NCBI GenBank assembly: GCA_963754875.1
Contig: CAVWHO010000008.1
Location: forward strand, 32,001-96,000
Origin: Nitrospirota bacterium
Lineage (GTDB): Bacteria; Nitrospirota; UBA9217
Reading direction: 5' to 3'
Length of the DNA stretch: 64,000 bases
Below, in pieces: positions 1-64,000 of this stretch. A program made the position numbers and the translations under genes. Under the pieces are notes generated by a model. The model was not told the DNA's origin. It ran no database searches and saw nothing but the letters and a program-made list of their open reading frames with translations. Each line of letters opens with the position of its first letter. Positions within the stretch are counted from its first letter, which is position 1.

Positions 1-1085
1 GCAGCGCCGCTCCATGCAACAGTTGCAGATCAAGCTTGCGATCCGACCCCTGGCGACTCAGAAACTTCAGCGTTCGTTTGAACATGGCATTGCCGGTCGC
101 CTTGGTCGGCAAGGCGACGTATAAACCGCGATGCCCGAACCGACGTTGTAATTCCAGATGCGCAAAGAAAGCCGCCTCGGTCTTGCCCTCGCCCATCGGA
201 GCTTCCACGAGAAAAATGGATGGCGACTTCACGTCGTGGAGAGCATCGGCAACTGCCCGTTGCAAAGGGCGAGGAGAAAATTCGAATACCTGATCAAATG
301 ACTTTGATTCAGGTGCAAGCGGCGTTCTGAAACCCCAGCCAATTGCGTCCAACGCCTTTTCGGCCTGGCTTCTGCGCTTACTGAACCATGCCTCCAAATC
401 TTCACAGTCTTCCGGCGTGCCGAATGGGAACCAGACTTCATTTGAACCAATCCAATCGGCAAAGCTCGTAATGCCTGCCAATAACATAAATTCTGGACCG
501 GAAAGAGTCTGCTTGTCTGCTACCTTTGAAGGTTTAAAAACAACCAACAACGCTTCCATGAGACCTCGTCGCGCTTTCTCCCAATCATATCGCACAGCCT
601 CTAGTCGTTCGCCTCTTCCAACGTATATTTCCTGAATTGCTTTGTCTTTCGCATGTTCGCTTGCCCGCTCCCCGTGATGGCACCCTACTGCGTCACCAGC
701 CAACTCCGCCAGTTCCTCCGGCCACTTTCGTTCCTTTAAGAACTCTATCAGCGCTATCTGGCTTACGAAAGCATGGTTAATGCCGTCATTCGGATTGCGC
801 GGCATTCGCAGCCCAGTCTCTGGAGCCTCCGGCCATTTGCACTGAAAGCCCGGACAGGCCTTTCCAAGATCGTGGCAAGCCATCAAAAACAAGAGCCATG
901 GTCGGGCATTCTACCCAATCCGTTCCCAGGCATTCAGCCAATCTCATGCGCGTGACTTCCGGTTCGCGTGATAAAATTGCGTCTGCGCCTGTGGCTACAT
1001 CCAGCATGTGAAGAATAAGGGGATGCCATGCTGATTTAGCATTTTTTGAGGTTTTCGCCCAAAGATATTTCAACTCGGGATCCAA
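1..1085 (-). CDS. cas3: CRISPR-associated helicase/nuclease Cas3, type I-E-like (5' part; runs off window; apparent +1 frameshift near 910-915)
   Basis: N-terminus YLWAKT...[11 protein letters not shown]. After the frameshift the frame gives the HD motif ACHDLGK, GCHHG, FADWIGS, Walker [24 protein letters not shown] and LQLLHG. Confidence 0.92.
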
Positions 1086-1134
1086 TGCTGTTCTTCTCCG
1101 CCTTTCCCCAATACCGGCAATAGCTTTCGTTCAT
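1036..1134 (-). pseudogene. 32-aa ORF resembling the N-terminal stub of a second cas3 (MNESYCRYWGKAEK...)
   Basis: ATG at 1134 with GGAG upstream. YWGKA matches the usual start of type I-E Cas3 HD domains. It overlaps the main cas3 start in another frame. Confidence 0.5.
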
Positions 1135-1169
1135 AGAAACTCCGTAAGATTAATCGTTCAAACGGTTTA

Positions 1170-3169
1170 GTAGGGTCGAGGACAGGCGCGCCGGTTTAGG
1201 TTGATGTTTGTGTTCTCTGTTGTCTTGCCCTTTCGTTTGCAAGTGCCACAATATTTCAACCATTCCACGTTTCCAGTCCCCGCCACATCAAACACAGCAT
1301 GCGGGTTTCCCGCACTATGCTTTCCTTTTGGCTTCACCTCAAGGGTTATGTTGCCTATTTGCTGGCAGCGCTTTCGAGTCCATAGTACCTCACCTGGTAA
1401 TCGGCATAAAGCCCAAGGTTCTTGTACAACCAGACTCTACTCCACCTGTTCCAGCCAAAGCCCTTACATTTTCGGGCTCTCATAAGATGTCGCCGTATCT
1501 TTTTCTCTACCCAATCCTTGATGTAATGAAGGCACCTGCTGGAGTGACCTATCCGAAAGTAGTTAACCCAGCCGCGAAGCTTCGAGTTAATCAGCTCGAT
1601 CACACGGTGTACTGGCTGCGACACAAATCGCTGAAAGACCTCCTTGAGATTTCTTAGGAGATTTGTCCGCGCTTTCATTCGTGGTGTGATGAGGACTCCC
1701 CATTTCTTGCTCCGCGTCCTGACCCTCCGTATATCAAATCCCAGAAAGCTAAAGCTCTCTCCTTTCATCAGGTCTGCCAGACGGGTCTTTTCTTCATTGA
1801 TGCATACATCAAGTTTTGCCAACTCTTCAAGGAGTCGCCGATATGCTCTCTCTAATAACCAGTCCCAGCGCCGATACGCGTCTACTAGAATGACGAGGTC
1901 ATCTGCAAAACGGGCATACTCTATATAGGTATAGCCTGTCTTGCTCGTTGCCTCCTTCGCCCGCTCAAGCATCTTGTCTACCTCATTAAGATAGACATTT
2001 GCCATGAGAGGCGAGATAACCCCTCCCTGCGGTACGCCGCGCTTGCCACTGGCTTTTAGCATGAGGCTGAGCAGCCGCAGCACTCTGTCATCATCGACCC
2101 TTTTAGCTACTTTATCCAGCAATATGTCATGCCGAACAGTATCGAAGTACGCCTTAAGGTCAACATCGATGACTCGTGTCTTATTATGGACAACTGCTCT
2201 TGCAACCCGGTGCACCGCCTGATGTGCTGTCCGTTTCGGGCGATACCCGTATGACCCTTCTTGGAAGTCGGCTTCAAAAATCGGCTCAAGAATAAGTTTG
2301 AGCGCACCCTGCACTACTCGGTCTCGAATGGCCGGGATTCCCAAGATGCGCACTTTCCCATTGCCCTTGGGTATCTCTTTCCTTCGGTTCCACATAGGCA
2401 GGTACATCCCTGAGAGTAGTTCATTTCGTATGCTGTCGAGGAACTCTTCCAGACCGTTTTCTTCAATGGCCTCAAACGTGACGCCATCAATTCCCGGCGC
2501 CCCGTTATTTCGTTTAGCCATGTAGTAGGCAAGCCTGATTGTCTCGGTCTTGCACACGTGAATGTACAACCCCCAAAAACGATGTTGCTTATCGGCTTTC
2601 GCCTTGACGTAGATCCTCCGTCTCAGGTCATGCAGATTAATAGATGTCTTCGTCATCCCATCCCTGCCTTCCAATGTTGCTGGAGGACTGTCAAAAGTAG
2701 GGCCTCTTGGCTCCACAGGCATTACCCTGCTTCATCGCTACTGCCGCCCATCCGCCACCCTTCCGCCTTCAGTCCATTTCCCAGTATCTCTGGTTATAGA
2801 ACCTACCTTTCTCCAGCGATTTCTCGTTGGGGCGATGAGGGCTTCTCCAGTTGCTCGGTGTGTCCTTGCTGCCATGCCGCCGTTATCACCCCGCTGAAGT
2901 GGAGTAACCGTTTCAGTCAGTTTTCGATTATCCATGCTGCCTTCACTCTACGGTTGAGAGCTCGGCCTTCAGGGCTTCGATCTTTCGGGGCCACCTCTAC
3001 GTTCGCTTTCGCTGCGGCCTGGCAACTCGTTGTCATCCTTTAGATGATTGTGTTGATGGGCTTCAGGATGTCGGTTTCCCTCTACCCTGCCATCCTAACT
3101 ACATGGCCTCTAACTCTTGCCAAGGCAGGACTAGCTCCTGCTGAACACACCAGCCTTCGCTGGACGCAC
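1170..3169 (-). mobile_element. Group II intron, apparently full length (~2.0 kb)
   Basis: 5' end GTGCG at 3169. Domain V-like GAAAGCATAGTGCGGGAAACCCGCATGCTGTGTTTGAT at ~1287-1326. 3' end ...CTCGACCCTAC at 1170. Internal RT/maturase ORF. EBS1 loop AACCGT (2950-2955) is complementary to the last 6 nt of the 5' exon. Confidence 0.92.
1355..2656 (-). CDS. ltrA: Group II intron reverse transcriptase/maturase, no C-terminal HNH endonuclease
   Basis: GAPGIDG, RILGIPAIRDRVVQ, SYGYRP, DVDLKAYFDTV, PQGGVISP, YARFADD, FLGF and maturase LRGWVNYF. Likely start is MTKTSINL at 2656. Confidence 0.96.
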   Translation of the reverse strand: MTKTSINLHDLRRRIYVKAKADKQHRFWGLYIHVCKTETIRLAYYMAKRNNGAPGIDGVTFEAIEENGLEEFLDSIRNELLSGMYLPMWNRRKEIPKGNGKVRILGIPAIRDRVVQGALKLILEPIFEADFQEGSYGYRPKRTAHQAVHRVARAVVHNKTRVIDVDLKAYFDTVRHDILLDKVAKRVDDDRVLRLLSLMLKASGKRGVPQGGVISPLMANVYLNEVDKMLERAKEATSKTGYTYIEYARFADDLVILVDAYRRWDWLLERAYRRLLEELAKLDVCINEEKTRLADLMKGESFSFLGFDIRRVRTRSKKWGVLITPRMKARTNLLRNLKEVFQRFVSQPVHRVIELINSKLRGWVNYFRIGHSSRCLHYIKDWVEKKIRRHLMRARKCKGFGWNRWSRVWLYKNLGLYADYQVRYYGLESAASK

Positions 3170-3412
3170 AACCGTGCGATCCGTTTAAGCCGGGGAATAA
3201 CAATCAAACCGTTCAAACCGATACCGTCCTTTAAACCGATAAAACCGTTCAAGCCCTGTGAACCGATCGTTCAAACTGTTTCAAGTGAAAGGACGCTGTA
3301 ATCCGTGAATTCAAAAAACCGGTCCAAGTCGTGTGGGCTGACCATTCAAACAGCTTAGCTGTATCAGACGTTCAAGAATCTGTTCTAACCGTTTAAACCG
3401 ATTAAACCGTTT
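3170..3412. repeat. Degenerate ~9-nt tandem repeats (consensus AAACCGTTT/C), downstream flank of the four-helix-bundle gene
   Basis: e.g. aaaccgttc aaaccgata ... aaaccgata aaaccgttc; taaccgttt aaaccgatt aaaccgttt. The array continues at 1155-1169 on the other side of the intron. Confidence 0.85.
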
Positions 3413-3866
3413 AAGCTTTCTTTTGCCCATCAATCTTCAACTCCCTCATTATCTCCTCCATCTCCTCTTTCATGCTTTTCTGCTGCGGCCTTTTGTACTT
3501 TGCACCCTTGTACGGACTGGCCTTGAGAGATTCCATGAAGTTGTTCAGCATGATCGAAAGCTTCTTGAAAGCGTCGATCAGTCTGTCGCATTCCTCGGCG
3601 GTAATATAGCCCTGATCGCGGACGACATAGAGCTGACAGCGTACTTCGCCGCAAGACCCTTTGGAGATCGAGAGAAATTGGATGAACTCCTGGTTCCCGC
3701 CGCGTTCGTAGCCTTCGGCTATGTTGGACATCACGGAAACCGCGGCTCTTCGTATCTGGCTTTTCAGATCGAAATCTTTCGAGAACCGGCCGTCGGTGCT
3801 TACTGCATATATTCTGTTTGTAAGCACACGGGCAAGCTTCCATACCTCCAAGTCTTCGAAGTACAT
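3411..3866 (-). CDS. Four helix bundle protein (TIGR02436 / 23S rRNA IVS protein family, Avd-like fold)
   Basis: FEDLEVWK...[22 protein letters not shown]...[19 protein letters not shown]; strong AGGAGG RBS. Confidence 0.93.
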
Positions 3867-3885
3867 GTCTCCTCCTTAAAAGACA

Positions 3886-4082
3886 GTTCAATCCGCTCAA
3901 ACCGTTTAAACTGTTTAAACCGTTTGAACCCGAGAAGCGCCGGTTATGCCGTGCAAACAGTTTCAGCCGTTTTAGCCGCTGCAACCGTTTGATCCGCTTG
4001 AACCGTTGAAACCGTTTAAGCCGATCCGTTGAAACCGCTTAAACCGCTTAAACCGTTGCAACCGTTTACACTGTTTGAACGG
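3886..4082. repeat. Degenerate ~9-nt tandem repeats (AAACCGTTT), upstream flank of the four-helix-bundle gene
   Basis: aaaccgttt aaactgttt aaaccgttt ... gaaccgttg aaaccgttt ... aaaccgctt aaaccgctt aaaccgttg caaccgttt. Confidence 0.9.
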
Positions 4083-4613
4083 TCATTTCAGTAACTCCAT
4101 CCACACCCTCAACTCCATCCACACCCTCGCAGTCATCCTGGCATCATCCAGCGCCCGGTGAAGAGTGGCTCCATCGGGCAAAGCGCCGAACAGATGCCGG
4201 TAAATCGTTTCCAGCCTGTGGTCCCGTAGTTTCGGATAGCGCCTCCGGCACAGGGCAAGCGTACAGTGATAGGGATTGTTGAAGCCCAGGCCGAGACGGC
4301 TGAACTCGTAGCGCAGGAACGTCACGTCGAAACTCGCGTTGTGGGCCACAAGGGCGCTGTCCTTGATGAAATGATGAAAATCATGAAAAACGGATTCGGG
4401 CTTGGGCCGGCCTTCGAGCATATCATCCGTGATGCCGTGGACCTTTCGTGCGCCGCACGTAATTCGGATTTCCGGGTTAATGAGGGAATGGAATTCGTCA
4501 GCGGTGTGGGCGTCTTCGACGGCTACCGCGCCGAGCTCGATGATCCTGCCTCCGCGGGACGCGGAGAGGCCGGTCGTTTCAACGTCGAAGATTACATATT
4601 TCTGCTTCGTCAA
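4083..4613 (-). CDS. DEDDh 3'-5' exonuclease (DnaQ / DNA Pol III epsilon-like)
   Basis: ExoI FDVETTG, ExoII VAHNASFD, ExoIII HRALDDA. Confidence 0.92.
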   Translation of the reverse strand: MTKQKYVIFDVETTGLSASRGGRIIELGAVAVEDAHTADEFHSLINPEIRITCGARKVHGITDDMLEGRPKPESVFHDFHHFIKDSALVAHNASFDVTFLRYEFSRLGLGFNNPYHCTLALCRRRYPKLRDHRLETIYRHLFGALPDGATLHRALDDARMTARVWMELRVWMELLK

Positions 4614-4779
4614 GGCAAGCGCCTCATCTGTGAGACATTCTCAAGTGTAGTGAACTTGCTTTTGCTGGCAGGATATAAAAAAACGCTATCACAAAGGAGG
4701 GTGAAGATCAATACCCCGGAAATACCCCTCCTGGGGCAAAATAGAAATGGCTAATTTTTATGCAGTTGCGGTCAAGACT

Positions 4780-5385
4780 TTAGTTATAAGCGGATTTGTC
4801 GCCGATATCGTTGGCGATAGGCATGAATACTTTTCGCAGCGTAAAGATGACAAGCATGACGGCGATCAGGATAAGGCCATAAGACGCGCCTCGTCCCGTA
4901 AGACTGTTGTTCGAAACCAGCAGCAGGTAGATCGGCATGATCATGGCAAGAAGATAGCCCTCGAAGAGCTTGAAGCAGAATGCTTCCTTCGCGGTCACGA
5001 GCCCCAGGCATCCGGAAAGCGGGAGCAGGAGCAGCGGGGTGTAAGATCCATGGACCAGCACGCCCGCAAGGGACCCCTTGCCGAGGTAAAGCAGCACGAC
5101 AAGACAGACAAGGCTGAGGTAGTACAAATTTTTCAGAAATCCCTTGATCTTGCCGATATAAAGATGAATGAAGAACACGCTCATGCCAACGGACGCATAA
5201 AGACCATAGATAAGGATATCTGCTGACCGGTCCATGAGCATCGTTTCGGTAGTTGAAGATGCCGTCGCCAGCAAAAACGCCAGACCGGCAATGAGAATTG
5301 CGGATATCACGATACCGACACGGTAGAGCGCAACCGTTATTTTATCTTCTCTGGTAAGGGGCTGGAATACCTGCGTAGAACCCAT
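4780..5385 (-). CDS. DUF2301-like integral membrane protein
   Basis: Several TM segments; KEAFCF and C-terminal DIGDKSAY motifs. Confidence 0.75.
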   Translation of the reverse strand: MGSTQVFQPLTREDKITVALYRVGIVISAILIAGLAFLLATASSTTETMLMDRSADILIYGLYASVGMSVFFIHLYIGKIKGFLKNLYYLSLVCLVVLLYLGKGSLAGVLVHGSYTPLLLLPLSGCLGLVTAKEAFCFKLFEGYLLAMIMPIYLLLVSNNSLTGRGASYGLILIAVMLVIFTLRKVFMPIANDIGDKSAYN

Positions 5386-5453
5386 TGATCATTTTCTCCA
5401 TTCAGAACTTTTTCTTCGACTTCCCGTTTGGAAGTCGCAACGCGATACCGAGG

Positions 5454-5645
5454 TCACCCTTTTCTCACTTTTTTCCAGAAAGCCAGGTCGCTCATCATGA
5501 GCCCCAGAAGTTCACGGGGCGTCATTTCCGAGGTTTCCTTACACCTACAGGCATCGTCATTAACTGCACCCGTTTGCTTTTCTGCCGTTGTTCTCTCTTT
5601 CCCCGGACGGCCCGGATCATCGGTTTTGTGGTAACGGGTAATCAT
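5454..5645 (-). CDS. Small hypothetical protein (63 aa)
   Basis: GAGGAG RBS before the ATG; co-oriented with the DUF2301 gene. Confidence 0.5.
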   Translation of the reverse strand: MITRYHKTDDPGRPGKERTTAEKQTGAVNDDACRCKETSEMTPRELLGLMMSDLAFWKKVRKG

Positions 5646-5702
5646 TCTGTGCTCCTCTGCTCTTATTCTACATCATCTGAGAAAAATATGCCACCTGACA
5701 TC

Positions 5703-5731
5703 TTGACATGGACCATTGCAGCCATTATTAT
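5703..5731 (+). promoter_or_regulatory. Sigma70-type promoter for the YkuD-Mur ligase fusion
   Basis: TTGACA (5703-5708), 17 bp, TATTAT (5726-5731). Confidence 0.65.
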
Positions 5732-5785
5732 GTTGTTGGTAGTAACGTTACTCTACTCTGCAATAATGAAAGCAGCGTCTCTTTT

Positions 5786-7696
5786 ATGGAAACAGCTCGA
5801 TTACGTAGTATTTACCAAAAAATACGCAAGTCCTTAAACGACCCGAGAGATCCTTTTCTCGTGGTGTCCATTGAAACACAAACGCTCCTCGTCTGCAAGA
5901 ACGACGCTATTGTGGAGCGGTATAACGCATCGACCTCCCGTTTCGGCAACGGCAACCGGGAGAACTCGCTCAAAACACCGCTCGGTGTTCACCGGATCAG
6001 GGAGAAGTTCGGAAGCGACGCGCCGGCGGGACGCATTTTCCGTGACCGCGAGGACACGGGCGAAGACTGGGACCACAGCAAGACAGGAGACAATCTGATC
6101 CTGACCCGCATTCTGAGGCTCGAAGGTCTTGAGGAAGGGATCAATAAGGGCGAGGGAGTAGATTCCTATGAGCGCTACATCTATATCCACGGCACCGGCC
6201 GGGAGGACCTGATCGGCACTCCCCTGTCGCACGGATGCGTGTGCCTGCGCAATCACGACATCGTTCGTTTGTATGAATTGGTCACCGAAGGCACACTCGT
6301 GTACATCGATCCTCCAGCCATTGTCATCAACGAACGCCGATGCCGCAGCATCCATTTTACGGGCATTTTCGGCAGCGGCATGAGCGCGCTCGCACAATAC
6401 CTGCGCTTTCAGGGGATAATAGTCTCGGGTTCAGATCGTTTCCATGCAAGTGCGGATACCGCCTCCGTCCGGCGATCGCTTGAAGGGCTCGGGTGTGGCA
6501 TCGTCCCTCAGGACGGTTCAGGTGTCACTGGTGATACTGACGTCGTCTGCGTCTCGACCGCAATCGAAGACTCGAATCCCGACATCGCTGCCGGCCGCAG
6601 CCGCGGGATTCCTATCATCCATCGCTCCGATCTGCTGAGCGCCCTCATCGCCGCAAAAAGAACAATAGCAGTCGCCGGCACAAGCGGTAAATCGACGGTG
6701 ACAGCGATGATCTTTGAATTTCTGACCGCTTGCGGGAAATCGCCCTCCCTCATAAGCGGTGCTGCCCTGCGCAGACTCGAAAAGCAGGGGCTTATCGGCA
6801 ATGCCTATAGCGGCGGGTCCGATCTCCTTGTGGTCGAGGCGGACGAAAGCGATGGAACGCTGGTCAAATATTATCCCCAGGCCGCGGTCATTCTGAATGT
6901 GTCCAAGGACCACAAGACCACTGAGGAGATAGCAAAACTCTTCGAAATACTGGCGGCACAATCTCCCTGGACGGTTTCCAATGCCGACGATCCAATCCTT
7001 GCTTCCCTTCCCGCGACCGTGCGCTTCGGCCGAAACGGTTCGTCCTCGTGGCGGCCGGACCGGGAAGAACTCCTGCCGGCTTCAGTGAAGCTTTTCAAAA
7101 ACAGCACTGAATATCATCTGCCGCTGCCGGGTGAACACAATCTGGAAAACCTGCGCGCTGCGATTTGCGTGTGCGAGCATTTCGGCTGCGAGCAAACAGC
7201 GCTTGCCGAAGCGGTAAAAAAATACGAGGGTGTGGCCCGGCGTTTTTCCGTGACCACGACAAGGCAGAACGTGCACGTGGTCGACGACTTTGCCCATAAT
7301 CCGGCAAAGATAGCCGCCGTTATTCGCGCTGCGCGGGGCCTTTCCAGCCGCGTCATTGCCGTGTACCAGCCGCACGGGTTCGGTCCGACACGGTTCTTAA
7401 AGGAAGAATACATCGCGACGTTCCGGACTGGCTTCCTCCCGAATGATTCCCTGTATCTTTTGCCGATCTATTATGCCGGGGGCACGGCGCAAAAAAATAT
7501 TTCCTCGGACGATATCATAGGTGGTCTTGGTCCCGTACCCTTCAATGCACAAGCGCTCAACGATCGCGATGAGTTGTTGCTCCGATTAAAAGCCGATGCA
7601 AAACCGGGAGACTGCGTTCTTGTCATGGGCGCGCGGGACCCGTCGCTGCCGGCGCTTGTAAAAAAGGTTGTGGAGCTGTTGGGCGGAGAAAGCTGA
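5786..7696 (+). CDS. Fusion: YkuD (ElsL-like L,D-peptidase) domain + MurC/Mpl-like Mur ligase
   Basis: N-terminal TPLGVH...RYIYIHGT...SHGCVCL (YkuD His/Cys motif). C-terminal IHFTGIFGSGMSALA, AVAGTSGKSTVT, VEADESDG, DDFAHNP, YQPH. One continuous frame; likely start METARL. Confidence 0.88.
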   Translation: METARLRSIYQKIRKSLNDPRDPFLVVSIETQTLLVCKNDAIVERYNASTSRFGNGNRENSLKTPLGVHRIREKFGSDAPAGRIFRDREDTGEDWDHSKTGDNLILTRILRLEGLEEGINKGEGVDSYERYIYIHGTGREDLIGTPLSHGCVCLRNHDIVRLYELVTEGTLVYIDPPAIVINERRCRSIHFTGIFGSGMSALAQYLRFQGIIVSGSDRFHASADTASVRRSLEGLGCGIVPQDGSGVTGDTDVVCVSTAIEDSNPDIAAGRSRGIPIIHRSDLLSALIAAKRTIAVAGTSGKSTVTAMIFEFLTACGKSPSLISGAALRRLEKQGLIGNAYSGGSDLLVVEADESDGTLVKYYPQAAVILNVSKDHKTTEEIAKLFEILAAQSPWTVSNADDPILASLPATVRFGRNGSSSWRPDREELLPASVKLFKNSTEYHLPLPGEHNLENLRAAICVCEHFGCEQTALAEAVKKYEGVARRFSVTTTRQNVHVVDDFAHNPAKIAAVIRAARGLSSRVIAVYQPHGFGPTRFLKEEYIATFRTGFLPNDSLYLLPIYYAGGTAQKNISSDDIIGGLGPVPFNAQALNDRDELLLRLKADAKPGDCVLVMGARDPSLPALVKKVVELLGGES

Positions 7697-8002
7697 GCGT
7701 CCTGAAGAATTGCCGCGGAAAGCATCAGTGACCTGCACGCAATGAATTTTCACTACTTTCGTTTTATCGATTGTCTCGGATGCACCCGCCGACAACATTG
7801 ATTCGTGAATAAAAAATTTCCTTCTTGCCGGGAAAGCGGCTTCGCGCCGTTGCTTCACTCAATCTCCGCCCATTCAGCAATGAGTCCAAAGTATTTCATT
7901 GGTTTGTCAATCATCCGGTAGAATTTTGGATTTCGCAGAAAGATTATGCTAGAGTTTACCTAACAGTGCATTGTTTGTTTCGTCATCGAAGGAACCATTG
8001 CT

Positions 8003-9049
8003 ATGGACGACGTGACCCAAAGAACGATCGAAGTGATCAATAACGCAGCGGGGGAACAAAATCCCCCTGGCCCCTGCGAAGTGGGCGCTGCAGAGAAATC
8101 CGATGTCGAACTGCTGGATGCCTACTCCCGGGCGGTCATAACCGTGGTAGAGGCTGTCGGTCCTGCTGTCGTGAGCATCTCAACCGGGACGAGGTCGAAG
8201 AACGCTGAGCCCGAGACGGGCGGGGCCGGATCCGGGGTCATCATCGCGCCGGACGGCTATGTTCTGACGAACGATCATGTCGTGCACGGTTCGAAATCGC
8301 TGGCCGTGTCGCTGACGAACGGAACGACGCTCGCGGCAGTCATCGTGGGCACGGATCCTGCTTCCGATCTTGCCGTAATCCGCGCCGATTCCTCGAACCT
8401 GCCGTTCGCAACTCTCGGTGAATCCGCATCACTTCGAGTCGGGCAACTCGTGATCGCCATCGGCAATCCTTTCGGCTTCCAGTCCACCGTATCAACCGGC
8501 GTCGTAAGCGCTCTCGGCAGGGCGCTTCGGAGCAGGGAAGGACGGCCCATCGAAAACATCATCCAGCATACCGCCCCGCTGAATCCAGGCAATTCGGGAG
8601 GCCCGCTGGTGGATTCGCGCGGCAGGATTGTGGGACTGAATACGGCAATCATCATGGGTGCACAGGGAATCGGCTTCTCCATCCCTTCGGATACTGCAAA
8701 ATGGGTCGTTTCCCAGCTCCTCACCCTCGGCAGGGTGCGCCGGGGATATTTAGGCATTGCCGCGCAGCAACGACCGCTCAACCGGAGGACGGCGCGCTAT
8801 TTCAATCTGACGCTGACGTCTGTCGTGGAAGTCCTCTCGGTGACGCGAGGCGGCCCGGCCGCACAGGCTGGAATGAGGAAAGGCGACCTTATCGTGGCCA
8901 TGAACGGGACCGATATCACGACGGTGGACCTGCTCCAGAAATTTCTTTCAGACTGGCCCATCGGCAAACCGGTCAACGTGTCCGTGCTCCGTGTGCAGGA
9001 ACGTCTGGAGGTTGAGGTTACACCATCCGAGGCCGGGGCGCACGAATGA
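8003..9049 (+). CDS. HtrA/DegP-family trypsin-like serine protease with one PDZ domain
   Basis: GSGVII, LTNDHVV, DLAVIR, NPGNSGGPL, GYLGI PDZ; no obvious signal peptide. Confidence 0.92.
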   Translation: MDDVTQRTIEVINNAAGEQNPPGPCEVGAAEKSDVELLDAYSRAVITVVEAVGPAVVSISTGTRSKNAEPETGGAGSGVIIAPDGYVLTNDHVVHGSKSLAVSLTNGTTLAAVIVGTDPASDLAVIRADSSNLPFATLGESASLRVGQLVIAIGNPFGFQSTVSTGVVSALGRALRSREGRPIENIIQHTAPLNPGNSGGPLVDSRGRIVGLNTAIIMGAQGIGFSIPSDTAKWVVSQLLTLGRVRRGYLGIAAQQRPLNRRTARYFNLTLTSVVEVLSVTRGGPAAQAGMRKGDLIVAMNGTDITTVDLLQKFLSDWPIGKPVNVSVLRVQERLEVEVTPSEAGAHE

Positions 9050-9131
9050 TTCCCATGCAAAAACCCGGAATTTGAAACACTCTACTCCTCCGACTCTTGT
9101 CCCCAAACCAATGACCGAGATGTCCTCACCT

Positions 9132-9311
9132 CTAGTCGCACTGACAGATGCAGTGTTTGCCCGGGATCGGACCGGATGATTGCTCCCCCGACAGATCCTG
9201 TTTGTCCCACGTCAGGATCCGTTCTAAGCCCCAAGCCATCAGTACCACGAAACCAAGGATAATAGGCCATGCCCACCCCGTGGTCCATTCCAGTATATCT
9301 ACAGATGTCAT
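9132..9311 (-). CDS. Small single-TM protein (59 aa) ending HCICQCD; absent from the ORF track
   Basis: Hand translation: MTSVDILEWTTGWAWPIILGFVVLMAWGLERILTWDKQDLSGEQSSGPIPGKHCICQCD; AGGAAG upstream. Confidence 0.5.
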   Translation of the reverse strand: MTSVDILEWTTGWAWPIILGFVVLMAWGLERILTWDKQDLSGEQSSGPIPGKHCICQCD

Positions 9312-9515
9312 GTTCGATCACTTCCTTCCTAAACGTCTTGCTGATTTAATTATAGCGAACCTGCGACAAGGAGGGCACTAATTAACGGGGCGCCTCGAAC
9401 TGTTCTCATTCTCAAGTCTTACTTGTTTTGCCCGACCGTCTCCATGACGAATGCGCAACTCCTGGAATCCGACAGTACCCTACTGAGGATGTCCCTGTCG
9501 CATTTTCCGCTTTCT

Positions 9516-9572
9516 GTTCCCTCTCGATGACGGTCAGCGCAACGTCGTTGAGAATCAGGATCGACTCGATCA
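9516..9572 (-). pseudogene. Remnant of a DMT transporter 3' end
   Basis: 48/57 nt ungapped identity to 12051-12107. Confidence 0.6.
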
Positions 9573-9753
9573 CCACAACCTTGAAGGTCCAGTCTTTCTT
9601 CTTGATTTACTGATTGAAGGAAGTCATAATAATAGAAGGAGCACGGTTTGGCCCTATGGATTCTGCATGAGAGAAGACCTCGGTCCTGCCCGAGGGGGCT
9701 CCCCTGACAACGAGGAAGGGACTAATAGGTTTGCACGACTCCTGAACAGTCAT

Positions 9754-11106
9754 ATGCATGTGAGACCGGATAAAATAAAAGCGATTACGAAGCTCCAATC
9801 GATGTTCACGGAGATATTCGGGCTGGGCAAAGCTGCAGCGCTGACCGCGATCCTGGCCATCACCGTGGTCCTTGCCCTTGCCGTCTACTCGTTCATCCAC
9901 CTTGCCCCGCCCCACACCGTCACGATCACGAGCGGGCCGGAAGGCAGCATCTTCCGGAACAACGCGGAAAAATATGCGAAGATCCTGGCCCGAAACGGCG
10001 TGAAGCTGAAGGTCCTTATGTCGCAGGGCTCGCAGGAAAATTTGAAGAGGCTGGCTGATCCCAAATTCAATGTGGACGTAGGGTTTGTGCAGGGCGGTTT
10101 GGCAGGCGGCGTGAACATCGACAAGTTGGTTTCGCTCGGGAGTCTCTACAACGAACCGCTGCTCATCTTCTACCGGAGTTCGAAAGAGCTCGAACTGCTC
10201 TCCCAGATGAAGGGCAGGCGGCTTGCTATCGGGCCCGAGGGCAGCGGCACCCGGCCCCTCGTCCTGACCCTCCTCGCGGCAAACGGCATCCAGCCCGGCG
10301 GGACCACAATGCTCCTAGACCTCGACTCAGACGACGCGGCGAACGCCTTACTGGCAGGCAGGGTCGATGCAGTGTTCCTCATGGGAGACTCCGCCTCCGT
10401 CGACATCATCCGGAAGCTCATCCGGTCGCCCTGGATCAAACTCTTTAACGTCGTCCAGGCAGACGGGTATACCCGCCGCATAACCTATCTGAACAAGATG
10501 CAGCTCCCCGAAGGCGTTCTCGACATCGGGAACAACCTTCCGGCCCGTGATGTCAATCTGATCGGCCCCCCGGTCGAGCTTATCGCTCGCGAGGACCTCC
10601 ATCCGGCCCTGTCCGATCTGCTGCTCGAGGCCGCACGGGAGATCTACGGCCGCGCTGGGCTGTTCAGGCGCCAGGACGAATTTCCCGCGCCGATCCAACA
10701 CGAATTCACCATCAGCACCGATGCACGGAGCTTTTACCGCTCAGGCAAGGGCTTCCTCTACCGCTATCTTCCGTTCTGGGTGGCGAGCTTCGTGAACCGC
10801 ATGCTCGTCGTGTTCCTGCCTTCGATCGTGGTTCTGATCCCGGTCCTGCGGGCCATCCCCGCAGCCTATCGATGGAAGATCCGGCTCGGCATTTACCGCT
10901 GGTACCGTTCCCTGATGGCGCTCGAGCGGGAAATGGCCGGACAGTTCCCGCCGGAAAAAAGGGAGGAGTTTCTGGAACGGCTCGATCATATCGAGAGAGC
11001 TGCCAACAGAATGAAGGTACCGGCATCCTTCGCTGACCGCTTCTACGATCTCCGCGGCCATATCACTCTCGTCCGCAACCGTCTGCCTGGAACGCAGTCG
11101 CGATAA
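9754..11106 (+). CDS. TAXI-family TRAP transporter solute-binding protein with N- and C-terminal TM segments
   Basis: ITSGPEGS, SQGSQENLKRL, VGFVQGG, LAIGPEGSGT, LHPALSDLLL, LYRYLPFW. Confidence 0.8.
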   Translation: MHVRPDKIKAITKLQSMFTEIFGLGKAAALTAILAITVVLALAVYSFIHLAPPHTVTITSGPEGSIFRNNAEKYAKILARNGVKLKVLMSQGSQENLKRLADPKFNVDVGFVQGGLAGGVNIDKLVSLGSLYNEPLLIFYRSSKELELLSQMKGRRLAIGPEGSGTRPLVLTLLAANGIQPGGTTMLLDLDSDDAANALLAGRVDAVFLMGDSASVDIIRKLIRSPWIKLFNVVQADGYTRRITYLNKMQLPEGVLDIGNNLPARDVNLIGPPVELIAREDLHPALSDLLLEAAREIYGRAGLFRRQDEFPAPIQHEFTISTDARSFYRSGKGFLYRYLPFWVASFVNRMLVVFLPSIVVLIPVLRAIPAAYRWKIRLGIYRWYRSLMALEREMAGQFPPEKREEFLERLDHIERAANRMKVPASFADRFYDLRGHITLVRNRLPGTQSR

Positions 11107-11184
11107 GAGTGTCCGCCTGCACGGTCATCGCGAGAGCGGGGCCGCCTTCCGGCGCCATCCCAGGGTCTTCCTATTGCAGAAAAA

Positions 11185-11910
11185 TTACTTAGTGTCCTTT
11201 GCCCCGATGGCCTTCAGAAATTCCCTGCTCGTTACGACCGTTGCCTGCCACGGGAAGACCTTGTCCATCAATACCCGGTGTACTTCCGGATCCCGGTCGG
11301 CGCAGGCATCCGACACGACTACGAGAGAGTAGTCCATGTCCGCGGCCCAGCGGACCGTGGAAAGGACCACGCCGCTCGTGGAAATGCCGCACAGGACGAT
11401 CGTGTTGATATTCCTGGCCCGGAGGATCGTCTCCAGGTCCGTTGTCGGAAAAGCCCCGACACGGCGCTTCGTCACGACGATCTCAGACGGAAGGGGCGCT
11501 ATTTTGGGGTCTATTTCGGCCCCAGGCGTCCCTTCCTGCAGTCGCCCTGATTCCTTCACGCCGCGGAAAAGCTTGTTGTGCAGATTGACCTCGGGGTAGC
11601 CGTTGCGAAACCGAACGACAACATAGATGACGGGGATGTTCGCCTGACGCGCTTCTTTGATGACCGCGCCCGCCCTTTCGAGCAGCAACACACGGACCTC
11701 CTCGGGCAGACTGCCAATAATATCGTTCTCGTAGTCCATGATCAATACCGCGGTCCTGGCCTTGTTCACGGTAAATTCCGGCTCGATCAGGACATCCATC
11801 TTGCCCTGAGGGACTGCCTTCTTCGGGTCCTGCCTGTCAAAAGCGAAAGCAGTTCCTGCCGACAAAATAAGGACCATTACAAACAGCGTTGTTCGAACGG
11901 TTCTACCCAT
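11185..11910 (-). CDS. Isochorismatase / cysteine hydrolase family protein with predicted signal peptide
   Basis: TAVLIMDYEND, VTKRRVGAF, GISTSGVVLSTVR, DACAD; N-terminus ends AFA. Confidence 0.85.
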   Translation of the reverse strand: MGRTVRTTLFVMVLILSAGTAFAFDRQDPKKAVPQGKMDVLIEPEFTVNKARTAVLIMDYENDIIGSLPEEVRVLLLERAGAVIKEARQANIPVIYVVVRFRNGYPEVNLHNKLFRGVKESGRLQEGTPGAEIDPKIAPLPSEIVVTKRRVGAFPTTDLETILRARNINTIVLCGISTSGVVLSTVRWAADMDYSLVVVSDACADRDPEVHRVLMDKVFPWQATVVTSREFLKAIGAKDTK

Positions 11911-12036
11911 GACGCCCTCCTCAGTTTTGAATCTTTTTTAACACGCTATTACCACGTGCGGGAATAAGACTCGCCCACGAAGCTCCTCTGCGTCAAAATG
12001 CTCTTCACAAAGCACCAAAGGGTGATTGACCCCCAG

Positions 12037-12900
12037 TTATACGCTTTTCAGTTCCTTCTCAATGACGGTCAGCGCAACGCCGCCCAGGATCAGGACCGAC
12101 GCGATCATAAGCCTCGGCGTCACGACCTCTGACAGGAAGATGACCCCCCCGAACGCGGCGAGAACCGGTACCGAGAGCTGGACCGTAGCGGCACGGGTCG
12201 AGGACAGGCCTCGTAGGGCAGTGTACCAGATAACGTACCCGATTCCCGAGGCGAGTGCCCCGGACAGGATCGCGAGCAGAATGCCCCTCGGCTCCGCATG
12301 GAGGCCCTGCACATGGGATGCCCAGACTACAAGGGCGAACGGCACGGCTCTTACAAAGTTGCCCGCTGTACGGGAAACCGGGTCTTTTGCCCCGCGGCCC
12401 CGTAACGAATAGAGGCCCCAGGCTATGCCGGCCAGTGCCATCAGGAGCGAACCTCCGGGCGAAGGTGCTGCTATTCCGGGGAAGACCAGGTAGATCAAGC
12501 CTGTGAGCGCGATCGCCAGGCCCGCCCACTGCAGCATATGCGGACGCTCGCCGCTCCGCAGGCCCGAGATGATCATCGTGGCCTGGACCGAACCGAAGAG
12601 GATAAGAGAACCGGTCCCCGCACTCAGACTGAGATAGGCAAAGGAAAAGGCGACCGCGTACAGAAAGAGCTGAAATCCCGAGGTCCAGCTGCCCGCAGTG
12701 AGAGCATGATAACCCCGCAGAAAGAGCGTCAGCATCGCGAGGGTAACCGCCCCGGAAACAATCCGGACGGCGGTGAAGCTGGCAGCATCGACCGCATGCG
12801 CTCCAAGTGCCATTCGGCAGAGCACGGAATTGGTGGCAAATGCAGTCATGGCGACCATGGTCAGGAACCACGTCCGAGCCTGTCCATTTTGCTCATCCAA
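12037..12900 (-). CDS. DMT/EamA family transporter
   Basis: About 10 TM; AFATNSVLCRMAL, GERP, GYVIWY, VQLSVPVLAA. Confidence 0.88.
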   Translation of the reverse strand: MDEQNGQARTWFLTMVAMTAFATNSVLCRMALGAHAVDAASFTAVRIVSGAVTLAMLTLFLRGYHALTAGSWTSGFQLFLYAVAFSFAYLSLSAGTGSLILFGSVQATMIISGLRSGERPHMLQWAGLAIALTGLIYLVFPGIAAPSPGGSLLMALAGIAWGLYSLRGRGAKDPVSRTAGNFVRAVPFALVVWASHVQGLHAEPRGILLAILSGALASGIGYVIWYTALRGLSSTRAATVQLSVPVLAAFGGVIFLSEVVTPRLMIASVLILGGVALTVIEKELKSV

Positions 12901-12967
12901 ATGGATTCCTCCTTATCTTGATCCCCCCGTCCGGTCGTTGCAATCTCTGGCCATTCGAGAACTTGTT

Positions 12968-13705
12968 CTAACGGGCCACCCTTCTTGTCGTGGTTTCCCC
13001 ACCTGATCCGACAAGCTCGTGAAAACGCATCGCCATCTCGGGCCCTTTGGCCTCGTCCTCGTGTTTGAAAAAGACGAAGGCCCGTTCCCATTTTTGCGAA
13101 AGGATCCTTTCTGCCCATTGCGACAGATCGGCATTCGTATAATCGGACCGGCGCAGGCGCAGGTATCCCCATGGTGCCGTAGTGATAATCTCCCCTACCG
13201 GGTTTTCATCAGTGTCCTCGATGCACCAGCTGCAGCCCTTCTTGCGAAGGAGGTCCGGAATGCCGTCCTCGAGCCACGTGGGGCTGCGGAAATCAAAGGC
13301 GCAGGCCGCATCGCGGGGAATCAGACCGAGGAAATTTTCGAGCGCCGCGGCGTTGGCTCGAAAACTCTTGGGGAACTGAAAAAGGATCGGCCCCAGTTTC
13401 TTGTCCAGGACTGACAGCGACTTGAAGAGGTACTCGGTCTCCTCGAACACATTCCTGAGCTGTTTTATGTGCGTTATGACCTGGGGCGCTTTGAGCGCGA
13501 ACACGAAATCATCGGGGACCTGTCCGGCCCAGGATGCAAGCACACTCTCTTTGGGCATGTGATAAAAAGTATTGTTGATCTCTACGGTACTGAGGCGCCC
13601 GGCATAGTAGCGAAGCATATCCTTGGCTGAGATCTTTTCGGGATAGAATTTCCCTTTCCATTCCTTATGTCCAAACCCGCTTGTACCGATATAAATATTC
13701 ATCAT
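12968..13705 (-). CDS. DUF72 domain protein (YecE-like TIM barrel)
   Basis: IGTSGF, WKGKFYP, TVEINNTFY, FALKAP, LFQFP, YLRLRR, FFKH. Confidence 0.9.
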   Translation of the reverse strand: MMNIYIGTSGFGHKEWKGKFYPEKISAKDMLRYYAGRLSTVEINNTFYHMPKESVLASWAGQVPDDFVFALKAPQVITHIKQLRNVFEETEYLFKSLSVLDKKLGPILFQFPKSFRANAAALENFLGLIPRDAACAFDFRSPTWLEDGIPDLLRKKGCSWCIEDTDENPVGEIITTAPWGYLRLRRSDYTNADLSQWAERILSQKWERAFVFFKHEDEAKGPEMAMRFHELVGSGGETTTRRVAR

Positions 13706-13706
13706 G

Positions 13707-15317
13707 TTACAATCCTCCTTCGCCGCTCCGGAGAGGCCTTTCCCGCACGACTTCCCGTGCGGCTTTGTCCTCGCGCAACCGCACGAAAACAGGCTGTCTC
13801 ATAATCGTCTCTTCAGTCCAGCCCGATAAGATAACCTCGCAGACCAGCTCCGGTTTTACCCACGTGACCGCTGCATTCGTCTCCGGCTCCTCGGTAAAGG
13901 GACACTCTTTTTGGACCAGGGGACGCAATTTTTCGCTGACATCCTGTAGATCTTTTTCTGCGAATCCGCCGCCCACATGGCCGATGTAAATCAACTCGCC
14001 CCCTTCGAAAAGGCCCAGGACGAGGCTGCCGAAATATTTTCTGCTCCCTCCCGGTTCAGTAAAGCCTGCAATAACTCCTTCCTGGGTCTGTCGCGTCTTC
14101 ACCTTGAGCCACTGCCGGCTCCTCCTGCCCGTTTCGTACGCGCTTTGAGCATGCTTGGCCACGATCCCTTCCAGTTCCTTTTCTTTGGCGACGTTATAGA
14201 ACAGGACCCCTTCTTTCCACACGTGATCGCTGAATTTAATTTTCGGGATGGAAGGAAGGATTTTTTTCAAGAGTTCCTTCCTCCTGATAAGAGGCAGGTC
14301 CGTCAAGTCATGTCCCTTGAAGTAGAGGATATCGAAAACGTAGTAGAGCAAATGGCCGGTCCCTGAGTCATGGTAATGCTGCAGCATCTGGAAATCAGGG
14401 CGTCCCTGGTCGTCCACTACGACGATTTCGCCGTCCAGAACAGCGTTGAACCCGAATTTCCGGAGCGACTCGACAACAGGAGAAAACTTTTTGTCGTACG
14501 ATATCCCGTTCCGGGAATACAGCGAAACAGTCCCGTCCCGGATTTCGGCAATAGCCCGGTACCCGTCCCATTTCACTTCAAAGACCCAATCCGGGTCATC
14601 AAACGGTTCCTCGACCACGGACGCGAGCATCGGTTTTAGAACCCGCGGCATCGGTCTGATCGGCGCGTCCTTCAGGTCTTCGCGTTCCATTGCCTCGTTA
14701 AGACGGATCTGGTTTATTTTTTTTTGTTTGAAAGATTTCTTCGGATTGGATTCGAGCAAATCCTCCAGCGTCTTACCGGACACCACGGAATGGTTCTCCT
14801 TAAGAATGTCCGCTTCGGCCACATATCGATCTTTTTTCTTCAAAAGAAGCCACGATTTCCCGTCCTTTCCTGTCTTTACCAGCGCGAATTCGCCATGAAG
14901 TTTTTCTCCTTCGAGGACGAACTTCATGTTCCCTTTCCGCAATCCTTCTAGAAGAAGTTTCTCGCTTTCGTTCTCATCCCTCGTGGAAGGGTGATGATAA
15001 AACCCCCTGTCCCAGATGATGACGCTTCCTGCGCCGTAACTGCCCTCCGGGATAACGCCCTCAAAATCCTTGTAATCCAGCGGGTGGTCTTCAACCATAA
15101 CGGCCAACCGTTTCAAGGAAGGGTCAAGCGAGGGCCCTTTCGGCACGGCCCAGCTTTTCAGCACCCCTTCCAGCGCCAGCCTGAGATCGTAATGAAGGGC
15201 CCGGGCCGCGTGCTTATGAATAACGAAAACAAGCCGGCCCGCCTGCGCCCGGGCACTCGGTTTCGGTTCCGGTGTTTTGTCGAATTCCCGTTTTGATGCG
15301 TATTCCTTTAATTCCAT
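13707..15317 (-). CDS. ligD: NHEJ LigD, phosphoesterase + ATP-dependent ligase domains
   Basis: PE domain HAARALHYDLRL...SWAVPKGPS...EDHP; ligase EVKWDGYR, LDGEIV, EGIVAK, WLKVK. Confidence 0.93.
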   Translation of the reverse strand: MELKEYASKREFDKTPEPKPSARAQAGRLVFVIHKHAARALHYDLRLALEGVLKSWAVPKGPSLDPSLKRLAVMVEDHPLDYKDFEGVIPEGSYGAGSVIIWDRGFYHHPSTRDENESEKLLLEGLRKGNMKFVLEGEKLHGEFALVKTGKDGKSWLLLKKKDRYVAEADILKENHSVVSGKTLEDLLESNPKKSFKQKKINQIRLNEAMEREDLKDAPIRPMPRVLKPMLASVVEEPFDDPDWVFEVKWDGYRAIAEIRDGTVSLYSRNGISYDKKFSPVVESLRKFGFNAVLDGEIVVVDDQGRPDFQMLQHYHDSGTGHLLYYVFDILYFKGHDLTDLPLIRRKELLKKILPSIPKIKFSDHVWKEGVLFYNVAKEKELEGIVAKHAQSAYETGRRSRQWLKVKTRQTQEGVIAGFTEPGGSRKYFGSLVLGLFEGGELIYIGHVGGGFAEKDLQDVSEKLRPLVQKECPFTEEPETNAAVTWVKPELVCEVILSGWTEETIMRQPVFVRLREDKAAREVVRERPLRSGEGGL

Positions 15318-15436
15318 GATGAAAACTTTCTACGAACTTTTGTCTCGCGCATAGCCGCCAAGTCGCAAAGAAAGCGGCCTAAACCGCGTGCGGCGAAGCC
15401 GCCTGTGATTACTTTGCCTATCAGTTCTTTTTGCCC

Positions 15437-16345
15437 TCACAAAAGGGGAAGCTTCTGCTCCTTCACGAGTACCTCTCGAAAAAGGTCCCCCTTTTCTTCC
15501 GCCCGGCGAACAGCGTCCCCATGCAAGACCTGCAATTTTTCCGGATCGCCAAGGCCGGCCAACTCCTCCAGCGCCCGCCACTCAAGGGGAAACGAAACGA
15601 ATGGTTTTTCCCGGGCGCGCAGGGAATAAACGCAGATCATCGTCTTCGAAGCGTCGTTTTGCGACCAGTTGATAAAAACCTTTGCTTTCCGCTCTTGCTT
15701 CGCCATTTTTGCAGTCACCAGGTCCGGATAATGTTTCTGCATGATCCCTGCCACGGCTTTTGAAAAAGTCTTGGTATCCTCAAAGGTCGTCTCACGGCGA
15801 TTCAAGGGAACAAATACATGAAGCCCTTTTTGGCCTGACGTTTTTACATAGCTCGAAAGTCCCATGCCGGAGAGCAGGTCCCGAAGTATCAGCGCAACCC
15901 TGGCACAATCGAGAATGTTTGCCGGTTCGCCGGGATCGAGATCGAAGACCATGGAATCGGGCGTCCAAGGTGATCCGGACCTGGCCAGAGGCACATGGAG
16001 CTCAAGAGACGCAAGGTTCCCCACCCATATCAACGTTTCCAGATCGTTAATCAGGCAAAAGGTCACTGCGTCACCATCATGCTGGGGGAGGATCTCCGCT
16101 GTTTTCACCCAGGCCGGACGGTGCCCGGGACAGCGCTTCTCGAAAAAGAAATCTTTTTCCACTCCTTCGGGATAGCGCTTAAAGGTCAATGCCCGGTCTT
16201 TCAAATGGGGCAGGATGAACGGTGCGATCCGGCGATAGTATTCCAGGATATCGGCCTTCGTGAAACCATAGGAAGGATAGAGATCCTTTTCCAGGTTTGA
16301 CAAAGGGAGTCTTCTCTCGGCTATTTCAACGAATGTTCGGCTCAC
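15437..16345 (-). CDS. Stand-alone LigD polymerase (AEP primase/polymerase) domain
   Basis: LSNLEKDLYP, RYPEG, FFEKRCP, VFDLDPG, KTSGQKGLHV, FINWSQN, YSLRAR. Confidence 0.92.
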   Translation of the reverse strand: MSRTFVEIAERRLPLSNLEKDLYPSYGFTKADILEYYRRIAPFILPHLKDRALTFKRYPEGVEKDFFFEKRCPGHRPAWVKTAEILPQHDGDAVTFCLINDLETLIWVGNLASLELHVPLARSGSPWTPDSMVFDLDPGEPANILDCARVALILRDLLSGMGLSSYVKTSGQKGLHVFVPLNRRETTFEDTKTFSKAVAGIMQKHYPDLVTAKMAKQERKAKVFINWSQNDASKTMICVYSLRAREKPFVSFPLEWRALEELAGLGDPEKLQVLHGDAVRRAEEKGDLFREVLVKEQKLPLL

Positions 16346-17127
16346 CTGCCCTCCTTCACTTTCCGCATGCTCTCCTCCAGCGCTGCGACCAGATCAGCAG
16401 GGCCTTCTCCCTCTTCTTCCTCCACTGCAGGGGGCTCCACCAAAGCTTTTTCTTTCGCCTTCGTCGCCAGGAGATCCATGAGCTTTTTCCGGCGTTCGTC
16501 CGCATATTTTCCCGGATTGAAGTCTTCGATCATTCGTTCAATGCTTTTTTTCATCCGGCTTTCTTCTTCGGCTTCGATCTTTCCTTTCTTCGGTGAAATG
16601 TCCTCATCGGGAAGTATTTCGTCGCTGTAATGGAGTGTGGTCAGCGCCAGTGCTCCCTCCCTGCTGGTGACCGCTACGAGATACTCGCGTTCAGCCATCA
16701 CGAATTTTGCGAGCCCGGCCTTATTAGTCCGACGCATCACCTCGACCAGCAGTTGATACGCTTTTTCGCCTCCTTTCGAAGGAACGAGATAGTAGGGGTG
16801 ATCATAATAGATCGGGTCCACTTCCTTCAGATCGATGAACTCAAGGATCTCGATCGTGCGGCTCCGTTCCGGGGACAGGGATTCCAGTTCCTCGTCCGTC
16901 ATCAGAATATATTTCTCCGGCAGGATTTCATATCCCCTGATGATCTCATCCGGGGGGACCATCGTTTCTTCCACGGGACAAAACATTTTTCGTGAGAGGC
17001 GGGAGTAATCCTTGCTGTGGAGCAGATGAAATGAAACACGGCCGGGCTCGACGGCCTTGACCAACCGCACCGGGATCGCCACCAGGCTGAAACTGATCGT
17101 TCCGCTCCACATTCCCTGCACAGCCAT
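16342..17127 (-). CDS. ku: Ku protein (copy 2)
   Basis: WSGTISFSLVAIPVRL, IIRGYE, IDLKEVDPIYYDHPYYL, TLHYSDEI, DLVAALEES. Confidence 0.93.
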   Translation of the reverse strand: MAVQGMWSGTISFSLVAIPVRLVKAVEPGRVSFHLLHSKDYSRLSRKMFCPVEETMVPPDEIIRGYEILPEKYILMTDEELESLSPERSRTIEILEFIDLKEVDPIYYDHPYYLVPSKGGEKAYQLLVEVMRRTNKAGLAKFVMAEREYLVAVTSREGALALTTLHYSDEILPDEDISPKKGKIEAEEESRMKKSIERMIEDFNPGKYADERRKKLMDLLATKAKEKALVEPPAVEEEEGEGPADLVAALEESMRKVKEGR

Positions 17128-17141
17128 GTCATCCCTCCTCA

Positions 17142-17212
17142 AGTTCTTAGTTTTGAGTTTTTAATTTTGAGTTGCATTAATTAAGAACTAAAAACTAACA
17201 ACGTAAAACTGA
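17142..17212. repeat. Heptamer-based inverted repeat between the two ku genes
   Basis: ttcttag ttttgag tttttaa ttttgag ... aagaact aaaaact aacaacg taaaact. Confidence 0.7.
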
Positions 17213-17214
17213 AA

Positions 17215-17994
17215 TCAGGCGGCTTTCTTCAGACTCGCTTCAAGGGCCTGGAGCAACTGGTCTGATTCCGTAGGTTGCAAGCGCCTGGGCGCCAGGACCG
17301 CAATTTTTTCTCCGCGGGCTTTTTTCTCGATCAAGTCTTGCAGCTTCTTCTGATGTTCGTTTTCGAACTTCCGCGGTTCAAAAGGAGCGGTCAACTTGTC
17401 GATCAATTCGCTCCCGATTTTCAGTTCCTTTTCCGACAAGGGAGCGTCCTGCAGTCCGAGTGATTTCGCAGATACCACCTCGTCTGCATACCGCAACGTA
17501 TTCAGACGGAGGACTCTCCCGTTCGTCTGCAGTGCCCCGAGATAGGATCGCTTTCTCATGGTCCACGTGCAGATGCCCTCGACATCCATTTCCTTCAAAG
17601 CCTTGAGAAGGGCGTTATATCCTTTTCCCTGAATGCCTGACAGATCCGGCTCCAGGTAATAGACGCGATCGAGGAAGAAGGGGTCGATTTGCGCGGTTTT
17701 GACAAATTCGTGGACCTCGATGATACGGTTGCTTTCAGGAACCGTTTGTTCGAGTTCCTCCGGATCGATGATGATGTATTTCCCGTCCTCCACTTCAAAC
17801 CCTTTGGACTGTTCTTCCGCGGGCACCGGTTTTTTTTCGTATGCACAGATCATCTGCTGGCGCAATTTTACCTGATCACTCGCGTGCAGAAGGTGAAACT
17901 GAATCCGTTCTTCCCTCACTGCGGAATGCAGCTTCACGGCCACGTCCGTGTCTCCAAAGTGGATATATCCTTTCCAGATCGTTCCTCCCGCCAT
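17215..17994 (-). CDS. ku: Ku protein (copy 1)
   Basis: IWKGYIHFG, VKLHSA, KGFEVEDGKYI, IDPFFLDRVYYL, TLRYADEV, LLQALEASL. Confidence 0.92.
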   Translation of the reverse strand: MAGGTIWKGYIHFGDTDVAVKLHSAVREERIQFHLLHASDQVKLRQQMICAYEKKPVPAEEQSKGFEVEDGKYIIIDPEELEQTVPESNRIIEVHEFVKTAQIDPFFLDRVYYLEPDLSGIQGKGYNALLKALKEMDVEGICTWTMRKRSYLGALQTNGRVLRLNTLRYADEVVSAKSLGLQDAPLSEKELKIGSELIDKLTAPFEPRKFENEHQKKLQDLIEKKARGEKIAVLAPRRLQPTESDQLLQALEASLKKAA

Positions 17995-18482
17995 TGAAAA
18001 TCCTCCGTAATCGTTTTCACGTCTTTCTCACCGTGAATACGCTTGACGAAAAAAGAGACAATCAGAATCCTTTATTTAGAAGATAGCACCAGGCAGCACA
18101 AGCGTCAAAGATACGGTAGTGAAACCGAAGTGCCGTCTTGTGACTTTTAATACGAAGGTTGCAGCAGGGATGACAGGGAATGAAGAAGAAAGGTACGCTG
18201 TTTAAGTCGCCCCGCGATAATAATTTTGTGGGCTGAACAGAGTTTGCAAGCTTTCCTTCGTTAGATTATAACAGCGCAATGTAAGGAACATGATAAGGAA
18301 CTGGACGGTGAGAAAAGTTGTTTGGAGTGAACTAAAAACTACGCACTAAGGACCGCTTCATCTTTCTTGGTTCATCTCTCATCCTTTCATCCGATTGCCT
18401 CTTGACGCATGCTTTTCCCTCATAGATTATACATTGCGGCCGGCTCATGACTTTTTCAACAGCCAGGCAAAGGTCCGATGAA

Positions 18483-19468
18483 TTATGTGCCATTTTCAAA
18501 AAAGAGATCGGCCCTTTCTCTTGCTTCATCCACACTCGCACTGGACTGGACCCTGGATGCCAGGTGGTGTCCGAATTTATAATTTTGGGCAAAATAATGG
18601 GTGAATTCCTTAAGCCTGCCTAGTCGGTATTCGGGCCGGAAAAGCTCGTTGACGAGATCGATAAAGTTGCCATAAACCAAAGGCAAAGACACCGTCGGTT
18701 CCGCAATAGTGCAGCCGCACACGTCCCGGGCAATTTCCGCAAACAGCCAGGGTTGTATCGCTGCCCCGCGGCCGAGCATCAGACCGTCGGCGCCGGAGAC
18801 GCGCAGACAATCTTCCGCATCCTGGACAGAGAATATCCCGCCATTGGCGACAACGGGAATCGTGATCCATTCCTTTACCTTGGCAATCCACTCCCATCGC
18901 GGCCTTCTGGCAAAGGACTCTTTTTTGAGCCGGGCGTGGACCGAGAGCATATCAATGCCCTCGTCTTCGAGCATGGTGCAGAAGGTCTTTAATTTCTCGT
19001 CGTCGAGTTCGATGCCGAGCCGGATCTTTGCGGTCAGCGGCAGTGCAGTACGCTTTCGCGCCTCGGCCACGATAGAGCGGACATCCTCCGGCCGTTCCAT
19101 CAGCCTGATGCCCGCACCGAACTTGCCGACAGCGGGAGCCGGGCAGCCCATATTCAGATCAATGGCATCGGCCTTCAGCTCATGAAGCACATCTATGGCC
19201 GGGGCCAGCTCTCCGGCTGCGGCAGATCAGGAGCTGATAGGAAAGCGGTTTTTCCGAAGCGGTCCTGATCAGGTACGGGGATACCCGGGGATTTTCCGTG
19301 GGCAGCCTTTTTGCCGCAAGCATTTCCGTTGATAAAAGGCCGACCCCGCCAAAGCCGAACATGATCTGCCGGAGCGCGCTGTGGGTAAGGCCCGCCATCG
19401 GCGCCAGCAGCAGGGGCGGATTGATCTGAAGATTCGCGAATCTGAATTTGTCGGAGAGGTGTTTGCAT
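18483..19468 (-). CDS. tRNA-dihydrouridine synthase (Dus), two apparent frameshifts
   Basis: LAPMAGLT, LSTEM, DLNMGCP, TAKIRLG, SVHAR, VANGGI, MLGRGA spread over three frames; shifts near 19435 and 19220. Confidence 0.85.
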
Positions 19469-19607
19469 TCTGCTGTCAGTAAGTATGTTCAGGCTCTTTC
19501 AAGGTCATCAAGGTCAATGGGTTATGCGGAATTATTGTTTTACGGAACCGTGGTATTTATGCTGCGGTCCCCGCGCCTTGCTGTTCAAATGGATCTTCTC
19601 CACGGTC

Positions 19608-19635
19608 ATGATAACAAACGTATCATATTTGTCAA
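19608..19635 (-). promoter_or_regulatory. Possible sigma70 promoter upstream of dus
   Basis: Minus strand TTGACA-N16-TATCAT. Confidence 0.4.
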
Positions 19636-19971
19636 CAGGTGGCGCTACCTATGAACTGAGCCGGGTGCTCCAGCCAGGATTTGTTCCGATGAGTCGGAAA
19701 AGGCATCGATTTCGCAGGAAGTATAAAAATCTCACAAACTTGAATTTTCAAAAGCGCCAGAATGAAATTGCATGAAAAAGACACCGGAAGCTTGATAAAA
19801 ACACAATAAAGTCCGCAGAGGACAGGGGCCGGCATACCGACGGAGAAGAAGTGTCATAGCAAACAGCTGGCTGAAGCGAAGACACACAGCGACACTGGTA
19901 TTAAATGAGGGGATGACACGCTGCCGCTTTACGGCAAGGCGCCAAGTAAGAGAAAAAAACAAAGAGCAAAA

Positions 19972-20352
19972 CTATTTGGCCTGCTTGCTGTATTGAACAT
20001 TGACTTCATATGCGATGCTGGCGTGCCCCAGGGTATGGTTCGTACCGCGGCAAAAAAGCTTCCCTTTGATGGACTTCTTGCGGGATTTTGCAAGGCCTGC
20101 GACGACGGGGGCCAGATCGAAACCGCCATTCATGCACCCATCCTCCATGCATTTCAGGTGAAAACCGGCATAGTCAGTGGGAGAGAAACTGAGCGTACGA
20201 GTCATTAATACTGCATCCAAACCAATCCTGTAATAAGTCATGCGAAATTCGATGTTCGAAAGCCCTGAATAACGCTCTGACACGAGACCGGTTGCGACCA
20301 GCGCGGCCCGCTCCAGTTCCCGCTTTTCCTTATAACTCTGTCGGTATCGCAT
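19972..20352 (-). CDS. Hypothetical protein (126 aa) downstream of cspA
   Basis: AAGGAG RBS; Cys pattern CMEDGC...C. Confidence 0.7.
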   Translation of the reverse strand: MRYRQSYKEKRELERAALVATGLVSERYSGLSNIEFRMTYYRIGLDAVLMTRTLSFSPTDYAGFHLKCMEDGCMNGGFDLAPVVAGLAKSRKKSIKGKLFCRGTNHTLGHASIAYEVNVQYSKQAK

Positions 20353-20465
20353 GTTTCTCCTTCGGCCTTGTCGTTCAAAAAAAACGAAAGCCGTAACAAC
20401 ACACAGGGAACCTTGGTTTTTTCAGATTGATCGCACTTACGAAGCAACGGGGAAAGCAGCAATGG

Positions 20466-20496
20466 AAAAAACAGGCCCTGAATGATCAGGGCCTGT
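20466..20496 (-). terminator. Intrinsic terminator after cspA
   Basis: ACAGGCCCTGA-TCAT-TCAGGGCCTGT followed by a T-run. Confidence 0.8.
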
Positions 20497-20512
20497 GAAG
20501 GTAAGCGTTCGC

Positions 20513-20713
20513 TTAGAGTTTTACAACATTGGCTGCCTTGGGGCCTTTGGGTGAGTCGACAACGTCGAACTGCACTGACTGGCCTTCAGCCAACGACTTG
20601 AAGCCGCTGTCCTGAATGTCGCCAAAATGAACGAACACATCGCCGCCCTTTTCACGGGTAATGAATCCAAAGCCTTTGGAATCATTGAACCACTTTACTG
20701 TACCTGTCTCCAT
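20513..20713 (-). CDS. cspA: Cold-shock protein
   Basis: [28 protein letters not shown]. Confidence 0.97.
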
Positions 20714-20822
20714 GATGAGCTACCTCCTTCTTGTGAATTGAAGCGACGGAAAGGACAAAAAAATACCGCAAAGTCTATCTGTCTTTGCGGTTTCCCTACA
20801 AGAACATCCGGAACTTCTGGTG

Positions 20823-20854
20823 ATTATAATGCCACTTCTCCACCTGAATGTCAA
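20823..20854 (-). promoter_or_regulatory. cspA promoter with a ~100-nt leader
   Basis: TTGACA-N17-CATTAT with extended TG; leader hairpin ACCGCAAAG...CTTTGCGGT at ~20765-20791. Confidence 0.55.
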
Positions 20855-20970
20855 GGGTTATTAATTATATATTGTTCATGAAGAAGTTATGGATGCGGCC
20901 AAGCTTTTCCTCGCCACCGACTCGTCCAGCAGGTGGGTGTTATTCAAGCGAATAGCCATGACGGTGATAG

Positions 20971-21294
20971 TTACTCGACACCAATTACATAATTGTAGGT
21001 GCCGAAAGGATTTGAGACCTTTTCGGTGTCGGGGATATCTTGAGCCCATACTCCGTCCATGAAATACTTGAATTCATGCCTTCCAGGAGGAAGTTTGACC
21101 TTTATTCGCCACGTCCCATCTTTGCCCTTTTTCATCGGCATTGACGACGTATTCCAGTTGTTGAATTTGCCGGCGATGCAGACTTTCTTGGCATCCGGGG
21201 CACGAAACGTAAATTCAATTTCATGCATCGTGCCCGCAGACTGTGCCCTGCCCACGGACTCTTTCATCTTCTTTATGACCTCAAGCGCTGACAT
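20971..21294 (-). CDS. Glycogen-binding (CBM48 / isoamylase early set) domain protein
   Basis: FRAPDAKKVCIAGKFNNW, DGTW, HEFKYFMDGVW, NPFGTYN. Confidence 0.88.
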   Translation of the reverse strand: MSALEVIKKMKESVGRAQSAGTMHEIEFTFRAPDAKKVCIAGKFNNWNTSSMPMKKGKDGTWRIKVKLPPGRHEFKYFMDGVWAQDIPDTEKVSNPFGTYNYVIGVE

Positions 21295-21312
21295 ACGCGT
21301 AACCTCCTTGTA

Positions 21313-21336
21313 GGTGGTGGTGGTGGTGGTGGTGGT
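21313..21336. repeat. (GGT)8 / (ACC)8 simple sequence repeat
   Basis: Eight perfect copies just upstream of the CBM48 gene's SD. Confidence 0.9.
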
Positions 21337-21723
21337 TATTATTCCCGCTGCACGTGTCCGGATGCATGCGGATATAAGTATAATAGCATAATCCAGGAGA
21401 AATATTGTCGCAGGGCTCGTGTCTTCGTTTTTGCGATTTTTTTTCTATATTCTCTCATGGATGAATGTATTTATAAACATCTTTCTGTATTTTCCGCCAC
21501 CATCCTGTAGTCTTTCCTGATCGAGCAACTGGGATCGTCCTGACTGCATCAAAGCCAGATCAAACATTACCGTAATTTGTTGAACCGGAGAAGCACGTGC
21601 AGCACGAAGTTGATTTGGCGAGCCAGGGTCAAAGGGATTGAGAGACATTCTTTCCCAGACACCGAATTCCAATTCTCCCCTGGGTCGCATCCGTAATTTA
21701 TCCTGCATCAGTAAAACATTCGG

Positions 21724-21798
21724 TTGACAATGACCATGAAATGAATAGAATATTCCAAGATAGAACGGGTTGGCCTCAAGGTCAGCCCTTCTTTTTTT
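21724..21798 (+). promoter_or_regulatory. Promoter followed by a terminator-like leader hairpin
   Basis: TTGACA-N16-TAGAAT, then GGGTTGGCC-TCAA-GGTCAGCCC-TTCTTTTTTT before the peptidase RBS. Confidence 0.5.
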
Positions 21799-21821
21799 GC
21801 CTCACATCACGGAGGATCCGT

Positions 21822-23219
21822 ATGGACAGCAAGAGACTCAATGCTGCGTTGCAACACTTTGCCGCTCACAAAGGTGCATTCGTGGACGATCTGAAAGACC
21901 TTATCCGCATCCCAAGCATCAGTTTTCCTGGTTTCGATCAAAAGCCGGTGAGGCGCTGTGCCGAGGCCGTGGCTGATCATTTAAAAACCGTCGGGCTCAA
22001 GGATGTTCGCATGCTGGAAGCGGGCATCGGCAATCCGTCGGTGTTCGCGCAAAGGGCCGACGCACCGGGTAAACCGACGGTCCTGTTGTATGCCCATTAC
22101 GATGTTCAACCGATCGGCCGGGAAGAACTCTGGACCACACCTCCATTCGAACCTTCGGAACGGAACGGGAGGCTCTATGGCCGGGGATCTGCAGATGACA
22201 AGGGCGGCGTGGCAATGTATCTCGCGGCACTCGGCTCTTTTCTGCAAACGAGCGGCGCCCTGCCGGTCAATGTCAAGGTTCTGATCGAAGGCGAGGAGGA
22301 GGTCGGGTCCTCGAACCTGTACGCCATTCTCGACAAAAACCGGGCACTACTGGCCGCTGATGCGGTGGTGATCGCCGACAGCGAGAACTTCGACAGCGGC
22401 GTCCCGACGCTGACGGCATCGCTGCGGGGCATTGTAACGGTCAACGTTGAAGTTCGATCACTCGCATCGAGCGTGCACTCGGGCACGTGGGGCGGCCCCC
22501 TGCCCGATCCCGTGATTGCCCTCGCCCGTATGATTGCGAGCCTCGTGGACGATGCAGGCAGACCTGTCGTCCCCGGTCTCCTGGACAAAGTACGACCGTT
22601 ATCTTCAACGGACAAGGCAAACCTCGACACTCTCCCGTTCAATGCAGCATTGTACCGAAAACAATCGAAACTGCTGGAAGGGGCAAAGATTATCGGCGGA
22701 GAAGGTTCTGTTTATGAAAAGATGTGGTACCGGCCTTCGATCGCTGTCAATGCGATTGAGGCAAGCAGCCGTAAACAGGCTGCGAATATCATCAACGACG
22801 TGGCATGGGCGCGCATCGGCATCCGCATCGTGCCAGATATGGACCCGGAACGAACACTGGATTTATTCACCGACTATCTGAAAAAGCAGGCACCGTGGGG
22901 AGTGCAGGTGACTGTGCAACCGGAGTCGCCATCACCGTGGTGGAAAACCGACACGGACGGCCCTGTATTCGAAGCCGCGCTGCGCGCTCTCGAAAAAGGA
23001 TATGGAAGGAAGCCCGTGGTAGCCGGTGCAGGAGGGTCGATCCCCTTCGTGCAGACGATTACCGAAGCGCTCGGCAATGTACCGGCCCTGCTCTTCGGCG
23101 TCGGCGACCCTTTTACGGCTGCACACTCGGAAAATGAAAGTCTCCTGATCTCGGACTGGGATAAAGGCTGCGGCAGCATCATAAACCTGTTAGCCGGTCT
23201 GAGCGAACTGAACGGTTGA
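21822..23219 (+). CDS. M20/M25/M40 metallopeptidase (dipeptidase-like)
   Basis: LLYAHYDVQP, GRGSADDKG, EGEEEVGS, HSG, GGSIPF, AHSENE; GGAGG RBS. Confidence 0.92.
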   Translation: MDSKRLNAALQHFAAHKGAFVDDLKDLIRIPSISFPGFDQKPVRRCAEAVADHLKTVGLKDVRMLEAGIGNPSVFAQRADAPGKPTVLLYAHYDVQPIGREELWTTPPFEPSERNGRLYGRGSADDKGGVAMYLAALGSFLQTSGALPVNVKVLIEGEEEVGSSNLYAILDKNRALLAADAVVIADSENFDSGVPTLTASLRGIVTVNVEVRSLASSVHSGTWGGPLPDPVIALARMIASLVDDAGRPVVPGLLDKVRPLSSTDKANLDTLPFNAALYRKQSKLLEGAKIIGGEGSVYEKMWYRPSIAVNAIEASSRKQAANIINDVAWARIGIRIVPDMDPERTLDLFTDYLKKQAPWGVQVTVQPESPSPWWKTDTDGPVFEAALRALEKGYGRKPVVAGAGGSIPFVQTITEALGNVPALLFGVGDPFTAAHSENESLLISDWDKGCGSIINLLAGLSELNG

Positions 23220-23275
23220 CAAGCGTGTCGCTCCATGGTTTAATGAGAAAAATCTCGCTCGGAAGGAAGTCGTCG

Positions 23276-23998
23276 ATGTCCGAAAAAAAACAAGTTCTCA
23301 TTATTTGCCGAACAGCCGCTGGCCAGATGTACCTCGGCGTTCTCCTGAACCGGATCTGGTATTCCCCTGTTCTTGCAAAAACGCCAGAAGAAGGACTTCA
23401 CCTCGCACAGAACACCCCATTCACTATGATTCTCCTCGATGGCGACTTTGCGGCGGCCGAACTCCAACCGGCTATCACTCTTTTGAGGACCGACTCCTCG
23501 GTCAAGAACGTGCCGCTTGTTGTATTCTTGACGAACGACAACCCGGCCACGACCGAGACCCTGCTTTCACTGGGATGCTCGGCCATCCTGACAAAACCGC
23601 TTGACCTTGCGATGGTATATGGGATACTGGCACGGTTGAGCGGCCAGCCGAGAACTACTCCCCGCATACCGGTCAAATTGCGCGTAGAGATTGAGGAAGG
23701 GAAGCCGGAAAAGGCATTGACCTGCATTAACCTGTCGGAGGGGGGATTATATCTTCGAACGCTGGAACCGCTGCCGGGAGGCACGGTTCTTCATATTAAG
23801 TTCACGCTGCCCCATGATACCATGCCCATTAAAGTGGCCGCTGAGGTTGTCCGGTCGTTGAGTCTGGGTGCCCAGTTTGAAACTGAGCCCGGCATAGGCC
23901 TCCACTTCATCGACATGCCCGAAGACACGCTGCTCCGTATCAGAAACTATGTCCAGTGGGAAATGCTCGGCGACCTGGATTGGAAGTCGAATATTTAA
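23276..23998 (+). CDS. Receiver-like domain + PilZ domain protein
   Basis: REC-like ILLD...LTKP; PilZ RTTPR and NLSEGGLY. Confidence 0.8.
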   Translation: MSEKKQVLIICRTAAGQMYLGVLLNRIWYSPVLAKTPEEGLHLAQNTPFTMILLDGDFAAAELQPAITLLRTDSSVKNVPLVVFLTNDNPATTETLLSLGCSAILTKPLDLAMVYGILARLSGQPRTTPRIPVKLRVEIEEGKPEKALTCINLSEGGLYLRTLEPLPGGTVLHIKFTLPHDTMPIKVAAEVVRSLSLGAQFETEPGIGLHFIDMPEDTLLRIRNYVQWEMLGDLDWKSNI

Positions 23999-24225
23999 AA
24001 ATATCTGTCACGGGGAAGGAGAAGAGACGAAAAAAAATGTGGACTTCCCCGCTGCCCGAATCCTTTCGCCGAGTTGTATAATTAAACATGACTTTGCAAT
24101 GGCTTTTGAGCTTTCACGACTGTATCAGTATTTTTCGTTCTGTCCCTTACCTCAGATGAGACGCGCCCCTCCCAGTAAACAGCCAATATTGACTCAGGCG
24201 ATGACCGGTCAAAGGTGAATGAGCG

Positions 24226-24921
24226 TTATAGCTGTGAGACGGATTTTGCGTCGACCATCACCGGTATCTTCTTCTCGATTTCTCTCAACGTCGCCGTAAG
24301 CGCATCACGCTGCTTCTCCGCAAGATAGGTCTGCTTGAAGCTGTCAAGGTTCTTTTCAAAATCACCGGTTTTTGCCTTGGGATTTTGCTGCTTATAGGCA
24401 ACAGCCAGTTCGGCGTCCGTGATCGCGACCCCGTCCCGTATAAGATCTTCCATTTTCTGCCGCAGGAGCACCTCGCGCTGGCTCGATTCAAAGGCGGCAG
24501 GAGTCATATTGACGCGGTCGAGAATCCGGTCATAGACTCTCTTGTCAAATTTGCCATTAACGGAAAAAGCAGGCATTTTAATGATGGAGGCCTGGAGTTC
24601 TTCATCACTCACCTGCAGCCCGATTCGCTCTGCTTCCGAGATCAGGAGCCGGTTCACAATCAATTCTTGCAGGGCCTGGGATTTAAGTCTCTTTGCAAAT
24701 TGGTCGTTGAACTGGTCTTTTAACAATTCTTTATAGTTGTCATATAAATTTCGATAAGCCCGATTGACTTCATCCGTCGTGATCACCGTATTTCCGACCT
24801 TGGCCGCCCTCGTGCCTCCGATGTTCGACGGATACATTCCGAAGAAAAGAAAGGTCACGGTGATGAGGCCAACAATGACCCACATCAACCAGCCCATGTG
24901 CTTCCGTATTTGTTCGAGCAT
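24226..24921 (-). CDS. SurA N-terminal domain (PpiD-like) chaperone
   Basis: MLEQIRK + TM, AKVG, LLISEAERIGLQVSDEEL, F..NGKFD. Confidence 0.82.
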   Translation of the reverse strand: MLEQIRKHMGWLMWVIVGLITVTFLFFGMYPSNIGGTRAAKVGNTVITTDEVNRAYRNLYDNYKELLKDQFNDQFAKRLKSQALQELIVNRLLISEAERIGLQVSDEELQASIIKMPAFSVNGKFDKRVYDRILDRVNMTPAAFESSQREVLLRQKMEDLIRDGVAITDAELAVAYKQQNPKAKTGDFEKNLDSFKQTYLAEKQRDALTATLREIEKKIPVMVDAKSVSQL

Positions 24922-24971
24922 GTAAAAATCCCCCCTACTTTTTTTAAATTATATTTTCAGTTTTTTCTTCA

Positions 24972-26402
24972 TTATTCCGAAAGTTTCTTTTTAAGCAGCT
25001 GGTTTACCAAGTCCGGGTTCGCCTTGCCCTTGCTCGCCTTCATCACCTGTCCCACGAAGAACCCGAAAAGCTTCTCTTTTCCTGCCCGGTAATCAGCCGC
25101 TTGGCCCGGATTGGCCTTGATCACGTCGTCAATGATCTGCTCGATAGCACCCGAATCCGAGACTTGGACAAGCCCCTTCTCTTTTACCACTGTTTCTGCG
25201 TCCTTGCCCGACCCATACATTTCCTCGAATACGGTCTTGGCAATCTTGGTGCTGATCACGCCGTCGCTGATCATCTTGATCATTCCCGCCAGTTTGTCCG
25301 GCTTGATTGGGCATGCCTCGATTTCCTTGCCGTCTGCATTGAGCAGACGCATCAGTTCGCCCATCATCCAGTTCGAAACCACTTTTGGCTGGCCCGAAAG
25401 TTTGACCGCTTCTTCGAAGTAGGACGCCATGGCCCTGCTCTGCGTCAGCATGTCCGCATCGTATTCAGGGAGTCCGTAATCCTTCACGAACCGACCGCGC
25501 TTGGCGTCCGGAAGCTCAGGTATGGTCGCGGCAATGCTCTCAATGGTTTCCTTTGACACGACGATCGGGACCAGATCAGGCTCAGGAAAATACCGGTAGT
25601 CATGGGCCTCCTCCTTGCTGCGCATTGAGAAGGTGACGCCTTTGGTCGAGTCGAAGAGACGCGTTTCCTGTACGACCTTGCCGCCCTCATCGAGGACCTG
25701 GGCCTGGCGCTTGATTTCATATTCGAGCGCCTTCTGGACGAACTTGAAGGAGTTCACGTTCTTGACTTCCGCCCTGGTGCCGAATTCCTTGGATCCCACG
25801 GGCCGGATAGAAACATTGGCGTCGCAGCGGAAGTTCCCCTTCTCCATGTCCGCGTCCGATACCTCGATATAGCGCAGGATGGAGCGGAGTTTCTTGAGAT
25901 ACTCCGATGCCTCCTCCGCCGTACGGATGTCCGGTTCGGACACGATCTCCATGAGCGGCGTACCGGCGCGGTTCAAGTCCACGAGGCTCGCACCGCTCTC
26001 TGACTGATGCAGGTTCTTGCCTGCGTCTTCTTCGAGATGAATGCGAGTAATGCCGATGCGCTTGATCTTACCGTCGACAACGATTTCCACATATCCGTGC
26101 TCACACACGGGAAGTTCATACTGAGATATCTGGTAACCTTTGGGAAGATCGGGATAGAAATAATTCTTGCGGGCGAACCTGCTGTAGGGGCTGACCGAAC
26201 AGTGCGTGGAAAGTCCGGTCTTGACGATAAATTCCACCGCCTTTTTATTCAGCACCGGCAGTACACCGGGCATGCCGATGCAGACCGGGCAGGTCCTTGT
26301 GTTCGGTTCTTCCCCGAACCGCGTCTCGCACCCGCAGAAGATTTTGGTATTGGTCTGAAGCTGGGCATGCACCTCAAGCCCGATGACTGCCTCGTATTTC
26401 AT
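24972..26402 (-). CDS. gatB: Asp/Glu-tRNA amidotransferase subunit B
   Basis: [44 protein letters not shown]. Confidence 0.98.
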
Positions 26403-26424
26403 GGCTGTTTTCCCTCTTCGTATT

Positions 26425-26483
26425 TTTGGACCAAGGCAACCGCGTTGCCGTGATTCACGCCATCGCGGATGGCTCGCTCCACA
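26425..26483. repeat. REP-like double-hairpin element, copy 1 (gatA-gatB spacer)
   Basis: TTTGGACCAA-GGCAAC CGC GTTGCC ... GCCATC GCG GATGGC-TCGCTCCA; homologous to 28312-28399. Confidence 0.7.
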
Positions 26484-27942
26484 TTACAGCTTTGCCCTTT
26501 TCTTATGCCATTCCGTAGCCTGCTCGTAAGCAAAGGCCGCATGCAGGATGGACTCCTCGTCAAAGTGTTTCCCGAGAAGCTGGAGTCCGATCGGCAAATT
26601 CCCCGATGTGAACCCGCAGGGGACCGAGATCCCCGGAATTCCGGCAAGGTTCACGCTGATCGTAAAGATGTCGGACAGATACATCTGGAGCGGATCAGAC
26701 GACTTCTCGCCAATCTTGAACGCCGCGGTCGGCGCCGTGGGCGTAGCGATTACGTCTACAGTCTTAAAGGCCTCGTCGAAATCACGCTTGATCAACGTCC
26801 GGACCTGCTGTCCCTTTTTGTAATAGGCGTCGTAGTACCCGGCCGAAAGCGCATACGTGCCGAGCATGATCCTGCGTTTCACCTCGGGTCCGAATCCCTG
26901 GGCGCGCGTCTTCATATACATGTCCATCAGGTCCTTCGGCGCCCCGGCCCGTAACCCGTATTTTACGCCGTCGTAGCGCGCGAGGTTTGAACTTGCCTCG
27001 GAGGTCGCGAGGATATAGTAGGTCGCCACGGCAAAGTCCGTGTGGGGGAGCGAGACTTCGACGACCCTGGCGCCAAGCCCTTCAAGCGTTTTTACCGCGT
27101 CTTTGATAGCCTTCTCCACCTCATGGTCCATGCCTTCGATAAAGTACTCTTTCGGCAGGCCGATCTTCATCCCTTTGACATCTTTCCTGAGCGCTTTGGT
27201 AAAATCAGGGGCCGGGATATTCGCGGACGTTGAGTCCTTGTCATCGTGGCCCGAAATGACATTCAGGAGGAGCGCGGCGTCGGCAACGTCTTTTGTGATC
27301 GGGCCGATCTGGTCGAGCGACGAAGCAAATGCCACAAGCCCGAAGCGGGAGACCCTGCCATACGTCGGTTTGAGACCGACAACACCGCAGCATGAGGCGG
27401 GCTGACGGATCGATCCGCCCGTGTCCGAACCGAGTGAGCCGATGCATTCTCCCGCTGCGACCGCTGCTGCCGAGCCGCCGCTCGATCCTCCGGGGATCCG
27501 TTCGAGGTCCCAGGGATTTTTCGTGATGAAGAATCCCGAGTTCTCCGTCGAGGACCCCATGGCGAATTCGTCCATGTTCGGCTTGCCACACAGCACGTAG
27601 CCTGCCCGTTTAAGGTTACGGACAACGGTCGCATCATAAGGCGGCACGAAATTGCCGAGTATCTTCGATGCACAGGTGGTCCTGATGCCGTCGGTGCACA
27701 TGTTGTCCTTTACCGCGATCGGAATGCCGAGCAGCCGCGACGTGTCTCCGGCCTTGATCCGTTTGTCCGCTTCCCGGGCCTGCGCGCGTGCGATCTCTTC
27801 GGTGACCGTTATGTAGGCCTTGACCTTGCCGTCCACGGCCTTGATCCTGCCGAGGACCGACTCGGTAATCGCCTCGTGACGTGGTCTCGCCTTTTTTCAG
27901 CATGTCATGCAGTTCATGAATCGTCAGCTGACAGAGCTCCAT
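26484..27942 (-). CDS. gatA: Asp/Glu-tRNA amidotransferase subunit A (apparent frameshift near 27870)
   Basis: [12 protein letters not shown] start; amidase signature [23 protein letters not shown]. Confidence 0.95.
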
Positions 27943-28295
27943 TATTTCTCCTTCACCCGGTTGTTTTCATCAACGAGCACGATCCTGGGTTTAAAACTCT
28001 TGAGTTCCTCTTCGTTGAAGTACTCGTAGCAGAAGACGATGACTTTGTCTCCTTTCAACCCTTTTCTGGCTGTAGGACCGTTCAGCACCATTTCTCCGGC
28101 GCCGCGCTTGCCCGGGATAACATAGGTCTCGAACCGCTCCCCGTTGTTCAGGTTGGAGACGCTCACCTGTTCATAGGGAAGAATGCTCGCTGCCTCGAGG
28201 AGCAAGGGATCGACGGTCAGGCTCCCCTCATATTCAAGATTGGAATCCGTCACGGTCGCCCGGTGGATTTTTGATCGAAGCATTAATCTAAACAT
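27942..28295 (-). CDS. panD: Aspartate 1-decarboxylase
   Basis: [17 protein letters not shown] self-cleavage site, NGERFETY. Confidence 0.96.
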
Positions 28296-28311
28296 GGTGT
28301 TTATCCTTCCA

Positions 28312-28399
28312 TTTGGACCAAGGCGACCATGTCGCCGTTCCCTTGTTTGAGCAGATTATGAACTCGCCGTTTACGCCGACGCGGTCAGCTCGATCCATA
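28312..28399. repeat. REP-like double-hairpin element, copy 2 (gatC-panD spacer)
   Basis: TTTGGACCAA-GGCGAC CAT GTCGCC ... GCCGAC GCG GTCAGC-TCGATCCA. Confidence 0.7.
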
Positions 28400-28400
28400 T

Positions 28401-28688
28401 CTATTCAATAATCTTCGGCACCTTGTAATGCCCCGCGGCCTTGTCCGGCGCATTGCCGAGCGCCTTCTCCTGGGTCAGGCTCTCCGCCGGCACATCGTCG
28501 CGCATGACGTTGTTGATGTCCAGGACATGGGACGTCGGCTCGACGCCGTTCGTGTCCAGCTCACTCATTTTTTCGACATAGGTGAGAATGTTCGAAAGCT
28601 GGTCCGTAAGCTTTTCCTTCTCCTGCTCCGACAGCTCCAGCCTCGCAAGCTTGGCCACATGTTCGACTTCCTTTTTCGTAATTTTCAT
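28401..28688 (-). CDS. gatC: Asp/Glu-tRNA amidotransferase subunit C
   Basis: ITKKEVEHVAKLARL, DTNGVEPTSH, NAP, YKVPKII. Confidence 0.96.
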   Translation of the reverse strand: MKITKKEVEHVAKLARLELSEQEKEKLTDQLSNILTYVEKMSELDTNGVEPTSHVLDINNVMRDDVPAESLTQEKALGNAPDKAAGHYKVPKIIE

Positions 28689-28771
28689 GATGAAGACCTC
28701 ATTTTGCCACGAAGGCACGGAGACACTAAGTTAAATCCTGAATCCTGGATCTTTCACTCTGTGGTTAGGCA

Positions 28772-31000
28772 CTAAATCACTTCTAAGTTCGCGTACTTCA
28801 CCGCCAGCGTCTTCACGCCGTGTCCGGGGAAACTTACGCTGATTTTGAGATCATCCCCCGCCCCTTCGGACCGCTGCACCGTACCGAGACCGAACTTGGC
28901 GTGCCGCACCACGGCGCCTTTGTAGTACTTGTCCCCGGAACCGGCCTTGGCTGCCGACGGAGCTTCCGGATACTGCTCTTTCGATACTTTTCGCGCCGAG
29001 GCAAAGGAAGCATTTTCCCACGGTACGCGGTCCCGAAAGGAATAGGTTGCTGTTGAATCCGAGGCTGAGAATTCCATGGCCTCGCGCGGGATCTCCTGCA
29101 CAAAGCGGGACATCAGATTGGACTGCGGATAGCCGTAAAGCCTGCGTTCCGTTGCATGGGTGAGAATCAGGCGTTCCTTCGCCCGCGTGATACCCACATA
29201 ACAGAGCCGCCGCTCTTCCTCGAGTTCTTCTTCGCTCTCCGCAGAACGGGAGTGCGGAAAGAGCCCTTCCTCCATGCCGGCCAGGAACACGACGGAGAAT
29301 TCGAGGCCCTTGGCGTTATGCAGCGTCATGAGCGTTACGGAGTCCGTGTTCACGCGTCCGCTGTCCGCCGCTGTCTGCTGCTCCAGGTCGGTGATGAGCG
29401 CGACCTGGTCCAGGAATGCGGGAAGCGTCGAGTCGCGGTTCTGCTCCTGAAAGTCCTCGGTCGCGGTCATGAGTTCGTTCAGGTTTTCCAGCCTGATCCG
29501 GGATTCCACGGTCTTGTCCTGCTCAAGCGCCGCCCCGTACCCGCTTTCGTGGATCACCCGCCTCACGAGGTCTGTGATGGTGAGCGTTCCGAGATCGGCC
29601 CGCATCCGATCCATCATGCCCGTAAATTCCTTGAGTTTCTTTTTTGCCGAAGGGGTCACGTCGGTTGCGTCCGCGTTCATCACGGCCTGGTACAGCATGA
29701 AGCCGCCCAGCGCTGCCGCCCGCTCCAGCTTATCGATCGTCGTGTCGCCGATGCCGCGCGCCGGTACGTTGATGATCCGGCGCAGGCTGACGAGGTCCGC
29801 GGGATTTTGGAGCACCCGCAGATAGGCGATGATGTCCTTGATCTCCTTGCGGTCGTAGAACCGCAGGCCGCCGAAGATCCGGTACGGGACGCCGTAGTTG
29901 CGGAGGGCGTCTTCCAGGGCGCGCGACTGGGCGTTGGTGCGGTACAATACTGCGATCTGGCGAAGACTCCTGCCTTCATCAACCTCCTGCTGAACGGTCC
30001 GGCAGATGTAGCGCGCTTCGTCCTTTTCATCAAATGCTTTGTAACACTGTATTTTATCACCACCGTGTTTTTGTGTCCAGAGCTCCTTCGGTTTCCTGCC
30101 GAGGTTGCGCGCCACGACCGCCCCGGCGGCGCCCAGGATATTCTGCGTCGAGCGGTAGTTCTGTTCGAGCTTGATCACCTTGGCCGCGGGATAATCCTTC
30201 TCGAAGTTCAGGATGTTCGAGATGTCCGCCCCGCGAAACCGGTAGATGCTCTGGTCGTCGTCGCCTACGACGCAGAGGTTCTTTCGTAGCGCCGTCAGCA
30301 GCCGCACCAGGCGATACTGGGCATGGTTCGTATCCTGATACTCGTCGATCAGGATATGGTGAAACACACCCTGGTAATACCCCAGGACGTCCTGGTGCTG
30401 CTCAAAGAGTTTGACGGTGAGCATGAGCAGGTCGTCGAAATCGAGGCCGTCCGATTCTCTGAGCTTTTCCTGGTAAAGCGAGTAGACCCGGGACACGGCC
30501 TCTTCGAACCCGAAATGGCCGCTCGTTTTATCGTACTGTTCAGCGTCGATAAGGTTGTTCTTGAGCGCGCTGATCTTGGCGCTGATCGCCCGGGGCTGAT
30601 ACTGCTCGCCGTCGATACGCAAGTCCGCCATGCACGCCTTGATGAGCGAAGAACGGTCGGTCTCGTCGTAGATGACGAACGACCGCTTGTATCCCAGTCG
30701 GTCGGCATGCTGCCGAAGTATCCGGACGCAGGCGGAGTGGAACGTGCTGATCCAGAGCCTGTTGAGCGGGACATCGATCATCCGTTCGACGCGTTCCCGC
30801 ATCTCGTTCGCTGCCTTATTCGTAAAGGTCACCGCGAGAATGTCGCTCGGATCGACATTTCGTTCGCGGATCAGATGCGCGATCCTGCAGGTGATCACCC
30901 GCGTTTTGCCGCTTCCCGCTCCGGCCAGGATGAGGAGCGGCCCATCGCCGAACAGCACGGCCTCGCGTTGCGGCGGGTTAAGATTTTCAAGATAATCCAT
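28772..31000 (-). CDS. pcrA: PcrA/UvrD DNA helicase
   Basis: LILAGAGSGKTR, TFTNKAA, DEYQDTN, LEQNYRS, HNAKGLEF, EERRLCYVGITRA. Confidence 0.97.
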   Translation of the reverse strand: MDYLENLNPPQREAVLFGDGPLLILAGAGSGKTRVITCRIAHLIRERNVDPSDILAVTFTNKAANEMRERVERMIDVPLNRLWISTFHSACVRILRQHADRLGYKRSFVIYDETDRSSLIKACMADLRIDGEQYQPRAISAKISALKNNLIDAEQYDKTSGHFGFEEAVSRVYSLYQEKLRESDGLDFDDLLMLTVKLFEQHQDVLGYYQGVFHHILIDEYQDTNHAQYRLVRLLTALRKNLCVVGDDDQSIYRFRGADISNILNFEKDYPAAKVIKLEQNYRSTQNILGAAGAVVARNLGRKPKELWTQKHGGDKIQCYKAFDEKDEARYICRTVQQEVDEGRSLRQIAVLYRTNAQSRALEDALRNYGVPYRIFGGLRFYDRKEIKDIIAYLRVLQNPADLVSLRRIINVPARGIGDTTIDKLERAAALGGFMLYQAVMNADATDVTPSAKKKLKEFTGMMDRMRADLGTLTITDLVRRVIHESGYGAALEQDKTVESRIRLENLNELMTATEDFQEQNRDSTLPAFLDQVALITDLEQQTAADSGRVNTDSVTLMTLHNAKGLEFSVVFLAGMEEGLFPHSRSAESEEELEEERRLCYVGITRAKERLILTHATERRLYGYPQSNLMSRFVQEIPREAMEFSASDSTATYSFRDRVPWENASFASARKVSKEQYPEAPSAAKAGSGDKYYKGAVVRHAKFGLGTVQRSEGAGDDLKISVSFPGHGVKTLAVKYANLEVI

Positions 31001-31087
31001 GATAACAGTATAAGAGCCGGAAGACAGGAGCTGGAACACAGGAGAACCCCTCGTGACTCCTTGCTCCTAGCTACTGACTGCCGCCTT

Positions 31088-32917
31088 TTACTCCACCGTG
31101 ACGCTTTTCGCCAGGTTCCTCGGCTGATCAACATCCGCGCCGAGCAGCACTGCAATGTGGTATGCCAGGAGCTGAAGCGGAATGGTCATGAGGATCGGCA
31201 TGAGCAACTGGTTCGTGGCCGGGATGGGGATCGCATGAGTGACCCGCTTTGCAATCTCCGTATCGCCTTCCGTCACGACGGCGATCACGACACCGCCCCG
31301 GGCCTTGACTTCTTCGATGTTCGCGAGGATCTTGTCGTAGACGCCGTTTTTCCCCGCCAAAACCACGACGGGCATGTTCTCGTCAATGAGCGCAATCGGC
31401 CCATGCTTCATCTCGCCTGCGGGATACCCCTCGGCGTGAATATAGGATATTTCCTTGAGCTTGAGTGCGCCTTCGAGTGCTACGGGGAAATTCGGCCCCC
31501 TGCCGAGATAGAGGAAGTCGCTGGCCTTGAAATATTGTTTCGCGACTTGTTCAACCTGTTCATTTGTTTCCAGGCAGCGTTCGACGAGCGTAGGAATGTG
31601 CACGAGGTCGGCAAGCCGTGTTTTCACTGTTTCGGCTGAAAGCGTGCCGCGCAGGCTCCCGAAGTAAAGTCCGAAAAGATAGAGCGCTGTCAGCTGGGCG
31701 GTGAATGCTTTGGTCGAAGCGACGCCTATTTCAGGGCCCGCATGGGTATAGATCACGCCGTCGGCCTCGCGGCTGGCTGTCGAACCGACGACATTGCAGA
31801 CGACGATCACCGTGGCCCCTCGCTTCTTTGCCTCGCGCATGGCTGCAAGCGTGTCCGCCGTCTCCCCGGACTGGGTAATAGCGATGAACAGGTCATCCTT
31901 GCCCACGAGCGGGCTCCGATACCTGAACTCCGAAGCAATATCGACCTCCGTCGCGATGGAGGCGAGTTCCTCGAACAGGTACTTGCCCACAAGCCCGGCG
32001 TGCCACGACGTGCCGCAGGCCACAATGAATATTTTTTTGGTCGACTTGAGCCGCCCGTAGGCAGTGCCGATCTCTTCGAGGTGGATGGCGCCCGTGTCCT
32101 GGGAAAATCGTCCCCGGATCGTGTCCATGATGGCGCGGGGCTGTTCGTAGATTTCCTTCAGCATGAAGTGACGGTAGCCGCCCTTCTCGGCCATGACCGG
32201 GTTCCACATGACCCGCGTGATCTCCCGGTGAAGCTCGGCGCCCTTGAGATCGGTGAGTCGCACGCCTTCCGGGGAGAGGATCGCCATTTCATCGTCGTTC
32301 AGGAACAGCACATCCCGCGTCCGGTGCAGGATGGCCGGGATGTCCGATGCAAGAAAGAACTCGCCTTGACCGAGACCGACCACGAGGGGGCTGCCCTTGC
32401 GCGCGCCCACGACGACATCGGGATTTCGTTCATCGATGACGGCGATGGCGTAGGCGCCCTCCAGGTGCAGCGCCGCCTCGCGCACCGCATCTTCGAGCGG
32501 CATGCCCTTTTCCGCGATGCGGTCGATCAGGTGGGCGATCACCTCCGTGTCCGTCTCGGACCGGAACACGCAGCCCTTTGCTGCGAGGTCTTTTTTGAGT
32601 TCAATATAATTCTCGATGATGCCGTTATGGACGACTACGACACTGCCTGCGCGGTGGGGGTGGGCGTTTTCTTCCGACGGCCTTCCGTGCGTGGCCCAGC
32701 GAACGTGCCCCACGCCTATCCTGCCCGTCAACATCTCACTGCGGAGCACGGCTTCGAGGTTCGCAAGCTTGCCGACGGCCCTGCGGACGACAAATTGCCC
32801 ATTCTGCAGCACTGCTATTCCTGCTGAGTCGTAGCCGCGGTACTCAAGCTTCCTGAGCCCCTCAATCAGGATCGGGACTGCCGGTTCTTTTCCGATGTAT
32901 CCGATAATTCCGCACAT
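31088..32917 (-). CDS. glmS: Glutamine--fructose-6-phosphate transaminase
   Basis: [35 protein letters not shown]. Confidence 0.98.
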
Positions 32918-32944
32918 GTTCGTAATGCTCCACGGTAAGATGTG

Positions 32945-34330
32945 TTATTTGCTCTTTTGCTTCATTTTTTTTCTGCGATCTACAAAGCCCTCACGGATTT
33001 CCTGCGGCACGCGGCTGATAGCGAGTGCACGGGCAGGGACATCGCGGGTGATCGTTGCCCCTGCAGCGATGAGCGCCCCTTCACCGACCTTCACCGGTGC
33101 GACAAGCTGCGCGTCACTGCCCACAAATACGTTGTCTTCGATGATTGTCCGGTGTTTCTCGTAGCCGTCATAGTTGCAGGTGATGACGCCCGCCCCGATG
33201 TTTACGTCCCCGCCGATGGTTGCGTCGCCGATATAGGCAAGGTGGTTCGCCTTACTCCCTTTGCCTATCGTAGATTTTTTGACTTCGACGAAGTTCCCGA
33301 TGTGCGCCCCCTCACCGATCATCGCACCCGGACGCAGGTGCGCAAAAGGGCCAATTACCGCACCGGAAGCGACCTCGCTTTCCTCAATGAGCGATGAGTC
33401 TTTTATCGTAACACGGCCGGCGATCACGCTGTCAACTATCCGTGTACCTGGGTAGATCGTGCAGGCATCACCGATCTTCGTCCGGCCCTCGATCCTGACA
33501 TTCGGATACAAGGTTACATCGCGGCCGAGCGACACCTCTTTCCCGATAAAGACCGTATCGGGGTCGTGCATGGTCACGCCTTCACTCATCCATCGCCGGT
33601 TGGTCCGCTGCCGAATGACGGCCTCGGCGCGGCTCAAGTCGTATCGGGAATTTACCCCCATGACTTCGTCCGGATCGCTGCACAGCAGCGCGGAAACGGT
33701 GCGCTTCTTTTTTCGTGCAAGTTCGATTGTGTCTGTAAGATAGTATTCGCCCTGGGCGTTGTTCTTTCCCAGTGAGGCGAGCGAGGAGAGCAGGAACTGG
33801 GGGTCGAAACAGTAGATGCCGGCATTTACTTCTTCTATCTTTTTCTGCGCAGCGGTGGCGTCCTTCTCTTCCACGACGCGCATGACGCCGCTCTTCCCGC
33901 GCACAACCCTGCCGTACCCGAAGGGAGTTTTGGTCCGAAAGGTCAGGAGCGTGACCGCAGCGCGCGATTTTGCATGGAGAGCGATGACATCCTTGAGCGT
34001 TTCACTCGTGAGAAGCGGCGTATCGGCGCACAGGATCATGACCGGCCCGGAACCAGCGGCGATGGCGTCTGCCGCCTGTTGCACGGCATGGCCTGTACCA
34101 AGCTGTTCAGCCTGCAACACAATAGTGACCCGGGAACCCCCGAGTGCGTTCTTCACCTGGTCTGCCTGATGTCCCAGCACCAGGACGACCTTTTTCGGCA
34201 CAACACCCGAAGCTGCGTTCAGCACATGCTGTATCAGCGGCAATCCCGCGAGCGGATGAAGTGCTTTTGCCAGGCCGGATTTCATGCGCGTACCGAGGCC
34301 CGCTGCAAGAATTACGATCGTCGGATTCAC
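32945..34330 (-). CDS. glmU: Bifunctional GlcNAc-1-P uridyltransferase/acetyltransferase
   Basis: LAAGLGTRMKS, QLGTGHAV, EYYLTD, GNFVEVK, CNYDG. Confidence 0.97.
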   Translation of the reverse strand: MNPTIVILAAGLGTRMKSGLAKALHPLAGLPLIQHVLNAASGVVPKKVVLVLGHQADQVKNALGGSRVTIVLQAEQLGTGHAVQQAADAIAAGSGPVMILCADTPLLTSETLKDVIALHAKSRAAVTLLTFRTKTPFGYGRVVRGKSGVMRVVEEKDATAAQKKIEEVNAGIYCFDPQFLLSSLASLGKNNAQGEYYLTDTIELARKKKRTVSALLCSDPDEVMGVNSRYDLSRAEAVIRQRTNRRWMSEGVTMHDPDTVFIGKEVSLGRDVTLYPNVRIEGRTKIGDACTIYPGTRIVDSVIAGRVTIKDSSLIEESEVASGAVIGPFAHLRPGAMIGEGAHIGNFVEVKKSTIGKGSKANHLAYIGDATIGGDVNIGAGVITCNYDGYEKHRTIIEDNVFVGSDAQLVAPVKVGEGALIAAGATITRDVPARALAISRVPQEIREGFVDRRKKMKQKSK

Positions 34331-35017
34331 TTACCGCACCTCCTGTGCGTTATGCTTCAGTTTGTCGGCCTGGAGTTCACTCAGGGGGACAAGCCCGAGC
34401 GAGATGATGAATTTCATCCCCTGTTCAACGGTCATGTCTATCCGGGTGACTTCTGCTTCAGGTAGGATGAGCAGAAAACCAGCCGTAGGATTCGGCGTGG
34501 TAGGAACAAATACGGTCACAAGCCTGCCGAGGAGGCCGAGAGCATCTCCCCGTACCTCACCGGTCATGAACCCCACGCTGTAGCAGCCTTTGCGCGGATA
34601 TTCAACGAGGGCCACCCCGTGAAACTGGTGCTTCATGGAGAAAGTCTCCATGACCTGCTTTACGGTAAAATAGACACCCCGGACAAGCGGCACCTTGTGC
34701 AGCAGTTCATCGCTTATCTTGACGATCCTGCTGCCCAGATAGTTCGCAAAAAGTCCGCCGACGAGCAGGACGAACAGGAATAGCGTGAGGATGCCCAGCC
34801 CGGGGATACGGCGCCCCAGGAAATGGGCCGGGAGGTCTCCCAGAATGCCATCAATCACACTGAGAAGCGCTGCCAGAACGTAGTAGGTGGCCCACACCGG
34901 CAGGATGACCAGCAGGCCGGTGATAAAATATTTTTTTACAAAATCCTTTATTTTCTTCACGTTTGTAATATTACTGATTTTACAGTGAGGTTGCAAGCTT
35001 TTTTTCGGAACGGCCAT
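34331..35017 (-). CDS. DUF502 membrane protein
   Basis: FITGLLVILP, VEYPRKG, VFVPTTPNPTAGF. Confidence 0.9.
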   Translation of the reverse strand: MAVPKKSLQPHCKISNITNVKKIKDFVKKYFITGLLVILPVWATYYVLAALLSVIDGILGDLPAHFLGRRIPGLGILTLFLFVLLVGGLFANYLGSRIVKISDELLHKVPLVRGVYFTVKQVMETFSMKHQFHGVALVEYPRKGCYSVGFMTGEVRGDALGLLGRLVTVFVPTTPNPTAGFLLILPEAEVTRIDMTVEQGMKFIISLGLVPLSELQADKLKHNAQEVR

Positions 35018-35038
35018 GGAACGACGGTCTCGTCAATT

Positions 35039-35070
35039 AAAAAAGGCCTCCCGGAATCCGGAAGGCCTTC
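35039..35070 (-). terminator. Intrinsic terminator after the DUF4382 gene
   Basis: GAAGGCCTTCCGGATTCCGGGAGGCC-TTTTTT on the minus strand. Confidence 0.75.
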
Positions 35071-35087
35071 AAAATCAGAGCGGGCAA

Positions 35088-36707
35088 CTACCAGAGCGGT
35101 ACCATCTGCATGTCCGCCGTATCGTTGCCAATGCGCAGATCAACAACTTGCGGTATCGCCACGGCACTGTAGGGAAGCGTTGACGACGGCATGGGTGTCG
35201 AGGACCACCCCAAAGCCTCTATGCCGTAGAATGCTCCGGGAAGAGGTGTGATGGCTGATCCTCCCGGGAGATTGATCATCGTATAGGTCCCACCCGTCGC
35301 CATTTCAGCATCGATACCCATGGCGTCCACGATCATGCCGCCATGCACCGCAAAGAGCACGCCCCTGTCCATTTTGTTGCTCATTTTGAGCGGCATCGTC
35401 ATCGAGATCGTTCCTGCTACGCTGTTGCCCTGATAGGGCGACGTTACCGTGAGCGCAGGGAACGTAACCGACGATGTCGAAGCAGTCACGGCCTGATAGC
35501 CGCTGCGGTCGAAAAGGTCCCCGTCAGCAGCAGCTTCATATCCTCCAATCCCCTCCTGAGGGGTTACGGTGGACAATGTGATGGGGCCGGTCGTGTACGT
35601 ACCTAACGAAAGCGGCATGTTCGAGAGTGGGAATCCGGTAAACTTCCCGGTCAGCGGATGGAAGTGACGGAACCGGATCTCGTAGGGGTACTCTCCTGTG
35701 CCCGGCAGTGTCTGGTAAAAGTTAACCCATGCACCGGTCGGCGATACGATAGTTGCGGACGCCGAATAGTCCTGCGAACCGGCCGCCGTCATGGTGATTG
35801 TCCCCAGATCGGTCGCTCCGCTTGTCGGGGTTGCGCCCGTGGTAATGGGCACGCCCTTGATGATGACCGTCTGATAGTTTACGCCGCGTATCACAACATC
35901 CCATGTGCTCGTTACCCGCGTCGATACCGGATAAAGGACAAACGTTCCGTCGGACCGCGGGACGGTCCAGCGCCGTATCTCATGGTAGGTGTTGGTGCCG
36001 TCGGAAGTCAGCCGCTCGGCTTTGATGACGAAGCGAGGCGCCGTGGTAAACGTACCGCCGGTAGAGAGTTTCCCGATAATTGCCCCGACATGATCGAGAT
36101 CGAAATAGGCAAGCCTTGGCTTCAGGATATATTCTCCTGTCCGGAAATCAACGATGTCGTGGCCTGCGTCGAAATCAATAGCGAGCCTGAGCATTCCTGC
36201 CGTCGCCATGGAGAATGATCCGACCAGCCTGATTCCGTGCAATGCGTCGGGGATATGGAGCGGTGATTCAACACCTCCGGTTACGACTTCATTATTGTAT
36301 TGAAGACTCAACGCCTGAGCCGAAGCAGTCAGCGGGTCTTCTGTGCCGGCAAGAATTACCCTGATCTGCTGATAATTGCCTGAGGGCAGCTGGATGTTGT
36401 TCCACAGGGCTTGCGATAAGTTTCCGTTCGCGAGCGTAAGCAGATCCAGGGTCACCGGTGTTGCCAGCGGATATTTGAGCCATCCTGCTTCGTTCGGACC
36501 CGCAGCATCGCTCGTGTGAAACCAGATATCTTTCACCGTGATATACACCTGATCGAAGTCCCCCGGCGCGTCAGTGACCATGACGCTCAACGTTCCTGAC
36601 GGTACACCACTTCCGCTGCTGGACGAGCTTGAACTGCCGCACGCCTGCAGAGTAAATGCTGCGGCCAGCAAAACCATAAGCACTACCAGATACCTGCAAT
36701 ACTTCAT
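35088..36707 (-). CDS. DUF4382-domain lipoprotein
   Basis: Lipobox LQAC, Ser-rich linker, LSVMVTDAP, GNYQQIRV, IDFDA. Confidence 0.8.
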   Translation of the reverse strand: MKYCRYLVVLMVLLAAAFTLQACGSSSSSSSGSGVPSGTLSVMVTDAPGDFDQVYITVKDIWFHTSDAAGPNEAGWLKYPLATPVTLDLLTLANGNLSQALWNNIQLPSGNYQQIRVILAGTEDPLTASAQALSLQYNNEVVTGGVESPLHIPDALHGIRLVGSFSMATAGMLRLAIDFDAGHDIVDFRTGEYILKPRLAYFDLDHVGAIIGKLSTGGTFTTAPRFVIKAERLTSDGTNTYHEIRRWTVPRSDGTFVLYPVSTRVTSTWDVVIRGVNYQTVIIKGVPITTGATPTSGATDLGTITMTAAGSQDYSASATIVSPTGAWVNFYQTLPGTGEYPYEIRFRHFHPLTGKFTGFPLSNMPLSLGTYTTGPITLSTVTPQEGIGGYEAAADGDLFDRSGYQAVTASTSSVTFPALTVTSPYQGNSVAGTISMTMPLKMSNKMDRGVLFAVHGGMIVDAMGIDAEMATGGTYTMINLPGGSAITPLPGAFYGIEALGWSSTPMPSSTLPYSAVAIPQVVDLRIGNDTADMQMVPLW

Positions 36708-36968
36708 AAATTTATACCTCCTTCGTATTCCGTATTTTTGAGATTTTTTTTCGGCGTCAGTTCGGACGTCGTTGTCTAATTATGACACGCAGAATGTTGG
36801 AAAGTTAAATCGAGACCTCAACATTTTCACATACGATAGCGCAGCTCGCCTTCCTGCGCTTAAAATGCACAAAGAGCGGGCATGAAGGATACCACGTTAT
36901 TGAAAAATCAAGGAAGGAGTTTCGGAACGCCGTGCGCTTTTGCAACAGAAATGCGAAAGGAATGAAAA

Positions 36969-37448
36969 TTACCAGGAATTGTAGGTAGTGCCGTCTACTG
37001 CGATTAATGGACTGGCACTATGTACGTCGAACACGCCACTGTTGTCCTCGCCTTCAGGTGCGACCGTGATCCAGTCACTGGCGCCGGTAAAGGGGTCCTT
37101 GGGGATGTCCCGCAAATAGCTCTTGGTTTTCTCCTGCTGGTTGATCAGGTCCTGGAGCGTGGGCGGATAGTTACCGTTGTCAGCATAATACTGATCAACG
37201 GCTTCTCGCATCTGGAACAGGTCTTCCCGGAGAACGGCTTCCCGGGCACGGATGATCGAGGTCTTTAAGCTCGGCTGCGCAATGGAAACGAGAATTCCCA
37301 TGATGGCCATCACGACCATGAGTTCCAGGAGTGTGAAACCTTTACTATTCCGCAATGGGATTGCGCACTGCGGGTCGTGCCTGCCGGACTCCGGATTGCA
37401 AACTCCGTTGTCGCCGTGTTCTGTCCTCATTCGTCGCCGTTTTAGCAT
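36969..37448 (-). CDS. Type II secretion pseudopilin (GspG/OxpG-like); start uncertain
   Basis: GFTLLELMVV, AREAVLREDL..MREAVDQYYAD, YLRDIPKDPFT. Confidence 0.88.
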   Translation of the reverse strand: MLKRRRMRTEHGDNGVCNPESGRHDPQCAIPLRNSKGFTLLELMVVMAIMGILVSIAQPSLKTSIIRAREAVLREDLFQMREAVDQYYADNGNYPPTLQDLINQQEKTKSYLRDIPKDPFTGASDWITVAPEGEDNSGVFDVHSASPLIAVDGTTYNSW

Positions 37449-37505
37449 ATCGCTGTCACGCTTCCCGTTGTCAGGTCTTCTTTACACTTTGAACTGTGTT
37501 GTTTT

Positions 37506-38000
37506 CTACCAGGTGTTATATTTCGTTCCGTCAAGCGCTACGGCTTCGCTCTTCGAATAAACATCGTAAACATTCCCGCCGCCCCACTGGTTTGAATCGG
37601 GAGAATCGCTGTAGGAACGCAAACCCCAATTATTGGTATTGCCCGGAGATTCGATTGGCGTCATAGGGTCCTGGGGGATCCGGCGAAGATATTTTCTGAC
37701 CCGGTCCGCAACTCCGGCAAGTTTCAGCGGCTGGGTCAGTTGTTCAAGCGTTTCGGGATAATTGTACTGGTCCGGGTCGCAATACCCCTCCACCGTGGAC
37801 AGTTTTTTCCCCTCACAGTCTTTCTTGAATGCGTCGATCGCCGTGCGCAAAATCCGCAAGTTGTTTCGCAGTTCGATTTCCTTTGCCCTTTTTATGGTCA
37901 TACGCGAGAGCGGCATGGCAGCCGAGGCCAAAATGGAAATGATCGCAATGACGACGAGCAGTTCGATGAGGGTGATGCCGTTCCGCCGCGTTTTCCGCAT
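37506..38000 (-). CDS. Type II secretion pseudopilin (PulG-like)
   Basis: GITLIELLVV, KEIELRNNL, YLRRIPQDPM, ALDGTKYNTW. Confidence 0.88.
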   Translation of the reverse strand: MRKTRRNGITLIELLVVIAIISILASAAMPLSRMTIKRAKEIELRNNLRILRTAIDAFKKDCEGKKLSTVEGYCDPDQYNYPETLEQLTQPLKLAGVADRVRKYLRRIPQDPMTPIESPGNTNNWGLRSYSDSPDSNQWGGGNVYDVYSKSEAVALDGTKYNTW

Positions 38001-38049
38001 GGAGTTTATCCCGGTCCCCTCGGGGCATCCAGATTTCCGCATTCGCTGT

Positions 38050-40404
38050 TTACTTCACAACCACTTTCGCGCTCTTCAGGTCGGTCTTTATCGGTTCCCT
38101 GATGAAATTCGTGAGCTTTGCGCTCCGGAGGGCCATTTCACTCGAACCGCCGGATTTGCCCTGAAATACGATGGCGCAGAGACTGCCGGCGCCGCTCACG
38201 CCGCCGACATCACCGATCCTGGTCATATAAATGTCAACCGTTCCCGTCTTGATATTGTTCGAGAAGAGGAAGGAAGTCTGCTGGCCGTCAGATTTCAGCA
38301 GCCCTCCTTCGCTGGCTGTCCTGAATTCCACTACTTTGGGGTCATAGCTCAGCGTCAGAATCGCTCCGTACAGGTCTTTAACCCTGCCCGCATTGATGTC
38401 GAACCGCGCCTCCTGACCAAGCTGCGTGACCGCACTGGGGGGCTTGATTTCCAGGAGTACGGGGCCGCCTGCAGTGGACGGCTCGCCGGTAGACGTGGGA
38501 GCCGTTGCCAGTTTTGGCACTTCGACACTTACCGGGGCTGGCGGAGTTTCCCGTTTCGCCATCGCTTCGAGCATGGCGGTCTTGTCGAGGTGCTTTTCCG
38601 GTGGTTTGGAGCTCTTCCCTGCGTAAACGAAGAGCGGCTTCGTGTCGTATGCCTCCTCCGTACCCGACCAGAAGGTCTGCGTGTCCTTGTCCGGCAACTC
38701 CATGTTGCGTACGATGTTCGGCGTGATGGACATGAGGATGTCGGTCTTGACCGTACTATCGTCGTTGGACGAGAACAGCCTGCCGAGGATGGGGATGTCT
38801 CCGAGGAGCGGGATCTTGATCCTTGCTTTTCGTTCCTCGTCTTTGATCAGGCCGCCGATGATCACCGTTTCCCCATCCCGGAGGTTTATGAACGTCTCCG
38901 TACTGCGGTTGCCGAATTCATACTGCTTCTGGCCATTTCCGAAATCCAGCAGACTGCCGAGCGTGCTGACCTCCAGCTTCAAATTAAGCAAAACCGAATT
39001 ATCAAGATGGACCGTCGGTTCGATGTTCAGCTTGATGCCGACATCTTTATAATCGAACTGCGACGTGACGGCGGCCGTTGCCGTGGACTGGATCGTGGAC
39101 GTCTGGATCGGTATCCGGTCGCCGATGAGGAAACTGGCCTTTTTGTTGTTCATGACGCGCACGCGCGGGTTGGCCAGCGTCTGGGCGTCGGAATCCTGCT
39201 TGATCAGGTTCACCACCACGCTCGGGAGGGTAACGAAGATGTTCTGGTTCGACAGGTGAGTGAGCGTACTCAAGGCGATCCCTGAGCCCGTTGTCGGAGT
39301 CGTCGATCCCGGCAAGGGCTGCACCGAAGCAGAGGCGGACAGGCCCGGCTGAAAATTCCATCCATAGGTCTGCGCGTTGGTGCGCGAGATCTCGAGGATC
39401 TCCACATCGAGGATGACCTCTGCCTCTTTGAGGTCGTTTGCCGCGATGACCTTTTCGACGAGCTTCATTTTCTCCGGAGTATCCCGGATAGTGAGAGAGT
39501 TCAACGCTTCGTTCACGTACACTTTTTTCACATCCAGCATGGACCGGATGACGTTGATCATATCCTTTGCCTTGGCGTTATTGATATAAAAGGTCTTGAC
39601 CATCAGGTCCTGGTACTGGTCCGTCTTGGCTTTGTTCTTCGGAATTATGATGATCGTATCGGCGCTGATTTTTTTCATAAAGAGCTTGTTTGTCGAAAGA
39701 AGCAGGTTCAACGCGTATTGGAACGACACGTCTTTGACGAAGATAGTCACCGGTTGCGCTTTCACTTCCTCGTCGAAGAGGATGTTGATTCCCGAGAGCT
39801 TGGACAGGAACTCGAACACGTCCTTGATGTTGGTGTTCTTGAAGTTCAACGTAATGGGTTTGTCCGAAGCCAGCGTGAGTGCGTCCTCGGGTTCGATTTC
39901 GGTTTTTTTCTTCCGCAATTTGTCCAGGGCATCGCGGTATTTTACATTCTCCGCGTCAAGCTCCACGGCCTGGTTCAGCTCGTTGATAGCGTCTCCAAGC
40001 CTCCCGAGCTCCACGAAGCTCAGCGACGTCCGGTAATGGTCTTCCGCCTCCTTCATGTCCAGAACGGATTTGAGCGCGCTCTGGATGGCCGCGTTGGTGG
40101 GATTCAGGTACACTGCCTGCTGAAGTTCGGTGATGGCCTGGTCGAGTTTGCGTTCCTTCAGGAAATTACGCGCCCTTTTGTAGTGTTCGTTCGCGGCAGT
40201 TTCCTGGGCCCGCATCAACGTAGCGCGGTACTGGATGTCCTGAGGATCGCGCTTGTTTGCCTCCCGATATTCCTTGACCGCGAGGTCCCACTCTCCGTGC
40301 TGGGCATACCGCTCTCCGCGCTGGAACGCCTGGGAGCTTGCGCAGCCGGACAGCATTGCTGATATCATCATGACAGCAATAAGCTGGAGCATGATTCTTT
40401 TCAT
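38050..40404 (-). CDS. Secretin (GspD/PulQ-like) lipoprotein with TPR N-terminus and cohesin-like C-terminus
   Basis: LSGC lipobox, TPR helices, ITLNFKN, LANPRVRV, DGETVIIGGLI, IPLLGDIPILGRLF, LSYDPK. Confidence 0.92.
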   Translation of the reverse strand: MKRIMLQLIAVMMISAMLSGCASSQAFQRGERYAQHGEWDLAVKEYREANKRDPQDIQYRATLMRAQETAANEHYKRARNFLKERKLDQAITELQQAVYLNPTNAAIQSALKSVLDMKEAEDHYRTSLSFVELGRLGDAINELNQAVELDAENVKYRDALDKLRKKKTEIEPEDALTLASDKPITLNFKNTNIKDVFEFLSKLSGINILFDEEVKAQPVTIFVKDVSFQYALNLLLSTNKLFMKKISADTIIIIPKNKAKTDQYQDLMVKTFYINNAKAKDMINVIRSMLDVKKVYVNEALNSLTIRDTPEKMKLVEKVIAANDLKEAEVILDVEILEISRTNAQTYGWNFQPGLSASASVQPLPGSTTPTTGSGIALSTLTHLSNQNIFVTLPSVVVNLIKQDSDAQTLANPRVRVMNNKKASFLIGDRIPIQTSTIQSTATAAVTSQFDYKDVGIKLNIEPTVHLDNSVLLNLKLEVSTLGSLLDFGNGQKQYEFGNRSTETFINLRDGETVIIGGLIKDEERKARIKIPLLGDIPILGRLFSSNDDSTVKTDILMSITPNIVRNMELPDKDTQTFWSGTEEAYDTKPLFVYAGKSSKPPEKHLDKTAMLEAMAKRETPPAPVSVEVPKLATAPTSTGEPSTAGGPVLLEIKPPSAVTQLGQEARFDINAGRVKDLYGAILTLSYDPKVVEFRTASEGGLLKSDGQQTSFLFSNNIKTGTVDIYMTRIGDVGGVSGAGSLCAIVFQGKSGGSSEMALRSAKLTNFIREPIKTDLKSAKVVVK

Positions 40405-40642
40405 TATCCGCCTCCTCACGTCGACTATTCCGAAAATCCGGGCACGTCATTCCGGACCAAAAAGCATTTCTCCCGGCTTCCGCGCAGTGGCTTCACCCGG
40501 CAGGAGCCTAAGAATTGCACGTCGCGTATTCACGCTGCTCTCCCCACCGTCCGGCAGGTGACGGTTTGCTGATAAGAACGAAGAGCTGCTATTGGTGCGG
40601 CAGCAGTTTCTGCTGTATTTCCTTTTTCAGTTCCTTGACTTC

Positions 40643-41386
40643 CTACTTTTGAAGCTGCCGCCGCATCAGCGGCGGGGCCTGGTTCTGCTGCGGCTGTGCG
40701 GGCTGTTGAATCGACGGCTGAACCGCCGGCTGCGGCCATTGCTGCTGCACGGATGGTGCCTGCGGCGCCGGCGGCTGCTGCAGCGCATTATGAGGCTGCG
40801 CCGTCTGCAGCGGTGTAACGGCGCCGGACAAGTCGATGCGAACCTCCACCCTGGTGATCGTGTCGAGCATAACCACAAAGTCCTTGCTCGCCTCTTTCAC
40901 TTTATAATTTTTCAACACCCGGTCTCCGCTCTTTACGATAAACAATTCTCCGTCCTTAGACAAAAAAAGAGAGTTCTCCTTATCGGTAAGGTATCCGAGA
41001 AAGCGGAACTTCGACAGGTCGGCACGCGACGCCTCGGCAGCGATCTCTTCCGGCGTTTTCACCGGCACGGGGGGCGGAGCAGGAGGCAGCACGACTATCG
41101 GCGCCGGTTTCGGCTTCACCGCCGGGTTTTCCATCCTGAAAAAATCGCGGGCAACCCCCGGATACCGTTCATCGTGCCGCTCCAGAAACACATTCAAGGG
41201 GTCGGCCCCGCTTCCGCGTGACAACAGCCCCTGCCGTACCGGGGAACTGGCCACGGCGCCACGCTCATACATGAGCGGCGCGGTCTTCGGCTTGCCTCCG
41301 ATCATGAAGTTGTACCCGTTTACCAGCGCGATAAGGACAATCAGCGCGACGAGCGTGATTTTCTGTTGTTCTTTGGTAAAAGTCAT
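40643..41386 (-). CDS. T2SS accessory protein (PilP/GspC-like) with Pro/Gln-rich tail
   Basis: N-terminal TM, Pro-rich linker, FRFLGYL...FLSKDGELFIVKSGD. Confidence 0.7.
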   Translation of the reverse strand: MTFTKEQQKITLVALIVLIALVNGYNFMIGGKPKTAPLMYERGAVASSPVRQGLLSRGSGADPLNVFLERHDERYPGVARDFFRMENPAVKPKPAPIVVLPPAPPPVPVKTPEEIAAEASRADLSKFRFLGYLTDKENSLFLSKDGELFIVKSGDRVLKNYKVKEASKDFVVMLDTITRVEVRIDLSGAVTPLQTAQPHNALQQPPAPQAPSVQQQWPQPAVQPSIQQPAQPQQNQAPPLMRRQLQK

Positions 41387-41937
41387 TAAAACTCGTTGCC
41401 TTTTATGTACGTTACGAGCTTCATATCGAGACTGACTTGCCCCTGTTCAGCCCCCAGTTTCAAATCCTGGATACCGACGAGCCGATCTGCGGTCTCGACA
41501 TCGTAGATGAACCGCTTGATCTCCGGATACCTGCCCTCAGCGGGGAACGAGAACGCAACCATGACAAGTTCCTCTCCCGCACGCTTCTTCATGTCGTATT
41601 TCACCGAAGCCACCCCGAGCTTGAGCCTTCGCGCCGTCTGCACCAGGTCTTTGACGAGGAGCGGCATGTCCTTCTGGGAAGGGACTCCTGCCATGATCCC
41701 GGCAAAGGAAGGTTTCTGTTTCTCGAACAGTACGGCCTCTGCGTGACGCTGCCTGAGTTCCCCGTACCGTGTCTCCCCCGCCCTGATCCGGGCCAGGGTG
41801 GGCGCGACGAGGAGTCCGTACAGGATGAGGTTCACACAGAAAAGCCCGGCAAACGCCAGAGCGGGCACCCGCAGTTTCCTAGCGAATTCCGCGAACCGCA
41901 GCTGCGTTTTTATTGCCGTAATAGATTGCCACGACAT
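41386..41937 (-). CDS. PilO/GspM-like protein
   Basis: Single TM, coiled coil, GRYPEIKRFIYDVE. Confidence 0.8.
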   Translation of the reverse strand: MSWQSITAIKTQLRFAEFARKLRVPALAFAGLFCVNLILYGLLVAPTLARIRAGETRYGELRQRHAEAVLFEKQKPSFAGIMAGVPSQKDMPLLVKDLVQTARRLKLGVASVKYDMKKRAGEELVMVAFSFPAEGRYPEIKRFIYDVETADRLVGIQDLKLGAEQGQVSLDMKLVTYIKGNEF

Positions 41938-42424
41938 TGAATGAGATGCTCCCCCTTTCCTGAGACTGATGCTTGAGAAACGGTTCCTTGAATGAAGCCG
42001 AACGCTCGAGCCCTACAATGAGATTACGGAGCGCTTCCGGGGACTGTGCTACGCCTTCGAGCGACAGAGTGCCGTCATGAGAGTTGAAGTCGATGTGTTT
42101 CATGGCTACTCCTGTCGGGACCGCCATCTCGATGCTCGTGAGAAACTTCGTCCATGAGAACCTGCGGGACTCCAGGAGACCGGACATGGCGCTCAAGTCC
42201 TTTACCAGCCGGGCACGCTCCGCCAGCACGGGTTTCACTTCGGCATCGGCCGCTTCTGCCTCCTTTAGTTTCTTTTCCATGATCACACTGTCGCGGCGCA
42301 GCGTAATGCTCGTCCAGAGCAGTGCGGACGCGGTCAGCGCCAGGATGACGGTCCCGATGAACAACCCGTTCGTGATCTGCGCGCTGAGCCGGTAATTTCT
42401 GGAGGCGAAATTTATCGCGATCAT
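41879..42424 (-). CDS. PilN-like protein
   Basis: INFASR, TM, FSWTKFLTSIE..VP, LSLEGVA. Confidence 0.82.
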   Translation of the reverse strand: MIAINFASRNYRLSAQITNGLFIGTVILALTASALLWTSITLRRDSVIMEKKLKEAEAADAEVKPVLAERARLVKDLSAMSGLLESRRFSWTKFLTSIEMAVPTGVAMKHIDFNSHDGTLSLEGVAQSPEALRNLIVGLERSASFKEPFLKHQSQERGSISFNVVAIYYGNKNAAAVRGIR

Positions 42425-43392
42425 AATGCGCTCCCGGCGCCCAGCGCCGCCATAGAGACGGCCCAGACCGAAGAGGGAGATTCCCTGCCCGGTCCTGCGA
42501 GAACGGCGGCCGGGGACAGCACCTCCACATCCAGCGTCATAGTTGTACGGAGTTCGTTAGCGAGCCCGTTGGTTGCCGCCGACTCACCGGCAAGGTACAG
42601 ACGCTTTACCTCCGAGGTCTGCGCCCGGTCCATGTGAGTATAAAAATGAAGCGAATCCTCGATCTCGCGCATAAGTCTGGCCTTGATCTCGCCGCCGCGC
42701 TTCACTTCCTTGTAGCGGTAAAATCTCGGGCCCTCGGACTCCGTTATGATCGTGGTAAAGGAATTATCGGTAACATAGGCAAGGGCGGATACAGCCGACT
42801 GTTTCGCGATTACCGGCAAAAAGAAATTCAGGATATGGAAGGAGGAAAGACCGACGATCCACGGCTCCATCCCCAGCCGGCTGACCACGCTTTCGTACTG
42901 TTCGAGCACCGGCTGTTTCACAAGGCACGCAAGCACCGTAAAACCGCGTTCCCGCTGGCGCAACACCTGATAACGGAGGACCGTCTCGGAGATATCGAAG
43001 GCCGCGGCTTTTTCGAGTCGCCAGCGAATGAGCCGTTCCCGGTCCATTGACTTGGCCGGAAGCTGGTCGAATTCAAGCGTCTGGACGCGAAACACGCCGT
43101 CCGGCAGACTCAACGCCGCCCGGTCAGCCTGAGCGGGTGCGTCTGCGAGACATTTACGCAGCACGTTCGCCAGGCCGTCGGGGTCGTGAACATTGGTTGA
43201 TGAATAGCTCTCCGTCACCATCCCCGCAGGCAGATCCAACGCACCCGTATGCAGAACGGAAAGGTTCGCACCGCGCCCCGTCATGAGCGCCAGCCGCACC
43301 GCGGAAGAGGTGATTTCTACTCCCAAACCGGGCGTTCTCGCAAAAAAACGTAGCATTGGCCGTATAGTATCAAGGTGGGCACGGGAAGTCAA
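42421..43392 (-). CDS. PilM-like actin-fold T2SS/T4P accessory protein
   Basis: LGVEIT, ALSLPD, LYLAGES; first gene of the M-N-O cluster. Confidence 0.78.
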   Translation of the reverse strand: MTSRAHLDTIRPMLRFFARTPGLGVEITSSAVRLALMTGRGANLSVLHTGALDLPAGMVTESYSSTNVHDPDGLANVLRKCLADAPAQADRAALSLPDGVFRVQTLEFDQLPAKSMDRERLIRWRLEKAAAFDISETVLRYQVLRQRERGFTVLACLVKQPVLEQYESVVSRLGMEPWIVGLSSFHILNFFLPVIAKQSAVSALAYVTDNSFTTIITESEGPRFYRYKEVKRGGEIKARLMREIEDSLHFYTHMDRAQTSEVKRLYLAGESAATNGLANELRTTMTLDVEVLSPAAVLAGPGRESPSSVWAVSMAALGAGSAL

Positions 43393-43489
43393 TTATAAAT
43401 ACCTGACGCGGCATAGGCACGGGGAGCAGAGTTGTGACTGCATTGCCTGTATCTAAAGAAAGTGCTGGCAAGATCTCTTAATTTCTCTC

Positions 43490-43936
43490 TCAGAACAACA
43501 CCCCAATCCCGATAAATGCTTCAATAACGTAAAGACAGAGAATTGCAATGTCGATGTAAACATGGGGCGTACGCAGTGGCGATTCCTGTCCTTTGATCTT
43601 CCGGGATATGACGAAGGTTGAGATGAGAAGGATGACAACCAGGGACCCGGTTAAGAAATGGGACGGATACTCCAGAACATTTCCGGTGTCGAGCAGAATA
43701 AGAGTAAGCCCGACACAATAGGTAGCCGGGCACGCCCGCTAAAACCGCCAGGGGGCCTATTTTCCGGTGTCTCCTGATCACGGGAAACGGAAGCGGCGCT
43801 TTGCTCCTGCGGGCGCGCCTGATCGCCAGACCAAGCCGGGCAGGTAGAAAAACAACAGCATCACGCAGGTGTTGAAACCGCCGTGCACCAGCCGCAGTCG
43901 TGACAGCAGATGCCTGTCGATCAATGGATAGTGCAT
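43490..43936 (-). pseudogene. DUF4079-like membrane protein with two frameshifts
   Basis: Hand translation: LRLVHGGFNTCVMLLFFY / LGLAIRRAR...IRRHRKIGP / LLDTGNVLEYPSH...RTPH...IGIGVLF. Confidence 0.55.
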
Positions 43937-43945
43937 AGCTTCAGT

Positions 43946-44485
43946 TTACGGCACGACCTCGATGTATCCGTCCATCCCGCGGTCCTTGTGGCTCTTGAAC
44001 CACAGGAGGCGTTTGTCGCAGTACATTTCATACTTCCCGACCTTTGTCGGCGTGAATTTTATCGATTGCCAGTCTTTTTCCAAGTTAGCCTTGAAATCAA
44101 TGCCCGCCTCCGGCGCCTTGACCATAATATCATGAGGCACATACCCTGCCGCTTTTTTGACCTTGAGTTCGACCGGCGCATTTACTTTTACCACGATATA
44201 GTTCGGATCAAAGTAATATTCTCCCCCGAGGATCTCTACATGCTGCACGCCGTCGGATCCGACGGTCGCCACGAATCGCTTTTCAACCCCCATCGCATGC
44301 TCATGTGTTGCTTCTTTGGCGTCCGGTTTTACCTCTGCGGAGGAAGGTTCCTGTTTGGTGTCTTGTTTCATTTCTTGCGCTGCAGGGGGCTGTTTTGCTT
44401 CCTGCTTTGTCTCCTGTGCATAAGCTCTAAAACCGAAGGGTAAAAGCACAACAAGCGCTAAAATTAATGCTTTGGCTAATTTCAT
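43946..44485 (-). CDS. Exported cupredoxin-domain protein
   Basis: Signal peptide, YYFDPNYIVV, PHDI, GKYEMYCDK...HKDRGMDG (His/Cys/His/Met). Confidence 0.82.
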   Translation of the reverse strand: MKLAKALILALVVLLPFGFRAYAQETKQEAKQPPAAQEMKQDTKQEPSSAEVKPDAKEATHEHAMGVEKRFVATVGSDGVQHVEILGGEYYFDPNYIVVKVNAPVELKVKKAAGYVPHDIMVKAPEAGIDFKANLEKDWQSIKFTPTKVGKYEMYCDKRLLWFKSHKDRGMDGYIEVVP

Positions 44486-44752
44486 GGTTATCCTCCTGGC
44501 TGGAAATAATATCTTCGTTTCATAATTAATTTAATTATAGCACTGATCATACGCGCTTTCCTGAATTAGGTTATTTCAGGAAATGCACAGGTCTGTTTGG
44601 CGTATTCTCGTAAAAGTTTATCACTATTTTTTTTCTCATCTTCCGGCATCAACAAAACGGCTTTGACAAATGCAGCAGAATAGATAATAATTGTCATCGT
44701 CAGCCGGGAAATTCCGATCACCTTTTTTACGACCAGTAAGATTATTAACTCT

Positions 44753-45448
44753 ATGACGGCCAAGAAGATATTGATTGTCGATGACGAGCCTGATATCACC
44801 GAGCTTGTTTCCTACAACCTCAAGAAAGCGGGGTACTCAGTTGCTTCTGCTGCGGACGGAGAAGAGGCGCTCTCGCGGGTCCGGGAAAACCGGTTCGATC
44901 TCATCGTGCTCGATCTTATGCTCCCCGGCATACACGGTATGGAACTCTGCCGTATATTGCGAAACAACGAGAAAACGGCCCATATACCCATTATCATGCT
45001 GACTGCCAAGGGCGAGGAAACAGACAAGATCCGAGGTCTGGAGACCGGCGCCGACGACTACATGACCAAACCGTTCAGCCCCAAGGAACTCATCGCCCGC
45101 GTCAACGCGGTCCTGCGCCGGTCCGGAGAGTTGACAACAGTGGAAAAAACGATCGTGCTCGGGGACCTCCTGATCAACCTGGAGACCTTCACGGTCTTGA
45201 AGCGGGGCGTTCCGCTCGGTCTCAGCGCCAAGGAATTCAAGCTCCTGCTCTACCTCGTCCAGCGCCGCGGCCGCGTGTTCAGCCGCGACCAGCTTCTCGA
45301 CGCCGTCTGGGAGGACGAAACCTTCGTCGAGCCCAGGACCGTCGACGTCCACATCAGACGACTGCGCACCCAGATCGAAGACGATCCGTCAAACCCCGTG
45401 TATGTCAGGACGAGGCGCGGCATCGGCTATTACGTGGAGAGCGCATGA
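44753..45448 (+). CDS. phoB: Phosphate regulon response regulator (PhoB/PhoP)
   Basis: REC + winged helix: VLDLMLP, GADDYMTKPFSP, RTVDVHIRRLR. Confidence 0.9.
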   Translation: MTAKKILIVDDEPDITELVSYNLKKAGYSVASAADGEEALSRVRENRFDLIVLDLMLPGIHGMELCRILRNNEKTAHIPIIMLTAKGEETDKIRGLETGADDYMTKPFSPKELIARVNAVLRRSGELTTVEKTIVLGDLLINLETFTVLKRGVPLGLSAKEFKLLLYLVQRRGRVFSRDQLLDAVWEDETFVEPRTVDVHIRRLRTQIEDDPSNPVYVRTRRGIGYYVESA

Positions 45449-47184
45449 AACGCGGGATCTTCAGACGGATATTTTTCCTCTATGCCGTCATCATCCTCCT
45501 GTCGTTCCTCTTCATCGAATACTCGGTCACCAGCACCATTCGTGAGCATTACATTGACAGGTTGAAACAAAACCTCATCGTCCAGGCATCGCTCATCGCC
45601 GACCGCATCTCGTTCCATACGGAACATAGTATCGATGACGCGTGCAAAGCGGTAAAGGAAAAAACAGGCGCACGGGTCACCATCATTGCCCTGGACGGAA
45701 GAGTCCTGGGCGATTCGGACGCAGACTCGTCATTCATGGAAAACCACGCTCACCGCCCCGAAGTCCAGCAGGCGGCGCTGGACGGCACCGGCATGTCCAT
45801 CAGGCACAGCCACACGGTGAAGCAGGATCTCATGTACGTCGCCTATCGGACGCCCTCCCACGGCAAGCCCGAAGGCTTTGTCCGGTTGAGCGTCCATCTC
45901 CGGGACATCGACCATGCAGTAAACGTCATCAGGCTGAACATCATCCTCGTCGTCGGCTTCGTCATCATCCTATCGGCGGCCTTTTCCTTCTGGCAGTTCG
46001 ACTACTTACGGCGTCTCACGCGGCAGATCAAAGACTTTGCCGGATCGCTCGTCCCGCGAGGCATCGGAAGAAAGTTGTTCCTCCACGATGCAGGTGAATT
46101 CAGTGATATCGCCGACAGCCTGAACGCCATGTCCCAGGAACTGAAGACCGTCATCGACGAGCACGAACAGGAGCGGAAGCGGCTGAACGAGATACTCCGA
46201 AGCATCCCCGACGCGCTCCTCATCATCGACAGCAAAGGCGTGGTCCTGCTCTCGAGCGCCGCGACGAGGCACTTCTTCGGCGACATTCCGCTCATGGGCA
46301 GGCCTTTCATCCAGGTCCTCCGGAACAGCGAGTTTTTTGCGCTCTTAGACGAGGTCCGCACAAGCAGAACGCCCGGGGTCTCCGAGTTCAAGCTGGAATA
46401 CCCCTCGGAACGTTACTGCGTGGTCCGCATTTCCCCTCTTTTCCAACGCAAGGACGACCTGACAGGCTTTGTCGCCATTTTCCATGACATCACGGAACTC
46501 AAAAAGGTCGAGCAGGTCAGAAAAGATTTTGTCGCCAATGCGTCCCACGAGATCAAAACGCCGATCACCGCGATCAAGGGCTTTGCCGACACCCTCCTCG
46601 AAGGTGCGCTGGAAGACCGGGAACATGCCCTGAAATTTCTCCAGGCCATTAAATCCAACAGCGAGCGGATCAACAGCCTCGTTGACGACCTCATGACCAT
46701 CTCCAAGATAGAAATGGGAGTCGTGAAAATCGAGAAAGTTCCGGTCCGGTTCATCGATGCGGCCGAAGCAGTGCTGGCCATACTCAAGGACAAGGCAACG
46801 GAAAAGAACCTGACCCTCCGGATCGAGGTCAAGCCGGGGCTGCAGGACATCTTGGCCGATCGGGACCGCCTCATTCAGATTTTGACCAACCTCGTGGAAA
46901 ACGGCATCAAATTTACGGAACAGGGCGGCGTGACGTTCGGCATGATTGAGAAAGACGGCAGGCACACCATCGTCGTCGAGGACACGGGGATCGGCATTCC
47001 ACAGAAGCACCTGGCAAGGCTCGGCGAGAGGTTCTACCGGGTCGATCCCAGTCGATCAAGGCAAATGGGCGGCACCGGGCTCGGCCTCGCCATTGTCAAG
47101 CACCTGGTCAAAGCTCACGGCTGGGACATGCAGATCGAGAGTGTGCAGGAAAAAGGAACGAAGGTAAAAATTTTCGTGACGTGA
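45445..47184 (+). CDS. phoR: Phosphate regulon sensor kinase
   Basis: MENHAHRPEV, PAS, FVANASHEIKTP, ERFYRVD..RSRQMGGTGLGL. Confidence 0.92.
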   Translation: MKRGIFRRIFFLYAVIILLSFLFIEYSVTSTIREHYIDRLKQNLIVQASLIADRISFHTEHSIDDACKAVKEKTGARVTIIALDGRVLGDSDADSSFMENHAHRPEVQQAALDGTGMSIRHSHTVKQDLMYVAYRTPSHGKPEGFVRLSVHLRDIDHAVNVIRLNIILVVGFVIILSAAFSFWQFDYLRRLTRQIKDFAGSLVPRGIGRKLFLHDAGEFSDIADSLNAMSQELKTVIDEHEQERKRLNEILRSIPDALLIIDSKGVVLLSSAATRHFFGDIPLMGRPFIQVLRNSEFFALLDEVRTSRTPGVSEFKLEYPSERYCVVRISPLFQRKDDLTGFVAIFHDITELKKVEQVRKDFVANASHEIKTPITAIKGFADTLLEGALEDREHALKFLQAIKSNSERINSLVDDLMTISKIEMGVVKIEKVPVRFIDAAEAVLAILKDKATEKNLTLRIEVKPGLQDILADRDRLIQILTNLVENGIKFTEQGGVTFGMIEKDGRHTIVVEDTGIGIPQKHLARLGERFYRVDPSRSRQMGGTGLGLAIVKHLVKAHGWDMQIESVQEKGTKVKIFVT

Positions 47185-47205
47185 AGAGGTTTTTGAATAT
47201 CTTCG

Positions 47206-47389
47206 CTACGGTAAGCTGTCACCCGGGAAGCTTCGGCACCCCGTCCGCGCGCAACGAGAAATTCCGTCGGTCGTGTTCCCAGATGATCGCCGGGCTCGTT
47301 CTTTTCGGTCCGGATTTTAAAATGGCAGTGCAATAATTCTTGGCAGTAGGCAGCATGCGCCGCATGTAATCATCGGTGATTGCTTGCAT
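47206..47389 (-). pseudogene. Internally deleted remnant of a small YCII-like protein
   Basis: Hand translation MQAITDDYMRRML...IIWEHDRRNFSLRADG, followed directly in another frame by RSFPGDSLP*. Family assignment is from memory. Confidence 0.45.
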
Positions 47390-47410
47390 GTCATGACTCT
47401 GTCTCCGTTT

Positions 47411-48155
47411 TTATTGCCCGATCCTTCTTTTCACTTTTTCCCAGGACCTCGTGATCAAAAAACTCTCTTCCATATCATTTACCATGCGGACAAATTTATT
47501 CATGGGCACGGCAAAAGTCAGCGTTTCTTTCGGGATATAGGGCCGATACGTCGAACATCCCGATGACTGCCCTCGGACGGGTTGCTTTGTTTTCCTGATA
47601 AGGATACTGCACAATGGAGCCGCAGCCCGCAGAAAATGGACAAAACACGCCATTCGGTTCCCTCTCCTCAAAGTTCGCGAGCGTAAAGAGGCCGGAAAGG
47701 ACGTCAGGCGCAGCAAAAAAGATTGCTGCTTCCGGTCTGTCGGATTCTTCCAGGCTGTCGAACCTTTTAAAGACGATAGAGGGCGCCGGGGCCTTGAACT
47801 TCGGCACGATCTTCATCATTGCACTGACTATTTCAGGCGACTTCTTGTATCTCTCGCCTTCAAGCTTTCCCGGAATGCCGCAGGACAAAAAATAATCGAA
47901 GTTCGGGCTGATCTCTTCGGTAAATCCCGTATACCGTTTGCCCCCTCTGCAGCCTATCGAGGATTCCTCAAAACAGAGTGACGTCCCCTTTCTCACCCTG
48001 GCCAGCACGCCGATCATGCACTGGTGGGCTGATGGAGGCGGGACCTTCTCTGCGCGGTCTTTCTGGTCAGTGTAATAAAATACAATGGGAAGTTCTGCCC
48101 CTGGGAAATACTTGTTCCATGATTCGAGAAACCGCATTTTGAGCGACATGTCCAT
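47411..48155 (-). CDS. DUF169 family protein (apparent frameshift near 47540)
   Basis: LPIVFYY, GCRGGKRYTGF, EGERYKKSP, LSGLFTLANF, PFSAGCGS; C-terminus RPYIP...ESFLIT in a second frame. Confidence 0.8.
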
Positions 48156-48336
48156 ATGATCATCCCCCCAAATTATTGTTCTTTGGTTGATCTTAATCCC
48201 AATAAAAACCTTTTCAGGAGAAAGGGAGAAGAAAGCCGGGTAAATGGGGAAAAGGCCGTTCGAATACTTTCACCCTTTCGCATTTCAATTCTCCCTTTCC
48301 CCTGACGGATTTCAGTTTTTTGAACTATCGTCAGGT

Positions 48337-48906
48337 TTAAATCCACTTCACCTTCGGTTCCTTCTTCGGCGGTCGTTTCGTCTCTCCCTTGGGATAGCCG
48401 AGCAAAATGGGTCCGAAGATCGCATCGTCGTCCTTCAGTTCAAGAATGTTTCTGACCTCCGGGTCCTCGGTCACCATCGCGCCGAACCCGACCCAGCAGC
48501 TTCCGATCCCCAGCGACTGGGCAGCAAGCATCATGTTCTCGCAAGCCAGGGGGCAAGAATGGTCGGCATAACGTCCGTTGCCGATGACGAACACAATTGT
48601 AGGCGCTGAGTAGTAGACAGGGTCAGGCAGTTCGGCATAACGTTTTTTGATCGCCTCGTATCGCTCGGGATCAACGTCTTTCACCAGCTCGGTGATCTTC
48701 TTTGCCTGAGGCACGGCAGCATTGAGCAGCTTTCTTTTCATTTCCTTATCTTCAACAACCACAAATCGCCAGGGTTGGCTGTTCATCGCGGACGGCGCCT
48801 CGTTCCCAGCCTCAATGATCGTATTCAGGGCGTCCCGGGAAATCGATTTCGAATCATAGGACCTTACAGCTCGTCTTTTCTTGATTGTTTCAATGACCGT
48901 ATTCAT
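48337..48906 (-). CDS. Nitroreductase family protein
   Basis: IKKRRAVRSY, APSAMNSQPWRF, ENMMLAAQSLGIGSCW. Confidence 0.93.
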   Translation of the reverse strand: MNTVIETIKKRRAVRSYDSKSISRDALNTIIEAGNEAPSAMNSQPWRFVVVEDKEMKRKLLNAAVPQAKKITELVKDVDPERYEAIKKRYAELPDPVYYSAPTIVFVIGNGRYADHSCPLACENMMLAAQSLGIGSCWVGFGAMVTEDPEVRNILELKDDDAIFGPILLGYPKGETKRPPKKEPKVKWI

Positions 48907-49035
48907 GATCTCTTCTCCTCGAACCAGGGTTTATGGCTTTGACACATGCTGGTAAACATGCATGGTAAGCACGATAAACAATGGTAGCACAAAAAAACCC
49001 TATTGAGAAGAGGAAGCGCCTCAAGTCCTTCCAAA

Positions 49036-49066
49036 TGTAATATACTTGTAACATTGTCGTAGCATT
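49036..49066 (+). promoter_or_regulatory. Putative Pho box upstream of pstS
   Basis: TGTAAT (49036), TGTAAC (49047), CGTAGC (49058) at 11-bp spacing. Confidence 0.65.
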
Positions 49067-49130
49067 ACCGTGCTAAGAGTACTTAACCTAAGTTGTTCCA
49101 TGATTTCAACTTTCTCAAGGAGGAAAACAA

Positions 49131-50139
49131 ATGAAGAAAATTGTCGCTGTCGCATTAACCGTTACACTGTCAATTGCCGCCGCAGCACTGGCAGAGGAGA
49201 CACTGAACGGAGCGGGGGCGACGTTCCCCTATCCCGTTTATTCCGCCTGGGCCAATGAGTACTACAAAGTAACGGGCATGAAGCTGAATTACCAGTCTAT
49301 CGGCTCCGGCGGCGGAATCAACCAGATCACCGAGCGGACCGTGGATTTCGGCGCGTCCGACAAACCGCTGAAGCCCGAAGAGCTTGCCAGGGCAAACCTG
49401 CTCCAGTTCCCGGCCGTGGTCGGCGGGGTTGTGCCGGTAGTCAATATCGCGGGGATAAAGGCAGGACAACTGAAACTCGATGCGCAAACACTTTCCCAGA
49501 ATCTATCTCGGCGAAATCAGGAAATGGGATGATCCGAAGATCAAAGCGTTGAATCCCGCGCTCAAGCTTCCGGACAGCGGGATCACGGTAGTCCACCGCT
49601 CGGACGGGTCAGGCACGACCGCCGTCTTTACGGATTATCTGTGCGATGTGTCTCCGTCCTGGAGGGAAAAGGTCGGCACCGGCACTTCGGTGAGTTGGCC
49701 CGCAGGAATCGGCGGCAAGGGAAATGAAGGCGTTGCCAACTATGTTCAGCAGGCCGCGAACTCCATCGGCTACGTTGAATTCGCCTACGCAAAGCAGAAC
49801 GCCATGGCATTCACGCTCCTCAAGAACCGTGCAGGAAATTTTGTAGGACCGAGTTTCGAAACATTTGAGGATGCCGCCGCATCGGCAAGTTTCGATCCCA
49901 GAAAGGATTTTTACCTCTGGCTGAACGATGCGCCGGGGAAAAAGGCCTGGCCCATCGCCGGCGCCACGTTCATCCTCCTTGCCAAAGAGAAAAAAGACTC
50001 AAACAGGAACGTGGTCAAGTTCTACGATTGGGCGTTCAAGAATGGAGACGACAAGGCAAAGGAACTCATCTACGTTCCGCTCCCGAAAGTGTTGAAGGAC
50101 AAGGTCCGAGGTTACTGGAAGTCCAATGGGATTCAGTAG
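49131..50139 (+). CDS. pstS: Phosphate ABC transporter substrate-binding protein (apparent frameshift near 49495)
   Basis: GAGATFPYP, YQSIGSGGG, DFGASD, HRSDGSGTT, GGKGNEGV. Confidence 0.94.
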
Positions 50140-50327
50140 AACTCTGGTATAATTGAACAGGATGGATCGAGGCCCGTGCGGGTCGGACATTGCTATCCGC
50201 AGTGCTTCCGTTTTCGCCTTACCACCCACCGTCGCAATCCTCTTCTCACAGGGAGAGGAAGCTGCTTAGCAGGTCTCCCTGCGAAAGGGAGCAAGCTGAA
50301 TTTCGAAAATTCGGAAAGGTCCGTTCA

Positions 50328-51270
50328 TTGGCCATAGCCCCGAAAAAAAATTATTTTGACCTGTTCTTTTCCTCGGTTACCGGACTTGCATCCTTTACCG
50401 TCATCATTTTCATCATCGGCATTCTGGCGGTGCTGATCAAGGAATCCGTGCCTGCAATCGAGAAATTCGGAGTGATCAATTTCCTGACCTCGACCGCCTG
50501 GAACCCCGTGACCGGCGTTTTTGGAGCAGCGACCACTATTTTCGGCACCTTTGTAACGACCACCCTGGCCCTGCTCTTGTCCATACCCACTGCCATCGGC
50601 ATTGCCATATTCGTGACCGAGATCGCGCCGAATTTTCTGAAAGGCCCCATCGGCGTCGCCATCGAGCTCTTGGCCGCGATCCCGAGCATTATTTACGGCA
50701 TGTGGGGCCTGTTCACCCTCGCGCCGATCATGTCCAAGATACGTCGAACCGGCCCTGAAAAACACCGTCGGGCAAATGCCGTTCCTCGGTTTCCTGTTCG
50801 CGGGCAACCCCCTGGGCATTGATCTCCTGACCGCGAGCATGATCCTCGGCATCATGATCATCCCCTTTACGGCAAGCATCGCGCGCGATTCATTCAACCT
50901 GACCCCTGCCGTGGTCAAGGAATCGGCCTATGCCATCGGAGCGACGAAGTGGGAAGTCGTGAAAAACGTCGTCCTCCCCTACTCCAAGCTGGGGGTGTTC
51001 GGCGGTGCGGCGCTCTCCCTGGGCCGGGCGTTGGGCGAGACCATGGCCGTTGCTTTCGTGCTCGGCAACAACCACAAGATCGCCACGTCGCTCCTCGATG
51101 CGGCCTCGACCATTACCGTCAGCCTCGCGAACGAGTTCACGGAGGCGGACAGCGCTCTCTATCTGTCATCGCTCTATTATCTGGCGCTCGTATTGTTCGT
51201 GATGAGCTTCATCATCCTGGCCATCGCGAAGTTCTTTCTCCTGAAGGCCGAGAGAAAATATGCGAGATAA
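50328..51270 (+). CDS. pstC: Phosphate ABC transporter permease (apparent frameshift near 50740)
   Basis: ELLAAIPSIIYGMWG, ESAYAIGATKWE, LGRALGETMAV. Confidence 0.93.
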
Positions 51271-51295
51271 ACGTTGACAAACTTGTTAATACGGC

Positions 51296-51372
51296 GTCAT
51301 TCCCGCTTGTCGGGAATCGTCGTTGTTTTAGCTTGATGAACGTAGATACGGTTCCGGACAAGCCGGAATGAC
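51296..51372. repeat. REP-like inverted repeat GTCATTCC...GGAATGAC
   Basis: gtcattcccgcttgtcgggaatc ... ggttccggacaagccggaatgac. Confidence 0.7.
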
Positions 51373-51390
51373 ACCAGGAAAGTGCTTGTC

Positions 51391-52233
51391 ATGACTACTG
51401 AACAAAAACGTAAAATAGAAAGTTTCATCGCGCTGGCACTTTCCGGCCTCGCCGCAGCTGTCGGGATTTTCTGGCTCGTGTATATCCTGACCGACGTCGT
51501 TATTCACGGCATCGGCGCTCTGCAGCCGAGCCTGTTCCTGAACGATCCTGCTCCTGCCGGGGTTGAGGGTGGCGGGCTCAGAAACGCCTTTATCGGGCAG
51601 TTGATGATCACTTTGGCCGCCACCTTGATCGGGGTCCCGATCGGCGTTCTGGGAGGCACCTTCCTCGCCGAGTACGCGCGGGGGAAAAAAATCGCGCGAA
51701 TGATCAGCGTTCTTTCCGATATCATGGTGAGCGTGCCGTCCATCGTCGTGGGAGCGTTCGTGTATGCGATCCTGGTTCGGCCGCTCCATCATTTTTCCGG
51801 GTGGGCCGGCGCATTCGCGCTTTCGATCATCATGATCCCGGTCGTGCTCCGGACCACGGAGGACATGCTGTCGCTCGTGCCCTGGACGCTGCGGGAAGCG
51901 GCCTTTGCGCTCGGCGCGCCGTATTACAAGGTGATCATCCAGGTCGTGTACCGCGGAGCTGCCGCCGGCATCCTGACCGGCATCCTGCTGTCGATCGCCC
52001 GTGTTGCAGGCGAGACAGCGCCGCTGCTCTTTACCTCGTTTAACAACAACTTTTTCTCGGGCAGCATGAACGGTCCGCTGGCATCGCTCACCGTCACCAT
52101 TTTCCAGTACGCCATGGGGCCTTACAAAAGCTGGCATGCCCAGGCATGGGGCGCATCGTTCGTGATCACGCTTTTCATCCTCGCCCTCACGATCGCGGGC
52201 AGAGCGATCATCCGCTGGAGGTACAAACGTTGA
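51391..52233 (+). CDS. pstA: Phosphate ABC transporter permease
   Basis: [33 protein letters not shown]. Confidence 0.94.
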
Positions 52234-52994
52234 CGGGAACAATCGAACTCGAAGTCAAGGACCTGGACTTCTACTATAACGGAGATATTCACGCCCTCAG
52301 AGCGATATCGCTGCCGATATATAAAAACAACGTCACGGCTCTGATCGGACCGTCGGGTTGCGGAAAGACCACGTTGCTACGGTGTTTCAACCGCATGCAC
52401 GATTTGTATCCGAAGCACCGGTACGGGGGGGAGATCATCTTTCAGGGACAAAACATCCTTGCAGACAATCTCGATCTGATCAATCTCAGAAGCCGCATCG
52501 GCATGGTGTTCCAGAAGCCCACGCCCTTCCCGATGTCCATTGCTGAAAACATCGCCTACGGTCTCAGATTGAAAGGCATCAAGAACAAATCGGAACTGGT
52601 GGACCGCATCGAACAGGCGCTCAAACATGCCGCGCTCTGGGAGGAAGTCCGGGACAAGTTGAATTCCGGCGCCTACGAACTCTCAGGCGGACAGCAGCAG
52701 CGGCTCGTGATCGCCCGCGCCCTGGCCGTGTCACCCGAGGTGCTGCTCTTCGACGAACCCACGTCAGCGCTGGACCCAATTTCAACGGCGAAAATTGAGG
52801 AACTCGTCGTAAACCTGAAAAAGGACGTGTCCATCATCATCGTCACGCACAACATGCAGCAAGCGGCGCGTGTGTCCGATATGACGGGATTTCTGTACAT
52901 GGGTGAGCTGATCGAATACGGCACCACGGAAAAGATCTTCACGAACCCGGACAAGAAGCAGACCGACGATTACATTACAGGAAGGTTCGGGTAA
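52230..52994 (+). CDS. pstB: Phosphate ABC transporter ATPase
   Basis: [36 protein letters not shown]. Confidence 0.96.
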
Positions 52995-53078
52995 TGCTGT
53001 GAGCATGATGCCTGATGCATGAGGGAGGTCTCTAAAAATTTTCATCCTTCCCTGCATCATGTATCCTGCATCCTCCAT
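52995..53078. repeat. Heptamer-based inverted repeat between pstB and phoU
   Basis: atgcctg atgcatg ... cctgcat catgtat cctgcat cctccat. Confidence 0.6.
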
Positions 53079-53100
53079 CGAATCTATTAAGGGAGAACAC

Positions 53101-53784
53101 ATGTCCAACCAAAAAGAACAGGAACTCGAAAAACTCAAGGAACGCCTGCTTGCTATGGGAGGGTTCGTCGAAGACGCGATCAGGAAATCCATGAAAGCGC
53201 TCACGGAGCGGGACCGTAAACTGGCGATCGAGGTGATCGACGGCGATGCCATTGTGAACAACTTCGATGTGGAGATCGAAGAAGAGTGCATCAGGTTTCT
53301 CGCCCTGTGGCAGCCCACGGGCAGCAACCTCCGTTTTATCACGACGGCCATCAAGATCATCACCGATCTGGAGCGCATGGGCGATCTGGCCGTGGACATC
53401 TGCGAACGCGCCATTGAACTGGGGGATGAGCCGCCGCTCAAACCCTATATCGACCTGCCGCGCATGGCCGAGGCTGCTCAGAAGATGCTGAAGGACAGCC
53501 TCGATGCTTTCGTGGCCCGGGACGCAGACCTTGCCGTTCGGGTCTGTGCCGCCGACGACTTCGTGGACAACCTGAACCAGCAGATTTTCAACGAATTGCT
53601 TGTGTTCATGCTGCAAGACCCCAAGAACATCTCGCGCGCCGTGCGACTTACCTACATCACGAAGTACCTGGAGCGGATAGCCGACCATGCAACCAACATC
53701 GCCGAAATGGTCGTCTATCTGGTAAAGGGCAAGGTCATCCGCCACATGGCTTGCGAACCGGTTCGCCAGCCGCATGAAAGCTGA
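53101..53784 (+). CDS. phoU: Phosphate signalling regulator
   Basis: DLERMGDLA, YLERIADHATNIAE. Confidence 0.96.
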   Translation: MSNQKEQELEKLKERLLAMGGFVEDAIRKSMKALTERDRKLAIEVIDGDAIVNNFDVEIEEECIRFLALWQPTGSNLRFITTAIKIITDLERMGDLAVDICERAIELGDEPPLKPYIDLPRMAEAAQKMLKDSLDAFVARDADLAVRVCAADDFVDNLNQQIFNELLVFMLQDPKNISRAVRLTYITKYLERIADHATNIAEMVVYLVKGKVIRHMACEPVRQPHES

Positions 53785-53953
53785 AGGGGCAGGACCTGCC
53801 CGCCCTTCCCGTCCCGGACCTGACCGAGGGGAGTATGCCGTCCCTGCCGATCCCGGTGTGTATTCAGATTCTTTTTGACAATCCGTTCGTATTCCTTTAT
53901 ATTTAAATCTCAAGCTCTGTATTTCCGTACCACTACCCCAAAGGAGACCGTGC

Positions 53954-55012
53954 ATGATCCCCACCGTCGAATGGAAAGACGGCATCGTCCGGATGCTGGA
54001 CCAGACAAAACTGCCCCTTGAAACAGTCTATACTGAGTGCAAAGACTATGAAACCGTGGCCAGAGGAATCAAGGAACTATGGGTGCGCGGCGCCCCGGCG
54101 ATCGGTGTGTCGGCCGCCATGGGCCTTGCGCTCGGCGCCCGGCAGATAACAGCGGACTCCTTCGAGGAGTTTTGGCCGAAATTCGAGGAAATCTGCGCCA
54201 CCATGGCGGCAACGCGGCCTACGGCAGTGAACCTGTTCTGGGCCATCGACCGGATTAAAAAACTCGTACAGAAGAACAAAGACAAGGACCTTGACGCTAT
54301 CAGGGACCTGCTCGTCGCTGAATCCCAGAGCATGATCGACGATGACATCGAGACGAACAAAAAGATCGGCGCCTACGGGGCGGGGTTCGTCTCCGACGGC
54401 GATAACATCATTACACACTGTAATGCGGGCTCCATCGCCACGGCCGGTTACGGGACAGCCGAGGGAGTAATGCGCTCGGCGGTCGAAGACGGCAAAAAAA
54501 TCCACGTCTACGTCGACGAGACGCGCCCCGTGCTCCAAGGCGCCCGGCTCACTGCATGGGAGCTCATGCAGGAGAACATCCCCTGCACGCTTATCACCGA
54601 CAACATGGCGGGCTACTTCCTCTACCGCGACATGATCGACCTGGCCATCGTCGGGGCCGACCGCATTGCGCGGAACGGCGATGTGGCAAACAAGATCGGC
54701 ACCTACAGCCTCGCCGTGCTCTGCAAGGAACACGGCATCCCCTTCTACGTGGCCGCGCCGCTGTCGAGTATCGATTTCAGCATCGAATCAGGCGCCGATA
54801 TCCCGATCGAAGAGCGCGATCCCCGCGAAGTGACCCACGTGCTCGGGAAAATCCAAATTGCGCCGGACGGCGTGACCGCCGCCAACCCGGCGTTCGACGT
54901 CACGCCTGCCCGGTATATCACGGCCATCATCACTGAAAAAGGAGCGTTCCTGCCCAAGGACCTCCACAAACTCGCCGACGGAAAGATCGACCCGGAGCGA
55001 TTCAGGCTCTGA
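53954..55012 (+). CDS. mtnA: S-methyl-5-thioribose-1-phosphate isomerase
   Basis: LDQTKLP, VRGAPAIG, RPTAVNL, THCNAG, ETRPVLQGARLT. Confidence 0.96.
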   Translation: MIPTVEWKDGIVRMLDQTKLPLETVYTECKDYETVARGIKELWVRGAPAIGVSAAMGLALGARQITADSFEEFWPKFEEICATMAATRPTAVNLFWAIDRIKKLVQKNKDKDLDAIRDLLVAESQSMIDDDIETNKKIGAYGAGFVSDGDNIITHCNAGSIATAGYGTAEGVMRSAVEDGKKIHVYVDETRPVLQGARLTAWELMQENIPCTLITDNMAGYFLYRDMIDLAIVGADRIARNGDVANKIGTYSLAVLCKEHGIPFYVAAPLSSIDFSIESGADIPIEERDPREVTHVLGKIQIAPDGVTAANPAFDVTPARYITAIITEKGAFLPKDLHKLADGKIDPERFRL

Positions 55013-55116
55013 GAGCGCCGTCATCGCACCCTGCTCAAGCCGTTCATCGCAACAGCAACGGACACTCCCTGGTGTGCTCTGTGATTCTGTACTCGCGTCG
55101 CGACGCGGAGGGCTGA

Positions 55117-56211
55117 ATGAAGCAGACCGTTCTCCACCGGAAACATGAGCTCGTAAAAGCGAAGATGACGGACTTCGCAGGTTGGCAAATCCCGCTCCAG
55201 TTCTCCGATATACAGGAAGAATATCGTGCTGTGCGCGCCGCTGCCGGCCTTTTCGATATCGGCTATCTGGGCAGGATTGAAGTGCGCGGCACGGGCGCAG
55301 CCGCTCTGCTCCAGAACGTCGTTACCTGGAACCTGAGCAGGGTCGCGGAAGGTTTTGCCCATTACGGCCTTCTCTGCAACGAGGCCGGCTGCATCCTTGA
55401 CGACGTTCTCATCTTCCATCTCCCTTCCGGGAAAACGTCTCCGGACCGTTATCTTCTTTCCACAAACGCCGCCAATACCGATAAAATTCTGCTCTGGCTG
55501 AAACAGCACGCGTCGAAGGCAGTCGAAATTACCGACAGAACGCTCTTCACGGTCCATTTGTCTTTGCAGGGTCCGCGCTCGCTCCCCATCCTCGAAAAAC
55601 TCACGGAGCATCATTTCAAAAAAATGAAGCTCCGGGCAGTCCGGGAATTTCCGTTTGCGGACTCGTCCGTCATCGTGTCCCGGACGGGCTATACCGGCGA
55701 GCACGGATACGAGTTCATCGCCCCGGCAGACCGCGCCGAATCGCTCTGGGACGCGATCATGAACGCGGGCAGTGATGAAGGGATCCTTCCCTGCGGTTTC
55801 GCGAGCAGGGACCTCTTGAGGCTGGAGATGGGGCACCTTTTGTACGGAAACGAGCTTGATGAAACCCGCACTCCCCTCGAGGCCGGGCTCTCGTATTTTG
55901 TCGATTTTGACAAGGATTTTATCGGAAAGGAAGCGCTGCTCAGGTTAAAAGCCGAAGGCGTCAAACAGAAGCTTGCCGGCTTTCACCTTCTGGACAAGGG
56001 GGTACCGAAGAGCGGGGGCAGCATCTTTTCGGAAAACCGCGAGGTCGGCGTGGTCACCAGCGGCTGTCTGTCACCCCATCTTCGCAAAGGCATCGGGCTC
56101 GGCTATATTGTCGCCCGCTATGCACAGCCTGGCCAGGAAATTGAAATCGAGGTCCGCGACCGGGAAATCGCCGCAAAAATTGTAGACCTGCCTTTTTATA
56201 AAAAGAAATAG
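55117..56211 (+). CDS. gcvT: Glycine cleavage aminomethyltransferase
   Basis: FAGWQIP, AGLFDI, SRTGYTGEHGYE, RDLLRLE, LYGNEL. Confidence 0.93.
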   Translation: MKQTVLHRKHELVKAKMTDFAGWQIPLQFSDIQEEYRAVRAAAGLFDIGYLGRIEVRGTGAAALLQNVVTWNLSRVAEGFAHYGLLCNEAGCILDDVLIFHLPSGKTSPDRYLLSTNAANTDKILLWLKQHASKAVEITDRTLFTVHLSLQGPRSLPILEKLTEHHFKKMKLRAVREFPFADSSVIVSRTGYTGEHGYEFIAPADRAESLWDAIMNAGSDEGILPCGFASRDLLRLEMGHLLYGNELDETRTPLEAGLSYFVDFDKDFIGKEALLRLKAEGVKQKLAGFHLLDKGVPKSGGSIFSENREVGVVTSGCLSPHLRKGIGLGYIVARYAQPGQEIEIEVRDREIAAKIVDLPFYKKK

Positions 56212-56339
56212 CTGCACTGCCTGCCGATATTCAGATTCCCGTTGCTTGGAACGAGAGAAAGAAAAATTCAGATACAGAAAAAACGGACAAGCTCAATGAA
56301 GCATCATGATTGTTCCCGGCGGCATGACCCGGCCTGTTA

Positions 56340-57518
56340 TCAAACCACGGGAACCGAAGCGAGTTTGCGGGAGCCGGCAGGAGCCACGGCATTCGGCAGC
56401 CAGTTCTGTTCCGGTGCCGGTAAGCGACGGCGGGAAGCCGAGCGCGACTGGTGCTTCTTTCTCAGAACGGCATACTCATGGGGCCGCCCGCCATCAAGCG
56501 GGTCGTAAGCGGCAGCAAAGCGCGGCGTGATGAGCGAGATGCGGCGGAACGGCATTTTCGTGGCAGCACGATAGATCTCTTTTGTGCCGGCCGGCAGCCT
56601 CAGGACGTACTGATTAACATAGGGAGGCGTTGTCCTGGTTTCCAACTCGGGGTTCAAGTCCTTGAGGTCCTCGTAGGTGCATCCGATAAGGGCAGCAACG
56701 TCATCGATGTCAGTACTTTCATCGATCCGCACTTCGTCATAGCTGAATGCTCTTCCATTCTTCACAGTAAAACCGTACCGTTCCGGGTCCCGTGCGATCA
56801 AGACGGCTGCCAAGAGCCTGGGCACGTAGTTCCGCGTTTCCCGACGGAGTATCTGAGACTCGTACAGATCAGGCAGGTCGTTGTCCCGTGAGTGGAAGAG
56901 CGCCCGAGATATTCTTCCCGCACCTGCGTTATACGACGCCAGGGCCAGACGCCACGATCCAAAGTGCCTGTACAGGTCTCGCAAATACGCTGCCGCTGCC
57001 TGCGTTGATTTCACAGGGTCCCGCCTTTCATCGATCCATCCATCCATCTTGAGCCCGTATGCTTTGGCCGTGATTGCCCTGAATTGCCACGGACCCACAG
57101 CCCGGGCACGCGATACGGCGTTCATACGCAGCCCGCTTTCTATCATTGCCACATAAACGAGGTCCTGCGGCAGGTCGTTCTTGCGGAATATTTCCTTCAT
57201 GAGGGGGAGGAACCGTGAGGAATGGTCGAGCCAGTTCTGGAAACTCGGCTTCCCGGTCGTACTGAAATACTCGATTTGAGCGTCCACGCGTTCGTCGGCG
57301 GGAACCGGAGCACCGGAAGACCCGAACAACTGCTCGGCAAAAACAACTGGGTCCCCGATGGGAGAAGGTTCGGAAGGTTTTGCCAGTTCCAAGGGGGCCG
57401 CGACCGGACCGTTCAGCGACCGGTCAAGCTCGCCCGCAGGGGCACTGCTTCCGGCATGAAGCAGCGCCGGTAATAACAGCATTCCCCCTATCAACAGATA
57501 GAAAATCAATTTACTCAT
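56340..57518 (-). CDS. Lytic transglycosylase (MltD-like SLT, no clear LysM)
   Basis: AMIESG, AVGPWQF, DERRDPVKST, ASYNAG, ETRNYVP. Confidence 0.9.
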   Translation of the reverse strand: MSKLIFYLLIGGMLLLPALLHAGSSAPAGELDRSLNGPVAAPLELAKPSEPSPIGDPVVFAEQLFGSSGAPVPADERVDAQIEYFSTTGKPSFQNWLDHSSRFLPLMKEIFRKNDLPQDLVYVAMIESGLRMNAVSRARAVGPWQFRAITAKAYGLKMDGWIDERRDPVKSTQAAAAYLRDLYRHFGSWRLALASYNAGAGRISRALFHSRDNDLPDLYESQILRRETRNYVPRLLAAVLIARDPERYGFTVKNGRAFSYDEVRIDESTDIDDVAALIGCTYEDLKDLNPELETRTTPPYVNQYVLRLPAGTKEIYRAATKMPFRRISLITPRFAAAYDPLDGGRPHEYAVLRKKHQSRSASRRRLPAPEQNWLPNAVAPAGSRKLASVPVV

Positions 57519-57837
57519 CGTCCTGTCTCCTTTTGAACCGCATCTCTCCAGGTAACAGGGCCGCTCATGCCGGCTCGAAAAAAATTAAATGATGAAGACA
57601 GCCAGCTTGGAATTGTTCAGCTAATAAAATATTTTTTTAATATCATCTCCCGTCGCCTACGGAAATAGGCATATCAACATAAGTCGCAGATTAATTGTAA
57701 TAGTTTAATTAACTCACAAAATCTTATTATGTCAAGGGGACTAAAGTATGACTAATTTTCGACTTGGTTTGTGATACTTGTGGTTCTGTGATGCTATACT
57801 TAAAATAAAGACATTATCGAGGAGGGAGGCGACGGTA

Positions 57838-58089
57838 ATGAAAGCACCCGCAAAGAGAGCGAAAGGTCGCAGGGAACGGGAAACCTTGACCGAGGCATAC
57901 GAGGTGCGTGCATTCAGAGATGATGAGGAAGAGTCGCACCTGATAGAAGCTGAGCTTCCGGAAATCCCGCACGCAGAGCAGGGCTCGCTCCAACTGATCA
58001 AAAATATGATCAGCGGACATGGTGAACAAACCGTGCTGCCAGACGATTGTCAGTTTGGCGATAACGATTTGTGTGCTGTCGAATCATAA
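57838..58089 (+). CDS. Small hypothetical protein (83 aa)
   Basis: GGAGGGAGG RBS before the ATG. Confidence 0.5.
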   Translation: MKAPAKRAKGRRERETLTEAYEVRAFRDDEEESHLIEAELPEIPHAEQGSLQLIKNMISGHGEQTVLPDDCQFGDNDLCAVES

Positions 58090-58445
58090 GTAGCGCGAAA
58101 GAAAGCGGAATTGCTCTCGCGCAGATATTCTTCTCATTAAAAAGAGAGGTGTGTGCTTTTTTTCCCACGTCCTTTCCGGCTGAATCCCCCTGGGAAAAGC
58201 CGTCAATGGTCCAGTAGGTCTTCGGCTTTTTCCCTTTGATGAAGAAATGCACCCTCTCTCCTGAAGAAATACGAATCTCCATAATGAGTGAAGAACCTGT
58301 CGTCACTCCCTCACAGAATGCTGAAACCACTCAAGAAGAACACCGAAGCATGTTTATCGATCAAGGACCTTCGCGAAAATCCCGGCTAAAGAAATGCAAC
58401 AAATTGTCGATAAGATTATTAGGCGGGCATCGACGGGAGGTCAAT

Positions 58446-58646
58446 ATGTTAAAAGTATGCGGAAAATTCCAGGTAATAAAAACCGGAGAATGGAAGCAAA
58501 GAATCGAAATATTCCATGAGGGGCATATCCTGGGCTTCGTAGACCGTGAAAAAACGGTGCAAGCCGAAGTCGTCAGGACCAAAAATATTTTCGGCGAAAT
58601 CATGGAAGGTGAGTGCATTGACTGGTTATTGCATCGGACGGGATGA
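58446..58646 (+). CDS. Small hypothetical protein (66 aa)
   Basis: GGGAGG RBS before MLKVCGKFQVIK. Confidence 0.55.
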   Translation: MLKVCGKFQVIKTGEWKQRIEIFHEGHILGFVDREKTVQAEVVRTKNIFGEIMEGECIDWLLHRTG

Positions 58647-59106
58647 ATGATCCCGCTCTGATTCGCGGGACTGCGCTTTGCGAAAGGACAACCGTGACCG
58701 ATGGCTGTCAACATCATCGCATCAAGGCCGTCAGGCAATCATGGCCGATAAAGCCGTAATCATTCCTGTAACTACAACCCGCGCTCCTAACGATGGCCCT
58801 GAACTGCGACAAATTTCATCCACATAAAATCTCCTTAAATGATCTGGCCTTGTTCTTGCTGCAAGCATATTCCTTCTGAAACTTCCACAAGCTGGCAAAA
58901 TACTCGGGGCTCGACGGGCTCTCGACGAACGAAGAAAATAAACTTTTTTTATTTCATGCAGCTGCCCTGCTTCTCAGTTGTTCCTGAACATGTCGAGATA
59001 CGAACGGAGATTTTTTTGTAACAAGCCACGAGATTCTTGATGAGATAAGTCGTTCATGCTATACTGGGCTACATTATCGTGACGGCAATTGCAAGGAGTT
59101 ACTTCA

Positions 59107-61317
59107 ATGGATGATCATAAAGTAACAGGCCCATCCAAGGGATATCAGAAACAGGTCAAAAAAACGGATAAAGACGCTCGGCCGAAGCCGAAGGCAAATG
59201 TCAAGGTAGACTATTCCTCGCCGACGGCAAAGAAATGGCCGCTCCTCCTGGAAGCCCTTCAGAAGGGGGATCTCGAAGCGGTAAAAACGCTGATTGAAGA
59301 GGGTGTCAATGTGAATCTGATCCGCGACGGGGTCACGCCGTTGATGATTGCGTCGTCAGCAGGCCGCACAGAGATCGCAGAGGCGATTTTGCAAGCAGGC
59401 GTAAACGTAAATGAAAAATCCGACGACGGCTGGACAGCGTTGCATAAGGCGGCATTCGATCAGAAAGGACCTGCCATTGTTGATCTCCTGATGCAATCAG
59501 GGATCGATGTCGAGGCAAAAAACAAGTCAGGCAAGACTGCTCTGAACCTTGCTGGAGAAAAAGGACATCGTGAAATTGTCCGTGCAATAAAAAAACACCA
59601 GGCGCAGCTCGGCATTGACGCTCAAGAATGGGAAGATTTCCTGAACTCTTCGGAAGGGAAACCCTATAAACGACAAAAACTGTACGAAACGCTGACATTG
59701 TATTCCAAGCTCTTGTGGTTGCCCCCCCTTGTACTGGGAGGGGCCGGTCTTTTTTTGGGTTATCTACTCGGTGTCGTCATACTGTCGGCTTTCATCGGTA
59801 TCATCGTTGGGCTGCTTGTGGATTTTGCCTATTATTATCTCGATACGTCTACTCGGAAATATCTTGACAATATCGGACCATTACCGGAACTGGATATCCA
59901 TACGCTTCGGATGAAAAGGATGGCAGGAGAGCCAATACTGGGCGGGAAAAAAGAAGGGCCCGTTTCAGACGAAGAACTGGCCGCCAGCCGGTCCGATGAT
60001 ACTGTCACGGCGTCTGATGGAGTCCTTTCTTCGATAGAAGAAGAACCCGGCAGTGCGACGGATCTCGAAAGCAGTGATGCGGAAACACCCGCGTTTGAAG
60101 TCAGGGGAAATCGAGCATTAGTCACGGTCATCATAGCAGTTCTCGTCATTTTGATTCTCTCCGGCGTGGCATTTATCAATAGAGAGCCCCTTTCCAAAGT
60201 GTATTTTACCAAAATGCTAGAGCACCAGGGCATCCCGTTTACGGAACAGGCTTTCCTGGGTGAAGTAGCGAAGAATAACGAACAGACCGTTGATTTATTC
60301 GCCAAAGCCGGAATCAATAAAGATGCAGCTAATGAAAAAGGGCAAACCGCCCTCATTGTTGCCTCCGAAAAAGGCCTTACAACCATTCTTGAGAAACTTA
60401 TCAAAATTCAGGGGACCACGCTGAATCAGTTCGATAAGAGCGGGAATACTGCATTGATGACGGCCGTACGTCGCGGCCGCGAGCAGGCCGTGAAAATTCT
60501 CGTTGAAAACCGCGCAGACATTAATTTTATGGTTAAGTCCGATGACGGCGCCGCTACGGCACTCCAAGCGGCAGTGGATGCACCGGACTTCAAGGAAGAA
60601 CATCTGAGAATACTGCAATATCTCATTGAAAAGGGAGCGAATGTAAACGGCAGAAATACGAGAGGACAATCCCCCCTCTTGTTCGCGACAGATCATGGGA
60701 GAACGGAAGCAGCCAAAGGGCTGATAGAACACGGCGCTGATGTGAATGATACCGACCAGAAAGGTAATTTCCCCCTGCTGATTGCTGCGTGCAAGGGTTA
60801 TCCCTTTTTGGTCACGCTGCTTGTTGAAAAAGGCGCAAATACCGGCATGGCATTACCCGATGGAGATACTCCGCTCATGTGTGCAGCCCGGGAAGGCAGC
60901 GCAGATACCGTCAACGTGCTTCTCGAGAAGGGCGTAAACGTCAATGCAAAGAACAGCAGTGGCTCCACCGCTTTGACTGAAGCAACTGATACAGGCAATG
61001 TAGATATTGCAAAATTGCTTCTCATGCGAGGGGCCGACCCCGGTACCGGCTCTCTTCCCGTTTCGTTTGTCGCCTTACCAGGGAGAGCAATCGCCATCAC
61101 CGCAAAAAAGAAAAAAATAGCCGACATACTGGAGCGGATCGCTAAAACGGCCTCTCAAGACGGCTATGCGATCAAGGCTGAGTCCATGACGGACCGAAAA
61201 TCAACAATCACGGCAAAGGCTTCATGGAACAGGGTCCTGATTGATTTTGCGAAAAAAAATCGTCTCCTCTTAGTCGTAAAGAATAAAGAAATCTTCGTAT
61301 TCCCCTACGGGAAATGA
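59107..61317 (+). CDS. Membrane-spanning ankyrin-repeat protein
   Basis: Ankyrin repeats (GVTPLMIA, GWTALHKA; GNTALMTA, GQSPLLFA, GDTPLMCA) on both sides of three hydrophobic segments. Confidence 0.88.
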   Translation: MDDHKVTGPSKGYQKQVKKTDKDARPKPKANVKVDYSSPTAKKWPLLLEALQKGDLEAVKTLIEEGVNVNLIRDGVTPLMIASSAGRTEIAEAILQAGVNVNEKSDDGWTALHKAAFDQKGPAIVDLLMQSGIDVEAKNKSGKTALNLAGEKGHREIVRAIKKHQAQLGIDAQEWEDFLNSSEGKPYKRQKLYETLTLYSKLLWLPPLVLGGAGLFLGYLLGVVILSAFIGIIVGLLVDFAYYYLDTSTRKYLDNIGPLPELDIHTLRMKRMAGEPILGGKKEGPVSDEELAASRSDDTVTASDGVLSSIEEEPGSATDLESSDAETPAFEVRGNRALVTVIIAVLVILILSGVAFINREPLSKVYFTKMLEHQGIPFTEQAFLGEVAKNNEQTVDLFAKAGINKDAANEKGQTALIVASEKGLTTILEKLIKIQGTTLNQFDKSGNTALMTAVRRGREQAVKILVENRADINFMVKSDDGAATALQAAVDAPDFKEEHLRILQYLIEKGANVNGRNTRGQSPLLFATDHGRTEAAKGLIEHGADVNDTDQKGNFPLLIAACKGYPFLVTLLVEKGANTGMALPDGDTPLMCAAREGSADTVNVLLEKGVNVNAKNSSGSTALTEATDTGNVDIAKLLLMRGADPGTGSLPVSFVALPGRAIAITAKKKKIADILERIAKTASQDGYAIKAESMTDRKSTITAKASWNRVLIDFAKKNRLLLVVKNKEIFVFPYGK

Positions 61318-61387
61318 GAAAACCGTATTTTCAGGCACTGTGATTGAGACCGCATCTGAATGCTTTTGAGACCCGACGGAGGACGGC

Positions 61388-63116
61388 ATGCCAAAGGAAA
61401 TGAACGGAGCGGAAATCATGGTGAAGAGCCTTGAAGACCTGGGAGTGACCAGGATCTTCGGATATACGGGAGCGACGATCCTCCCGGTTTACCATGCACT
61501 TGGGCCAGAGCCCCATCGCAATCAACATCAATGCGAACGAACAATCCTGCGCCTTCAGCGCTGCAGCTTACTCACGGTCAAGCAGCGCCGTGGGTGTGGC
61601 CGTGGTCACGTCGGGTCCGGCCATTACGAATACGCTTACGGCCGTGGCGGATTCCTTTGCCGACTCGGTGCCATTGCTCGTGTTTGCGGGCCAGGTCCAG
61701 CAGAGCCGGCTCGATACCGACGAGTTCCAGCACATCAACGTCAAGGAAGTTTTTGCCAAGGCGGCGAAAAAAGTTATCCTCGTCACGGACAGCACCGATA
61801 TCGAGGAGACGGTCAAGGACGCCTACTTTTATGCCAAAGCCGGCAAACCCGGGCCGGTGGTCATCGATTTCCCCCTCGATGCCCAGAGAAAAAAGGGAGT
61901 TTACCAAGGGACCGCTGTTGAACGCTACCGGCATAAGTACGACCAGGAGACTCACCTCGGCAAGAACCAGTGCAAACAGTTCTTCGACCTTCTGCAAAAA
62001 TCAAAGCGCCCCCTGCTGTACATCGGCGGCGGCCTCAACTCCCGCGCTGCCAGCGACAGGATACGGGAATTCAACGGGATGTTCAATATCCCGCTGATCA
62101 ACAGCCTCATGGGCAAAGGCATCCTCGATGAGTCGCTGGACACCTCCCTCGGCATGCTCGGCATGTTCGGCACACCCTACGCGAACATGGCCATCCAGGA
62201 GACGGACCTGTTCGTGGCCTTCGGCGTCCGGTGGAACGACCGGGTGGTCCAGAAAGTCGGAGAGTCGGGCCTGAACGCAGAGATCGCGTATATCGATATC
62301 AATGCGGAAAAAGTGCAGGAGGTCAGGGTCACCCGCTATCCCAAGTTCTCCTTTATCGGTGACGCAAGCATTGTTCTCGAGGACCTCGTGGAGTATGCCA
62401 AGGAAAAGTCAATCACGCTCAACATCGGCGAATGGCAGAAACGGGCGGCCTCGCTGAAGCGACGTTTCCCGCTCAATTACAACCATACGGCAAAAGAGAT
62501 CCAGGCTGCCGAGGTCATGGACCTCCTGTCGCGCTACATTACCAAAGATACCAAAATCACTACGGGGGTAGGCAACCACCAGATGCTCGCCGCCCAGTAT
62601 CTCAAAACTGCGCAGCCGAAGTCTTTCATTACCTCGGGCGCATTCGGCACCATGGGCTTTTCTCTGCCCAGCTCGATCGGCGTGCATTATGCCAATCCCC
62701 ATGCACAGGTGATCGCCATTGACGGCGACGGCAGCATCAAGATGAACATGGGGGAGATCCATACCATCGGCTCGCTCGGCCTGCCCATCAAGGTGCTCAT
62801 GCTGAACAACCACGCAGACGGCATGGTGAGGTCCATCCAGGCGGTTTTTTACAATCGGCAGTTCACCGGTTCCGAACGTAACTTTGACGCGAACTTTTCC
62901 CATATCGCACAGGAGTGCGGCTTTACGTGGTGCCGCAAGGTCCGCTCACGGGAAGAGCTGGAGCCCGCACTCAAAGAGTTTCTTGCGGCACAAGGCCCCT
63001 GCTTCCTCGAAGTCGTGACCGACCGAGAGGAAGCGGTGTATCCCGTGATCCCCCAGGGCAAGGGGTACAAGGACATGGTCCTTGGCCCCTACATCAAAGA
63101 AGTTGCGGACGCGTAG
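61388..63116 (+). CDS. ilvB: Acetolactate synthase large subunit-like TPP enzyme (apparent frameshift near 61500)
   Basis: MNGAEI, IFGYTGA, TSGPAITN, GKPGPV, GTMGFSLP, IDGDGS. Confidence 0.88.
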
Positions 63117-63250
63117 CAACAGCGCGCACGAGGCACGGTCTTCAGCTTTTTTTAATGAACCACCGCACGAACAATCATACATTTCCGTTTCTATCCGTGT
63201 TCATCCGTGGTAATATATTTTTATAAAACGTGATTTCTTGCGAGGAGGAA

Positions 63251-63670
63251 GTGTTGGAGAAGACTTTTGCCATCATCAAACCAGACGCAGTCAGCAGAAA
63301 TATCTCCGGGAAGATACTTTCCAAGATCGAGGAGAATGGGTTCACGATTGTCGCCATGAAGAAACTCTGGCTCACTAAAAAGGAAGCCGAGGGCTTCTAC
63401 GCCGTACACAAAGGAAAGCCATTCTTTGAAAGTCTGACGTCCTATATGTCTTCGGCTCCCTGCGTTGCCATGGTGCTCGGAAAGAAAGACGCCATTGCGG
63501 CGTGGCGCAAACTCATGGGGGCCACGAACCCTGCGAACGCGGATCCGGGCACGGTCCGCAAAGAATTTGCCGTCGATCTCGAAAAGAACAGCGTCCATGG
63601 ATCCGACGCGCCTGAGACAGCGGCGTTCGAGATCAAATATTTCTTCAGCGAGATGGAGTTTACCGCCTGA
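63251..63670 (+). CDS. ndk: Nucleoside diphosphate kinase
   Basis: [35 protein letters not shown]. Confidence 0.97.
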
Positions 63671-63853
63671 CTGTCGCGCAAGAAAAACCGAGTGACGTTT
63701 TCTCCTGAGCAAATATGCGCCCCGTTGGATATTTCCGCTGTTCTAACGGGGTGTCATTTTTCAACGTACCGGTTGGGGCGTCAGATCGTCAGCGCACCAA
63801 CCTCATTTCCCGCGATGAAAAAACGGTGAGATTAACGAGTAGGTGAAACTGCG

Positions 63854-64000
63854 ATGGAAGGGAAACGGATACAGGACACCAGCGTCGTCATCGCCCAGAT
63901 GATGATCCCCCAGGATGCGAACCCTGCCGGCAACATCCACGGCGGTGTCATCATGAAACTGATTGACACGGCCGCATCCGTGGTTGCCGCCCGACATGCA
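63854..64000 (+). CDS. Acyl-CoA thioesterase (hotdog fold), partial
   Basis: MMIPQDANPAGNIHGGVIMKLIDTAA; runs off the window. Confidence 0.85.
   Translation, partial: MEGKRIQDTSVVIAQMMIPQDANPAGNIHGGVIMKLIDTAASVVAARHA

Follow-up and report, generated by a model that had tools for sequence, protein, structure and literature searches.

In Proteobacteria, cell-wall peptides are known to be recycled whole, through Mpl together with LdcA or ElsL. In the parts of the literature available to us, bacteria without Mpl are described as not re-using the peptide whole. ElsL of Acinetobacter baumannii is a proven cytoplasmic L,D-carboxypeptidase of the YkuD family, and its C138S variant is reported to be inactive (PMC8649774, in excerpt); it has about 165 aa, stands alone and acts alongside a separate Mpl. 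LdcA is a serine peptidase (Peptidase_S66), and Mpl, described from E. coli and Psychrobacter arcticus (TIGR01081, PDB 3hn7; PMC3060825, in excerpt), is a three-domain Mur ligase that is additional to MurC and lies outside the dcw cluster. A MurC-type ligase naturally fused to a different stem-peptide enzyme is also known from a library description: in MurC-Ddl (NF011171), the C-terminal partner is a D-Ala-D-Ala ligase acting in de novo synthesis.

The window, i.e., the whole stretch of 64,000 nucleotides of Nitrospirota DNA analysed here, contains a gene that joins an ElsL-like YkuD domain to a Mur ligase of the branch that we call HGxP. Our literature search found no paper on such a fusion, and the first-pass annotation had likewise known of no characterised example. 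The protein scored 173.5 bits against NF011171 (cut-off 1015), through its ligase part only. Compared with LdcA and Mpl, whose genes are adjacent in the Nitrospirota genomes G108 and G171, it is predicted to perform the same two steps in the same order; however, its halves are not orthologous to that pair, a YkuD cysteine enzyme stands in place of the serine peptidase, the ligase belongs to another clade, and both activities would reside in one polypeptide.

One reading frame for a YkuD domain and a Mur ligase

The open reading frame listing gave a frame at 5708..7696 of the forward strand (662 aa), within which the ATG at 5786 opens a coding sequence of 636 aa (5786..7696, with stop codon). 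This start was favoured because the ATG at 5708 falls within a promoter-like site at 5703..5731 of the same strand (TTGACA-17-TATTAT, 11/12, a consensus match only); in most homologues the length is 636-640 aa. The transcript would begin at about 5738-5740, ahead of the ATG at 5786. A consensus scan of 5300-8100 found four such promoter-type sites, and shuffled sequence gave 1.5 ± 1.4. On the upstream side, a divergently oriented gene for a DUF2301 membrane protein (4780..5385, reverse strand) was found beside the fusion in 9 of the 30 other loci searched, from about seven genomes. The canonical MurC of the same genome is at C5:37473-38804 (576.4 bits with TIGR01082, above cut-off) and is adjoined by further Mur ligase matches at C5:41569-46435; the fusion gene is on contig C8, outside this dcw cluster.

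Pfam placed the YkuD domain at residues 24-174 (5855..6307, forward strand; E 3.9e-21, 76.6 bits, cut-off 23.4), and the translation contains KTPLGVH, LILTRILRLEGLEEGINKGEGVDSYERYIYIHGT and SHGC. The catalytic histidine position of the family is His135 of YIHGT (6188..6190), and the catalytic cysteine position is Cys151 (6236-6238) of SHGC (6227..6238), equivalent to C138 in ElsL; both residues were invariant in 23/23 aligned relatives. The match of the domain to the ElsL model NF040925 covered positions 8-159 of the 164 in the model and reached 136.7 bits, under the 270-bit cut-off; other YkuD-type NCBIfam models gave no more than 26 bits. The fused relatives P0122 and P0124 reached 121.2 and 115.4 bits with NF040925, and within its own genome the domain was the only ElsL-like match at E ≤ 1e-15.

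No signal peptide was indicated by a simple hydropathy scale, which was used here and not SignalP: the maximum Kyte-Doolittle mean over 19 residues was 1.16 for the whole protein and 1.13 for its first 70 residues, compared with 2.26 for the YkuD protein L009 of the same genome, which has a lipobox-like N-terminus. The same scale gave no transmembrane helix, and Pfam detected the YkuD and Mur ligase domains only, with no peptidoglycan-binding domain. ElsL also has neither a signal peptide nor a peptidoglycan-binding domain, and shares the YkuD fold and the positions of the catalytic His and Cys. The YkuD domain is thus predicted to be cytoplasmic, together with its partner, an ATP-dependent ligase of the cytoplasm, and its predicted reaction is that of ElsL, i.e., tetrapeptide to tripeptide. 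It differs from ElsL in carrying the motif SHGCVCLRN, in being a domain of a 636-aa protein, and in its pairing with an HGxP ligase and not with a separate Mpl. Stand-alone relatives of the domain are 172-180 aa long and 54-66% identical to it. The ElsL orthologue search, as given in the available portions of PMC8649774, was confined to stand-alone proteins of 105-200 aa and discarded anything above 200 aa; fusions could therefore not appear in its orthologue set, and the present protein fails that size filter.

The two halves meet in a linker of residues 175-188 (DPPAIVINERRCRS; 6308..6349, forward strand), modelled with a pLDDT of about 94-96. Metagenome contigs of relatives (90-97% alike), from three runs in two studies, spanned 6300-6345 ungapped (X1, 6095-6762; X2, 6104-6417; X3, 6170-6530). 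One 132-nt X1 contig skipped 72 nt (6267 to 6340), and this was taken as noise because only 21 letters lay on its shorter side. In split relatives, the end of the YkuD gene and the start of the ligase gene both fall at the linker position. Of 45 genomes sampled within the family of the source genome, 39 had the fusion, the source genome counted; all of the best 120 matches listed (81-100% identity) had all four Pfam domains, and the ESM Atlas contained three clusters (115, 57 and 74 members) of this architecture, without a clue to function.

The ligase half is a complete three-domain Mur ligase on the forward strand, with each Pfam domain above its cut-off: Mur_ligase, the N-terminal nucleotide-sugar domain (residues 189-292, 6350..6661); Mur_ligase_M, the middle ATP domain (296-463, 6671..7174); and Mur_ligase_C, the C-terminal third-substrate domain (485-617, 7238..7636). 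The P-loop GTSGKST (6677-6697) with K302, the middle-domain residues E351, E354 and H376, and N452, N455 and R485/R486 are kept, as in all MurC and Mpl rows of the alignment. Catalytic motifs are intact in both halves, the ligase sharing its ATP and Mg residues with MurC, and both look active. Most of what the first-pass annotation had reported from the letters was borne out by these data: a real and conserved one-frame fusion of a YkuD domain with a complete Mur ligase, the motifs TPLG.H, RYIYIHGT and SHGC, the absence of a signal peptide, a sigma70-type promoter match and a place outside any dcw cluster. The junction at about 6300-6345, which it had proposed to confirm in reads, was bridged by contigs from the three runs, and the ElsL resemblance that it had noted holds given the coverage of nearly the whole model, even though the score is under the cut-off.

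Family placement and substrate residues of the ligase

The closest described family is MurC. In sequence, the fusion scored 284.9 bits with the MurC model TIGR01082, under the equivalog cut-off of 335.1, and 97.3 bits with the Mpl model TIGR01081, whose cut-off is 388.7; against PDB sequences, the ligase gave 172 bits with MurC and 54 bits with Mpl. An AlphaFold2 model of the whole fusion protein (pLDDT 93.3, pTM 0.90) agreed with this, as the Foldseek TM-score, normalised to target length, was 0.85-0.86 with H. influenzae MurC (HiMurC, 1p3d) and 0.68 with Mpl 3hn7, and the fold superposed on closed MurC-ligand complexes. The matches listed for the whole model were nearly all Mur ligases, with no YkuD structure among them.

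We use HGxP clade as a label, defined in this analysis by the signatures DD[FY]AHNP, QPHG[FY]xP, SGSDR, YYAGG and MGARD, all of which the fusion ligase carries. The clade profile A2 gave 485-606 bits with HGxP members and at most 367 bits with canonical MurC. Seven other members scored 281.9-331.5 bits with TIGR01082, so that 8/8 members tested were under its cut-off. A phylogeny against MurC and Mpl, which the first-pass annotation had suggested, was built: MurC and Mpl formed one clade (SH-aLRT 100; FastTree agreed with 99), within which Mpl was nested as a clade of 11 rows (SH-aLRT 100), and the fusion ligase was outside both. All 16 YkuD-linked ligases and four representatives formed a separate clade (SH-aLRT 96). 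These sequence comparisons place the ligase outside both MurC and Mpl, in a large third branch; the earlier description of it as MurC/Mpl-like does not extend to membership of either family. Databases name the HGxP proteins by similarity as 'UDP-N-acetylmuramate--alanine ligase', 'Mur ligase family protein' or 'L,D-transpeptidase family protein'. Two proteins in the literature may be known members of this branch, i.e., the 'MurC2' of Frankia (PMC7231273, in excerpt) and the predicted cyanobacterial Mpl Synpcc7942_1362 (PMC7464499, in excerpt).

The residues that bind L-Ala in HiMurC are Y346, H348, H376, R377 and R380, according to the available portions of PMC3060825. The fusion has DDFAHNP (7283..7303, forward strand) where MurC has DDYGHHP, so that Y346 is replaced by F, another aromatic residue, and H349 by N, and H348 is kept. 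In the clade signature HGFGP (residues 530-534, 7373..7387, forward strand), H376 is kept, R377 is replaced by G and R380 by P. The set in the fusion ligase is thus F, H, H, G and P, and does not match that of MurC. These changes extend across the clade, with G at position 377 in 158/159 filled rows and P at position 380 in 157/159, whereas MurC has R and R in 18/18 rows; Mpl, which also lacks the arginine pair, has EPRS there in 3/3 rows (the E-P-R-S-N-T region of PMC3060825, in excerpt) where the fusion reads QPHGFGP. In addition, the E of the MurC AGE motif is G in 159/160 HGxP rows, and Arg617 of MGARD (7634..7636, forward strand) is Arg in 159/160 clade rows and Gly in 18/18 MurC rows (GAGD). 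Arg is kept at the HiMurC R382 position in the fused rows, and R or K is found there in 107/139 representatives, so a carboxylate could still bind in another register. In the nucleotide-sugar domain, R218, D243 and E261 are clade-specific. Positions that contact uracil in MurC are changed across the clade (I50 to R in 160/160 rows, H70 to D in 138/160), which makes a different nucleotide-sugar possible; the glycine-rich loop, D217 (HiMurC D49, a diphosphate contact) and I/V260 (HiMurC I87) are kept.

Distribution of the pair, of Mpl and of other recycling genes

The architecture search, another step that had been suggested for this protein, used 80 genome loci returned with relatives of the YkuD domain. 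The domain was fused to an HGxP ligase in 16 of these and lay directly upstream of one, on the same strand and with overlapping ends, in another 7, and Mpl was beside the YkuD relative in 0/80. The 23 fused or overlapping loci fall under seven or more lineage labels, and by record title these include Nitrospirota, Syntrophorhabdus, Syntrophaceae, 'delta proteobacterium', Holophaga foetida DSM 6591, an alphaproteobacterial MAG, Fibrobacterota, Eisenbacteria and Krumholzibacteriia.

Mpl and HGxP never co-occurred in the genome sets tested. Among the 80 genomes, Mpl was above cut-off in 0/24 with HGxP versus 36/56 without it, and a further 8/56 of the latter had Mpl near the cut-off or as a fragment at a contig end; the Fisher p of 1e-8 overstates the significance, since relatedness among the genomes violates independence. 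The remaining 12/56 genomes, all with an ElsL-like protein, had neither Mpl nor HGxP. A canonical MurC match was present in 23/24 HGxP-bearing genomes. In a phylum sample of 201 genomes, only two had Mpl, neither with HGxP, and in both (G108 and G171) Mpl was followed on its own strand, after about 45-85 nt, by LdcA. Another 23 Nitrospirota genomes carried an unfused HGxP ligase with 0 ElsL-like and 0 LdcA matches, indicating that the ligase family is independent of a known L,D-carboxypeptidase.

Profile searches of the contigs of the fusion's own genome found no Mpl above cut-off and no LdcA. An AmpG-like permease was present there and in 32/41 family genomes. No AmpD-type amidase (Amidase_2) was found in this genome, which is 90% complete, and Amidase_2 occurred in only 3/41 family genomes; its absence leaves the release of the peptide from anhydro-MurNAc unaccounted for. 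For AnmK, a single weak and partial match of 27 bits within a 1418-aa frame was not accepted. The neighbours of 14 unfused HGxP ligases from other Nitrospirota revealed no consistent partner. An ATG22-like MFS transporter, with no match to AmpG or other NCBIfam models, adjoined 3/14 of them, and NamZ, LysA/DapF and a SPOR protein were each near 1/14. No recycling gene recurred as a neighbour in the 13 fused or adjacent loci outside Nitrospirota-titled records; a LOG-family gene and lepA were syntenic among these within Fibrobacterota only.

Proposed function and its meaning

We consider it fairly probable that the fusion salvages peptides as a single protein, cutting tetrapeptide down to tripeptide and linking the product back onto UDP-MurNAc. 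From comparative genomics, trimming and peptide ligation are the likely activities of its halves. The YkuD domain would remove the terminal D-Ala of L-Ala-gamma-D-Glu-mDAP-D-Ala, like ElsL and LdcA; the ligase would then spend ATP to join the tripeptide to UDP-MurNAc, the reaction of Mpl, and MurF would add D-Ala-D-Ala. The coupling of both activities would keep tetrapeptide out of precursors. The order might also be reversed, with ligation preceding the trimming of UDP-MurNAc-tetrapeptide, and the net result would be the same. The points in favor are the two intact halves, the ElsL-like YkuD domain, the separate MurC, the altered third-substrate site, the linkage of the pair and the exclusion of Mpl; the AmpG-like permease, together with the lack of an LdcA match, was also counted for salvage. 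The adjacency of Mpl and LdcA in G108 and G171 may be an analogous pairing in the same phylum. The points against it are that MurC is nearer than Mpl, that unfused HGxP ligases occur without a known trimming enzyme, that AmpD was not found, that uracil contacts are changed, that 12/56 genomes with an ElsL-like protein have neither ligase, and that no recycling neighbour is conserved beyond the pair itself.

The best family and structure match being MurC, with all catalytic residues plus H348 and H376 kept and Arg or Lys common at the R382 position, the ligase could be a second MurC-type isozyme whose YkuD domain has a separate or regulatory role, and the existence of unfused members in genomes without any known L,D-carboxypeptidase would fit this. 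We find such an isozyme unlikely, however, because both L-Ala-binding arginines are replaced clade-wide, every member tested was under the MurC equivalog cut-off, and a canonical MurC is already present in nearly all HGxP genomes, including the dcw cluster of the fusion's own; this reading would also leave unexplained why the ligase is repeatedly fused to or overlapping an ElsL-like domain and why Mpl is excluded. That the module edits precursors is a quite unlikely reading, in which YkuD would be a cytoplasmic transpeptidase or exchange enzyme for the terminal residue of UDP-MurNAc-peptide, or a proof-reader of tetrapeptide precursors made by the ligase, leading to a modified stem peptide. 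The chemistry of YkuD enzymes is that of transpeptidases, and carboxypeptidase action is limited to some of them (PMC8649774, in excerpt), the confident and compact model would be compatible with hand-over between sites, and the missing AmpD weakens the classical salvage route. Nevertheless, ElsL, the closest characterised relative, is a hydrolytic carboxypeptidase acting on tetrapeptides and not on pentapeptides (same excerpts), no acceptor-supplying gene is linked, and the mutual exclusion with Mpl suggests a shared role.

The clade-invariant R218 and D243 at uracil-contact positions and the invariant E261, in a large family named by similarity only and without a studied member, bear on a further reading, in which the ligase acts on another acceptor or pathway, such as a different nucleotide-sugar or a non-peptidoglycan polymer, and the link with YkuD reflects that pathway. 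This appears improbable, since the glycine-rich loop and the equivalents of HiMurC D49 and I87 are kept, the modelled fold superposes on MurC complexes with ligand, and the family of the partner domain acts on peptidoglycan stem peptides.

Extending the one-protein salvage reading to the whole branch, we tentatively propose, with slightly less than even confidence, that HGxP is the missing murein-peptide ligase of the many phyla without Mpl, and that where it is fused to an ElsL-type domain or overlaps one it would be a self-proofreading salvage enzyme that trims tetrapeptide and loads tripeptide with no toxic intermediate released, working without AmpD. Salvage in lineages without AmpD would imply a likewise novel route of supply upstream.

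If this is true, a large, widespread and unnamed Mur ligase branch, which databases label MurC or 'L,D-transpeptidase family protein', would gain a function, and genes now routinely mis-annotated as an additional MurC could be relabelled. Nitrospirota, Fibrobacterota, Acidobacteriota and others would join the lineages with peptide salvage, and the fusion would illustrate in a single natural protein why trimming needs to be coupled to re-ligation. Holophaga foetida DSM 6591 is a cultured strain with the fusion, and the question is directly testable there.

The fusion gene and its reading frame

We found a single open frame of 662 aa in the window (5708..7696, +), and translation from the ATG at 5786 gave the fusion protein of 636 aa. 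This start was favoured because a promoter-like TTGACA-17-TATTAT (5703-5731, +; consensus match, 11/12) overlaps the upstream ATG. Pfam detected a YkuD domain at residues 24-174 (E 3.9e-21) and three Mur ligase domains at residues 189-292, 296-463, and 485-617, each over its cut-off; the first-pass annotation, which had described a YkuD domain and a complete Mur ligase in one frame, was thereby borne out. It had also placed the gene outside any dcw cluster and, in agreement, a canonical MurC (576.4 bits) lies beside other Mur ligase matches on contig C5 of the same genome, the window being on C8. The hydropathy scan found no hydrophobic N-terminus in the fusion protein (highest 19-residue value, 1.16), consistent with the predicted lack of a signal peptide in the YkuD half; another YkuD protein of this genome reached 2.26 and carries a lipobox-like leader.

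Most homologues were 636-640 aa long, and all four Pfam domains were present in the 120 best matches listed, at 81-100% identity. In a phylum sample of 201 genomes, 45 of them from the window's own family, the full-length fusion was found in 39 of these 45, with one further copy split by contig ends and another cut off. Moreover, relatives' contigs (90-97% alike) from three public runs of two studies crossed the junction at 6300-6345 gap-free, so that the joining of the two halves withstood both checks. One 132-nt contig with a 72-nt skip at the junction was disregarded, having only 21 letters on one side. AlphaFold2 modelled the whole chain, linker included, with confidence (85-row alignment, pLDDT 93.3, pTM 0.90). 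One genome of the family (G200) carries a second, partial copy of the gene about 17 kb from the full-length one (G200:C12:303665-304408; residues 329-576, 81% identity, 261-aa open frame), possibly a pseudogene remnant.

A gene for a DUF2301 integral membrane protein (4780-5385, -) is divergent from the fusion gene across a 400-bp gap, and the same neighbour was recovered, at 63-77% identity, next to the fusion gene in 9 of the 30 other loci examined, from about 7 genomes. A 455-aa frame with RVT_1 and GIIM domains (1355-2722, -) likely encodes a group II intron protein.

The ligase half and the HGxP clade

The fusion protein scored 284.9 bits against the NCBIfam MurC model TIGR01082 (cut-off 335.1) and 97.3 bits against the Mpl model TIGR01081 (cut-off 388.7). 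When 1.84 billion representatives were searched exhaustively, three of the 150 best matches were further fused clusters (61%, 47%, and 44% identity), and the others were proteins about 450 aa long, with 34-58% identity, together with some shorter fragments. We aligned 182 rows (7 fused, 14 unfused Nitrospirota paralogues, 139 representatives, 18 canonical MurC, 3 Mpl, and E. coli MurD), leaving out 8 fragments under 420 aa. The L-Ala site of H. influenzae MurC (HiMurC), as given in PMC3060825, comprises Y346, H348, H376, R377, and R380, and HMMER alignment to 1gqq/1p3d placed F, H, H, G, and P there in the fusion protein. Glycine at 377 and proline at 380 were found in 158 and 157 of 159 filled rows of the clade, named HGxP after this motif, whereas canonical MurC had arginine at both (18/18) and Mpl had EPRS at the corresponding site (3/3).

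Compared with the 18 MurC rows, the 160 HGxP rows also had R at the HiMurC I50 position (160/160), D at the HiMurC H70 position (138/160), an invariant E261, and G for the E of the MurC AGE motif and R for the G of the GAGD motif (159/160 each). The P-loop lysine, E351, E354, H376, N452, N455, and R485/R486 were common to HGxP, MurC, and Mpl. Both trees (FastTree, 182 rows; IQ-TREE quick search, LG+G4, 71 selected rows) joined MurC and Mpl in one clade, with support of 99 and 100, respectively, and left HGxP outside it; Mpl was monophyletic (support 100). All eight HGxP members scanned fell below the MurC equivalog cut-off. Foldseek found closed HiMurC complexes as the structures closest to the model (TM-score 0.85-0.86, normalised by target length), with Mpl 3hn7 more distant (0.68, likewise normalised). 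By these sequence comparisons, the ligase half is a member of neither MurC nor Mpl; the earlier label "MurC/Mpl-like" does not hold in the sense of membership of either family. In one other family of the phylum, five genomes (G013, G090, G114, G172, and G150) gave three matches to the query versus two elsewhere, the third being MurC-like.

The YkuD half and its linkage to HGxP ligases

The ElsL model NF040925 matched the fusion protein over positions 8-159 of 164, yet at 136.7 bits against a cut-off of 270. The resemblance to ElsL proposed earlier therefore extends over nearly the whole model, and the YkuD half is, as judged by this score, a below-cut-off relative of ElsL. His135 and Cys151 were invariant in 23 of 23 aligned relatives. 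PMC8649774 describes ElsL as a cytoplasmic L,D-carboxypeptidase that converts disaccharide-tetrapeptide to tripeptide and leaves pentapeptide untouched, with a dead C138S variant; the orthologue hunt described there excluded proteins >200 aa, so fusions were invisible to it. A search for shorter proteins gave numerous stand-alone relatives (172-180 aa, 54-66% identity; where named, from Chitinivibrionales, Chitinispirillaceae, Fibrobacter, and Syntrophorhabdales), whose C-termini coincide exactly with the start of the fusion linker.

Using the YkuD alignment to scan genomes, one for each species, we kept the best 80 of at least 599 loci and classified them by script. The architecture was recovered as a fusion with an HGxP ligase in 16 of these best 80 (by record title, nine Nitrospirota, two "delta proteobacterium", Syntrophaceae, Syntrophorhabdus, Holophaga foetida DSM 6591, an alphaproteobacterial MAG, and a Fibrobacteraceae MAG), and as a YkuD gene immediately upstream of the ligase on the same strand in seven (three Fibrobacterota, Chitinispirillum, Eisenbacteria, and two Krumholzibacteriia), where the ligase gene, read from its candidate start codons, would share a few bases with the end of the YkuD gene. 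The YkuD relative stood alone in 57, and none of the 80 had Mpl nearby. In the alphaproteobacterial MAG, the fusion gene adjoins a 1069-aa Scaffold + YkuD protein of the large L,D-transpeptidase type (L118:7880-11086, -).

In the IQ-TREE tree of 71 selected rows, all 16 linked ligases and four representatives formed one clade (support 96) with two starred sub-clades; fused and adjacent forms are mixed in each, and therefore several fusion or fission events occurred, the starred branches forcing at least three changes of the fused label. The window's ligase lay apart from the unfused paralogues of other Nitrospirota and nearest to fused genes titled Syntrophorhabdus, Syntrophaceae, and "delta proteobacterium" (70-75% identical over the whole protein), which suggests that the fused gene moved between phyla by horizontal transfer or that MAG contigs were mis-binned.

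Recycling genes and the proposed salvage role

In the 80 genomes behind these loci, the HGxP profile A2 gave 485-606 bits for HGxP and at most 367 for canonical MurC. HGxP was present in 24, the 23 linked cases and one verrucomicrobial MAG, where its contig is numbered differently from the record of the ElsL-like gene; a canonical MurC matched in 23 of the 24. Mpl exceeded its cut-off in 0 of 24 genomes with HGxP versus 36 of 56 without (Fisher p = 1e-8, overstated since relatives are non-independent). Eight more of the 56 had Mpl near the cut-off or as a fragment at a contig end, and 12 had neither ligase. Of the 201 genomes in the phylum sample, only two had Mpl; they belong to a single family and lack HGxP, and in each of them LdcA (Peptidase_S66) lies directly downstream of Mpl on the same strand (G171:C27:267209-269022; G108:C43:208190-210003): an analogous trimming enzyme and ligase, built from unrelated parts.

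The window's own genome (4.3 Mb, 22 contigs, 90% complete) gave no Mpl over the cut-off (top TIGR01081 match, the canonical MurC, 212.7 bits), no LdcA, and no AmpD-type Amidase_2. It has a GH3 NagZ-like gene, three YkuD genes besides the fusion, and an AmpG-like permease, matched over its full length but below the cut-off (180.8 bits); an AmpG-like gene was found in 32 of 41 family genomes and Amidase_2 in 3 of 41.

Several observations count against a salvage role. An unfused HGxP ligase occurs in 23 other Nitrospirota genomes (14 motif-checked, 9 by score alone), and none of these has an ElsL-like or LdcA match. No recurrent recycling gene was found near the unfused ligases in Nitrospirota or near linked pairs in other phyla; an ATG22-like MFS transporter adjoins the unfused ligase in 3 of 14 loci (L034:3656-4963, L037:3584-4804, and L045:3708-4967), with no match to AmpG or another NCBIfam model at E <= 1e-10. 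AmpD is missing, the ligase resembles MurC more than Mpl, and the HiMurC R382 position is commonly occupied by R or K. The N-domain is also altered at uracil-contact positions, which would formally allow a different nucleotide substrate.

Even so, the comparative evidence favours the coupling of trimming and re-ligation put forward in the first-pass annotation, which knew of no characterised example; our literature search likewise found no paper on a YkuD-Mur ligase fusion or the HGxP clade. We consider it reasonably probable that the fusion protein is a cytoplasmic salvage enzyme, in which the YkuD half would trim tetrapeptide to tripeptide and the ligase half would join the tripeptide to UDP-MurNAc, the job otherwise done by ElsL or LdcA together with Mpl.
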